Origin: Paraphysomonas bandaiensis
Lineage: Eukaryota > Protista > Chrysophyceae
Length of the DNA: 64,000 bases
Assembly: GCA_965644295.1 (NCBI GenBank)
Contig: CBFFRP010000002.1
Location: 62,001 to 126,000 of the forward strand
Reading direction: 5' to 3'
Position numbers and translations under genes: made by a program. Each line of letters opens with the position of its first letter. The stretch's first letter is position 1. The notes beneath the pieces are model-generated. The model saw only the letters and a program-made list of their open reading frames with translations, did no database searches and was not told where the DNA came from. This document shows, piece by piece, positions 1-64,000 of this stretch.

Positions 1-1058
1 CTCAGCGGAGTCGGCTGAATAGTCACTGATTTTATCGTACTCGGTATGGTTTGAGTAACGACCTTTCTTGACTTTTCCATTTCTTTCAGTGGTTCTTGAG
101 TGGTCCATAACAATATAAAACTTCCGGTGCCTTCGACAAATTATCTCACTCTCCAAAATATCATCATAATAAGCAATCATTTGTTGTTCACTACATGTCT
201 GAAAAAAATCGTAAAAGTTAACGATCTGTTTGAAATTCCCTTCAAAATTAATCTTGATGTCATAATGATGATACCGCTGGATGGTCCCAGTTACTTTTAA
301 TTTCGTCGCTTTGTCAACAACATAGTTCCGAAATCCATTGTAGCCTGCCAGTGAAGCCAGTTGACCATTCGCATTTCTCAACATCATTTCAACAGAATAC
401 AATTTCTGTGGAGGCTCAGGCTGCTGCACACTCTGAAAGACTGAGGCTACAGGAGCAGCTGTGAACAGGATATATAGTGTAGATAGATTATATATTACTG
501 TACTGGAGGGTTGGATTATCATGTAGCAATAATATATAAACCATATACAAGCAATCGTCGTGTGATATGATCAGTTACTATATATAGCACATCACAATGT
601 CGTTTACCTTCTGAAGGAGCAGTTCCTGTGGCTGGAGATGTCAGAATATACATATCAAATCAAATATAAGAGATATGAATAATTAAATATACATGAGCAG
701 ATACATGTACCTCTACATGTACCTCACCCTAATCTACACATGCATATATCCATATAGCGAACGACTCGGTTAGATATGCAGCAATACACACAAACTGAAA
801 AAGTTCACCTCTCAACTTCTTCTCTTCACGTAACTCTTCCATTCGGTACTTATGCTCCTCCTTTCGGCGTAAACTTTCGTGTAATAACTCCTCCTTTCGG
901 TACAATCGTTTAAGTTTACCCCTCAAAATTTCGTTGTCATCGTCGGCTAATGCTTTGGCTTCCGCATCTTCAATAGAAGATTCCACGCTTCGAATCTGTT
1001 CATTAATTTGGCTTATTTCAGTCTCAATATGGTCTATTTCTGCACTGATATCACTCAT
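1..1058 (-). CDS. Spliced gene, 3' end beyond window: N-terminal coiled coil plus acylphosphatase-like domain (exons ~1058-809, ~631-608, 458-<1)
   Basis: Exon 1 is a heptad-rich coiled coil ending at a GTGAAC donor; phase-compatible GT-AG junctions lead into a stop-free frame from 458 to the window edge containing GFRNYVVDKATKLKVTGTIQRYHHYDIKINFEG, similar to the acylphosphatase motif GFR..V...A..L...G.V.N.....V....EG. Confidence 0.6.
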
Positions 1059-1304
1059 CTTAAATACAGTGATATCAACTATGATGATATGATGTATGTA
1101 TGTATGTATAGTCTGCAGAGCTCTTTGGTTTTGTAAGTAGAGTGCTTGATAATTTTATATGGAGACGTACGAAGTCGTGCTTGTTTGACCGTATTGATAC
1201 CCTACACTTCGAACTTCCCAAAGCAGTTGATAGAGGATGTTCTTTTCAGTTTAGTACTTGAAGTGACTGTATGAGATATGCATAGGGCACATAGAGTGAT
1301 ATAT

Positions 1305-1359
1305 TACTGTACGTTTCTGTCAACTTTTATCCACGCACTCGTTTTTCCACAAAAACACT
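1305..1359 (+). mobile_element. Solo/truncated terminus of the two-gene IS630/Tc1-like element (TA + first 53 bp of TIR)
   Basis: TACTGTACGTTTCTGTCAACTTTTATCCACGCACTCGTTTTTCCACAAAAACACT is identical to 5069-5123; identity starts exactly at the TA. Confidence 0.8.
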
Positions 1360-1542
1360 GGGTGACTACCTAAATTGCATAAATACATACAGTAAATGCA
1401 TAAAAAATCTGGGATTCAGACCCAGTTTATGCATATAGGATAGTTTGTACGAGGGGTCCGGAGGGGTCTCCTAAAAAACCATAAATCTGCATAAATTCAG
1501 TTTATGCAGCCTGTTTTTGTGCAATTTCTTGGTCCAGAAGTG
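1356..1542. mobile_element. Possible small non-autonomous element (CACT...AGTG ends, TGCATAAA subterminal repeats)
   Basis: Begins CACTG...AAATTGCATAAA and ends TTTGTGCAATTT...AAGTG; about five TGCATAAA/TTTATGCA motifs in both orientations. TIR imperfect, no TSD confirmed. Confidence 0.3.
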
Positions 1543-1759
1543 AGATCGCGATATATCGCGAGTGCGTTGATTTTCATAGCATTTAAATGTTTTTTTCTCT
1601 CTCGGAAGTTGTCCGAAAAGGGGTTCAAAAAGGTCTATTTGTCACATCTTTCCATTTGGTCATTCATGACTCTACTTTATAATATACATCACCACATCTT
1701 TTGAGATCATCTTCCTGAATCATTCATCTTGCACTGTGTCAAAGGATTATCACCAATGA

Positions 1760-2100
1760 GCGTGGTGAACTTCGAAGGCCATATAAAGAGCGATAAAGTT
1801 TCAAGCAATGTCCTGGTGGCAACTAAAAATCTGAAGGAGGGTCCATGTACACGCCTCCTTCGATTTTAGCGTAGCATAATGCATTAGACACGTCAAGTTT
1901 ATGGATATGCATATCAATAATAAACGCCAGTGCAATGATTAGCCGAACGGTAATCGATTCCACCAAAGAAGCAAATGTATTTGCAAGATCTATACCTGAT
2001 CGTTGAACATATCCCAGTATGAGATAAGCGATAAAACATATAATTTCACCTCTTTGACGTGTCTTGAGCTGGATTTCAGACCAACAGCTGCAGTGCAACA
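1760..2100 (-). pseudogene. Degenerate Ty1/copia reverse transcriptase fragment
   Basis: Translation ...TFASLVESITVRLIIALA...IHKLDVSNALCYAKIEGGVYMDPPSDF*LPPGHCLKLYRSLYGLRSSPR matches copia RT motifs (TFAPV..., H.LDV.NAF, VYM..P.GF, LKKSLYGLKQSPR) with an in-frame stop. Confidence 0.85.
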
Positions 2101-4446
2101 AGACGAGCATTGATGATAATTCACCTCTCTTGTCTGCAGTGACCAGAGCCATAAACGCCACAATCGGGCCTTTCCGTACCACGTCTCTCGTAGTCTTAAA
2201 AAAAAAACTTCGTCCGCGTGATACGATTCAATCAGATCGTAGTACTCTTCAACTGATGGATCCAGCGGGTCAGTTTTAACTATGGCCTCTTCAAGCTTCC
2301 CATAGTACTCCTTATCCCATGGGGTATACTTGTATACTCTAATCAAACAGGACCTTGACTGATACTTCTTCTGAGACATCAAGTCATGCAGGGCAGATTC
2401 GATATAAACAACTGCCTGAATGCTACGCTAAGTTAAGCTAGTTAGCTAGCTAGGTGCTCTAGATTGATTCATATGAACTTATATAAAACGCAATCTTGAA
2501 ATACATGGACTTTGCTTATTCTAATTTACTTGTACAGTTTTACACAAATTACCAAAAAGAACATGATTATTACCATATATATCGAATAGTGAAATAGGCA
2601 TAATTTTGAATATAACATATCTATACGAAATAATCGAATTAGAACGTCATATACAGCGCAAACAAAACAACGACATACAGTAATATTTATATTTTTCGAT
2701 ACATATGCCGCGTAAATAGGTATATAAGTACAACTAAACCAACATCACACATAAGAATTGCATATATAAAAAAATTCAAGAAAATTAAATGGAAATGATA
2801 AAAATGATTAAGTGCCAAAAAAGCTATCTTGATCCTACTTCCCGATGCTTATTTGAACTTTCTCTGATTTCTACATATCACCAAAATTACGTCAAATATA
2901 TGATATATGCACCGGCAGGTATACAGTTTCAAGCATCACACAGACCTTTATAGTGCACCCTTACAATTCCTCCTTCTGGTTCTGATCCTACTGCCACTAC
3001 TGGACTCTCTTTCATCCTCTGGTTGCCATTCCTCATAAGTGAAAAACGATTAGATGGTCATAAGTCGATGTAACCGCTAAACCTGTTGAAATTTCGAAAA
3101 AGACGATTTAACTTGAGCGTATGGTACGTATTGGAATAATTAATTCAGTAGGTGTGAAGAGAACATGTTTGCAATGACATTAATAAAATTATATCAATTA
3201 CTGATCAAAAATATGTTAAATGAAAAAGTTACATTTTACATAACATGTGTACTATAGTGCTATATAATACAAAGGTTATTGATTAGTTAAAAGTACTTAC
3301 AATCGACAATCAATCGATCTTCTGTCACGTTTTCCTGTAAGAATACATGCAGAATATACTGCACCAGTGTCAGTCAACTCCTGATTACATAGAAATAAAT
3401 GAGAAATAACAATACATATTATTATGTATATATATGACATTCATATCGCAGCATGTACTGCACGATTGTTCGAATATTTCCGTCGTTATCGACCTGAACC
3501 TCATACGTCCCTCTGCCGCTGTATGAGTGAACTGCACAACTTAGCTGATAAGGGTTCTTCACCAAAGCACCAATCTCAAACTCCTGCGGTACAATTTCAT
3601 TAGCACTTGTACCTTTATCACCGCTACCATTAGAAGACATATTATATCGGTAAAACTTCAGTGTCATATCAAAAAATAGAGGTGAGTGGTGCGTCGTTCT
3701 TTGCTGTGGGAGCAGCAGCCCACTCTGATACAGCGCAACGAATTGACAGCACTGAGCCTTTATACTCCACTACTGTGTGTCGGGGTCTCTCCTCTCACTC
3801 CTCGGCTATGGTGTCAATAACTTCACTGCTGAGGCACAAGCGGACAACACAAGACCAAGATATCGACTCCGGGACCAAATGGTTAGCTTGCTGGCACTCA
3901 CTAGCTTGTCACAGACCCAGAGCGAAGGCATGATATAAGTAATCTTGCAGGCAGCTTGCCCTCCCTTGCCTTGAAAGCTTATTCTGCTTATCAACTTCCA
4001 TCCACCTCCACAGTCTTATTCATGCGGTTGCTACAGTGGCTCTTGTTATAAGAGTGATACTACGTCAGTATTCACCGTATATAGTATGACATAGTCAGCA
4101 TCCATACAAAGCCGTTACCTCATCATAACACCTCTGATGACATCACACTCAGACCATTCAACGCTATTGGAGGACTGCCAATACATAGATAGACAGATAT
4201 CTGATTGCAGATCTCATTCACAGTCATATCAGCTGCGTGTGTGTGTGTGCTGCTACTGCTCTGTACTGATGTAGAGTGCCTTTCAACCCCCTCTATTCCT
4301 CAGTCCATTGAGGGTGCAGAGAAGAGTGTTGTCCCTCCTTTACAAGATCACCACATGATCAGGATACAGCAACATCTTGCATATCTATACACATGTACTG
4401 TAGGCTTGGACCTTTTTTTTCGCATAAAACCCCCAATTTTATATAT

Positions 4447-4547
4447 CATACATACATACATACATACATACATACATACATACATACAGCTGCTGTACAT
4501 ACATAAATACATACATACATACATACATACATACATACATACATACA

Positions 4548-4578
<31 letters not shown>

Positions 4579-5012
4579 CATACATACATACATACATACA
4601 TACATACATACATACATACATACATACATACATACATACATACATACATACATACATACATACATACATACATACATACATACATACATACATACATACA
4701 TACATACATACATACATACATACATACATACATACATACATACATACATACATACATACATACATACATACATACATACATACATACATACATACATACA
4801 TACATACATACATACATACATACATACATACATACATACATACATACATACATACATACATACATACATACATACATACATACATACATACATACATACA
4901 TACATACATACATACATACATACATACATACATACATACATACATACATACATACATACATACATACATACATACATACATACATACATACATACATACA
5001 TACATACATACA

Positions 5013-5046
<34 letters not shown>

Positions 5047-5070
5047 CATACATACATACATACATACATA
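4447..5070 (+). repeat. (TACA)n microsatellite, ~620 bp
   Basis: Direct reading; few interruptions (TACAGCTGCTGTA at 4485-4497). Confidence 0.99.
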
Positions 5071-5259
5071 CTGTACGTTTCTGTCAACTTTTATCCACGC
5101 ACTCGTTTTTCCACAAAAACACTCTCTCCACACCCATTCCGACGACTCTCCAATTCTGACACGAGCATTCCACAAGCATTCCATTCTACCCCTGGCGGAC
5201 TCAAATTATACCCACAACTCCATTACACTGTACAATATGTAACAATATGGCTGCAGCTC
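5071..5259 (+). repeat. Left TIR (189 bp), includes ATG and first 13 nt of the transposase
   Basis: Inverted identity to 8259-8447 ends after ATGGCTGCAGCTC. Confidence 0.9.
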
Positions 5260-6203
5260 CTGTATTGGATCTTTCTGAAGACTTCATTTATGATCATCCG
5301 GTGTTTCGAATTGATCACAGACTTGTTGAGCATGAGCCTGTTGAGGCAGAGGAAGGAATATCACAACATGGTTTGTCTAGGCATCAATATACAGTATTGT
5401 TTTGGTACAAATGTTGTTTTAAGGATACCACTCTGCTTGAATGCGCAGAGTTTCTGAGAATTGTTTGCAACGTGACTGTGAGCCGATCCACAGTGTGCAG
5501 AGCACTCCTCCGACTTGGTTTCAAGAAAAAGCATATGAAGTACATCGCCAAGTATCTTGACGAGAATGATAGAGTGGCATTTTGGGTCAATCCGCCTGAT
5601 CATTCACTGCGACCGGGTGTGCTTGGGGTTTATTATCGGGACATTGTGGACCTAGACGAAAGCGGCTTTTACGTCTCCAATTCACGGCGTGTCTGTGGTC
5701 ACTCTCTTGGGAGCACCTCAAGCAGTTCTATTGGAAACAAAGCCCGCATGCTGCCCCACTACTCATTGCTAGTTGCTATCGACGCTCGCAAAGGTGTGAT
5801 CAACAACATATTTTATCCACATGGCACAACTTCGGAGGTATTCTACCACTTTGTTGTGTACCTGTTAATTCCCAGTCTTGAGGGTACTGGGAGACGTGTC
5901 ATTACAATGGATCGCTTGAGTGCTCATTTTGGAGTTGTGGTCAAAGCTCTAACGGATGCTGGACATTATGTTGTCTTTCGTCCTGCTTCGTCCCCTACCT
6001 TTGCACCAGTGGAATGGGTATTCAGTTACGTGGACAAGTTTCTTCAAGAGCATAGTCCACAAGTCACGCCCAATTCATTAAAGTTTTGGTTAAGGACGGC
6101 TTTGGATACAATTAGTAGGTTTGACGTCAAACAGTATATGGCAGCTGCACACTTTTATGTCCCGACGTATCCGTACACACCTTACCGCGGTGAACAATCA
6201 TAG
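5247..6203 (+). CDS. IS630/Tc1-like DDE transposase (318 aa, DD33E)
   Basis: HTH DTTLLECAEFLRIVCNVTVSRSTVCRALLRLGFKKK; D1 in IVDLDESGF; D2 in VITMDRLSAH; E in PASSPTFAPVEWVF (cf. PxxSPDLNPIE); 33 residues between D2 and E; intact intronless ORF. Confidence 0.92.
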   Translation: MAAAPVLDLSEDFIYDHPVFRIDHRLVEHEPVEAEEGISQHGLSRHQYTVLFWYKCCFKDTTLLECAEFLRIVCNVTVSRSTVCRALLRLGFKKKHMKYIAKYLDENDRVAFWVNPPDHSLRPGVLGVYYRDIVDLDESGFYVSNSRRVCGHSLGSTSSSSIGNKARMLPHYSLLVAIDARKGVINNIFYPHGTTSEVFYHFVVYLLIPSLEGTGRRVITMDRLSAHFGVVVKALTDAGHYVVFRPASSPTFAPVEWVFSYVDKFLQEHSPQVTPNSLKFWLRTALDTISRFDVKQYMAAAHFYVPTYPYTPYRGEQS

Positions 6204-6729
6204 GGGTGCTATGTGGTTGTAGTGCACGTTGTGACTGCGCTGCACTTAGTATTTATTAATCTGGTTATTTATTCTTAACTATTCTAAATTATTATTCTTA
6301 AGTAATTTGGAACAGTATATTGCAATACCTTGCAAATGATATTAATCTGTTTAATATATTATTAGCTATATGTCGGTGGAATGCTTTTCACTTTTCACAT
6401 TGTAATTATATGATATGTTACTAGTTTCATACGAAATTGAAAGCGCAGTGCTCACGGCAATAGTGATGAGAGTAAGCTTGTGTAATTTGGGCTCAAAATG
6501 AGTCCATTAAAAATTTGGGTGAATGTGTGATTATTACACAGTTCTAGTGATGACATAATATGATTAATAATTAATACATTAATTAACAATAATAAAATTT
6601 ATATAAAACTTCTTGACAACGATTGAATAATAATAACAGCGAAAAGCAATAATAATAAAAGGCTATATCTGGAATCAGCAGGCTATAATAAGAAAACAAA
6701 CTAATAAGAAAAGACACAATGCTAAGGGT

Positions 6730-8271
6730 CTACTCCGGGAAAGTGCCATCTGAAGTGGGCTCCAGCTTCAGCTCATTCAAATCATGAACTAAATCAGGCC
6801 TCAACACAACCACCACCGCATTGACAGCAGCCACACAACCTTTCAAGTCCATCTCTGTATCGTGACTGTACGCGTTATTTGGCGACAGTGGAGCCGACAC
6901 TGGATGTAGCAGGGAAAAAATTCTGTCCGCAAGCCGCTTGTTTTCTGAGACACTGATGGTGAGGAGTCGTGCGATTGTTTCTTTGCAGTCCTCATATAAC
7001 ACCTGGGCCTCTCTTCCTATATTTAAAGCAACAAAGTGAGCGTACAACTGTTGTCTGAAGAATGTCAGGAAAGTCACAGTCTCCTCACGGGCCTGGAGTT
7101 CAACTGCACTCAGCTCAGGGGCACTGGTTGGAGCACAACCGTTCTCCTCCATGCGGCGTCTTTTGGCAGCCAACCCATCGTCTGCATTAGGAATGTCTGT
7201 AACTCCCTCCACATATTCCGGTGGAGCCGAAGCAACCGCGCGCACAGATGCGTCGTCCAGTGCCTTTCGTTGCTCCTCTGTTAATAGGCGCACAGCATTA
7301 TGTCGGGAAATGGTTGCAATCAAAGACTTAATCGGAACATCCATATCAATGGCCGCCTCAAGATTCTTCATGGTTTCAACTAATCGGTAGGTGGCATGGG
7401 GATGAAGTAAAAAAGATCGTTGGTCCGTCTGGTCTTTCTGGTGTTCTTCCCGAACTCTGGACATAACTGCATCTGATGCCCCGCAACGCTCAAGAAATCC
7501 AGGTGCTTGGCGCTCCAACTCTGACAGCACAATGTATCCATCCGGCTCTTGCAGGAGTTTATTCAAATGAATTAGAGCAAAGTTATTGACCTCAAAAGAC
7601 GCTCTAGTGCTGTTCATTCGAGTCTGCTCGGCCAGTGCATTCATGTAAATCTGTCGCCGCTTCTTATCGTACTCCGAGATGACTTCAGCATGCTGTGGAT
7701 ACTTAGGGTAGGGACAATCCGACCACGGATCAGGCTGAATCCTAAACTCAACACTATGGGGCGCCACATTGCATACGGGACAGCTACACTTCACTTTAAC
7801 AATTAAATCACAACCCTTGCACCTGCCCATTGGAGGTATGAATGTGGTGGCGTTGCTGATGGGGCAGTCGTGCCTTAATGCTGCTTGCAACTCCGCACTC
7901 GACATGCACACAGGACAACGAGTGCACTCCAAGCGATCATCTTTACTTGCTTTTTTCATCTCTGCGGCTTTGCAGTAGAACACGTCGTCCCTTTCTTCGT
8001 CATTTGTTATTGGTAGCCGTCGAACATCTTTCTTTGCGCGCACGTGTTTCAGGAATCCCTTCCAGATGGTATAATGATGAAGACACCCAGGACACCTCAC
8101 ACCATCTTGTGGTGGATTTCTTGTGTTCGATTTGAACCTTTCCTGCCCACCGTGAAGTACGGTGTGTTCTGGAACAACATCGCGGAGTGATGGGAGGTGA
8201 GCGGCCACCAAATTCTCGGAAGGAGCAAACACGAATATATCGCCACCATCGTGGTGATGAGCTGCAGCCAT
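6730..8271 (-). CDS. Transposon-borne 513-aa protein of unknown function: N-terminal Cys clusters/zinc-finger-like motifs, putative NLS
   Basis: Long intact intronless ORF inside the TIRs; CPGCLHHYTIWKGFLKH (C2H2-like spacing, second His absent), CTRCPVC, CKGC, CSCPVC; AKRRR; predicted helical C-terminal half. Confidence 0.8.
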   Translation of the reverse strand: MAAAHHHDGGDIFVFAPSENLVAAHLPSLRDVVPEHTVLHGGQERFKSNTRNPPQDGVRCPGCLHHYTIWKGFLKHVRAKKDVRRLPITNDEERDDVFYCKAAEMKKASKDDRLECTRCPVCMSSAELQAALRHDCPISNATTFIPPMGRCKGCDLIVKVKCSCPVCNVAPHSVEFRIQPDPWSDCPYPKYPQHAEVISEYDKKRRQIYMNALAEQTRMNSTRASFEVNNFALIHLNKLLQEPDGYIVLSELERQAPGFLERCGASDAVMSRVREEHQKDQTDQRSFLLHPHATYRLVETMKNLEAAIDMDVPIKSLIATISRHNAVRLLTEEQRKALDDASVRAVASAPPEYVEGVTDIPNADDGLAAKRRRMEENGCAPTSAPELSAVELQAREETVTFLTFFRQQLYAHFVALNIGREAQVLYEDCKETIARLLTISVSENKRLADRIFSLLHPVSAPLSPNNAYSHDTEMDLKGCVAAVNAVVVVLRPDLVHDLNELKLEPTSDGTFPE

Positions 8272-8447
8272 ATTGTTACATATCGTACAGTGTAATGGAG
8301 TTGTGGGTATAATTTGAGTCCGCCAGGGGTAGAATGGAATGCTTGTGGAATGCTCGTGTCAGAATTGGAGAGTCGTCGGAATGGGTGTGGAGAGAGTGTT
8401 TTTGTGGAAAAACGAGTGCGTGGATAAAAGTTGACAGAAACGTACAG
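8259..8447 (-). repeat. Right TIR (189 bp), includes ATG and first 13 nt of ORF2
   Basis: Reverse complement of 5071-5259. Confidence 0.9.
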
Positions 8448-9823
8448 TATGTATGTATGTATGTATGTATGTATGTATGTATGTATGTATGTATGTATGT
8501 ATGTATGTATGTATGTATGTATGTATGTATGTATGTATGTATGTATGTATGTATGTATGTATGTATGTATGTATGTATGTATGTATGTATGTATGTATGT
8601 ATGTATGTATGTATGTATGTATGTATGTATGTATGTATGTATGTATGTATGTATGTATGTATGTATGTATGTATGTATGTATGTATGTATGTATGTATGT
8701 ATGTATGTATGTGTATGTATGTATGTATGTATGTATGTATGTATGTATGTATGTATGTATGTATGTATGTATGTATGTATGTATGTATGTATGTATGTAT
8801 GTATGTATGTATGTATGTATGTATGTATGTATGTATGTATGTATGTATGTATGTATGTATGTATGTATGTATGTATGTATGTATGTATGTATGTATGTAT
8901 GTATGTATGTATGTATGTATGTATGTATGTATGTATGTATGTATGTATGTATGTATGTATGTATGTATGTATGTATGTATGTATGTATGTATGTATGTAT
9001 GTATGTATGTATGTATGTATGTATGTATGTATGTATGTATGTATGTATGTATGTATGTATGTATGTATGTATGTATGTATGTATGTATGTATGTATGTAT
9101 GTATGTATGTATGTATGTATGTATGTATGTATGTATGTATGTATGTATGTATGTATGTATGTATGTATGTATGTATGTATGTATGTATGTATGTATGTAT
9201 GTATGTATGTATGTATGTATGTATGTATGTATGTATGTATGTATGTATGTATGTATGTATGTATGTATGTATGTATGTATGTATGTATGTATGTATGTAT
9301 GTATGTATGTATGTATGTATGTATGTATGTATGTATGTATGTATGTATGTATGTATGTATGTGTATGTATGTATGTATGTATGTATGTATGTATGTATGT
9401 ATGTATGTATGTATGTATGTATGTATGTATGTATGTATGTATGTATGTATGTATGTATGTATGTATGTATGTATGTATGTATGTATGTATGTATGTATGT
9501 ATGTATGTATGTATGTATGTATGTATGTATGTATGTATGTATGTATGTATGTATGTATGTATGTATGTATGTATGTATGTATGTATGTATGTATGTATGT
9601 ATGTATGTATGTATGTATGTATGTATGTATGTATGTATGTATGTATGTATGTATGTATGTATGTATGTATGTATGTATGTATGTATGTATGTATGTATGT
9701 ATGTATGTATGTATGTATGTATGTATGTATGTATGTATGTATGTATGTATGTATGTATGTATGTATGTATGTATGTATGTATGTATGTATGTATGTATGT
9801 ATGTATGTATGTATGTATGTATG

Positions 9824-9854
<31 letters not shown>

Positions 9855-9951
9855 TGTATGTATGTATGTATGTATGTATGTATGTATGTATTTATGTATG
9901 TACAGCAGCTGTATGTATGTATGTATGTACTGTGCAGCAGCTGTATGTATG
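8448..9951 (-). repeat. (TATG)n = reverse (TACA)n microsatellite, ~1.5 kb
   Basis: Direct reading. Confidence 0.99.
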
Positions 9952-11771
9952 ATATATAAAATAGGGGGTTTTATGCGAAAAAAAAGGTCCAAGCCTACAG
10001 TACATGTGTATAGATATGCAAGATGTTGCTGTATCCTGATCATGTGGTGATCTTGTAAAGGAGGGACAACACTCTTCTCTGCACCCTCAATGGACTGAGG
10101 AATAGAGGGGGTTGAAAGGCACTCTACATCAGTACAGAGCAGTAGCAGCACACACACACACGCAGCTGATATGACTGTGAATGAGATCTGCAATCAGATA
10201 TCTGTCTATCTATGTATTGGCAGTCCTCCAATAGCGTTGAATGGTCTGAGTGTGATGTCATCAGAGGTGTTATGATGAGGTAACGGCTTTGTATGGATGC
10301 TGACTATGTCATACTATATACGGTGAATACTGACGTAGTATCACTCTTATAACAAGAGCCACTGTAGCAACCGCATGAATAAGACTGTGGAGGTGGATGG
10401 AAGTTGATAAGCAGAATAAGCTTTCAAGGCAAGGGAGGGCAAGCTGCCTGCAAGATTACTTATATCATGCCTTCGCTCTGGGTCTGTGACAAGCTAGTGA
10501 GTGCCAGCAAGCTAACCATTTGGTCCCGGAGTCGATATCTTGGTCTTGTGTTGTCCGCTTGTGCCTCAGCAGTGAAGTTATTGACACCATAGCCGAGGAG
10601 TGAGAGGAGAGACCCCGACACACAGTAGTGGAGTATAAAGGCTCAGTGCTGTCAATTCGTTGCGCTGTATCAGAGTGGGCTGCTGCTCCCACAGCAAAGA
10701 ACGACGCACCACTCACCTCTATTTTTTGATATGACACTGAAGTTTTACCGATATAATATGTCTTCTAATGGTAGCGGTGATAAAGGTACAAGTGCTAATG
10801 AAATTGTACCGCAGGAGTTTGAGATTGGTGCTTTGGTGAAGAACCCTTATCAGCTAAGTTGTGCAGTTCACTCATACAGCGGCAGAGGGACGTATGAGGT
10901 TCAGGTCGATAACGACGGAAATATTCGAACAATCGTGCAGTACATGCTGCGATATGAATGTCATATATATACATAATAATATGTATTGTTATTTCTCATT
11001 TATTTCTATGTAATCAGGAGTTGACTGACACTGGTGCAGTATATTCTGCATGTATTCTTACAGGAAAACGTGACAGAAGATCGATTGATTGTCGATTGTA
11101 AGTACTTTTAACTAATCAATAACCTTTGTATTATATAGCACTATAGTACACATGTTATGTAAAATGTAACTTTTTCATTTAACATATTTTTGATCAGTAA
11201 TTGATATAATTTTATTAATGTCATTGCAAACATGTTCTCTTCACACCTACTGAATTAATTATTCCAATACGTACCATACGCTCAAGTTAAATCGTCTTTT
11301 TCGAAATTTCAACAGGTTTAGCGGTTACATCGACTTATGACCATCTAATCGTTTTTCACTTATGAGGAATGGCAACCAGAGGATGAAAGAGAGTCCAGTA
11401 GTGGCAGTAGGATCAGAACCAGAAGGAGGAATTGTAAGGGTGCACTATAAAGGTCTGTGTGATGCTTGAAACTGTATACCTGCCGGTGCATATATCATAT
11501 ATTTGACGTAATTTTGGTGATATGTAGAAATCAGAGAAAGTTCAAATAAGCATCGGGAAGTAGGATCAAGATAGCTTTTTTGGCACTTAATCATTTTTAT
11601 CATTTCCATTTAATTTTCTTGAATTTTTTTATATATGCAATTCTTATGTGTGATGTTGGTTTAGTTGTACTTATATACCTATTTACGCGGCATATGTATC
11701 GAAAAATATAAATATTACTGTATGTCGTTGTTTTGTTTGCGCTGTATATGACGTTCTAATTCGATTATCAG

Positions 11772-11772
11772 A

Positions 11773-11806
<34 letters not shown>

Positions 11807-12164
11807 CATACATACATACATACATACATACATACATACATACATACATACATACATACATACATACATACATACATACATACATACATACATACATACA
11901 TACATACATACATACATACATACATACATACATACATACATACATACATACATACATACATACATACATACATACATACATACATACATACATACATACA
12001 TACATACATACATACATACATACATACATACATACATACATACATACATACATACATACATACATACATACATACATACATACATACATACATACATACA
12101 TACATACATACATACATACATACATACATACATACATACATACATACATACATACATACATACA

Positions 12165-12198
<34 letters not shown>

Positions 12199-12317
12199 CA
12201 TACATACATACATACATACGTACATACATACATACATACATACATACATACATACATACATACATACATACATACATACATACATACATACATACATACA
12301 TACATACATACATACAT
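11772..12317 (+). repeat. (TACA)n microsatellite, ~545 bp
   Basis: Direct reading. Confidence 0.99.
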
Positions 12318-12442
12318 CCCACTTCACTTGACTGACTTCATTGTTATCTTATGGGAAGTCAGTCTCTACGTAGCTCCATTATACGCTTATCATCTCCACT
12401 TATATCTCCATAACATCCAATCACGTCATTCATCCTCTACCT

Positions 12443-14075
12443 ATGCCAATCTCTGTTCAATCCATCCCTCCTCTATCTCCACCACGCCCCCCTCGTCCAT
12501 TTGACTGTATATACTCTGGATGGCTTAATAAACAAGGTCATTATGTTATGAACTGGAAAACCCGGTATTTTGTCATCAAAAACTGCCTATTTTTATACTA
12601 CAAAACTGATTTAAGTCTCTCACAAGGGAATGAAACGCCATTAGGGGTTCATATAATAACATCCATTAAAGATAATAAGACTGAAGATTATGGATGGATA
12701 ATTGAAACATTAGATAAGAAACCATTTTCTATACGTGCATCTAATGAAGAGCAAATGATTAATGCAATTGCTGCAATGAAATATGCAATTCAATTGTATA
12801 CTACTGTATATAAATCATATGAAGATTATGATGCAAAGATTGCACTTGGAATTGCGTTAATATCCTCCGGTTATTTAGATATTGGATTAAATCAATTAGA
12901 AAGTATTGTACAAGAGAATAATTCAGATGCAGAAGCTTATTATCATTTTGCAAGTGCACTCATGATCAGTACAGAGACTATGGATGCAGCTATAAGTAAC
13001 TTTAAGAAATGTTTAGCTATACAGCCAGGACATATTAATGCACGAACAAATCTTGGAACAGCTTTATTTATGCATGGAGATATTGCAGAAGCTCATAAAG
13101 TCTTAACATCAGTTCTGAGTGATGTACCTACTAATGTTGAAGCAGCGAATAACTTATGTATGCTTTGTGTCCATCGATGTGCTCCTGGTGATTGGGAATT
13201 TGCTGAGTCGAAGGTATGTTAACAACAATGGACTCTATTACATGCTACATGAAACAGGCATGATACTGCTGGGTATCTGTATTCCCTTTTAGCAATTTAC
13301 TATGCTATCTGTGATGTGAAGTGTGAGCAGCGTTGTACATGTGATGTCTTGACTGTGATTCTGTCAGATACAATATGCCATTCAGTGTGACAAAACCCGA
13401 CCATCGCTGTATCTCACGTACTCTGACCTACTCATCGTTATGGGCAAAGATGATGATGATGCTATTGAGGTTCTTGAAGGTGCCTTGGATATGATTCCGA
13501 ACAGAATGGAATGCAGCTCTATATACTCCCGAATTGGAGAAATACGGATATCGCGTGGTGAGATTGAAGCAGGCATCGAATCTTTCAAAGAGGCACTTGA
13601 TATTGATCCGAGGTATGTAACGTGCTCTCTCACAGCTCTCTGTGATATTTAGTTTATATGCCACGGTGTATATGTTTCGCTGTGACCTGTATTGTAATCA
13701 CGACGTCTGTGTGACCCACTTTTTAGGAATTCGCGAGCTATACATGGTCTACAAAAAGCGGTTAGATTACGGGAAGAGGATCAGCAGCAATCTGCCCCCG
13801 TAGATTTCTTTGAAGCGGATGATGTTGCAAGATCCACTGATCCCATGGTAACTAGCACCAGCCCATCTTTTGTCAGACGGGAAGAAGATTACAAGAGATC
13901 TGGGAATTCTCCTGTGCATACGTCTGGAGCCAATCGTGAGATTCCCGGTAAAACAACAGTCAATAGGGGTGGGAGTTTTGCTTCTCAACTGTTCAGTGGT
14001 AGTAGCAGCGGCAATAATCAAGGAGACAATCTGGATTCCCAAGTAAAATCCAGAAGGCGATCTCTTTTTTTCTAA
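12443..14075 (+). CDS. PH-domain + TPR-repeat protein (exons 12443-13213, 13368-13612, 13727-14075)
   Basis: PH signature YSGWLNKQGHYVMNWKTRYFVIKNCLFLYYK; TPR-like AISNFKKCLAIQPGHINARTNLG and GIESFKEALDIDPRN; GT-AG introns join in frame. Confidence 0.85.
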
Positions 14076-15720
14076 ATCATACCCTTGTATACATTATGCA
14101 GCCATGTAAATACAATGTATATCATATTATTATTCGATTGTGGAGTACCTGAGTAAATAACAAAATTAGATTGTTGTAGTAACATCCAGTAATGATTTCA
14201 ATGTAAAGATTGTGTCTTAATCATAGTAATTTGGCGAATTCGCCTGTACTATCTGATGCAATGCATTACATGATTTAGGAAGGCAGGTTACCACTCTCGG
14301 TACGTCGTTCAACATATTAAATTCATGTTGGTTCGCAAGAGATACACGAAACCGTAATAGTAATTTCTGAATAACTTCTACCGTATATTCGAACCTGGAT
14401 GGATCATCACTTCAAAAATTCTATACGTGACGAAAGAGCTAGCGCTACTCCCTCGGCATGATCATTGCATATTGCATACGGGGTAAAAAGCCATACCACA
14501 CGAACAGCTACTGCTTCAATACCAAGTTAAAGAGGATGACAAGTTAAAAACTGCCTATCACCAAAATTACACATTCAAGATATCTTCTACAGCAGCGTAT
14601 AGAAACCACTTATAGTGTTTAGTTCATTCCGTTCATTCTTTTATTCACACTCACAATTCATTAATCATAAAATACGTTCAGTTTAATACTCCATATATAT
14701 ATATATATATATATATACACGTGTTGTGCATTACTTAAAGATTTGTTTTTATTATATAATTGTAGAGGTGAATTACTACTGAGTTTCAAGTGTCGAAGTT
14801 ACAATTCTACTAGCAATTACATTTGCTCTTATGATGGATCATTTTGCTTTTGAAATACATTATTAAATAGACATGATATTTCAGCTTTCTACAAACGAAT
14901 ACATATACAGTACCTGCAGCAGTATAGTATAGTACAGTATACCGGTATATAAGAAATACTCCTGAAATACTCCTAAAAAACGTGGGGAAAAAAAATCCCA
15001 CGATTGCATAATGTTTACTTCTTGTTGCTTATTATATATATCGCAAGTACATTACTACGCTACAACGTATTTTGATGCATTGAATATCTTATGGAAGCGA
15101 TATTATTAGTAGTAAATATTCCACTCATAAAAGAAACAAAATCTGCTGTAATCTTCATAAATCTACTTTTTTTCTTATCTGCTATAAAATATATGTATAT
15201 ATATTATTGAGCTTCTTAAATGAATAGTAGATTAACTCAAAACAATAAACTGTTAGAATTGGACATTCCACTGCAGTTGGTCTTGCTCTATACGTAAACC
15301 TTAAGCTTTCTTTGTTGCACGCAAAGTACTTTCAAGTAAGAATTATAATTATTAATCTCAACACTTCACAACATATTTATATAACATCTGATGAACATGT
15401 GTTCTCAGAAATACCGGTTTATCAAAATCTATTCGAACCAAATATTAATGTTGAATGCCTCTACTTTCCCGGTGATAATATATATGAGAGTTCTGTTAAG
15501 CCCAATATGAGAAAATGGGGCTAGCATTCTCTTTTAGATTAAAATGGGGATAATACTACTTATGGCCACAATACAGTATTATACTACAAACTATGTTTTT
15601 ACTATTTCAAAATAAAATACAAATACGCGATTCTGTCAAGGTATAATACTATTATCATATATTATTATGGTTATATTGGACTAAATGTGCCTCTCAACTA
15701 AAGCTATGTACTACCGTCAT

Positions 15721-18125
15721 CTAATGCTTCTTTTTGCTCTTTCCTCTTCGCTCCCGGCCTTTGTCAGCATTCGGGTTCCGTCTACCTAACCCAACCTTAA
15801 TAGCTGCTCCCTTGTTGACATGGACGCCAACATCAGAAGTGATCTCATCTCCGAAAGCACTTCTGACATCTTTCTTAATCTTCACAACCTGGATACGATC
15901 AAACACATATCAGTACAGAGGATAAGCGGTGAACGGACAGCAATAAATCGATCGACAGTAAAGCAACAACAACATACACATACGCCACACAGTGCATTAC
16001 CTTTTGTCTCCATATGCCAGTCAGAAGTTGATCTTCCCTCAGTAACAGCTCTCCATGAAACCTCCCTTGCTTTCCAGGTGCGGGAAGAGAATGAATCTGG
16101 CCTCTAGTGTTAGGAATATAGTTTTTCTTTAGATGGAGTCTAAGCTCCCCTGTACGTGAGTCTATACTGGCAGATATTCTTTGCATTATACTGGCCCCGC
16201 ACCTACGTAATTATCATTACTCCATGCACATACTTCATACAAAATATCATCACAGATTATAACATATGAAACAACAGAGTATGGTGCAATACATGTTGCG
16301 CTGTCCGTCATACACATAGTCCACCATTGAACTTGAGGTGTGATTCATATATACTATGAGATATACTTGCAATATAGTATACAAACAGTACAGGTGCACG
16401 TGTTTCCACAGGCAGAGCGTAGTTCCCACCTTGAACAAAATAGCCTATCCATATCGTAGTGTATTTGAAAGCATGCCCCACACCTCAACACCCATTGCTT
16501 CACCTGCTCGATGAGCCTTCCTTCAACAGAAACGATCTGAAGTCCCATTTGAATCATAACATTTTGCATTGCATAGTCAGTTGTCATGCATGCTATGTTG
16601 TGTTCTCGTGGAACAACTGTCTTCTTTTTGCTTTTACGAGATTTCTTTTTCTTAGAAACCTCCTGAAATTCTCCATCCGTAGAAGGGGTGGGTGCGGATT
16701 GTGATGAACTAGGTGTGTTGCTCTGTAGCTTCACGTTATGTATCATATGATCACCAGTTGCACGTTTTTCTGACAAGTTAGAAGGTCCAATCCATCCAAT
16801 ACCGTCGTCATCATTGGCCGACGAGTTAGCATGACTGTAACCACTGCTTGAAAGTATACGTGACTGCGACGCAACTTCACTTTTCACCTCACTACGCATT
16901 TCATTTTTCACTTCTTCGTGAGTATCATCATGCTGCGATTTCCCTCCGACGATCACTGGAGTGGAGCGACGATTAGCTTTAGGTATGCTCTGTGTAGCTG
17001 GCGCTTTTGGTGTCGTTGTCAGCACATTCGACCACGACTTTGCTGCTGTAGTTGTTGGTACAGTTTCTGCTGTTGATGTAGTTTCTCCAGAGAGGGTTGG
17101 AAAGTCTCCATCAGTAAGATTGAAGGACGCTTCTTGAAACGACACTTTCTTCTCGGATTCCTCTTGCGGCTGATCACATTTGTCCTCTGCGTCCTCTTCC
17201 TCGCATTCGTCTAATTCACTTTCGCATTCATCAACTTCATCTTCTTCGTGTAATTCGGCATCATCACCATCATCTATAGTAATAATAAACACTATAGTAA
17301 GTCCCAATATAGCAATATAGCGGCCACATGGAAGTCATACCACGGTTGACATCTCGGGATTCCTCATCAGGCAAGTCATTAATGTGCAAGCTTTCAACGG
17401 CACTACTCAACACTTCTTCACCATCTGTGCAAGGAAAGTACCATTATTAATAACACAATCTTTCGTGTATTAGAGTACGGTATACCTGCTGACTGATGTG
17501 TAGACTGCTGCGTGGCAGATACATCATCTGAAGTGCTAACTGGTTCTGTGCTCTCCGTAGCACATTCTTCGGGTGTCACAGAGGTATGAGAGCATCCACA
17601 GGGTTCATCTCCATCCCTAATAGTGGTAACTGGAGCACTAGATTCACTAAATGAAGAGTTTCCTTTCAAACTATTGCCTGTATTAGACTTATTCGATGTA
17701 TTGGACACCATTTTCTTGGGTGGTATAGCATGACTTATCCTCTAAACAACAAATCAAATATACATCATATATACACATATATAACATACCATAGGAGCAT
17801 CTCTTATATACTTCATACCATTAAATTCAACCTCTAAATCATAAGTTAATGCCATAATTTTCAAATCACAGAGTGATAATGCAGCAAAATCTCCAGTTTT
17901 TTGTGCAAAATATGATACAGCTTTCATTGATTGATCTGATGGTGTTCTTAATTCCATTTCAAATGGTAAAGTATCTAAATTAGCACGTGATTTACTGTCT
18001 TTAATTTCTAATAAAACTTCTTGAATTGTATAAAATTTCGATTGAAAATGATGGAAAGATTTCGTTTGTCCTTTAATGATAGCACCTGAATCCATGACGA
18101 TGTGATGAGGGGTTATGGAATTCAT
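15721..18125 (-). CDS. NOB1: 20S pre-rRNA endonuclease NOB1 (about 5 exons)
   Basis: PIN domain (MDSGAIIK, FYTIQEVLLEIKD, TGDFAALSLCDLKIMALTY), CMTTDYAMQNV, zinc ribbon LRCGACF...FCSRCG, LLLREDQ, C-terminal GRRNPN. Confidence 0.95.
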
Positions 18126-19135
18126 GATTGTGTAAAAGGAGAGAGTGTGATATGATGTGGTTAAGTATATATTGATAGTAATGTGGGAGATAGAGAGATG
18201 TGTGTGTATATATATGAGGACTGGAGGGAGTTATGTATGTATGTATGTGTAGAGGAGGGTTATGTATAGAAATGTATGTAGAAGTGTCTCATATTCTTGA
18301 AACCATTCAATTAAGAACAACGGGTTGTCCATGTATGTCCATGTAGTCCGTATATTGTACAAATATAGTGTACGATCTATACCCATAACATGAAACCGGT
18401 TGTCAATGTGGTGTCCATGTAGCCCGTACCTCTCCAACCATTCATATTATATGTGTACACTACGAACTATAGGTATTTTTTTACCGTACTGCTGTATGGT
18501 ACGAAGATAGATAGATAGGTACATATATGTATGTATGGTATCATCTCATCTAGGTATGTCCATAGGTACATGTACTACTGTGTATATAGTCAATATGTCA
18601 ATAGGTACATACATGTATTATTATATTATTATATGTCTATACATACTCGTAGTAGATATTTCCATAGGTACATGTACTGCTGTATATACATATGCATGTA
18701 TTATATCGTCTATAGTCTATACATAGTAGATATTTCCTAAGGTACATGTACTGCTGTATATACATACAGTCCATATGTCCATAGGTACATATATGTATGT
18801 ATGGTATCATCTCAACTAGATATGTCCATGTACTGCTGTATGTATATATGGTACACTGTAATCTCATAGATAGTGTGTGTCCATAGGGGCATTTGCAGTA
18901 TGTTTGTATGGTACCTGTGCACTTCATCTCATGTAGTATCTTTCTATGTCCACAGGGACATGTGAAGTGTGTACACTGCTGCCTCTGTGTATGTATGTAT
19001 GTATGTATGTATGTATGTATGTATGTATGTATGTATGTATGTATACGAGTACATGTCCATGTATGTATGTGTGTATATGAGTGTGATCTTCATATGATGG
19101 TATCACACATACCTACATACACACACACACCCGTC

Positions 19136-22100
19136 ATGCTCCTCCATCTCCCCCTCCTCTTCCTCTTCCTCTTCCTCTCCCTCCTCCATCTCTCCTCATC
19201 TCTTAACCCCTCCACCTCCACCTCTCTCTCAGGTCACTACTATTTCAGTGTGGTTCACGACCCCCCCTTCATGGACACTGGAGCAGACGACAACACCATA
19301 CTGCCCAAACACTTATGGACCGGTCTCATCATAGATCACATTCAGCTCATATCTTCTCATGCGGGATTTACGTATGAATTGTTTATAGCATCCGGTAACG
19401 GCTCTCACTGTACAGCGAATGCCTCTGCTGTCGAGAGGTCTCGGAACTATCTATGCACTCAAGATGATGTCATCGGTATGTTACTCATACAGAACTATGT
19501 ACATGTCGAATACAACTAATCGAATACTACTGTATGTTTGGTTGTAGAACTTGGATTAACTCATGGCTTCTGGTCACTCTTCTATGCGACTAAAGGTATA
19601 TGAACGACCGCTTGTGTTATATCTATACCTGGTTATGTTATATCTATACCTGGTTATGTTATATTTATACCTGGCTATGTTATATTTATACCTGGTTATG
19701 TTATATCTATACCTGGTTATGTTATATCTATACCTGGTTATGTTATATTCATACCTGGCTATGATATATTTATACCTGGCTATGTTATATTTATACCTGG
19801 TTATGTTATGTTTATACCTGGTTATGTTATATTTATACCTGGTTATGTTATACTTATACCTGGTTATGTTATATTCATACCTGGCTATGTTATATTTATA
19901 CCTGGTTATGTTATGTTTATACCTGGTTATGTTATACTTATACCTGGCTATGTTATATTTATACCTGGTTATGTTATATCTATACCTGGTTATGTTATAT
20001 TTATACCTGGTTATGTTATATCTATACCTGGTTATGTTATATCTATACCTGGTTATGTTATATTTATACCTGGTTATGTTATACTTATACCTGGTTATGT
20101 TATATTCATACCTGGTTATGTTATATTCATACCTGGTTATGTTATATCTATACCTGGTTATGTTATATTCATACCTGGATATGTTATATTTATACCTGGT
20201 TATGTTATATTTATACCTGGTTATGTTATGTTTATACCTGGTTATGTTATATTTATACCTGGTTATGTTATACTTATACCTGGCTATGTTATATTTATAC
20301 CTGGTTATGTTATATCTATACCTGGTTATGTTATATTTATACCTGGTTATGTTATATTCATACCTGGTTATGTTATATCTATACCTGGTTATGTTATATT
20401 CATACCTGGATATGTTATACTTATACCTGGTTATGTTATACTTATACCTGGTTATGTTATATTCATACCTGGTTATGTTATATTTATACCTGGTTATGTT
20501 ATATCTATACCTGGTTATGTTATATTTATACCTGGTTATGTTATATTCATACCTGGCTATGATATATTTATACCTGGCTATGTTATATTTATACCTGGTT
20601 ATGTTATGTTTATACCTGGTTATGTTATATTTATACCTGGTTATGTTATATTCATACCTGGCTATGTTATATTTATACCTGGTTATGTTATGTTTATACC
20701 TGGTTATGTTATAATTATACCTGGTTATGTTATATCTATTCCTGGTTATGTTATATCTATACCTGGTTATGATATATCTATACCTGGTTGTGTTATATCT
20801 CTATGTGGCTATTATATATCTATACCCGGTTATGTTATATCTATACCTGGTTATGTTATATACATCTGGTTATGTTATATCTATACCTGGTTGTGTTATA
20901 TCTCTATGTGGCTATGATATATCTATACCTGGTTATGTTATATCTATACCTGGTTGTGTTATATCTATACCTGGTTATGTTATGTTTATACCTGGTTATG
21001 TTATATTTATACCTGGCTATGTTATATCTATACCTGGTTATGTTATATTCATACCTGGCTATGTTATATTTATACCTGGTTATGTTATATCTATACCTGG
21101 TTATGTTATATCTATACCTGGTTATGTTATATTTATACCTGGTTATGTTATATCTATACCTGGTTATGTTATATCTATACCTGGCTATGTTATATTTATA
21201 CCTGGTTATGTTATATTTATACCTGGTTATGTTATATTTATACCTGGTTATGTTATATCTATTCCTTGTATGTTATATACATCTGGTTATGCTATATCTA
21301 TTCCTGGTTATGTTATATCTATTCTTGGTTATGTTATATTCATACCTGGTTATGTTATATCTATACCTGGTTGTGTTATATCTCTATGTGGCTATTATAT
21401 ATCTATACCCGGTTATGTTATATCTATACCTGGTTATGTTATATACATCTGGTTATGTTATATCTATACCTGGTTGTGTTATATCTCTATGTGGCTATGA
21501 TATATCTATACCTGGTTATGTTATATCTATACCTGGTTATGTTATATCTATACCTGGTTATGTTATGTTTATACCTGGTTATGTTATATTTATACCTGGT
21601 TATGTTATACTTATACCTGGCTATGTTATATTTATACCTGGTTATGTTATATCTATACCTGGTTATGTTATATTTATACCTGGTTATGTTATATTCATAC
21701 CTGGTTATGTTATATCTATACCTGGTTATGTTATATTCATACCTGGATATGTTATACTTATACCTGGTTATGTTATACTTATACCTGGTTATGTTATATT
21801 CATACCTGGTTATGTTATATTTATACCTGGTTATGTTATATCTATACCTGGTTATGTTATATTTATACCTGGTTATGTTATATTCATACCTGGCTATGAT
21901 ATATTTATACCTGGCTATGTTATATTTATACCTGGTTATGTTATGTTTATACCTGGTTATGTTATATTTATACCTGGTTATGTTATATTCATACCTGGCT
22001 ATGTTATATTTATACCTGGTTATGTTATGTTTATACCTGGTTATGTTATAATTATACCTGGTTATGTTATATCTATTCCTGGTTATGTTATATCTATACC

Positions 22101-25100
22101 TGGTTATGATATATCTATACCTGGTTGTGTTATATCTCTATGTGGCTATTATATATCTATACCCGGTTATGTTATATCTATACCTGGTTATGTTATATAC
22201 ATCTGGTTATGTTATATCTATACCTGGTTGTGTTATATCTCTATGTGGCTATGATATATCTATACCTGGTTATGTTATATCTATACCTGGTTGTGTTATA
22301 TCTATACCTGGTTATGTTATGTTTATACCTGGTTATGTTATATTTATACCTGGCTATGTTATATCTATACCTGGTTATGTTATATTCATACCTGGCTATG
22401 TTATATTTATACCTGGTTATGTTATATCTATACCTGGTTATGTTATATCTATACCTGGTTATGTTATATCTATACCTGGTTATGTTATATCTATACCTGG
22501 CTATGTTATATTTATACCTGGTTATGTTATATTTATACCTGGTTCTGTTATATTTATACCTGGTTATGTTATATCTATTCCTTGTATGTTATATACATCT
22601 GGTTATGCTATATCTATTCCTGGTTATGTTATATCTATTCTTGGTTATGTTATATTCATACCTGGTTATGTTATATCTATACCTGGTTGTGTTATATCTC
22701 TATGTGGCTATTATATATCTATACCCGGTTATGTTATATCTATACCTGGTTATGTTATATACATCTGGTTATGTTATATCTATACCTGGTTGTGTTATAT
22801 CTCTATGTGGCTATGATATATCTATACCTGGTTATGTTATATCTATACCTGGTTATGTTATATCTATACCTGGTTATGTTATATTCATACCTGGCTATAT
22901 TATATTTATACCTGGCTATGTTATATTTATACCTGGTTATGTTATGTTTATACCTGGTTATGTTATATTTATACCTGGTTATGTTATATCTATACCTGGT
23001 TATGTTATATTCATACCTGGCTATGTTATATTTATACCTGGTTATGTTATATTTATACCTGGTTATGTTATATTTATACCTGGTTATGTTATATCTCTAT
23101 GTGGCTATGATATATCTATACCTGGTTATGTTATATCTATACCTGGTTATGTTATATCTATACCTGGTTATGTTATATTCATACCTGGCTATATTATATT
23201 TATACCTGGCTATGTTATATTTATACCTGGTTATGTTATGTTTATACCTGGTTATGTTATATTTATACCTGGTTATGTTATATCTATACCTGGTTATGTT
23301 ATATTCATACCTGGCTATGTTATATTTATACCTGGTTATGTTATATTTATACCTGGTTATGTTATATCTATACCTGGTTATGTTATATCTATTCCTTGTA
23401 TGTTATATACATCTGGTTATGTTATATCTATACCTGGTTATGTTATATTCATACCTGGTTATGTTATGTTTATACCTGGTTATGTTATATTTATACCTGG
23501 TTATGTTATATTTATACCTGGTTATGTTATATCTATTCCTTGTATGTTATATACATCTGGTTATGCTATATCTATTCCTGGTTATGTTATATCTATTCCT
23601 GGTTATGTTATATTCATACCTGGTTATGTTATATCTATACCTGGTTGTGTTATATCTCTATGTGGCTATTATATATCTATACCCGGTTATGTTATATCTA
23701 TACCTGGTTATGTTATATACATCTGGTTATGTTATATCTATACCTGGTTGTGTTATATCTCTATGTGGCTATGATATATCTATACCTGGTTATGTTATAT
23801 CTATACCTGGTTACGTTATATTTATACCTGGTTATGTTATATATATCTGGTTATGTTATATTTATACTTGGTTATGGTATATCTATAGCTAGTTATGTTA
23901 TATATATACCTGGTTATGTTATATTTATATGTGGTTATGTTGTAGTTATATGTGCTTGTGTTATATTTATATTTGTAGACCGCCTCGAGAGTGGAATACT
24001 ATTTACCACTCCATTTATCAGTAATGCAGGCATTCAAATGCTTGTTTTGACTAAAACTCCGTCAGTTTACGACAAGGCACTGTTAATATTTAAACCTTTT
24101 ACTAAAGAAATGTGGGTGACTACCTTCGTGATGATAGTATTCGTCGCGGCGACACTGCGATTTAGCGAGCGTACAGGTGCAGAATTGCGGTCCATTAGAC
24201 AACATATTATGGCATTGGAAAGCATTCCGATATCAGGTATTTAGCTATCTGTTGTGACGACCGCAGTGACGTCCGCTGATGTAGATATGAGGAAAACATT
24301 AACGACAAAGGAAAATATTTTTAGCTCCAAGAAGGAATCTGCTGTGGGGTGGACTCTCAATCAATTTTTTTCTGATATTCCGACCTATATATACACTTCT
24401 TGGCTGACCATCACCGCTCATAGCTCACACACTTCTGACGTAAAGGGTACTGGTATGAGCACTAAGGCATTGGTTTTGAATGCTTTCTTCTGTTTCTTTG
24501 GAATGGTATGGGTGTTGGGATATACTGCCAACCTTGCTGCGATCCTTGGAGACCAGTCGGGGGAAACCGAGTTGAGCACTTTGGAGCAAATGAATTCAAG
24601 GCTACTTACAGCAGCTGTTACTGCGAACACCGCGTATGCTGCTGCCATGGCCGTGTCGTTTCCCAACATCAAGCAGATTGGATTCGGGAACTTAAACGGT
24701 GCTTTAAATTGCCTCGAGACGGAAAAGTGTCATGCGTTGGTAGAATCTTCCATACTTTTAGAAGCTCTTCAGAATGGTGCCATTGATATTGAATCCGATA
24801 GTCACAGGCGCCAACACTGCATCAACAAAGATAATGATCAAGATAGAGAGCTGAGGTTGGTTGGCTTACCTCGCCAACAGGGTTACACCGAAATATCCGT
24901 GGGAATCCACAGAGATTATCCGAAACTACGGGATGTGTTATCCTACTGGATCACCGTATTTCGCACATGTGAACCGGACAGTGCTACAAGTGCGTGCTAT
25001 GCAGGCATTAACATGGGCCGTTCGTTTGACAGTTTGACGGATATTCATGTTCGGAAAAACCGGTGTGAACAATCAAAGCCAGCATTCTGGGATAATAGTA

Positions 25101-26071
25101 GCAAAGGAGCGAATTTGAAGCTCGGAGTTGTCAATTTCTTGTTTCCCATTGCTGTTGTTGTAGCTATTGGACTTCTAATGATCACCAATGAATTGGTTAA
25201 TATATACGACTGGGGATTCTTGGAGGCAATGTACTGTACAAGAGATATCCGAGAAGTTGTTAATAAATGCATTTTTGACAAATCATTTCTAAGAAAAGTG
25301 GAATCAAACGACAAATCGGCACTGCAATGGGCGACCAGCATTACAAGGGATCAGTACTTGTCATTCGCGATGAAGAACTATTCAAGTGACAAAGTGCTCG
25401 ATATATCGTTCATACTTTCTTCTTGGTGGAAATCGCCAAATGTGCGCGAGATGTTTCTTGGTCCTTTGAAAAAGCATTATTTAGCTACAGACATTCGAGC
25501 ACTATTTTTTCTACGCTGGAGCGTTAAAAAACTAGAACATGAACTGAAATTCCTGACATGTCAAGCCCCCAATAATCGTCGACTTATTTTACTAAAAAGT
25601 CGATCGTCAAAGCATATGTATCATCACAGTGCCAACGATGACGCAAGTGATGTTCGAAACAAACTGGAAAACGAAGAGTATGGACGAGTAGGCTTTCAAG
25701 TGGAAGACAGCGAGAATTGCTATGGTTTTGAAGGGGTACGACAAAAATCACTTACAGAGAAACGGATTAAACTTTACCTTTTGGACCAAGCGCTACTACT
25801 GAGGCGTGCCATTGGCGAAGTTATCCGCATCAGCAACTCAAAGACTGTGAAAACTCACACTTCTGAATCATCACTTGCGTCGATACTATCTCGCGCGTAC
25901 GACTCACCTAAAGCGTTCCGCTCATTTACATCTGTGCTGGAAACTGCAGAATCTACGGAGTCTAAATGTGAAATCAAGTCGGCATCATCAAGTGATAACA
26001 TATTTTCGAGGAGTCCTACTAACGAGACCTCGCCGCCTGGATGTTCGGATGATATGTATAGTATTTTATAA
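19136..26071 (+). CDS. Ionotropic glutamate receptor-like (GLR-type) channel, copy A, no ATD (exons 19136-19475, 19548-19595, 23979-24236, 24285-26071)
   Basis: Signal peptide; S1 VVHDPPF...GLIIDHIQLISSHAGFTYEL, R...ILFTTPF; M1 IFKPFTKEMW; M3 gate GYTANLAAIL (cf. SYTANLAAF); S2; M4. All junctions GT-AG and phase-compatible. Confidence 0.88.
19615..23975 (+). repeat. 21-bp minisatellite (TATACCTGGTTATGTTATATC variants) filling intron 2 of iGluR-like copy A
   Basis: Direct reading; a 1337-bp higher-order duplication is visible (identical ORF starts at 20727/22064, 20788/22125, 20954/22291). Confidence 0.97.
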
Positions 26072-27079
26072 GTAATATGTGTGTTGTTTCGCAAATGCTG
26101 TGAAGCTTATTATATATTCCTGAGGTTATGATTCAACCTTATCAATGTGGTTGATATGGTACGACGCTATAAATCATGGGATTGGCCTCGGTAAAATAAT
26201 AACTTATTCACACCAGTTTGGTTTTAGCTTAAAAAGGTATTCACAAAATATTTGGGTATAGCTATGCTTTGAAGAACAATATGAGCCATAGCATACCTTA
26301 AATTAGACAGCAAGTAGGTAACTTGAAGCAATTAAACCCTGCATGTTAAAGTTTTGGTGTTTTACGTGGTGCGCAGCGATCCTACACTATGGCCACACGG
26401 TAGGAAGCACCAAGGTGCAGCAACCTCCGCTCTTTAACTCTATCACTCAAAGCAGAATCTTGAGATATACCTGACATTTGCTGACTTAAGATTTTTGAGT
26501 CCTGAACTATAGCAATGTTATCCTGCTATATAGACACTATCGTTGATGTCTCCAAATATTTCGAATCATCAGCTGGAAGTATGCATTTAACTTGCTTCTT
26601 TATTTCCAGGCTTCAGGAAACCTTGACAATGAAAGCAAAAGACAGTCGCTTGCACATTACAAATCCAGTGAATATAATAAACTCTAAGTGAATAAACTTT
26701 ATATTAGAGATTAATTCTTGAGAATAATTTAATATTAATAGAAACTATATGCAACTTTATAAGCTATATATGAATGTGGGATTGACTGATGAACATGAAC
26801 AGAAGTCACAAGGAGATCAGAGGAGGTTATATAGTTATATTTAACCACAGACATTATAAGAAGGAGGCTATATCGTTCCGCGCTCAAAATTTTGAAACGA
26901 GGGCGAAAAGCCAGAGTTTTAAAATTTAGACAAGGGACGATACTCCTTATTCCTAGGTTACATTATTGTAGCATATCCTCATAAAATGATGTTGGAAACT
27001 TTATATTAGATTGTATAGCTATTATAGCAGCTTGCTTTCTGTAATAAGAAATAGGTGTTTCCTGATTAATTTATTTAAC

Positions 27080-27459
27080 GCTACGAAAGCTGCTTGTGCG
27101 TCGCCGCAAGCACCAAGGTGCGACCACTTCCGCTCTGAGTTCTTAAAGTGAACATCCCGGATGCTTTACTTCAGCAGGCAGCCCAATACCCCGGTTACCC
27201 TTCAGGTGGGCCCTGTCCCGGATGCCCTTGAGGTGGGCCCATTCCCGGATGCCTGTTTATTCGTCAGGGCCCAAAGACGTCTACATAAGTAACACTTAGT
27301 GGTGTCCCTTGTACCACACAAGCATTCGACTATGATTGGGCAGAAGAATATCTGCTGACTATGTTTGCGGCTCACGTTAGCTTCCCAGAGAAAATCTCTC
27401 CGGTACTTATCCCCCAGAATACCACGAAAAGGTGCGAGTCCGACTTTGTTGAGGGGGAA
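27080..27459 (-). mobile_element. Dispersed ~380-bp repeat, copy 1 (probable retroelement relic)
   Basis: Inverted homolog of 42314-42691 (shared CTCAACAAAGTCGGACTCGCACCTTTTCGTGGT, GACGAATAAACAGGCATCCGGGAATG, CCCACCTCAAGGGCATCCGGG); a third short fragment at ~26404-26432. Confidence 0.7.
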
Positions 27460-28456
27460 TGGCAACTGCGAGGTATATTGAATTCGTACATAAGTATGAT
27501 GATGAATGTGAGGAGTGGTAGTCGCGCGAAAGGCATTGCCTTATTAATTAGCATCATCATCGCATTTTTATACAATATACAATGCGCTTAACCTCCTCTC
27601 CTAGTGCACCTGATTGAATGATGTGTGTATGATATGAGGTACACAATATCATCATAAGCACAATGCGACCCAAACCCTGAAAGAACTGGATGCTACTGTC
27701 CTTAGCCACCTATACAGCATCAGATATGGCACTTAAACTCTCCTGAAACATTCTTGAAGTTGTTTCGAAGTCCTGGTTCTGAAGATAGATCACTTGCAGG
27801 CCTCATTACAAATATTCTACAACGGACGAAAAGGATGGAATATAACTTGGAGTGCTATATGACCTGCTTTGGATAGTTTGCTCATGATTGTGATTTCTCT
27901 ATAATTGTGTACTGTAATAATGTGATCACGTACATATGACTGTCAATATCATTATAGAGGTAGAAGTGAGCTTCTGCTGAACCGAATATTGAAGTTGAAT
28001 GTCTATGTCTATATTTGCCCGATGCTGATATGAGCGCCCTGTTGAGACAAAATCAGGTTTAAAAAAAGGTTTCTTTGAGACAAAATGGGGATATGAATAT
28101 TTCGTCAAGTGTTTAGATTAGTATAAACTATAGTTCTTCCTTGGAAGTACACTTTGTGCAACAGAGGAAAATAACGTTCAGGTGTAGAGCAAGCTTAAAT
28201 TAATGGAAGTACCCAATTCCAAAACAATTCATTATAATAGATGGTTACTGATACTGGAAAGTTGTATGGTCTATTGTCTATCGAAAATCCGCGTGCTGAG
28301 CTAGCAGTAAACAGCGACTACTTCTTTTTCTTATTAATACGAATATCAACTAACTTGAAGAAGTAACGTACAAATCCACCGGCAGTATCTCATGATGCTG
28401 GAAATCATAACAAGCATTACTGTACCGATTATATCATACGACCATGGATGTATACT

Positions 28457-31400
28457 CTACTTTTTCTCCAGAGCGGCGGAAGGTACAAAAGAAGGTATGC
28501 CAGTGATGGCTCTGCCAATAATTAGAGCATGTACATCATGAGTTCCTTCGTAAGTATTGACCGCCTCTAGATTCATCATGTGCCGTATAATGTGGTACTC
28601 ATCGGATATCCCATTTCCACCCAGCATATCTCTGCTTTGCCTGGCAATGTCGATGGCCTTACCACAAGAGTTCCTCTTCACTATTGATATCATATCAGGA
28701 CTGTATGACCCAGACTCCATGAGTCTCCCCACTCTAAGGCATCCCTGTAAACCAAGTGAAATTTCCACACACATGTCTGCTAACTTCTTTTGAATGAGCT
28801 GGTTGGCAGCAAGAGGGGCTCCAAATTGTTTACGGCTCAGAACGTACTCTCTTGCGATAGAGTAGCAGGAGTTGGCGGCTCCAAGGGCTCCCCAAGAGAT
28901 TCCATATCTAGCGCTATTGAGGCAACTAAAAGGTCCCTTGAGTCCTTTTACTTTAGGCAGCATGGCACTACCCGGTACCTGAATTTCCAATTGCGTCACA
29001 ATACACTTATTAAAAAACCACTGATGAGTGGTCTCATAGGGAATTGATAATACATAACGGACACCATTACATTAAGTCACTTTCAAGTGACAGGAGCATG
29101 TATGTAATACCTTCACATCTTCCATGAATATCATTCCCGTGGTAGAGGCCCGTAAAGAACACTTTCCGTGAATCACCGGAGCACTGAGGCCTGCCATACC
29201 CTTTTCCAGAATGAACCCTCTAATGTCGCCCTCATCATCCTATTATACTTCAGTTACCAATGTTTCATAACATCCAATGACACACCTTGGCCCACACAAC
29301 AAATACGTCTGCCACAGGTGAGTTAGTTATCCAGTTTTTGGAACCGTTGAGGACATAGCTGCCATCTGCCTGTTTTCTGGCCCGAGTTTCCATCCCACCG
29401 GGATCTGAACCATGGTTGGGCTCAGTGAGACCAAAGCAGCCAATCAGATTCCCTTTGGCTAGTTCGGGGAGGTATTTGTTCTTTTGCTCCTCGCTACCAA
29501 AGGTGTAGATGGGGTGCATGACCAAAGAGCTCTGCACGGACATAGCGGAGCGGTATCCACTATCGGCACTCTCGATAGCATTAGCAATGAGTCCATATGA
29601 AACATATCCCACGCCAGCACAGCCATAGCCCTGAATAGTAGCCCCCAATAAACCCAACTCTCCCATTTCTTTCATGATAGAAGTGTCAAAGGATTCCTCC
29701 CTACTGGCCTTGGTCACTCGTGGAATTAATCGCTCATTAGCATACGCCATAGCGGACTCCTGCACAAAAAAACATATCACTATACACTCATATCTCTATA
29801 CACTCATATCTCTATACACTCATATCTCCATACACTCATATCTCTATACACTCATATCTCTATACACTCATATCTCTATACACTCATATCTCTATACACT
29901 CATATCTCTATACACTCATATCTCTATACACTCATATCTCCATACACTCATATCTCTATACACTCATATCTCTATACACTCATATCTCTATACACTCATA
30001 TCTCCATACACTCATATCTCCATACACTCATATCTCTATACACTCATATCTCTATACACTCATATCTCCATACACTCATATCTCTATACACTCATATCTC
30101 TATACACTCATATCTCTATACACTCATATCTCTATACACTCATATCTCCATACACTCATATCTCTATACACTCATATCTCTATACACTCATATCTCTATA
30201 CACTCATATCTCTATACACTCATATCTCTATACACTCATATCTCTATACACTCATATCTCTATACACTCATATCTCCATACACTCATATCTCTATACACT
30301 CATATCTCTATACACTCATATCTCTATACACTCATATCTCTATACACTCATATCTCCATACACTCATATCTCCATACACTCATATCTCTATACACTCATA
30401 TCTCCATACACTCATATCTCTATACACTCATATCTCTATACACTCATATCTCTATACACTCATATCTCTATACACTCATATCTCTATACACTCATATCTC
30501 CATACACTCATATCTCCATACACTCATATCTCTACACACTCATATCTCTATACACTCATATCTCTACACACTCATATCTCTATACACTCATATCTCCATA
30601 CACTCATATCTCTATACACTCATATCTCCATACACTCATATCTCCATACACTCATATCTCCATACACTCATATCTCCATACACTCATATCTCTATACACT
30701 CATATCTCTATACACTCATATCTCTATACACTCATATCTCTATACACTCATATCTCTATACACTCATATCTCTACACACTCATATCTCCATACACTCATA
30801 TCTCCATACACTCATATCTCCATACACTCATATCTCTACACACTCATATCTCTATACACTCATATCTCTACACACTCATATCTCTATACACTCATATCTC
30901 CATACACTCATATCTCTATACACTCATATCTCCATACACTCATATCTCCATACACTCACATCTCTATACACTCATATCTCCATACACTCATATCTCCATA
31001 CACTCATATCTCCATACACTCATATCTCTATACACTCATATCTCTATACACTCATATCTCTATACACTCATATCTCTATACACTCATATCTCTATACACT
31101 CATATCTCTATACACTCATATCTCCATACACTCATATCTCTATACACTCATATCTCCATACACTCATATCTCCATACACTCATATCTCTATACACTCATA
31201 TCTCCATACACTCATATCTCTATACACTCATATCTCTATACACTCATATCTCTATACACTCATATCTCTATACACTCATATCTCTATACACTCATATCTC
31301 TATACACTCATATCTCTATACACTCATATCTCTATACACTCATATCTCTATACACTCATATCTCTATACACTCATATCTCTACACACTCATATCTCTATA

Positions 31401-32393
31401 CACTCATATCTCTATACACTCATATCTCCATACACTCATATCTATATACACTCATATCTCCATACACTCATATCTCCATACACTCATATCTCTATACACT
31501 CATATCTCTATACACTCATATCTCTATACACTCATATCTCTATACACTCATATCTCCATACACTCATATCTCCATACACTCATATCTCCATACACTCATA
31601 TCTCTATACACTCATATCTCTATACACTCATATCTCCATACACTCATATCTATATACACTCATATCTCCATACACTCATATCTCTATACACTCATATCTC
31701 CATACACTCATATCTCTATACACTCATATCTCTATACACTCATATCTCTATACACTCATATCTCTATACACTCATATCTCTATACACTCATATCTCCATA
31801 CACTCATATCTATATACACTCATATCTCTATACACTCATATCTCCATACACTCATATCTCTATACACTCATATCTCCATACACTCATATCTCTATACACT
31901 CATATCTCCATACACTCATATCTCTATACACTCATATCTCTATACACTCATATCTCTATACACTCATATCTCGATACACTCATATCTCGATACACTCATA
32001 TCTCCATACACTCATATCTCTATACACTCATATCTCTATACACTCATATCTCTATACACTCATATCTCCATACACTCATATCTCTATACACTCATATCTC
32101 TATACACTCATATCTCTATACACTCATATCTCCATACACTCATATCTCTATACACTCATATCTCTATACACTCATATCTCGATACACTCATATCTCCATA
32201 CATACATGGATCATCTTCTCATCATCTGTGAGCTGGTCGCGGAGTAGGAGAGGGTCTGTATGATCGTTAGGACTGCTATGTATGTATGTATATGTATGTT
32301 ACCATTCCACGATAGTTTAGTTAATGTAGCAAACGAATGACATGTGGATGCCTTCTGAGACATTCGGCGGGTGAGTGAGATAACTCTCATCAT
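28457..32393 (-). CDS. GCDH: Glutaryl-CoA dehydrogenase, mitochondrial (exons 32393-32303, 32255-32206, 29759-29286, 29239-29111, 28978-28457)
   Basis: Transit-peptide-like N-terminus, [81 protein letters not shown]. Confidence 0.95.
29781..32198 (+). repeat. 16-bp minisatellite (TACACTCATATCTCYA, ~150 units) filling GCDH intron 2
   Basis: Direct reading; very homogeneous, mainly one T/C variable site. Confidence 0.98.
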
Positions 32394-32580
32394 GTTTAGA
32401 TATAGATAATTGTTATATAAGTGTTTATGGGTAGGTTGCTATATAGTGTGTATGTATATGCAGACTGAGAGGAGCTGAGAGGCATGTAGACGACTGTACC
32501 ACACACAACACACACACACACACAGCAGCTACATATGAGATCACCCCACACTCCAACTGTAGAATCTGACGTATATAGAG

Positions 32581-32742
32581 GTATGTATGTATGTATGTAT
32601 GTATGTATGTATGTATGTATGTATGTATGTATGTATGTATGTATGTATGTATGTATGTATGTATGTATGTATGTATGTATGTATGTATGTATGTATGTAT
32701 GTATGTATGTATGTATGTATGTATGTATGTATGTATGTATGT
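32581..32742 (-). repeat. (TATG)n microsatellite
   Basis: Direct reading; lies between divergent genes. Confidence 0.99.
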
Positions 32743-32944
32743 AGCTATGTGGGTTTGTATGTAACGTATGTGTTTTTCTTATATGGAGGTATGACTATGT
32801 ATGTATGTATATGTAGGTGTGTAGAGGTGTGGCATATGCATATATCTCCAACACTCTCAATCTCAATCATCTTATTTATTCAACCTCTCATCTCATCTTC
32901 AAATTCCTTCTTATCTTCTCTTACATCCCTCTCTATACACACAC

Positions 32945-33964
32945 ATGTCTCAAACATTCCATACAGATCTACCAGATACATCCACCTCCCCTTTATCACG
33001 TCATACATTATCATCTACAACTATTCACACACGTTTACCTGCATCTGTTAATCTTGTTGCATTACGTGAATCATTTTTATCAGAAGCACCATTTGTATCA
33101 TCATCTAATCGTATGTTTTGGCGTCGTATGGTGGATGGGGCATGCTTTCAGCATCTCTTATCCGCATCGTATCATATTATATCAGACTGTGTCTCAGATA
33201 ACAGTGTAGTTGATTTAGATAAATTAAATGACATTAAAAATATGCCATTAATACATAAAATGTCATCTAATCTTGCTGAAATGTATTATTCCATTAAATT
33301 AAGAGAAAGGGAACTATTTTTTACTCGTCTACCTGAAGTACTTGCTTATATGGTGGTCAGTGCAATGCGGACATCTATTCCAAAGCATCATCGTCTCTGT
33401 CAAGCTGCTAGATTTCGTGAGATTTTACTGGACTGGTTTTGTGAAGTACTTGGTGGTTTGCGGTTTACGAATGTGCGTACTAATAGGGAATGGTTCTTCA
33501 CTGACGTCTTCGATGCCCCTATCCTGACCTCCTCTCAAAATAGCAACCCCTTGTCTACTTCATCCAACATGACAGCTTCTAGTGGCGGTATAGCGGTGTC
33601 AAAACATAAACTGGCTCTGAGTCCACTGATAAATATGTACACCGGTGATAGTAAGGCTCGCGTTGCCGAGTTAGCGGTGGACCTCTCTCTGTCACACTCA
33701 TGTAACCGGTCTCTGACAGCCCTCCCTCTGGATACAAACACAGTGCCAGGCCGAGTACGCCAAAAGACCGTAGATTATTCGCAGGTTAAAACTCTTTTGA
33801 AAAAGTCCAGGGAGACTAGACGCAAGATTGCGGCAGACCATAAGAACTCTATCAACTTAACACAGAAAGGGCTGCGCAAGGACAAGCTGATGCTGAAGAA
33901 GAATATGACTGCACTTAATAGAACTTCGGCCGAGAATATACTAGCCACCCATGCCCTGAATTGA
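32945..33964 (+). CDS. Conserved hypothetical protein, FAM227-like (339 aa)
   Basis: Intact ORF; RELFFTRLPEVLAYMVVSAMRTSIP...FREILLDWFCEVLGGLR resembles the FAM227 core (KD.FF..YP..LAQ.....F...FP....F...F...L......SG) from recollection only. Confidence 0.55.
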   Translation: MSQTFHTDLPDTSTSPLSRHTLSSTTIHTRLPASVNLVALRESFLSEAPFVSSSNRMFWRRMVDGACFQHLLSASYHIISDCVSDNSVVDLDKLNDIKNMPLIHKMSSNLAEMYYSIKLRERELFFTRLPEVLAYMVVSAMRTSIPKHHRLCQAARFREILLDWFCEVLGGLRFTNVRTNREWFFTDVFDAPILTSSQNSNPLSTSSNMTASSGGIAVSKHKLALSPLINMYTGDSKARVAELAVDLSLSHSCNRSLTALPLDTNTVPGRVRQKTVDYSQVKTLLKKSRETRRKIAADHKNSINLTQKGLRKDKLMLKKNMTALNRTSAENILATHALN

Positions 33965-35169
33965 ACATTATGTATCGGAAATATTTTGTACTATGAAAAT
34001 ATAGAGTGCGTGGTATGAATAGTTTGTTGTTTTTGAAAAAAACTGTATGAGTGGAGTAGAAGTATATCATCCTTCATCACAGCGTCTGTGTATGTAGTTA
34101 GAGAAGATGTGACATGAATATATCCGTGTATAAAATAAGTAATGTTATCTATATTCCATAAACAAGATTACTTTTTTGTGATACCAAGATATCTAATCCT
34201 ACAGCCCTGATTTAATCTTCATGGGCTGTATCGTGAGAAGAAGAACAGTTGAGGCTGCGCTTAAAGAAGAAATAACCTCTGGGATGAAATAACAGTTGAG
34301 CAAGCTATGTTGGCAACTAATGTATAGATGTATAGGTACTTGATTACGTAGTTTATTATCAATTAAATTTACCACCCCGAGATGTTTTCTAAAACTCTCG
34401 AACGAAAGCACTAGACGGGACATCCAATAGGCTGCGCCTACTTTCATAACACATAATAAGATAGTCTGATACTTTCTTTCTTTAATATTTTCGACCGCGC
34501 ATATTGTTAAGATACAGATTAAAGTGCAATAAAATGTGGTGGTGCTATTGGTACCATGATAAATCTTGACGATAAATACGTAATATGTATACCCTTTTCA
34601 ATCTTTGAGACAATAAGATAACCTTCATATGTCAATATATTTTTGACATAGTTTACAAATTTATTATTACCATTAATTATGCAATTATCAAGATCACAAA
34701 CACCGTAAACATACAATTCAGATATTATCACACATATCCACTATAACCCAACCATCCCACTGCTCCAAGAAGTGAAACCAGGACAGCTATTACAAACATT
34801 TAGTTATTCTCGGTAGAAAAGTTGGTATAGTGTACAGTCTTTACAAGACTGTCTGCAAATATAACCCCGGGTTGCAGAACGGTAGAAGCAACAATCATCC
34901 CAAGACACCACTATCGAAATGCAACGGGCCTATAAACCAGGACGTCAACCACTTAATTCATAAACTATTCCAGCAATAGTGTCGAATTGACAATATATAA
35001 TACCAAGCAAACGGCAAGGATAGATACTCATGAATACTTCCGCAGCATACTTATATACATACAGCTGTACGATAATGCAAGTTCACGCAATTGTATAGAG
35101 TCACCTCCACCAAGTAGTTATAATATTGAATGGGGATTATAGTTATCACATCATACTTTGAGTAGCAAT

Positions 35170-38100
35170 ACCTGGATGTGGTGTGTTTACGAGTCTGAGG
35201 CGAGGCACCACGAGCTGACGATGATGTAGTTGCCGAATACAACCTTGAGGACGAACGGCCTAAATGTACAAATATCCCATTAGTGAACTACATAGGAAAT
35301 TATTAGGGTAAACACACCTGCAGACTGGGTTCTTGCAGTCCTATCGGTACTAGTATCACGCATGGTCTGACTGGTAACCGGTAGATGCCTTCGTTCCTGA
35401 CTGGCTTTTCTTTTCTTGCATGACAACAGATGGGAGGAGAGGTTGTGTTTTGTGCTGGGACGACCGCAAAAAGGACACACTGACCTCGGCTCGCCAGACC
35501 CACCAAAGACGTCTTTCACAGGAGACTGAGCTTGGTTGGGACGTGAAGGTCGTGTCGAAGGGTGCTCTTCGAATACCACACATCGACGCATATGCGACAA
35601 CAGCTCCTCTCTGCTCTGTATACAGAGGTTAACCACATCAGTTCACTCGTATTTAGAGCATGAAGTCGCAGCATATTGACCGCCATGAACAAAAACATAT
35701 CCATATTCTAGTACATACAACATACTGACTGAACAGTACATATACCTTGAGATCACCCTTGTGGCAGCAGGGACAGATGAAATTATCTCCTGAGAGAGCC
35801 TTGTTAGTATCTGGGGAAATATTGGGTGGTACACCACGACTCGATCGAGCTGAAAACAATGTTAGAGTAGAGCAGCAGGCTAACAGAGGAATTAAAGCGC
35901 AAAAAACACAATGCCGTAACTACACTACGCCATAGAAGCTATAAGTGCTCTGAATACCTTGTGGTGTAGACATTGGTCGAGTTCTGTTGACAGTCGTGGC
36001 GCTGCTAGAGCTCTTTCCACTCCTCACGCTACCATCCTCTTCTTGGGATTGAGTATCTCGAGTATCCGCCTTAGGAGTTTTACGTCCTCCACTACCCAGG
36101 AGTATAGCACGGCTCTCATACATATCAACATATGATCTGGTGCTTGTGTTCGATACAGTAGAAGTGACAGGGACCTTCATTTGATCATACGTGTTAGTCA
36201 TGAACAAAGGCAAAACCCCATACAGGCACTAATATTATCGGTATGTTGTGACTAGGTTTTCACATATATATACACAGTAATTACTAAGCAGATCACTGAC
36301 CGGAAGGGGAGCTGACAACTCTGACTCAGGACCAGTGTTTTTTCTAGATGGCTCTGGAGTATCTATGGATGACAGGGGGACCTTCGTTTGAGTTTATGAG
36401 TTAGGTACGGGTAAAGAGACTACACAGTTCATATCTCAATTGCACAACGAATTAGGATATCATAGATGTGCGTTCAGTAAACCAGGAGTCATAAGACAAA
36501 GTAACACCGTCACCACAATTCAATTGAACATACCGAAGCGGGATTCAATGAGTCTGACTCTGGACCAGATGGCGCCGGACTAGACTGCAGTTGGGCGGTA
36601 GTAGATGATGACTCTAATCTGAGGGGGGTCAATTCGCTGGAAGATGGGAGAGGGTCTAGAGTTTAATGGTAGTCATACAAAATCAATATAATATATATGT
36701 ACGTCAAAACCCACCTGCTATTGGTACTGCAGTAGTTACGACAGAGGAAAGAATTTTTACGATCTCCACCAGCTTTTCCACCCCGTGTTCTGCAACACAC
36801 TACGCATATTTTACGACACACACAAACCACATAGCAGGACATGAATATCAGACTACAGCCTACCTGCATCGCGTGACTGCGCAATAATTCACTCCGTTGG
36901 CTACTACCGCAAATGGGACAATAAGTTTGCTCTTCCCGTTCGTTAACCTTTTCCATGTAATCCAACGACGAATTATCGTCAGAGAAAAGACTAACCCCTC
37001 GTGTGTTGTGTAATATTTTGCTTGTGTCCTCTCGAAGCGAGTCTAGTCGAGAGGTTGTATGGCATTGTCTTCTGATATCACTGACAGGAGTGACTTGGGA
37101 ATTGTTGTTAGAACCACAGCCAAGCCCGCCTATAGTACCAGCTTCAGCATGTTTGAAGGCCACCCCTGGGGATGCTGTGTGAGCATGAGGAACAGTTGGG
37201 GGTCTCATGGGGGTACTCATGTGAGACAGTGGCGAATATATAGATCTCGAAGGACTGCCACTCTTTACACCTCGTGAAGGACTGCCAGACTTTGCTTCTG
37301 AGCTTCCTGATTTAACACTAGACCTTGAAGGGCTGCCGGATTTTGCACCTGACCTTGATGGACTATCACTCTTTACACCTCGTGAAGGACTGCCAGACTT
37401 TGCTTCTGAGCTACCTGATTTAACACTAGACCTTGAAGGGCTGCCGGATTTTGCACCTGACCTTGATGGACTATCACTCTTTACACCTCGTGAAGGGCTA
37501 TCAGACTTTCCTCCTGAATTACCCGATTTCACTGATCTTGAAGGACTGTCACTCTTTATACCTCGTGAAGGGCTGTCAGACTTTACTCCTGAACTATCCG
37601 ACTTCGCGGATCTTGACGCGTCGTCTGACTTAACACCTGCTATAGCAGGGCTTCCAGACTTCCCTTCGGCAGCGGCAAAGCTTTTGGACTTGTTTTGACC
37701 TCCACCTTCAGAATTTGCTTCTGGTTGAGTCGGGGCAAATATTCTGACTGAGTGGTCGCCGGAGTGAACGTATACCGCATTGTCCGGTAACCTACAGCAA
37801 TGATCTTAAGTCAGCAAGAAGATAATATCCTTTACATATTGGACTACAGTGCGTACGTACAAGTGGTCCAAACGTGTCTACACAAGAAAAGTAAAGTATA
37901 ATATAGCTGATGATCTTACTTCCATGATGATGCTCGAGTTCTCCTGTTATAGTAGTATGTCTTCCCCTGTGGTGTCCTGGCTTCCTTCCATTCATCCCCG
38001 TGCACCTGTTGTTGTTGTTGTTTACGTGTGTCATATGCTGATGGCGGCTCTGGAAGTAGAGTAGGCTTAGAGGAAGGTGTTGATGATAATATGGCAGTAG

Positions 38101-39106
38101 ATGTATCATTTTTATCTCTCTCACTAGCTGAGAGGTTTGTATTTTCACAGTTCGTGAGAGCATCTATGAATGAGTCTTCTCTGTTTTCTTGCCCATGCAT
38201 CTGCAACTGGGCAGCAAAGGCACTACTTGACCGCTCTGTCGTCGGACTGACATCAATACTCTCCGCAGTGCCTACAGGAGTGCTGGGAAGGTGCTTCTTG
38301 AGCTGAGACGTTACTTCAGAATTTCGAATAACTTCACTCTCAGGAGAAATCTCTGTCTGTTGTGGCCTATCGATGCTCTTCGTGGCCTTCTCCGGGGTCA
38401 CAGGAGGACCGTCCTTAGCATTGGTTTTCTCGTCGTCATAGGAATGGTCAAAGCCAGCGTAGGAGGCTGACATATATACTCCAGAGTCGTCTTTGCATCG
38501 GGATATCACGGAGAGTTCGCCCTCAACTGAGGCCCCAAAATTAAGAGTTCGAATCACACTTCCGTATCCTTCACAAGCATCTGATGTATTGATATCCACA
38601 TCATCCTCATTATCGCTCTCAGGCGATACTGAAGACTTGCTCTTGCATCCCCTCACTCTAGTAGGAGTGTCCATGTTGACTCCATCACAGTCCTGATTGC
38701 CTTTATAGTCAATAACTACACTCTCCTCAATACTCTTCTCATGTTGTGGAGATGGTCGCAAGAAAGATCCCTCCCACATTGTATCAGATACTCTAGAATC
38801 ATTTAAAGATTGTATTCCTTTACTTAATGAGAAACCATCTTGATCTCTCATCTTATATTTCGGTGTAGATGCATCAAATATGGCAATAGCCGGATCAGTT
38901 AATGCTAATGAATCATATGCACCATATGTTGATTCTATCGCTAAATCCGTTACATTTTGATTCTCTTTACCATAACTATAATAGATTAGAATGAATATTA
39001 TATGATTCTATACATACCTTGATGAGATATGCTGCTTATGGGGTGTTGGATGCTTCTTACGATGTAATAAGGCTAAACTCTGTTTCCAATTGTCTCCATT
39101 ATCCAT
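35170..39106 (-). CDS. Multi-exon low-complexity protein with WW domain, KSGSPSR repeats and C2HC-like zinc fingers; 3' end uncertain
   Basis: WW: DEWKEARTPQGKTYYYNRRTRASSWK; CPICG...LLRSH, CPCCHKG, CPFCG...LSSHLLSC; consecutive minus-strand exons with GT-AG borders. Confidence 0.7.
37246..37630 (-). repeat. Coding tandem repeat (~111-bp unit; KSGSPSR/KSDSPSR)
   Basis: CTCTTTACACCTCGTGAAGG recurs at ~111-bp spacing. Confidence 0.85.
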
Positions 39107-39320
39107 TAGATGATATAAGATGATAGGAAATGATGGATATATGAGGTAATTATAGTGATAGAGTTGAATAGAGTGTGTATGTGTTGAATAGAGTGGTGTG
39201 ATAGATACACATACATGTATATACATACACACTTAACCACATCAAACCATTTCAAATCCACCCCAACATTCAAACCATGTATACACCTCTATACACCGTA
39301 TACTACCAGTGGATGGGTGT

Positions 39321-39695
39321 GTATGTATGTATGTATGTATGTATGTATGTATGTATGTATGTATGTATGTATGTATGTATGTATGTATGTATGTATGTAT
39401 GTATGTATGTATGTGTATGTATGTATGTATGTATGTATGTAAGTATGTATGTATGTATGTATGTATGTATGTATGTATGTATGTATGTATGTATGTATGT
39501 ATGTATGTATGTATGTATGTATGTATGTATGTATGTATGTATGTATGTATGTATGTATGTATGTATGTATGTATGTATGTATGTATGTATGTATGTATGT
39601 ATGTATGTATGTATGTATGTATGTATGTATGTATGTATGTATGTATGTATGTATGTATGTATGTATGTATGTATGTATGTATGTATGTATGTATG

Positions 39696-39726
<31 letters not shown>

Positions 39727-39843
39727 GTATGTATGTATGTATGTATGTATGTATGTATGTATGTATGTATGTATGTATGTATGTATGTATGTATGTATGT
39801 ATGTATGTATGTATGTATGTATGTATGTATGTATGTATGTATG

Positions 39844-39874
<31 letters not shown>

Positions 39875-40189
39875 GTATGTATGTATGTATGTATGTATGT
39901 ATGTATGTATGTATGTATGTATGTATGTATGTATGTATGTATGTATGTATGTATGTATGTATGTATGTATGTATGTATGTATGTATGTATGTATGTATGT
40001 ATGTATGTATGTATGTATGTGTATGTATGTATGTATGTATGTATGTATGTATGTATGTATGTATGTATGTATGTATGTATGTATGTATGTATGTATGTAT
40101 GTATGTATGTATGTATGTATGTATGTATGTATGTATGTATGTATGTATGTATGTATGTATGTATGTATGTATGTATGTATGTATGTATG

Positions 40190-40221
<32 letters not shown>

Positions 40222-40303
40222 TGTATGTATGTATGTATGTATGTATGTATGTATGTATGTATGTATGTATGTATGTATGTATGTATGTATGTATGTATGT
40301 ATG

Positions 40304-40335
<32 letters not shown>

Positions 40336-40443
40336 TGTATGTATGTATGTATGTATGTATGTATGTATGTATGTATGTATGTATGTATGTATGTATGTAT
40401 GTATGTATGTATGTATGTATGTATGTATGTATGTATGTATGTA
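39321..40443 (-). repeat. (TATG)n microsatellite, ~1.1 kb
   Basis: Direct reading; lies between divergent genes. Confidence 0.99.
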
Positions 40444-40907
40444 TACCAACGAATCTCTCTGCTATGTATTCTATGCAGATATATACAGTGAACTGTAGTA
40501 TAAGAACCGTATATATGGTGTACCGTGTGAGTGTACTGTAGCATATGGACTGTAAACTCCAACTGTGAACATGATGATTGAGAAAAGTATTAGAAAATGC
40601 CCTAGAAACTCCATACATGAAAACGAGATTGTAATTTTGTAGAAATTACAATATTGTTTATTGAAATTTTATAGTCATTACGAAATATTATGGAGAATAT
40701 CATATCCATTAATTTTTTGTGAAAATTGTAAGAAATACAATTTTATACATAATAAAAATTCTCAGAATTCTTTTTAGTAAAGATCCTTCCATCCATCCAT
40801 ACATACGCTATCACTCTCTCTCTCTATATATATATATAGAAGATAGTCATTAAATAGAAAACTAAACGAAGTTCAATATTCCTTCATATATACTTCATTA
40901 TTTCAAT

Positions 40908-41830
40908 ATGTCCTCTCAAGATACACTTTATATTCCACCAAATAAAGTAGAAAGTTTATTTTCTTTAACTCAAGGGAATACATTCGCATCTACTAATGCC
41001 CCTACTGCTGGATCTCAATCTATACGTAGTTTACCTATAGGATTACAATCCTTTCAATATTATTCACTTGCGACACCAAATGGACAAAAACCAGCAATCC
41101 TTCTAGAAGAATTAAATCTTCCATATGATGCTCATAGTATGTATATATATACACATATCTATCTATTCACTAATATATACATATATATATAGAAATATCA
41201 TTAAATGGTGAACAATTTCAATCAGGTTTTGTTGAATTAAATCCAAATTCAAAAATACCAGCAGCAATTGATTTTAATGGACCTAATGGAAAAACCGTTA
41301 AATTATTTGAATCTGTTTCTATTATGGTTTATTTAGCTGAAAAAACTCAACAATTTATACCATCTGATCCCATCTTACGATCTGAAGTAATGAATTGGTT
41401 ATTTTGGCAAGTAGGTGGACAAGGTCCAATAACAGGTGCATGTTTTGGTCATTTTTTTGCATATGCACCAGAAAATCAACATGCTGCAAGAGATTATGCA
41501 CTTGGAAGATATGGAATGGAAGTACAAAGATTATGTTCTGTATTAAATAATCATCTTGCTACACGTACATATCTTGTGGGAGAAGAATATACAATTGCTG
41601 ATATGGCTTGTTTTCCTTGGTTTCAGACGGGATTAAGAACAGGATACAAGACCAAATCTGGACTTACGGCATGTGAATTTCTGTCGATTGAAGAGAACTA
41701 TCCTCATGTAGTTGCATGGGCGGATAGGATCTTGGCTCGACCTGCAGTTCAAAGAGGATTGAGAGTGTGCTCTTTCTCTAGTGAAAACCCCAAGCCGTGG
41801 CTGGATGAAGAAAGTGATGAGCAAAAGTAA
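40908..41830 (+). CDS. Glutathione S-transferase, YghU/Nu-class (Ure2p-like) disulfide oxidoreductase (exons 40908-41136, 41193-41830)
   Basis: YSLATPNGQK, LNPNSKIPAAID, LFES.SIMVYLAEK, WLFWQ, GHFFAYAP, YTIADMACFPW, RPAVQRG; YghU-like N-terminal extension FASTNAPTAG; 56-nt intron joins in frame. Confidence 0.9.
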
Positions 41831-42313
41831 AAGTTGTCTGACGGAGAAGCTTGTGCACGCTGCGCACGTTTTATGATATTGAAATGACGATTCTGTTGGT
41901 ATAAATGTAGCTAGTGTATCCTTTCTGGTGTATTCACAATCAATGAGCACTTTCTAACTAAAATACCTACTCGAGATGTTAACGAGTTATGTGTAGCCGT
42001 ATTTGGTTCTTCTGCTATAAATTTTAGACGTGTTTCATCTTGATGTGTAGCTACAATTTCAAGAAATTTTTGTGCTTTCTGCTTGAAATATTGATGTTTG
42101 AATATATTGTGTCATAGCTTTCCAATTCACAAACACACATATATGTGTGCCACAATACTTGACTTTTCTAAACTTTTCGACATTACGATGATGTGTGAAT
42201 TAGTCGCACGAGAGGCTTTTTGTTGACAAAATTAGTACCATCACAATATATATATACGTGCTACTCGTGTGTATGATGTATGATATCAGGTACATAATCG
42301 TGAATCATCGTGG

Positions 42314-42691
42314 TTCCTTCCTCAACAAAGTCGGACTCGCACCTTTTCGTGGTTCTGGGGGAATAAGTACCGGAGATATTTCTCCGGGAAATTAAGAATG
42401 CGAGCCGTATATATATAGCCACCAGAATATTTTATATGTGGTATCTATTGTGTAGACGTATTTGGGCCTTGACGAATAAACAGGCATCCGGGAATGAGCC
42501 CACCTCAAGGGCATCCGGGGTATAGGGATGCTTGCAGAAGTCAAGCATCCGGCCTATTCACCTTTAGGACATATAAACCGTAAAGTTAGTAGATGTCAGG
42601 TATCTCAACATTCTGCTTGCTCACTGCGTTTGCTTTGCTCAAAGTGGTTGCATCTTGGTGTTTGCTGCGGCGCACAAGCAGCTATCGTAGC
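42314..42691 (+). mobile_element. Dispersed ~380-bp repeat, copy 2
   Basis: Inverted homolog of 27080-27459. Confidence 0.7.
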
Positions 42692-43081
42692 ACAAAATTG
42701 CAATGCTACATTAGTTCTGACTCTTACACGCCTATTGCCATTCATCAGACGTTCACTACGTGGTTTCCTTAACATGTTCATTAGATGACTTTCAACATTG
42801 TAACTAAAATAGAAGGCAGTTTTTGTTCCAGTCAAATATTGGAGACGAATATTTATATTTACCCGGCGCTAATATATGAGCGTTCTGTAGAACTCAATCC
42901 AGGTTTAAAAAGCACTTTTCTAATAAAGAGATATGTTTAATACCTATAGAACACTGTATAGTGTCTGCAACAACTCTATGGTCGCCACCAACACCAACAG
43001 AACCCAGTATAACTACACAAACAAGGATATTGCATTATTACAGCGTTACAACTATTACTATGAACATTAATGCAGAATCTC

Positions 43082-46000
43082 TTAGTAGTACTGACAAAAA
43101 GTTTTGAATCTTAGGAGCTGCATTGCCCTAACTTCTTTCCTTATGATATTTCTCAGTGCATCTCCACCTGCATAAACCATAAACAACAATACATGCCAGG
43201 TTGTATCTAAATGATAATATACATACGTCATGCACTCACCGACTGTCATCTTACGTATCCTCTCTTTTAAATCGGCAACCGCATCCTCCCACATCATCAC
43301 ATCCTTTAGATCTGCTCCCTTAGGAGGTGTGTAATTCTCAATGGCCACATCTGTATAGAGAACGCCAATTAGCTACAACCGCGCATGTAGAACGACAAAC
43401 AAAACTTGACAATATATTCCGCCAAACCTTTGTAAGGATCTTCATTAGAATCGCAAACATTCTTCTTATCTCCGCTTTCTTTGCCGGAAGAAGCATGGAC
43501 ATTATTCACTACCTCTTTTGGTCGTGTCATGCTATGGTGAGGCTCCGGTTGGGCAGGTATATGAAGGGCATTTTGATTGTCTTGCACCTGGCTGGTGGCT
43601 GTGGTTGTTGTTGATGTATCTTTATGTATCACATTATCGGAAGTTGTCACTCGCAATTTCTCTCCTCTATCTTTACTCTGCGTATGTATGTCTCTATCCG
43701 GCCTTGCTACTACAGCTGGTCCTGGAATCGCATCTGGAAAAGTATACTTTCCGGATAAATATTTGAACACGGGTGACACCTCCCTCTCTGAAAGTGCAGA
43801 ATTGAATACCATTACCTACGATGCACTTTGACTTGTCCATCACCAGACTAACTCCAATTACACATACCTCATTGACATCTCCAATAAACCCACAAGCCTG
43901 TGTGACACCTCCTACGTATAGCGGACTGTTGTGTGTAAATAGCGACTTCTGGTTGGTAGCGGTCCAGTCACTTGGAGATGCCGGATAGAAAGGTTGTCCT
44001 GAAAGAAACATAAGTAACCAATGCAACACCACTTTATATTACTACTTCATAACTTCGTAACTGTCATATAGCGCAAATGTCATATAGCATAGCAGCCAGT
44101 CGAACACTCACCATTCACCGATATCTCCACACCAGTAGGTGAAAATCTATACGCCAGTAAGTTAGTAACACCAGAATGTTTCAAAGCAGCCCCTCCTTCT
44201 GGAACGGTGTAATCCGCCCTGAAAACAGACAAATTATGGAAGGAAAGTTAGTATCCCAAATGAGGTATGATTTCGTTGTGACATGGGACAGAAATTCGCC
44301 AAGTCGCATACAAAGTGCTAGGCATATATTCCATTATACCACTTCACAACACACGATTTTACGCCATCCCACAAATATGTATGACACCAGAGTGTGGAAT
44401 CCATCATGCATATAGTGCATTATAAAATACAACACTATATCACATGTTCCAAAATACACTACATATCAAAGAATACATCATACCACACAACAGAATTGCT
44501 GATTGCATATTGTTTATATCATGATACAGAATCTCATGTCTGAATACAAAGCACCAAATGATGTACGCAAAGGCAAATCATAGTACAACTATCAATATCA
44601 TAGCATTCAAGGGATATCATTCTGATCATCAAAACGTGCGATTACCCGTTCGCGTGAAAGCTTGCTTCCCCGTTAAGTAGTCTGAACTGTCCTGAGGGAT
44701 AGTGTCCAAAAAATCGTTGACCAGGACTCTATACACGACAAACATAATACATCAAACACGCATGGACCCACTGTACATCAGGCAACGTCGAATACTCAAG
44801 TACAAAAACATAGCATACAGTAGAACCCACATGATCATCTTTGCCGGGATACTCTGGCTTGATCACGAAAAACATTGTCGAAGTCTCAGACAAACGAAAC
44901 GCCTTATCTTCGTACTCGAGTGCACATGGGAAGTGGACCCCAGCATGGTTTGTGAGGGGTGTACTGTAAGATTGTGGAGATGATGGAAGAGCACCATTGT
45001 TCTCTTTATGTCTGGATATGTCTCGCTTATACTCCTTGACGAGGGCACTATAGCAAATGAAGGAAAAGAAAGTTGTTATACAAAAATTTATGGATATGGA
45101 ACATCTACATCACAGTATCCGTCCTCAAGTGTCATACCTGGATGCTTGAACGGAATGCGCATCGGAAAGCGGTCGGAATGTCCGACTGCTGGCCCTACGA
45201 CTGACATCTCTCCACGAAGATACACGACCCGCTACGGATTCAACAGAGTCACCATTCAGCCACAGAGTGAGTTTCTCCTTGACGCCTGCAAGCACGTAAA
45301 CTACCAAGAATTAGGAAAACGCATACATACCTGAGTCTAATTCAGCAGCATGAGCATTATCACTAACAGGTTTTTCCTGAGCGGAAAGAATGGCCGCTAA
45401 CTCTGCACCGCCACTTCTCTTGACATCTTCATGCTTCACTGTAATTTCTTCTTGCTTTACAAAAGTACCATCAGCCCTAGCAGGAGGATTGTCGGGTTTT
45501 ACGGGAGTATCCACGTGATTAGGAGGAACCTCTTCATGTTTCACTGGGGTATCCTCGCGCTTCGCTGGAGCTTCTTCCTGCTTCACTGGGGTATCCTCAT
45601 GCTTCAGTGGAGCCTCTTCACGCTTCACTGGAATGTCCTCGTGCTTCACTGGAGCCTCTTCTTGCTTTACTGATGAAACCTCGAGCTTAGGAGGTACCGC
45701 TTCATGAACCTCTGGAGCACCCTCATGCTTAAGTGGAACCTCTTCATGCTTCACTGAAGCCTCTTCATGCTTTACTAATGTATCCTCGTGCTTAGGAGGA
45801 ACACCTTCTTGCTTCACTGGTGTATCCTCGTGCTTAAGTGAAACCTCTTCATGCTTTACTGGTGTATCCTCGTGCTTAGGAGGAGTCTCTTCATGCTTCA
45901 CTGGTGTATCCTCGTGCTTAAGTGGAACCTCTTCATGCTTTACTGGTGTATCCTCGTGCTTAGGAGGAGTCTCTTCATGCTTCACTGGAGTATCCTCGTG

Positions 46001-47786
46001 CTTAGGAGGTACCTCTTCATGCTTCACTGGAGTATCCTCGTGCTTAGGAGGTACCGCTTCATGAACCTCTGGAGCGCCCTCGTGCTTAGGTGGAACCCCT
46101 TCATGCTTCACTGGAGCCTCTTCATGCTTTACTAATGTATCCTCGTGCTTAGGAGGAACATCTTCATGCTTCACTAGAGCCTCCTCACGCTTCACTGGTG
46201 TTTCCTCGTGCTTAGGAGGAACCTCTTCGTGCTTCATTGGAGCATCGCCATGCTTAGGAGGAATCTCTTCATGTTTCATTGGAGCATCCTCATGCTTAGG
46301 TGGAACCTCTTCTTGCTTCACTGGAGCCTCCTCACGCTTCACTTGTGTATCCTCGTGCTTAGGAGGAGTCTCTTCATGCTTCAGAGGAGGAACTGCATTC
46401 TCGTGCAGCTCTGGGGAAGTGTGTACATGCTGTGCCTTCCAGCTCTTATGATTATAGTCCGCTACCGGCACTTTGCGGTTCATACTATAATCTTCCGATG
46501 CTCTCTGTAAATTTGACAAATCTTTCACTTTATGGGTACCAATCTTATCACTCATCTTATCTAGACGCTTATCCAATGACTGAGAAGGTAAGTTGGGAGA
46601 TATATGTGATGCAGGAGGCCGAGATAGGGAGCTCAAGGGGTCAATCGAGTCTATACCGCTAAATGACCCTATTGAGGACCCTCTTAATAATAAGGCCTCT
46701 TTTCTATACAAAACTCTGTGTAGAAGTAAACTCATTCCCGCCAATACCACAAGAGTGATAATGACCATCTGTCTATAGGAATGTGAGTGGCATACGGAGA
46801 TATAAATATGTATATATATGTGTGTATGCATAGCTCTATATATGGTTGTACAGCTACATTGGTATACATATGTCTGTCTGTACAGTTAAATATATGCATG
46901 CTTATCGTCATGTGGTTGTGGTTATAAGGTTATATATGTGTATAGTTATATGGTTATATGTCTAGTTACATACATGTGTGTATGTGTATATGTGTATATA
47001 TATGTCTATATATGTGTGTGTATATGTCTATATATGTGTGTGTATATGTGTGTGTATATGTGTGTATATGTTATATATGTGTGTGTATATATGTATGTAT
47101 GTGTGTGTGTATATGTGTGTATGGTGATATGATGAATGCGGATAGTTGTATGGGTATACGTTCATATATATAAGTGCATAGCTGTAAGGGTATATGTATA
47201 TGTGTATAGTGGTGTGGTTATGTGTATACAGTTCTATGGTTACATGTGTGTATGTGTGTGGTTTCATATGTGTGTATATATATGGGCATGTATGTGTATA
47301 TATATATGCTTGGTTTCATATGTGTGTATAGCTGTACGGGTATGTATGTATGTATATGGTTTCATATGTATGTATAGTTGGATGTGTATGTATGTATATG
47401 TATGTATGTAAAGCTGTGTGGTTATGTATGTGTGTGTATGTGTATGGTTTCATATATATGTATATATATATGTATGTATGTGAATATATATAGCTGTATG
47501 GGTATGTATGTACGTGTGTGGGTATGTGTATATGTGTGTAAAGCTGTGTGTGTGTGTATGTATGTATATGGTTTCATGAGTGTGTATGTATGTATGTGTG
47601 TATGTGTGGTTATGTGTGTGTATGTATGTATAGCTGTGTGTGTGTATGTATGTGTGTATGTGTATGTGTGTGTAGTGGTGTGGTTGTATACCTGGGAAAC
47701 TTCTTGACACATCGTGGAGCTGATAGAGGAGTAGAAGTAACTGGAGGAGGAGCGCGATAAGGATTATCAATTGAAGTTAATGGCAT
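43082..47786 (-). CDS. Membrane-anchored multi-exon protein: TM segment, ~43 xPxKHEE-type heptads, concanavalin A/LamG-like domain
   Basis: Exon 1 47786-47692 splices in frame to 46772-45331 ([18 protein letters not shown]); downstream exons read LTLWLNGDS...VSSWRDVS and PLYVGG...[18 protein letters not shown]...V.KYL..KY, typical LamG-like motifs. Internal exon borders not all resolved. Confidence 0.7.
45490..46395 (-). repeat. Coding 21-bp tandem repeat (heptapeptide [TAV]P[VP]KHE[ED])
   Basis: About 43 heptads counted in the translation. Confidence 0.92.
46800..47690. repeat. Degenerate (TG/TA)-rich simple-sequence tract filling intron 1 of the heptad-repeat gene
   Basis: Direct reading; a mirror CA-rich tract lies upstream at ~47835-48050. 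Confidence 0.85.
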
Positions 47787-48437
47787 TATTTTAATATCAT
47801 GAAATGACTGTGTATATAATTGTGAGGTGTGTTATATATACACATACATATATACACATATATACACATACACATACACACACATACACACACATACACA
47901 TACACATATATACACATATATATATATACACATACAGTATATATACACATACACACACATACACACACACATACATACACATATATACACATATATATAT
48001 ATACACATACAGTATATATACACATACATACACATACACATACATACATATCCCTTTCAAGCTACTGTATACACTCTGGTGTTGATCATCTACAGGAGTA
48101 TAGAAAAAATGGGATTTATATGATACGGAGTTTGTTAAAAATCTGGTTTTTTGCGTTTTTTAAAGAGTTTATTTCATATAAAATCGTATATTTTGATAGG
48201 CAACACGTTTTTTCACACATACAATACTACCATCGTAGTTCAAATCTCAGGTTATCCATAACTGATGCCTATTTTTAGCAGCAAAAGTTCTATTTTTCAC
48301 TTGATTCATAAAAATATAGAGTTTAAAACCAGGATTTTAGTATATTTCTCGGATTTTCCGCTTATTATGCACTATACTCCACTGCTGTACTGCTGTGTAT
48401 GTGTCTGAGCTGAGTATCTCAGTCGTATCAGCAGTCA

Positions 48438-48565
48438 GCATCTTATTTTTTCGGAAATAAATTGAGTCAAAAAGCTTCTATATTACTGCAGTAGAACTAC
48501 GGCTGGAATACACATAATTATTGCCTCAATATACGAGGCATCTTGGAACAAAAATATACAAAGGA
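48438..48565 (+). repeat. Dispersed ~128-bp repeat (second copy 60789-60915)
   Basis: Shared GCATCTTATTTTT(T)CGGAAA...CTATATTACTGCA...CTGGAATACACATAATT...GAGGCATCTT.GAACAAAAATATACAAAGGA. Confidence 0.8.
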
Positions 48566-49090
48566 CGTAGTAAAGTGCCTGTGTATAGATCAGTAATAGA
48601 ATCTCAGTGTATTCACGGTGTGTCATCATCAAGTTAGCTTTAGTTCGATCTCCCAGAGGTGGAGAAGGAGCAGCCTATACCTCACATGGTCATACATGAT
48701 CACGAGAGGCTCCGCGTTATCTGTGTCAGGTGATGGGACGGTACACATGACCCAACTCGCCTCTATATACGGCATGCTTAGCTATGAGACATCCGTGTAA
48801 TCTTAGCGAAGGTCAACCGAACGGGGCGGCAACAGAATCGGCATGTGATCTATGCTGGCTGCTACGTTAATACACGGGCTACGTTAATACACGGGCAGGC
48901 GGCCGGGAGTAGAGTATATGCATGTAGTGTACCAGCGTGTCAGAATGGGACAGATGTCCTATTTTGATAGTAGCATGGATGGATGATCTAGACGATGTGT
49001 GCGTTATGCGAACGAACGAGAACGAGAAGTGAATGTATTGATAGTCACTCTGTAATATATATCAACAAGCAAGCCTGTTGCTATACTATC

Positions 49091-49247
<157 letters not shown>

Positions 49248-50235
49248 GGGGGAATTCATGAAATTACTGATGTAGTACTTTTGAGTGCAAAGGAAGTTCT
49301 TTTGTCTGGGATCATTTTAATAATCTATCCATACTATCGAACTATCTAGAGGCATATGTCAATGACTCTGACTTATGGAGGGGCCGACGAGTCAATGTAG
49401 AAACAGCTGATTTTCTCCTGATCTAACTAAAGTTGAATCCTACAGTAGCTAGTTCCTCTGCGCCTATCTACACAACTGCTCTGTATATGTATACAATCAT
49501 GTCAATCCATAATATCGCAGGCACGGACGTCAAATTAAATTTATATACACCTGGGATAAAAAGAAATGTCTAATTGAAGAAGTTTCTAGGATTTTTCTCG
49601 TGCGTTGACTTTTATACATATTTTGAGATTATGAATACATTTAAACATATGAGCCGACAATGGTGATGAATCGTCATCATCTTATTGTGCAGATCTTCTT
49701 CATGACAGAAGTGGTAATATCAATACACCCGACGCTCTGTCTGCAAAGAGCAAGCGGGAGAACGACTGAGGTCCTGAATCATTGTCTCTTGTTTAATAGA
49801 TGCAAAAAATACATAGTACTAATGCTGTTAAGGCCAAGGTTGTCAACTAATTACTCTGCGTAGAATATCGAAGATATTTTCTGTTTAGGGAAATATGTGT
49901 GCGTTGTAATATGAAGCACAATGAATTGGTCAGCACTTAGCACATATACTAGTCCTAGTTTAGAGAGATTAGTTACTGTCTCATTCGTAATTTAATAAAG
50001 AGTACTTGCAATTTTACTCTTTCTGCTGCTTATGTCATACAGGGTACTAACTGTGTTAGTCCCTAGAAAGGCTACACACTAGATTAGCCGGAGTGATGAA
50101 TAGTTATAAAATCAGGTGTCACTAGAGTTCAGCAAAATATAAATGCGTGGCGTAAGTAAATAAGTTCACAACACGATAGTGTGATGAAATACATCTTGCG
50201 CTTCATAGCAAAAACATGACACTTACACATGTCCC

Positions 50236-53200
50236 TTACAACATACTAGTCATATCTTTCGAAAATCGAATGGACGAGACCTCATTTACAGGCCTGTTTG
50301 AAAAAATATTATCATATGATGGTGCGGACTTGGTTTCACATTTAGACTCTGTAGGTACTGTATTATCCAGTACAACAGATGAATGTGAATGGACCCGTAT
50401 AGGTGGGCTATACGTGCGAGACATTATCGAAGCTAGTGATGATTCAGAATTGTGAGTACTCACAGTCTCTGAGTTGTTAATACGGATAACTTCGCCAATG
50501 GCACGCCTTAGTAGCAGTGCTTGGTCTAAGAGGTAAAGTTTAATTCGTTTCTCCGTAAGAGTTTTTTCGCGTACCCCTTCGAAACCGTAACAATTCTCAC
50601 TGTCTTCAATATGAAAGCCCAATCGTTCATATTCTTTGCTCTCCAGTTTGTTTTGAACATCACTTGCGTCGTCACTGTGATGATACATATGCTTTGACGA
50701 TCGACTTTTTAGTAAAATATGTCGACGATTATTGGGGGCTTGGCATGTCAGGAACTTCAGTTCATGCTCTAGTTTTTTAACGCTCCAGCGTAGAATAAAT
50801 AGTGCTCGAATATCCGTGGCTAAATAATGCTTCTTCAAAGGACCAAGAAACATCTCGCGTACATTTGGTGACTTCCACCAAGAAGAAAGTATAAACGTAA
50901 TATCGAGCACCTTGTCACTTGAATTGTCCTTCGTATCATACGACAAGTACTGATCGTTTCTTGCATTGCTGGTCACCCATTTCAGTGCCAGTTTGTTGTT
51001 TAATTCCACACTTGCTAGAAAAGATTTATCTACAATGCATCTATTAACCACTTCTCGGATATCTCTTGTACAGAACATCACTGTCAAGAAGCCCCAGTTA
51101 CATATATTAAACACTTCTTTAATGATCATGAGGGCGCCAACAGATACAACAACAGCAATAGGAAACAAGAAATTGTAAACATCGAGTTTTAAAAACTCTC
51201 CTTCGCCACCATAATCCCAGAAAGTAGGCTTCAAATGCCCACATCGGTCCTTCCGAACATGAAAATCCGTCAGACTGTCAAACGAACGGCCCATCCCAGC
51301 ACCTGAGTAGCACGCACTTGTAACACTGTCCGGTTCACACGTGCGAAATGCGGTGATCCAGTAGGATAACACATCCCGAAGTTCCGGGTAGTCACTGTGA
51401 ATTCCCACGGCCATATCGGTGTATCCCTGTTGGCGAGGTGAGCCAACCAACCTCAGCTCTTGGTTGTTGTCCCTATCCGTGCAGTACTGACGCATGGGAC
51501 TATCGGATTCAATATCAATGGCACCATTCTGAAGAGCTTCTAAAAGTATAGAAGCCTCCACCAACGCATGACACTTCTCCGTCTCGAGGCATCTTAAAGC
51601 ATCCTTGAAGTTTCCGAATCCAATCTGCTTGATATTTGGAAACGACACGGCCATAGCAGCAGCATATGCGGTGTTCGGAGTAACAGCTGCGGAACGAGAC
51701 TTCATGTTCAATTGCTCCAATGTGTTCCACTCGGTTTCCCCCGACCGGTCTCCAAGGATCGCAGCAAGGTTGGCAGTATATCCCAACACCCATACCATAC
51801 CAAAGAAACAGAAGAAAGCATTCAAAACTAATGCCTTAGTGCTCATACCAGTACCCTCTACGTCAGAAGTGTGTGAGCTATGAGCGGTGATGGTCAGCCA
51901 AGAAGTGTATATATAGGTCGGAATATCAGAAAAAAATTGATTGATAGTCCACCCCATAGCAGATTCTTTCTTGGAGCTAAAAATATTTTCTTTAATTGAA
52001 AATATTTTCCTCATATCTACATCAGCGGACGTCACTGCGGTCGTCACAACATATAGCTAAATACCTGATATCGGAATGCTTTCCAATGCCAAAATATGTT
52101 GTTCGGTGGACCGCAATTCTGCGCCTGTGCGCTCACTAAATCTCAGTGTCGCCGCGACGAATACTACCATCACGAAGGTAGCCACCCACATTTCTTTAGT
52201 AAAAGGTTGAAAGAGTAACAGCGCCTTGTCGTAAAATGACGGAGTTTGAGTCAAAACAAGCATTTGAATGCCTGTATTACTGATAAATGGAGTGGTAAAT
52301 AGTATTCCACTCTCGAGGCGGTCTACAAATATAAATATAACACAAGCACATATAAATATAACATAACCACATATTAATATAACATAACCACATATTAATA
52401 TAACATAACCAGGTATAGATATAACACAAGCACATATAAAATATAACATAAACACATATAAATATAACATAAACACATATAAATATAACGTAAACACATA
52501 CAAATATAACATAAACACATACAAATATAACATAACCACATATAAATATACACAAACACATAACCAGATTAACTAGGTTTAAAGCATAACCAGATATATA
52601 TAACATAACCAGATGTAAATAACATAACCAGGAATAGATATAACATAACCACAGGTATAGATATAGCATAACCAGGTATATATAACACAAACACATATAA
52701 ATATAGCATAACCAGATGTAAATAAAATAACCAGGTATAGATATAACATAACCAGGTATATATATAACATAACCAGGTATCGATATAACATAACCAGGTA
52801 TATATAACATAACCAGATATATATAACACAACCAGGTATAGATATAACATAAGCAGATGTATATAACACAAACACATATAAATATAGAATAACCAGGTCT
52901 ATATAACACAACCAGGTATAGATATAACATAACCAGGAATAGATATAACATAACCAGGTATATATAACATAACCAGGTATCGATATAACATAACCAGGTA
53001 TAAAATAGCATAACCAAGTATAGATATAACATAAGCAGATGTATATAACACAAACACATATAAATATAGCATAACCAGGTCTATATAACACAACCAGGTA
53101 TAGATATAACATAACCAGGTATCGATATAACATAACCAGATGTAAATAACATAACCAGGTATAGATATAACATAACCAGGTATATATAACATAACCAGAT

Positions 53201-56200
53201 ATATATAACACAACCAGGTATAGATATAACATAAGCAGATGTATATAACACAAACACATATAAATATAGAATAACCAGGTCTATATAACACAACTAGGTA
53301 TAGATATAACATAACCAGGTATATATAACATAACCAAGTATATATATAACATAACCAGGTATAGATATAACACAAACACATAAAAATATAGCATAACCAG
53401 GTATATATAACACAACCAGGTATAGATTATAACATAACCAGGTATCGATATAACATAACCAGGTATAAATACAGCATAACCAGGAATAGATATAACATAA
53501 CCATATAAATATAGAATAACCAGGTATATATAACACAACCAGGTATAGATATAACATAACCAGGAATAGATATAACATAACCAGGTATCGATATAACATA
53601 ACCAGGTATAAAATAGCATAACCAAGTATAGATATAACATAAGCAGATGTATATAACACAAACACATATAAATATAGCATAACCAGGTATAGATATAACA
53701 TAACCAGGTATAGATATAACATAACCAGATGTAAATAACATAACCAGGTATAGATATAACATAACCAGGAATAGATATAACATAACCAGGTATATATAAC
53801 ATAACCAAGTATATATATAACATAACCAGGTATAGATATAACACAAACACATAAAAATATAGCATAACCAGGTATATATAACACAACCAGGTATAGATTA
53901 TAACATAACCAGGTATCGATATAACATAACCAGGTATAAATACAGCATAACCAGGAATAGATATAACATAACCATATAAATATAGAATAACCAGGTATAT
54001 ATAACACAACCAGGTATAGATATAACATAACACCAGGAATAGATATAACATAACCAGGTATATATAAAACATAACCAGGTATCGATATAACATAACCAGG
54101 TATAAAATAGCATAACCAAGTATAGATATAACATAAGCAGATGTATATAACACAAACACATATAAATATAGCATAACCAGGTATAGATATAACATAACCA
54201 GGTATAGATATAACACAACCAGGTATAGATATAACATAACCAGGTATAGATATAACATAACCAGATGTAAATAACATAACCAGGTATAGATATAACATAA
54301 CCAGGAATAGATATAACATAACCAGGTATATATAACATAACCAAGTATATATATAACATAACCAGGTATAGATATAACACAAACACATAAAAATATAGCA
54401 TAACCAGGTATATATAACACAACCAGGTATAGATTATAACATAACCAGGTATCGATATAATATAACCAGGTATAAATACAGCATAACCAGGAATAGATAT
54501 AACATAACCATATGAATATAGAATAACCAGGTATATATAACACAACCAGGTAGAGATATAACATAACCAGGAATAGATATAACATAACCAGGTATATATA
54601 TAACATAACCAGGTATCGATATAACATAACCAGGTATAAAATAGCATAACCAAGTATAGATATAACATAAGCAGATGTATATAACACAAACACATATAAA
54701 TATAGCATAACCAGGTATAGATATAACATAACCAGGTATAGATATAACACAACCAGGTATAGATATAACATAACCAGGTATAGATATAACATAACCAGAT
54801 GTAAATAACATAACCAGGTATAGATATAACATAACCAGGAATAGATATAACATAACCAGGTATATATAACATAACCAAGTATATATATAACATAACCAGG
54901 TATAGATATAACACAAACACATAAAAATATAGCATAACCAGGTATATATAACACAACCAGGTATAGATTATAACATAACCAGGTATCGATATAACATAAC
55001 CAGGTATAAATACAGCATAACCAGGAATAGATATAACATAACCATATGAATATAGAATAACCAGGTATATATAACACAACCAGGTAGAGATATAACATAA
55101 CCAGGAATAGATATAACATAACCAGGTATATATAAAACATAACCAGGTATCGATATAACATAACCAGGTATAAAATAGCATAACCAAGTATAGATATAAC
55201 ATAAGCAGATGTATATAACACAAACACATATAAATATAGCATAACCAGGTATAGATATAACATAACCAGGTATAGATATAACACAACCAGGTATAGATAT
55301 AACATAACCAGATGTAAATAACATAACCAGGTATAGATATAATATAACCAGGAATAGATATAACATAACCAGGTATATATAACATAACCAAGTATATATA
55401 TAACATAACCAGGTATAGATATAACACAAACACATAAAAATATAGCATAACCAGGTATAGATATAACATAACCAGGTATAGATATAACATAACCAGGTAT
55501 ATATAACATAACCAAGTATATATATAACATAACCAGGTATAGATATAACACAAACACATAAAAATATAGCATAACCAGGTATATATAACACAACCAGGTA
55601 TAGATTATAACATAACCAGGTATCGATATAACATAACCAGGTATAAATACAGCATAACCAGGAATAGATATAACATAACCATATAAATATAGAATAACCA
55701 GGTATATATAACACAACCAGGTAGAGATATAACATAACCAGGAATAGATATAACATAACCAGGTATATATAAAACATAACCAGGTATCGATATAACATAA
55801 CCAGGTATAAAATAGCATAACCAAGTATAGATATAACATAAGCAGATGTATATAACACAAACACATATAAATATAGCATAACCAGGTATAGATATAACAT
55901 AACCAGGTATAGATATAACATAACCAGGTATAGATATAACATAACCAGATGTAAATAACATAACCAGGTATAGATATAACATAACCAGGAATAGATATAA
56001 CATAACCAGGTATATATAACATAACCAAGTATATATATAACATAACCAGGTATAGATATAACACAAACACATAAAAATATAGCATAACCAGGTATATATA
56101 ACACAACCAGGTATAGATTATAACATAACCAGGTATCGATATAACATAACCAGGTATAAATACAGCATAACCAGGAATAGATATAACATAACCATATGAA

Positions 56201-59200
56201 TATAGAATAACCAGGTATATATAACACAACCAGGTAGAGATATAACATAACCAGGAATAGATATAACATAACCAGGTATATATAAAACATAACCAGGTAT
56301 CGATATAACATAACCAGGTATAAAATAGCATAACCAAGTATAGATATAACATAAGCAGATGTATATAACACAAACACATATAAATATAGCATAACCAGGT
56401 ATAGATATAACATAACCAGGTATAGATATAACACAACCAGGTATAGATATAACATAACCAGGTATAGATATAACATAACCAGATGTAAATAACATAACCA
56501 GGTATAGATATAACATAACCAGGAATAGATATAACATAACCAGGTATATATAACATAACCAAGTATATATATAACATAACCAGGTATAGATATAACACAA
56601 ACACATAAAAATATAGCATAACCAGGTATATATAACACAACCAGGTATAGATTATAACATAACCAGGTATCGATATAACATAACCAGGTATAAATACAGC
56701 ATAACCAGGAATAGATATAACATAACCATATAAATATAGAATAACCAGGTATATATAACACAACCAGGTAGAGATATAACATAACCAGGAATAGATATAA
56801 CATAACCAGGTATATATAAAACATAACCAGGTATCGATATAACATAACCAGGTATCGATATAACATAACCAGGTATAAAATAGCATAACCAAGTATAGAT
56901 ATAACATAAGCAGATGTATATAACACAAACACATATAAATATAGCATAACCAGGTATAGATATAACATAACCAGGTATAGATATAACACAACCAGGTATA
57001 GATATAACATAACCAGGTATAGATATAACATAACCAGATGTAAATAACATAACCAGGTATAGATATAACATAACCAGGAATAGATATAACATAACCAGGT
57101 ATATATAACATAACCAAGTATATATATAACATAACCAGGTATAGATATAACACAAACACATAAAAATATAGCATAACCAGGTATATATAACACAACCAGG
57201 TATAGATTATAACATAACCAGGTATCGATATAACATAACCAGGTATAAATACAGCATAACCAGGAATAGATATAACATAACCATATGAATATAGAATAAC
57301 CAGGTATATATAACACAACCAGGTAGAGATATAACATAACCAGGAATAGATATAACATAACCAGGTATATATAAAACATAACCAGGTATCGATATAACAT
57401 AACCAGGTATAAAATAGCATAACCAAGTATAGATATAACATAAGCAGATGTATATAACACAAACACATATAAATATAGCATAACCAGGTATAGATATAAC
57501 ATAACCAGGTATAGATATAACATAACCAGGTATAGATATAACATAACCAGGTATAGATATAGCATAACCAGGTATATATATAACATAACCAGGTATCGAT
57601 ATAACATAACCAGGAATAGATATAACATAACCAGGAATAGATATAACATAACCAGGTATAGATATAACATAACCAGGTATAAAATAGCATAACCAAGTAT
57701 AGATATAACATAAGCAGATGTATATAACACAAACACATATAAATATAGCATAACCAGGTATAGATATAACATAACCAGGTATAGATATAACACAACCAGG
57801 TATAGATATAACATAACCAGGTATAGATATAACATAACCAGATGTAAATAACATAACCAGGTATAGATATAACATAACCAGGAATAGATATAACATAACC
57901 AGGTATATATAACATAACCAAGTATATATATAACATAACCAGGTATAGATATAACACAAACACATAAAAATATAGCATAACCAGGTATATATAACACAAC
58001 CAGGTATAGATTATAACATAACCAGGTATCGATATAACATAACCAGGTATAAATACAGCATAACCAGGAATAGATATAACATAACCATATGAATATAGAA
58101 TAACCAGGTATATATAACACAACCAGGTAGAGATATAACATAACCAGGAATAGATATAACATAACCAGGTATATATAAAACATAACCAGGTATCGATATA
58201 ACATAACCAGGTATAAAATAGCATAACCAAGTATAGATATAACATAAGCAGATGTCTATAACACAAACACATATAAATATAGCATAACCAGGTATAGATA
58301 TAACATAACCAGGTATAGATATAACATAACCAGGTATAGATATAGCATAACCAGGTATATATATAACATAACCAGGTATCGATATAACATAACCAGGAAT
58401 AGATATAACATAACCAGGAATAGATATAACATAACCAGGTATAGATATAACATAACCAGGTATAAGTATAACATAACCAGGTATAGATATAACATAACCA
58501 GGAATAGATATAACATAACCAGGTATAGATATAACATAACCAGGTATAGATATAACATAACCAGGTATAAGTATAACATAACCAGGTATAGATATAACAT
58601 AACCAGGAATAGATATAACATAACCAGGTATAGATATAACACAACCAGGTATAGATATAACATAACCAGGTATAGATATAACATAACCAGATGTAAATAA
58701 CATAACCAGGTATAGATATAATATAACCAGGAATAGATATAACATAACCAGGTATATATAACATAACCAAGTATATATATAACATAACCAGGTATAGATA
58801 TAACACAAACACATAAAAATATAGCATAACCAGGTATATATAACACAACCAGGTATAGATTATAACATAACCAGGTATCGATATAACATAACCAGGTATA
58901 AATACAGCATAACCAGGAATAGATATAACATAACCATATAAATATAGAATAACCAGGTATATATAACACAACCAGGTAGAGATATAACATAACCAGGAAT
59001 AGATATAACATAACCAGGTATATATAAAACATAACCAGGTATCGATATAACATAACCAGGTATAAAATAGCATAACCAAGTATAGATATAACATAAGCAG
59101 ATGTCTATAACACAAACACATATAAATATAGCATAACCAGGTATAGATATAACATAACCAGGTATAGATATAACATAACCAGGTATAGATATAGCATAAC

Positions 59201-60173
59201 CAGGTATATATATAACATAACCAGGTATCGATATAACATAACCAGGAATAGATATAACATAACCAGGAATAGATATAACATAACCAGGTATAGATATAAC
59301 ATAACCAGGTATAAGTATAACATAACCAGGTATAGATATAACATAACCAGGAATAGATATAACATAACCAGGTATAGATATAACATAACCAGGTATAGAT
59401 ATAACATAACCAGGTATAAGTATAACATAACCAGGTATAGATATAACATAACCAGGTATAGATATAACATAACCAGGTATAGATATAACATAACCAGGTA
59501 TAGATATAGCATAACCAGGTATATATATAACATAACCAGGTATCGATATAACATAACCAGGAATAGATATAACATAACCAGGAATAGATATAACATAACC
59601 AGGTATAAATATAACATAGCCAGGTATGAATATAACATAACCAGGTATAGATATAACATAACCAGGTATAGATATAACATAACCAGGTATAGATATAACA
59701 CAAGCAGTCGTTCATATACCTTTAGTCGCATAGAAGAGTGACCAGAAGCCATGAGTTAATCCAAGTTCTACAATCAAACATACAGTAGTATTCGATTAGT
59801 TGTATTCGACATGTATATAGTTCTGTATGAGTAACGTACCGATGACATCATCTTGAGTGCATAGATAGTTCCGAGGCCTCTCGACAGCAGAGGCATTCGC
59901 TGTACAGTGAGAGCCGTTACCGGATGCTATAAACAATTCATACGTAAATCCCGCATGAGAAGATATGAGCTGAATGTGATCTATGATGAGACCGGTCCAT
60001 AAGTGTTTGGGCAGTATGGTGTTGTCGTCTGCTCCAGTGTCCATGAAGGGGGGGTCGTGAACCACACTGAAATAGTAGTGACCTGAGAGAGAGGTGGAGG
60101 TGGAGGTGTTAAGAGATGAGGAGAGATGGAGGAGGGAGAGGGAGAGGAAGAGGAGGGGGAGACGGAGGAGCAT
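50236..60173 (-). CDS. Ionotropic glutamate receptor-like channel, copy B (exons 60173-59840, 59767-59720, 52322-52065, 52016-50236)
   Basis: Paralog of copy A with the same intron positions and GYTANLAAIL motif; intact frames. Confidence 0.88.
52330..59700 (-). repeat. 21-bp-based minisatellite with ~0.51-0.56 kb and 849-bp higher-order units filling intron 2 of iGluR-like copy B
   Basis: Recurrent identical ORF starts at 53852, 54388, 54922, 55559, 56072, 56606, 57161, 57965, 58814. Confidence 0.97.
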
Positions 60174-60788
60174 GAGGGGTGTATGTATGTATGTATGTAT
60201 GTGTGATACCATCATATGAAGATTACACTCATATACACACATACACATACATTTACATGTACTAGTATACATACATACATACATACATACATACATACAT
60301 ACATACATACATACACAGAGGCATACCACACCCAGCAGTGTACACACTTCACATGTCCCTGTGGACATAGAAAGATACTACATGAAATGAAGTGCACAGG
60401 TACCATACAAACATACTGCATATGCCCCTATGGACACACACTATCTATGAGATATGAGATTACAATACAGCAGTACATGTACCTATGGAAATATCTACTA
60501 TGTATTGATATACTCTGTAATAATACATGCATGTACCTATGGACATATTGACTGTATGCATATACAGCAGTACATGTAGATCAATACCAGGAATTCCTAG
60601 ATACCACACACACTGTACTTATGTACTCTTCCCCAAAACAAATATACTGACGATATACAATATATACAGATTTGGTATTTTGTGCTGCTGTATATACAAA
60701 GTTCAGCTTTTTTAAAAATAAAACCCCTGTTTTTTATTACAATACTGTTGTTTCTGGTATCTACTTCCTACAATATACACAATCGTAT

Positions 60789-60915
60789 GCATCTTATTTT
60801 TCGGAAACAAATTGAAGCAAAATTCCTCTATATTACTGCAATACAACTACGCCTGGAATACACATAATTGTTGTCTCAATATTAGAGGCATCTTAGAACA
60901 AAAATATACAAAGGA
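60789..60915 (+). repeat. Dispersed ~128-bp repeat, second copy
   Basis: Direct homolog of 48438-48565. Confidence 0.8.
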
Positions 60916-61317
60916 TGCCAATACGTATATGTATATTATACAAGTATAGAGTGTACACAATAACCCCAATGGGTGTATGGGTTGTACTGCTGTATATAGA
61001 CATCTACGTATGTACGTATATATACAGTAGCTCTATATATACACATACATGTATATGAACCGCTTCAGTTTATATATACATCATTCATACTTCTCATCAA
61101 CGAACTCAATTCAATACAGGGATTTATAGAAACCCTACTATTCTCCCTTAACACTCATTCTCATCCCTCACTACTCACTTCTTTCTCCTCTCTGCTCTTT
61201 CTTTCAATCAATTAATTTAACAACTCAGTTACATACATATACATACATATACATACATACATATCTATCTATTAATCTATTCATTTTTCATATTGGAATG
61301 TTTCAATTGAGTTCCTT

Positions 61318-63881
61318 ATGACAGAGCCTGTAGATACTATACAGGAGGGTTGTGTATACCTTCCCGATAAAGGGAAGTGGTACACATATCGTTTAACTAA
61401 CACTGCAAATCTCTTATTTAATGATGATAATATTGATTGTTGGAGTATTGATATAAGATCTGCTCAATTTAATGGGATTATCTCGGAGATTTCTTTGCGT
61501 GTCAATACTGCTATTGAGCTGACGATACCAGAGATGAAGCTGGTTTTGGTATTCGAGCATGAGATTGATCTAAAGGCGTTTATATTAGCCTGTTACCGCG
61601 CAACGGCTTCAAGAGATATACAGGTAATGTAATGATCAAATCATATGGAATACTGCCTCATCAAGTTTGTGGCGTAGCGACTGGCTACTGATATGTCTAT
61701 GAACGCTGAAATCAATGAACTGCGACGGTCCGCTCGATTAATTGCACAGCATTCGTCTGGAGGTGTTGCTCCACCACAGAGAAAGACATACGTACAGGTA
61801 AATATAGGCCCCGATGATCCTGCTGTGGGTGGAAAAAAGCGTATTTCTCGGGTCGATGTTATGTCTGTGGGCGACCAGAGCGGAAGTGCTAAGGAACCCT
61901 CTGTTGTCTTTACAGGCAAAGGACGGGTATGCACTGACATTAGTTCATCCACTCTTACCACTAAGAAGTTCTACGAGACTGAAGTGCAACTATTTTCGGA
62001 CGGGCGCCTAGTGATCCCTAAAACACCACCAGTAGATGTAGTTTGTGGTAAGGTGCTCTGCTCCCGATACAGTGGTCAGGGGTCAGAGTTTGAGGTGGAT
62101 GGAGCTGTTGACTTAGAAAATGCAATGAAACTATGTGTATACGAAAGAGACAGCTCCTCTGCCATGAATCTTGTAGTGTAAGGACGTGTACACTATGTTG
62201 TAGTAGTCGTAGTAACGGATATATGCAGATTGTTTGCCAGTGCTGATAGTACCAAGACATTTTTATCCGCCCTCAGTGGTGTAGTGAGCGTTCATAATAT
62301 TATGGTACGGCGCCGTGCATAGGAGATATATCAGTAAAGGATGTGTGCAGGGATTTCTTATGGACATAGGATGGTATGAACCAGACTCTGAGCTAGAAAG
62401 CCAAGAAAACAGTAGTTCAGCACGACGCCCTACTCGGCTGGAGGTGTGCTTGCCAGTTACTGTGGAAGAAGCTAGCAGCTCTGAATCATCAGATAACGAC
62501 GACAGTCTTGGTGAAAGTTATAAGAGCTCTTGCAAGACCGATAGTGGGAAAATTAGTGTTGAGAGAATTCACAGTCATGATTCTCAGTGTGCATCCTCAG
62601 TGGATGCTCCGAATAAAACACGGAGTATAGTCCGGATGCTCTCAAATGAGTCATACAATGAGTTAGATGCAGTTGACGTGGAAGCTCAGCACAGAACTCA
62701 ACCAGAAATCGTCCAAGAATCTCGGCCGAGTCGAATCAGTCAATCTATACATAAGTTACTAGGCATTGTGAGAAAGGAGTCAGATGTGACTCATGGTGAC
62801 AATGCGGAAACGACGAATGTCATGCGACAAAACTCTACTGCTGGGGATGAGAAGCGTGAGAGTTCACTTGTTGTCGATACACATGGCTCACAACCGCGCA
62901 GTCGTTTCAGCTTCCTGCGAGCGATGTTACATCCAAATGTATCTCCACGCGGGGAGAGTGATATGTCATTTGGTGATTTTGGTGAACTAAAGGGAATAAA
63001 AGGCTCTCGACCTGTACCAACAAGTCTCCCGTCTGGCTCCCGCACTACTCGTGCCGTTGGAGATGGACTTGGAGCAGCTGTAGGGGGGATCGACTTCGAG
63101 GCACTTCTAGTAAAGAAAAGTGAATTCAGTGTGCGGACGCTAGAGTTGCAACTGAAAGATATCAAGCCTGCTCCTACACTTCAGCTTCGTGACGAAAAGT
63201 CTATGGGGCAAAATAGAGGCTCTCTAAGCTCCCCCACAGCGTCGGAATTGTTTAGAGAAGATACTGACATTAACCCACTTTTTCTGAGTTTGAATGGCAC
63301 CGACCTCTCGCGCGAAAAGCATTTAGAAATGATAATCAAAATCATTAAGCTTCCGATTACCGAGTCAATATCGATGGTTCAATCTTGGTCTGTTGCTGGA
63401 GTGACAGGGGACCTGCCTCATCATTGGGGTACCTTTGTAGAACAAAACCCAGTTGCCTTCTCCGAAAAGGTCAAGAATTGTAGGGATGATGGTGGATTCC
63501 GATATAGGATACAGAGGACTGACTCGGGCTCTCCCCGCTCGTCGGCCCCCCTTGTTTCCTTGGACGAGAGTGGCAACGAATCAATTTCCTCCCCTAGAAC
63601 GATTCCTGATAGCTTCAGTAAAAGGTACTTTTCGCAAGGATTTTACTACGTATGGTTAATATTTTTGTAGGGTGCCATCTCCTGATAGCTCTGTGGACAT
63701 ATATTCAACGCACAATACAAACGGGTCTAGTCGGGACTTACTTTGTGAAGAGTTTATCCATGGGTTATCCCTACGCTACTGCGATATCACTCCCAGAGGT
63801 CGACCTGATGAATATCCTACCTATTATTTCACGTTTCCTGACGTTTTTATTCAGGAGTGTCTATTCTCGTTGATTCTTTGA
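61318..63881 (+). CDS. Multi-exon hypothetical protein, possible PH-like N-terminus, Ser-rich middle
   Basis: Exon 61318-61623 splices in frame to 61678; long downstream open frames 62315-63670 and 63672-63881 with GT-AG borders; no family recognised. Confidence 0.6.
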
Positions 63882-64000
63882 GACAGAACAGTACATTGAG
63901 AACTTTAGATCTGCAGGGTAACCATATCAGCAGGGATAATGCAGCTGCATCTCTGGGTATGGAAACATTGAGTACAATTTTGATAACTTATCGTCTTTAT

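Follow-up and report, generated by a model that had tools for sequence, protein, structure and literature searches.

A recently active ITm transposon of a marine protist with a convergent second gene that recurs in distant relatives

Structure of the element

In the 64,000-nucleotide stretch of Paraphysomonas bandaiensis DNA analyzed here (the window), a 3,377-bp element was found at positions 5071-8447. It is bounded by terminal inverted repeats (TIRs) of 189 bp, which agree at 188 of 189 positions, the single mismatch being the A at 5234 against the complement of 8284. The termini read CTGTACG and CGTACAG and have TA directly adjoining them on the outer side at both ends. Two genes, ORF1 on the forward and ORF2 on the reverse strand, converge on an AT-rich spacer (Table 1). 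The last stretch over which the two TIRs are identical is ATGGCTGCAGCTC, and identity stops 13 nt inside each coding sequence. Since the leader, the start codon and the first four codons are common to both TIRs, the two genes are read into the element from near-identical sequence in front of them. In the left TIR, a TATA-like ATTATAC is located about 40 nt 5′ of the ATG. An earlier reading of this DNA, made from the sequence only, had described the TIRs, the termini, the TA dinucleotides, the 13-nt overlap with the coding sequences, both ORFs and the spacer, and all of them were recovered at the positions it had given. An Rfam search of the whole element yielded no matches.

Table 1. Features of the element and of its flanks, in window coordinates.
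Feature	Position	Strand	Remarks
Left palindrome arm, outside the element	2630..5070		1.8-kb dispersed-repeat copy and (CATA)n at 4447-5071
Left TA (target-site duplication in the element family)	5069..5070		TA around 6 full copies in unrelated contexts
Left TIR, 189 bp	5071..5259	+	Leader, ATG (5247) and first 13 nt of the transposase CDS
ORF1, 318-aa DDE transposase	5247..6203	+	Pfam DDE_3; D137, D222, E256
Convergent spacer, 526 bp, 29% GC	6204..6729		PolyA-signal-like hexamers on both strands
ORF2, 513-aa Cys-rich conserved partner protein	6730..8271	-	Intact in 8/10 copies; 29 homologues
Right TIR, 189 bp	8259..8447	-	Leader, ATG (8271) and first 13 nt of the ORF2 CDS
Right TA	8448..8449		TA flanks in other copies
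Right palindrome arm, outside the element	8448..11768		(GTAT)n at 8447-9929 and inverted 1.8-kb copy

The transposase and its superfamily

The product of ORF1 matches the Pfam family DDE_3 (PF13358) with 34.3 bits against a gathering score of 28.6. The residues of its triad are spaced by 84 and 33 positions, i.e., DD33E, and are invariant in eight aligned relatives. A helix-turn-helix (HTH) precedes the catalytic core, whereas a first HTH, which the relatives P0007, L071, and L075 possess, is mostly absent from this transposase. The NCBIfam equivalog of the bacterial IS630 transposases (NF033545) was matched with 38.2 bits (E 1.1e-9), well under its cut-off of 100 bits; judged by these scores, the protein is related to the bacterial IS630 family but placed outside it. 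TA duplication, a Tc1/IS630-type DDE transposase and bounding TIRs, the features of ITm membership, were all found. The element thus resembles Tc1/IS630-type ITm elements in its TA duplication, TIRs, DDE_3 triad, HTH and size (about 3.4 kb), but differs from them in having a second, conserved and convergent gene. In the named eukaryotic ITm groups the spacing between the second aspartate and the glutamate is 34-38, as opposed to 33 here. When the TIRs were checked for the IR/DR arrangement of the Tc1 subgroup that resembles Sleeping Beauty, in which each long TIR has two binding sites, the motif ACTGTAC was found again at 5227, just 5′ of the ATG, and an alignment of the tip with the rest of the TIR did not score above shuffled sequences (P about 0.6). 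The transposase profile also picked up other DDE_3 families in the genome (C134, C247, C551, C241, and C249).

Copies, mobility and selection

The genome contains 10 copies of the element on eight contigs, with identities of 99.2-100%. All six full-length copies with unrelated flanks show the arrangement TA/CTGTACG...CGTACAG/TA; every full copy has the 189-bp TIRs at both ends, and similarity stops exactly at CTGTACG and CGTACAG where the flanks begin. ORF1 is intact in all 10 copies, and its between-copy substitutions comprise five synonymous and no nonsynonymous changes (P=0.0006). ORF2 is likewise present in each copy, and intact in eight. For this gene, five synonymous and four nonsynonymous between-copy substitutions were counted (dN/dS about 0.24, P=0.03), with a ratio of five to two among the changes common to several copies (P=0.008). 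The sequence-only reading had proposed to look for co-occurrence of the two ORFs in multiple TA-flanked copies and for constraint on ORF2; both were found, the former in all 10 copies (six of them full-length and TA-flanked in unrelated contexts), the latter as an excess of synonymous changes. We conclude that the element is a real cut-and-paste transposon, active until recently in a marine protist.

Conservation of the gene pair

Five diverged metagenome contigs carry a homologue of ORF2 that converges with a gene for a DDE_3-type transposase, namely L037 (transposase 50% identity; ORF2 29% identity, E 2e-24), L071 (36 and 28%), L072 (41 and 24%), L075 (38 and 32%), and the P0025 contig, where a DDE_3 gene is called beside the ORF2 homologue. 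Within the genome itself, a second locus (C169) harbors an intact ORF2 paralogue of 546 aa, 34% identical over its full length, which adjoins fragmentary transposase remnants and whose TIRs are gone. A relic, C282, contains an intact transposase ORF with 91% identity and no ORF2, and the contigs L073 and L074 contain homologues of ORF2 in whose available flank no transposase was seen. ORF2 is therefore not confined to this locus, as its 10 copies, its paralogue and the diverged contigs show. Transposase copies without ORF2 and without these TIRs had been named as a second observation that would speak against a two-gene family; C282 is a transposase copy that lacks ORF2, and ORF2 is found in all 10 copies and convergent with a transposase on the five contigs. 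The two-gene layout is rare in the ITm superfamily, yet it recurs in distant relatives.

In the papers searched, which covered ITm elements with more than one ORF, diatom mariners and DD33E, no such two-gene family was described. The earlier suggestion that the family is possibly undescribed agrees with this outcome, Repbase and Dfam being outside the scope of the search, and the claim of a real ITm-type family with two components is borne out by the DDE_3 domain, the TA duplication and the conserved ORF2. The best explanation of these observations is that ORF2 is an element-encoded partner under selection, which has accompanied the transposase clade since ORF2 diverged to 20-45% identity.

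Start codons within the TIRs

In the relative L075, a shared end of 55 nt takes in the ATG and 17 further nucleotides, and both products begin with MKDPRI. In L071, by contrast, both TIRs end 5′ of the ATGs, at a distance of at least 118 nt that is taken up by a unique leader on either side. Since L075 has both start codons in its end repeat and L071 does not, the two-gene layout is conserved whereas the start-codon feature is only recurrent; the clade is not defined by start codons in TIRs. Neither is the shared N-terminus MAAA conserved, as the transposase of the C282 relic begins with MEAI despite its high identity and the C169 paralogue with MDTS. Together with the leaders of L071, this means that the sharing of start codons could be a by-product of TIR homogenization. 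The arrangement would then be an accident: the ends are homogenized by transposition or repair, identity runs on until coding constraint differs, and, the first four to seven codons being unconstrained, no co-expression is enforced. That the conserved blocks of both proteins start only at about residue 10 also speaks for such an origin, to which we assign a substantial chance, although one that falls short of even. A boundary placed at random with respect to the ATGs would hardly be expected to have produced or kept the same arrangement in the distant L075 with a different peptide, and any promoter in the TIR would be common to both genes anyway.

Transcription

Both genes were found in a polyA metatranscriptome (X8), each on a separate contig (5230-6285 and 6609-8288), and parts of both appear in RNA runs from three other studies. 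No splice joints were present in the RNA contigs over either gene. In four runs, contigs that come in from the left reach as far as 6285, 6462, and 6468, and those on the right begin at 6609, with none covering 6469-6608; the spacer (6204-6729) therefore probably holds the transcript 3′ ends of both genes. The RNA libraries may contain some DNA carry-over and, since all RNA runs consist of assembled contigs, start sites, strand and expression level cannot be read from them. The mirrored contig ends at 5230 and 8288 were considered as symmetric start sites and rejected as breaks of the de Bruijn graph (k=31), their distance outward from the end of TIR identity being exactly 30 nt (k-1). For L071 (30 nt) and L075 (55 nt), the ends call for the same k-mer reasoning. 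Of the proposal that TIR symmetry enforces co-expression, what holds is that two genes are preceded by near-identical DNA; the enforcement is unsupported, given the nature of these contig ends and the distance at which the TIRs of L071 stop.

The ORF2 protein

ORF2 has an N-terminal Cys/His-rich module (about residues 55-175) with 14 invariant Cys/His residues. The middle of the protein is helical and is joined by a disordered linker (about 350-385) to a bundle of helices at the C-terminus (about 385-495). The AF2 model calculated from the family alignment has a pLDDT of 78. An exhaustive HMMER search among 1.84 billion (1.84e9) representative proteins found 29 homologues, all of them unnamed and metagenomic, and a word-indexed protein search gave no match. 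Searches of ORF2 and 19 family members against Pfam and NCBIfam yielded no matches, and the family profile produced only noise against the PDB sequences; fold comparison gave no match either. A relation to Fanzor/TnpB was also considered: no RuvC-type domain was found by Pfam in ORF2 or the 19 members, and a Cas12/TnpB fold match did not rise above noise. A language-model feature search indicated a weak resemblance to C2H2-type zinc-finger clusters (0.93-0.94, with few features in common). The 14 invariant Cys/His residues and the predicted helical C-terminal half would fit a zinc-dependent accessory factor that binds nucleic acid or chromatin. For a complex of transposase and ORF2, a prediction run without alignments and with an uncertain partner fold scored 0.00, which carries no weight either way as regards binding.

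An alternative view is that ORF2 is cargo, i.e., a captured or selfish passenger without a part in transposition or its control, perhaps with a cellular function of its own that outlives the transposon; no positive sign of an interaction emerged. The C169 paralogue, intact beside a fragmented transposase, fits this view, as do the homologues on L073 and L074 and the C282 transposase that lacks a partner. Captured cargo is normally lineage-specific, whereas ORF2 occupies the same position in the same convergent orientation beside the same transposase clade in six lineages, at ORF2 identities down to about 24%. Moreover, the ORF2-like sequence recovered by profile searches of this genome was limited to the element family, the C169 locus and a small number of decayed fragments, with no ordinary host gene family among it, which bears on the earlier concern that ORF2 might be a copy of a host gene. 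We therefore consider it improbable that ORF2 is mere cargo.

The palindrome at this locus

The inverted repeat at this locus runs outward past the TIR tips, through (ATAC)n arrays that differ in length (625 and 1,483 bp) and on through a 1,827-nt arm with 100% identity, and so forms a palindrome of 9.1 kb (2630-11768) around the element. The TA flanks of this copy sit in mirrored microsatellite and are by themselves uninformative; the true ends of the element and the TA duplication are established because other copies show them in unrelated flanks. Palindromic configurations of this kind can be created by long-read assemblers. That the element as drawn here is a chimeric, palindromic join absent from the genome is nevertheless very improbable despite its central position between identical arms and long (ATAC)n arrays, as seven other contigs carry it in full length between ordinary, unrelated flanks, as it occurs in contigs from the sequencing runs of at least 12 independent studies, and as a fold-back would leave neither a non-palindromic center of 3 kb nor microsatellite arms of different length. 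Doubt attaches to the palindrome only and not to the element.

Comparison with known two-gene systems

In maize MuDR, a member of the Mutator superfamily, mudrA and mudrB are transcribed convergently from the TIRs. The element described here resembles MuDR in its two convergent genes, each adjoining one of two long, near-identical TIRs, in the short distance between these genes and in a second gene whose role is unclear and whose distribution is restricted to a narrow lineage. The likeness is one of architecture alone, as the transposase belongs to DDE_3 and not to the MURA/MULE type, the target duplication is TA instead of 9 bp, and no similarity of ORF2 to any named protein could be detected. 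The VANDAL elements of Arabidopsis, which are Mutator-like, encode the anti-silencing protein VANC. Here the parallel is an extra, fast-evolving and lineage-specific gene that serves the element without catalyzing transposition; it is a functional analogy only, as the superfamily is different and no similarity in sequence or fold was found.

The TBE/Tec elements of ciliates are members of the ITm superfamily with three ORFs, one of which encodes a zinc-finger protein in TBE (PMC7325037). An ITm-type transposase accompanied by extra ORFs, one of them for a zinc-finger protein, is the point of likeness. TBE/Tec differ in having three ORFs in another arrangement and DD34E, compared to two ORFs and DD33E here, and the host here uses the standard code, has long ORFs and is not shown to be a ciliate. 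A member of this group would need three ORFs and a partner related to the zinc-finger gene of TBE or the recombinase genes of Tec; the HMMER matches of ORF2 are all unnamed metagenome proteins.

Interpretation and significance

Taken as a whole, the data argue strongly for an autonomous, recently active ITm transposon with 189-bp TIRs, a DD33E transposase and a convergent, selected partner, and we hold this reading with good confidence. In such an element, the promoter would lie in the TIR, so that the two genes would be turned on or off in concert, and the transposase, when bound to the TIRs, could dampen both. The genes would give rise to separate, unspliced transcripts with their 3′ ends in the AT-rich spacer. 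Regarding ORF2, a role as cofactor or regulator of transposition that acts on the element's own DNA is our best single guess, though at less than even odds; an anti-silencing factor of the VANC type is conceivable with a somewhat lower probability, and the remaining share falls to another selfish function or a passenger gene. A further-reaching interpretation is more speculative and, on balance, rather unlikely in its entirety: an undescribed ITm clade of marine protists, in which a zinc-binding protein of new fold would be an obligatory second component, as cofactor/regulator or anti-silencing factor, would be co-expressed from TIR promoters and could be domesticated after decay of the transposase, as C169 hints.

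In textbooks, Tc1/mariner/IS630 elements stand for the one-gene transposon, and widely used gene-transfer tools are built on them. A second gene that is retained through deep divergence implies a job that the transposase cannot do, be it targeting, regulation or defense against host silencing. As the element is young and intact and its genes are intronless, the question of what ORF2 does is directly testable. Since ORF2 represents an orphan family with 14 invariant putative zinc ligands and no recognizable fold, its structure would be new. The intact paralogue within the dead element at C169 is, in addition, a candidate case of domestication.

Structure and surroundings of the element

The element spans 3,377 bp of the window (see table). 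The termini, the terminal inverted repeats (TIRs) and the 13-nt reach of these repeats into both coding sequences are all present as the sequence-only reading had described them. The two TIRs differ at a single position (5234/8284), and their identity ends after ATGGCTGCAGCTC, 13 nt inside each of two convergent ORFs. Likewise, the claimed intact transposase gene (ORF1), the gene for a Cys-rich partner (ORF2) and the AT-rich spacer of 526 bp between them match the sequence, with a GC content of 29% for the spacer vs. 45-50% for the ORFs.

Table. Positions of the features of the element and of related loci (window coordinates unless a locus or contig is named; G000, assembly of this genome).
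Feature	Position	Strand	Remarks
Target-site TA	5069-5070, 8448-8449		both flanks of window copy
Left TIR	5071-5259	+	189 bp, tip CTGTACG
Right TIR	8259-8447	-	189 bp, tip CGTACAG
ORF1	5247-6203	+	318 aa
ORF2	6730-8271	-	513 aa
Palindrome arms	2630-4456 / 9942-11768	inverted	1,827 nt, 100% identity
Copies truncated by 35 nt	L030 1001, L031 1301, L033 4323		G000 C433 (twice), C259
Solo TIR fragments	C433:22628-22668, 27119-27159; C111:178368-178408; C396:1-38		G000
Solo TIR fragments, inverted pair	C58:213319-213359, 218785-218825	+, -	G000, 5.5 kb apart
C169 locus (L051)	1456-3096, 3338-4320	+, -	G000 C169:238617-240257, 240499-241481

The inverted repeat extends outward past the TIRs and forms a palindrome of 9.1 kb (2630-11768) with the element at its centre; between each arm and its TIR lies an (ATAC)n array, 625 bp long on one side and 1,483 bp on the other. 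Since the flanks of the window copy mirror each other, the TA found there proves nothing alone. The palindrome reflects an assembly artefact or, alternatively, an inverted duplication that arose very recently with the transposon at its centre. Its arms (2630-4440 and 9958-11768) are themselves copies of a repeat, about 1.64 kb long, that is dispersed through the genome in at least 20 further copies of 73-84% identity; between the two arms identity is complete, against only about 81% to the other copies. Another (ATAC)n array is located beyond the palindrome (11772-12317). This microsatellite abuts four of ten element copies (the window copy, L030, L031 and L033), the flanks of the remaining copies resemble ATA-TAC around the insertion point, and (ATAC)n may be a preferred TA target of the element.

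Elsewhere in the window, ORF fragments on the reverse strand (1823-2382) have the look of a Copia-type reverse transcriptase (motif ...KLDVSNALCYAKIEGGVYMDPP...) and are probably a retrotransposon remnant. Two long ORFs at 24254-26071 (+) and 50236-52047 (-) match a ligand-gated ion channel domain (PF00060) with 32.7 and 27.5 bits, the cut-off of 30.8 being reached by the first only. Together with other host ORFs that match PH/TPR, NOB1 zinc-ribbon, FWWh and WW domains, they indicate a eukaryote with few introns.

Copies and mobility

Searching the 189-bp TIR against the 62.6-Mb assembly yielded ten copies with paired ends on eight contigs. All of them align with the window copy from end to end (99.2-100% identity), and they represent three subfamilies. 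Six full-length copies in unrelated flanks are each bounded by TA-CTGTACG and CGTACAG-TA, which settles the element ends and the TA duplication. The multiple TA-flanked copies asked for by the sequence-only reading are thus found, and the element is real, young and mobile.

In three copies the TIR is truncated by its first 35 nt (positions 1-35), and each continues into one common GC-rich foreign sequence. Two of them lie about 5.96 kb (5,960 bp) apart on contig C433 and therefore point to segmental duplication rather than independent insertions; the pair looks like a tandem duplication that includes the truncated element. Solo TIR fragments comprising the outer 41-53 nt were observed in the window (1307-1359, preceded by TA) and elsewhere in the assembly, and could belong to a different or non-autonomous element with the same termini.

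Transposase and superfamily

ORF1 matches Pfam DDE_3 with 34.3 bits (gathering score 28.6). The catalytic triad D137, D222 and E256 (spacing 84 and 33, DD33E) is invariant across eight aligned relatives. Relatives of 35-55% identity were found on short metagenome contigs only. ORF1 is intact in all ten copies, and its between-copy substitutions are exclusively synonymous (5/5; P = 6e-4, given 23% synonymous sites). With TA duplication, a DDE_3 transposase and TIRs, the element is a member of the IS630/Tc1/mariner (ITm) superfamily. Membership in the bacterial IS630 equivalog family is rejected by the weak NCBIfam score (38 bits vs. a cut-off of 100).

In maize MuDR, too, long TIRs adjoin two convergent genes. 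This likeness concerns the architecture only; the TA duplication and the DDE_3 transposase rule out a Mutator element. Within the ITm superfamily, extra ORFs are known from the ciliate TBE/Tec elements, where one such ORF encodes a zinc-finger protein (PMC7325037). These elements differ from the present one in layout. A Fanzor/TnpB cargo is excluded for ORF2. No published description of this two-gene family was found in the literature searched, a comparison outside of which Repbase and Dfam lay.

Age and spread of the pairing

The reading as a two-component family is supported by convergent ORF2-transposase pairs on five diverged metagenome contigs, namely L037 (transposase 50%, ORF2 29% identity, E 2e-24 over ORF2 residues 202-458), L071 (36 and 28%), L072 (41 and 24%), L075 (38 and 32%) and the contig of protein P0025, where a called DDE_3 gene lies beside an ORF2 relative. 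The two-gene layout is thus old. For two further ORF2 homologues (L073, L074) no transposase was present within the available flank.

A second, single-copy locus in the genome (C169) carries an intact ORF2 paralogue of 546 aa (34% identical across its whole length, E 2e-90). Convergent to it lie four fragments of a decayed transposase gene, and the locus retains no TIRs. Since this paralogue stays intact in a dead element, it hints that ORF2 is useful without a linked transposase, by action in trans or by domestication; C169 is a candidate for a domesticated partner gene. The relic at C282 (L067 1360-2811; 89% identical) is, like L073 and L074, a counter-example to the pairing: its transposase ORF is intact (91% amino acid identity), and its left end is degraded. 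ORF2 and the right TIR are absent at this relic: half of the spacer is kept, similarity is lost mid-spacer and unrelated sequence lies beyond. In profile searches of the genome, the ORF2 family was confined to the copies of this family, C169 and a few decayed fragments. The transposase profile weakly detected other DDE_3 families as well (C134, C247, C551, C241 and C249), whose partners, if any, bear no detectable relation to ORF2.

The partner protein

ORF2 is intact in eight of the ten copies, the other two having single-base deletions. Its between-copy substitutions (5 synonymous, 4 nonsynonymous) give the dN/dS of about 0.24 (P = 0.03) that answers the selection check proposed earlier; changes common to several copies only are 5:2 (P = 0.008). 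A word-indexed protein search found no relatives, and an exhaustive HMMER search against 1.84 billion representative proteins yielded 29, all unnamed and from metagenomes. In an alignment of 19 family members, 14 Cys/His residues (C60, C63, C100, C116, C119, C122, H134, C136, C151, C154, C162, C164, C167, H172) are invariant wherever covered, which would be enough for about three zinc sites. These sequence comparisons show ORF2 to be a conserved partner and not a chance ORF.

Searches against Pfam and NCBIfam, solved structures and predicted folds gave no match. The AlphaFold2 model based on the family alignment (mean pLDDT 78, about 90 across residues 10-200) comprises a Cys-rich module of beta/alpha type, a middle part made of helices, a disordered linker (~350-385) and, at the C-terminus, a helical bundle. 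By its language-model features, the segment of residues 50-190 lies nearest to C2H2-type zinc-finger clusters (0.93-0.94) with few features in common, a resemblance that serves as a lead only. Because of the predicted architecture and its strict link to one transposase clade, ORF2 is most likely a nucleic-acid- or chromatin-binding factor serving the element. The window ORF1 retains just the last helix (FRIDHRL) of a first helix-turn-helix (HTH) that is complete in the more distant relatives P0007, L071 and L075. A mere replacement of this lost HTH by ORF2 is rejected, as relatives retaining it carry ORF2 too.

Expression and the possible role of the TIRs

Sequence words of the element occur in runs of 12 studies, including polyA metatranscriptomes of sea-water and hydrothermal-vent samples. 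In one polyA run (X8), one contig covers ORF1 (5230-6285) and one ORF2 (6609-8288), and pieces of both genes were present in runs of three further studies; these being assembled contigs, strand, ends and level are unreadable and DNA carry-over is possible. No splice joints were seen in the RNA contigs mapped on the element, and the interval 6469-6608 is left unspanned in every run, which fits two unspliced convergent mRNAs ending in the spacer. The mirror-image contig ends at 5230 and 8288 were dismissed as start sites: counted outward from the last base that the TIRs share, their distance is exactly 30 nt, an offset that a k=31 graph yields. Another contig of this run (contig 14, 919 nt) matches the transposase gene only at short stretches (5551-5587 and 6000-6022), with a diverged middle part equal in length to that of the gene, and comes from a related family of transposases that is expressed in this sample.

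In L075, the two ends share 55 nt, including ATG and 17 further nt. As 55 nt is a usual assembler k-mer, this TIR is likely longer than seen and probably continues outward beyond the contig. One copy of the shared stretch begins the transposase (MKDPRIFPRM...), the other an exon of 20 codons (MKDPRILHNE...). Behind this exon comes a 50-nt GT...AG interval, and past it the frame enters the ORF2 homologue, which lacks any other ATG (the pieces were read separately). The L071 ends share 30 nt, and each gene there is preceded by a unique leader at least 118 nt long. A start codon within the TIR is hence a recurrent feature, not a universal one. The TIR-encoded N-termini differ (MAAA in this element, MEAI at C282, MDTS at C169), and the conserved blocks of both proteins start near residue 10. 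In our reading, the TIR can extend beyond the ATG because the opening codons are not constrained, and across the whole clade the TIR would be the common upstream region of both genes. It is plausible that TIR symmetry enforces the co-expression of the transposase and its partner.
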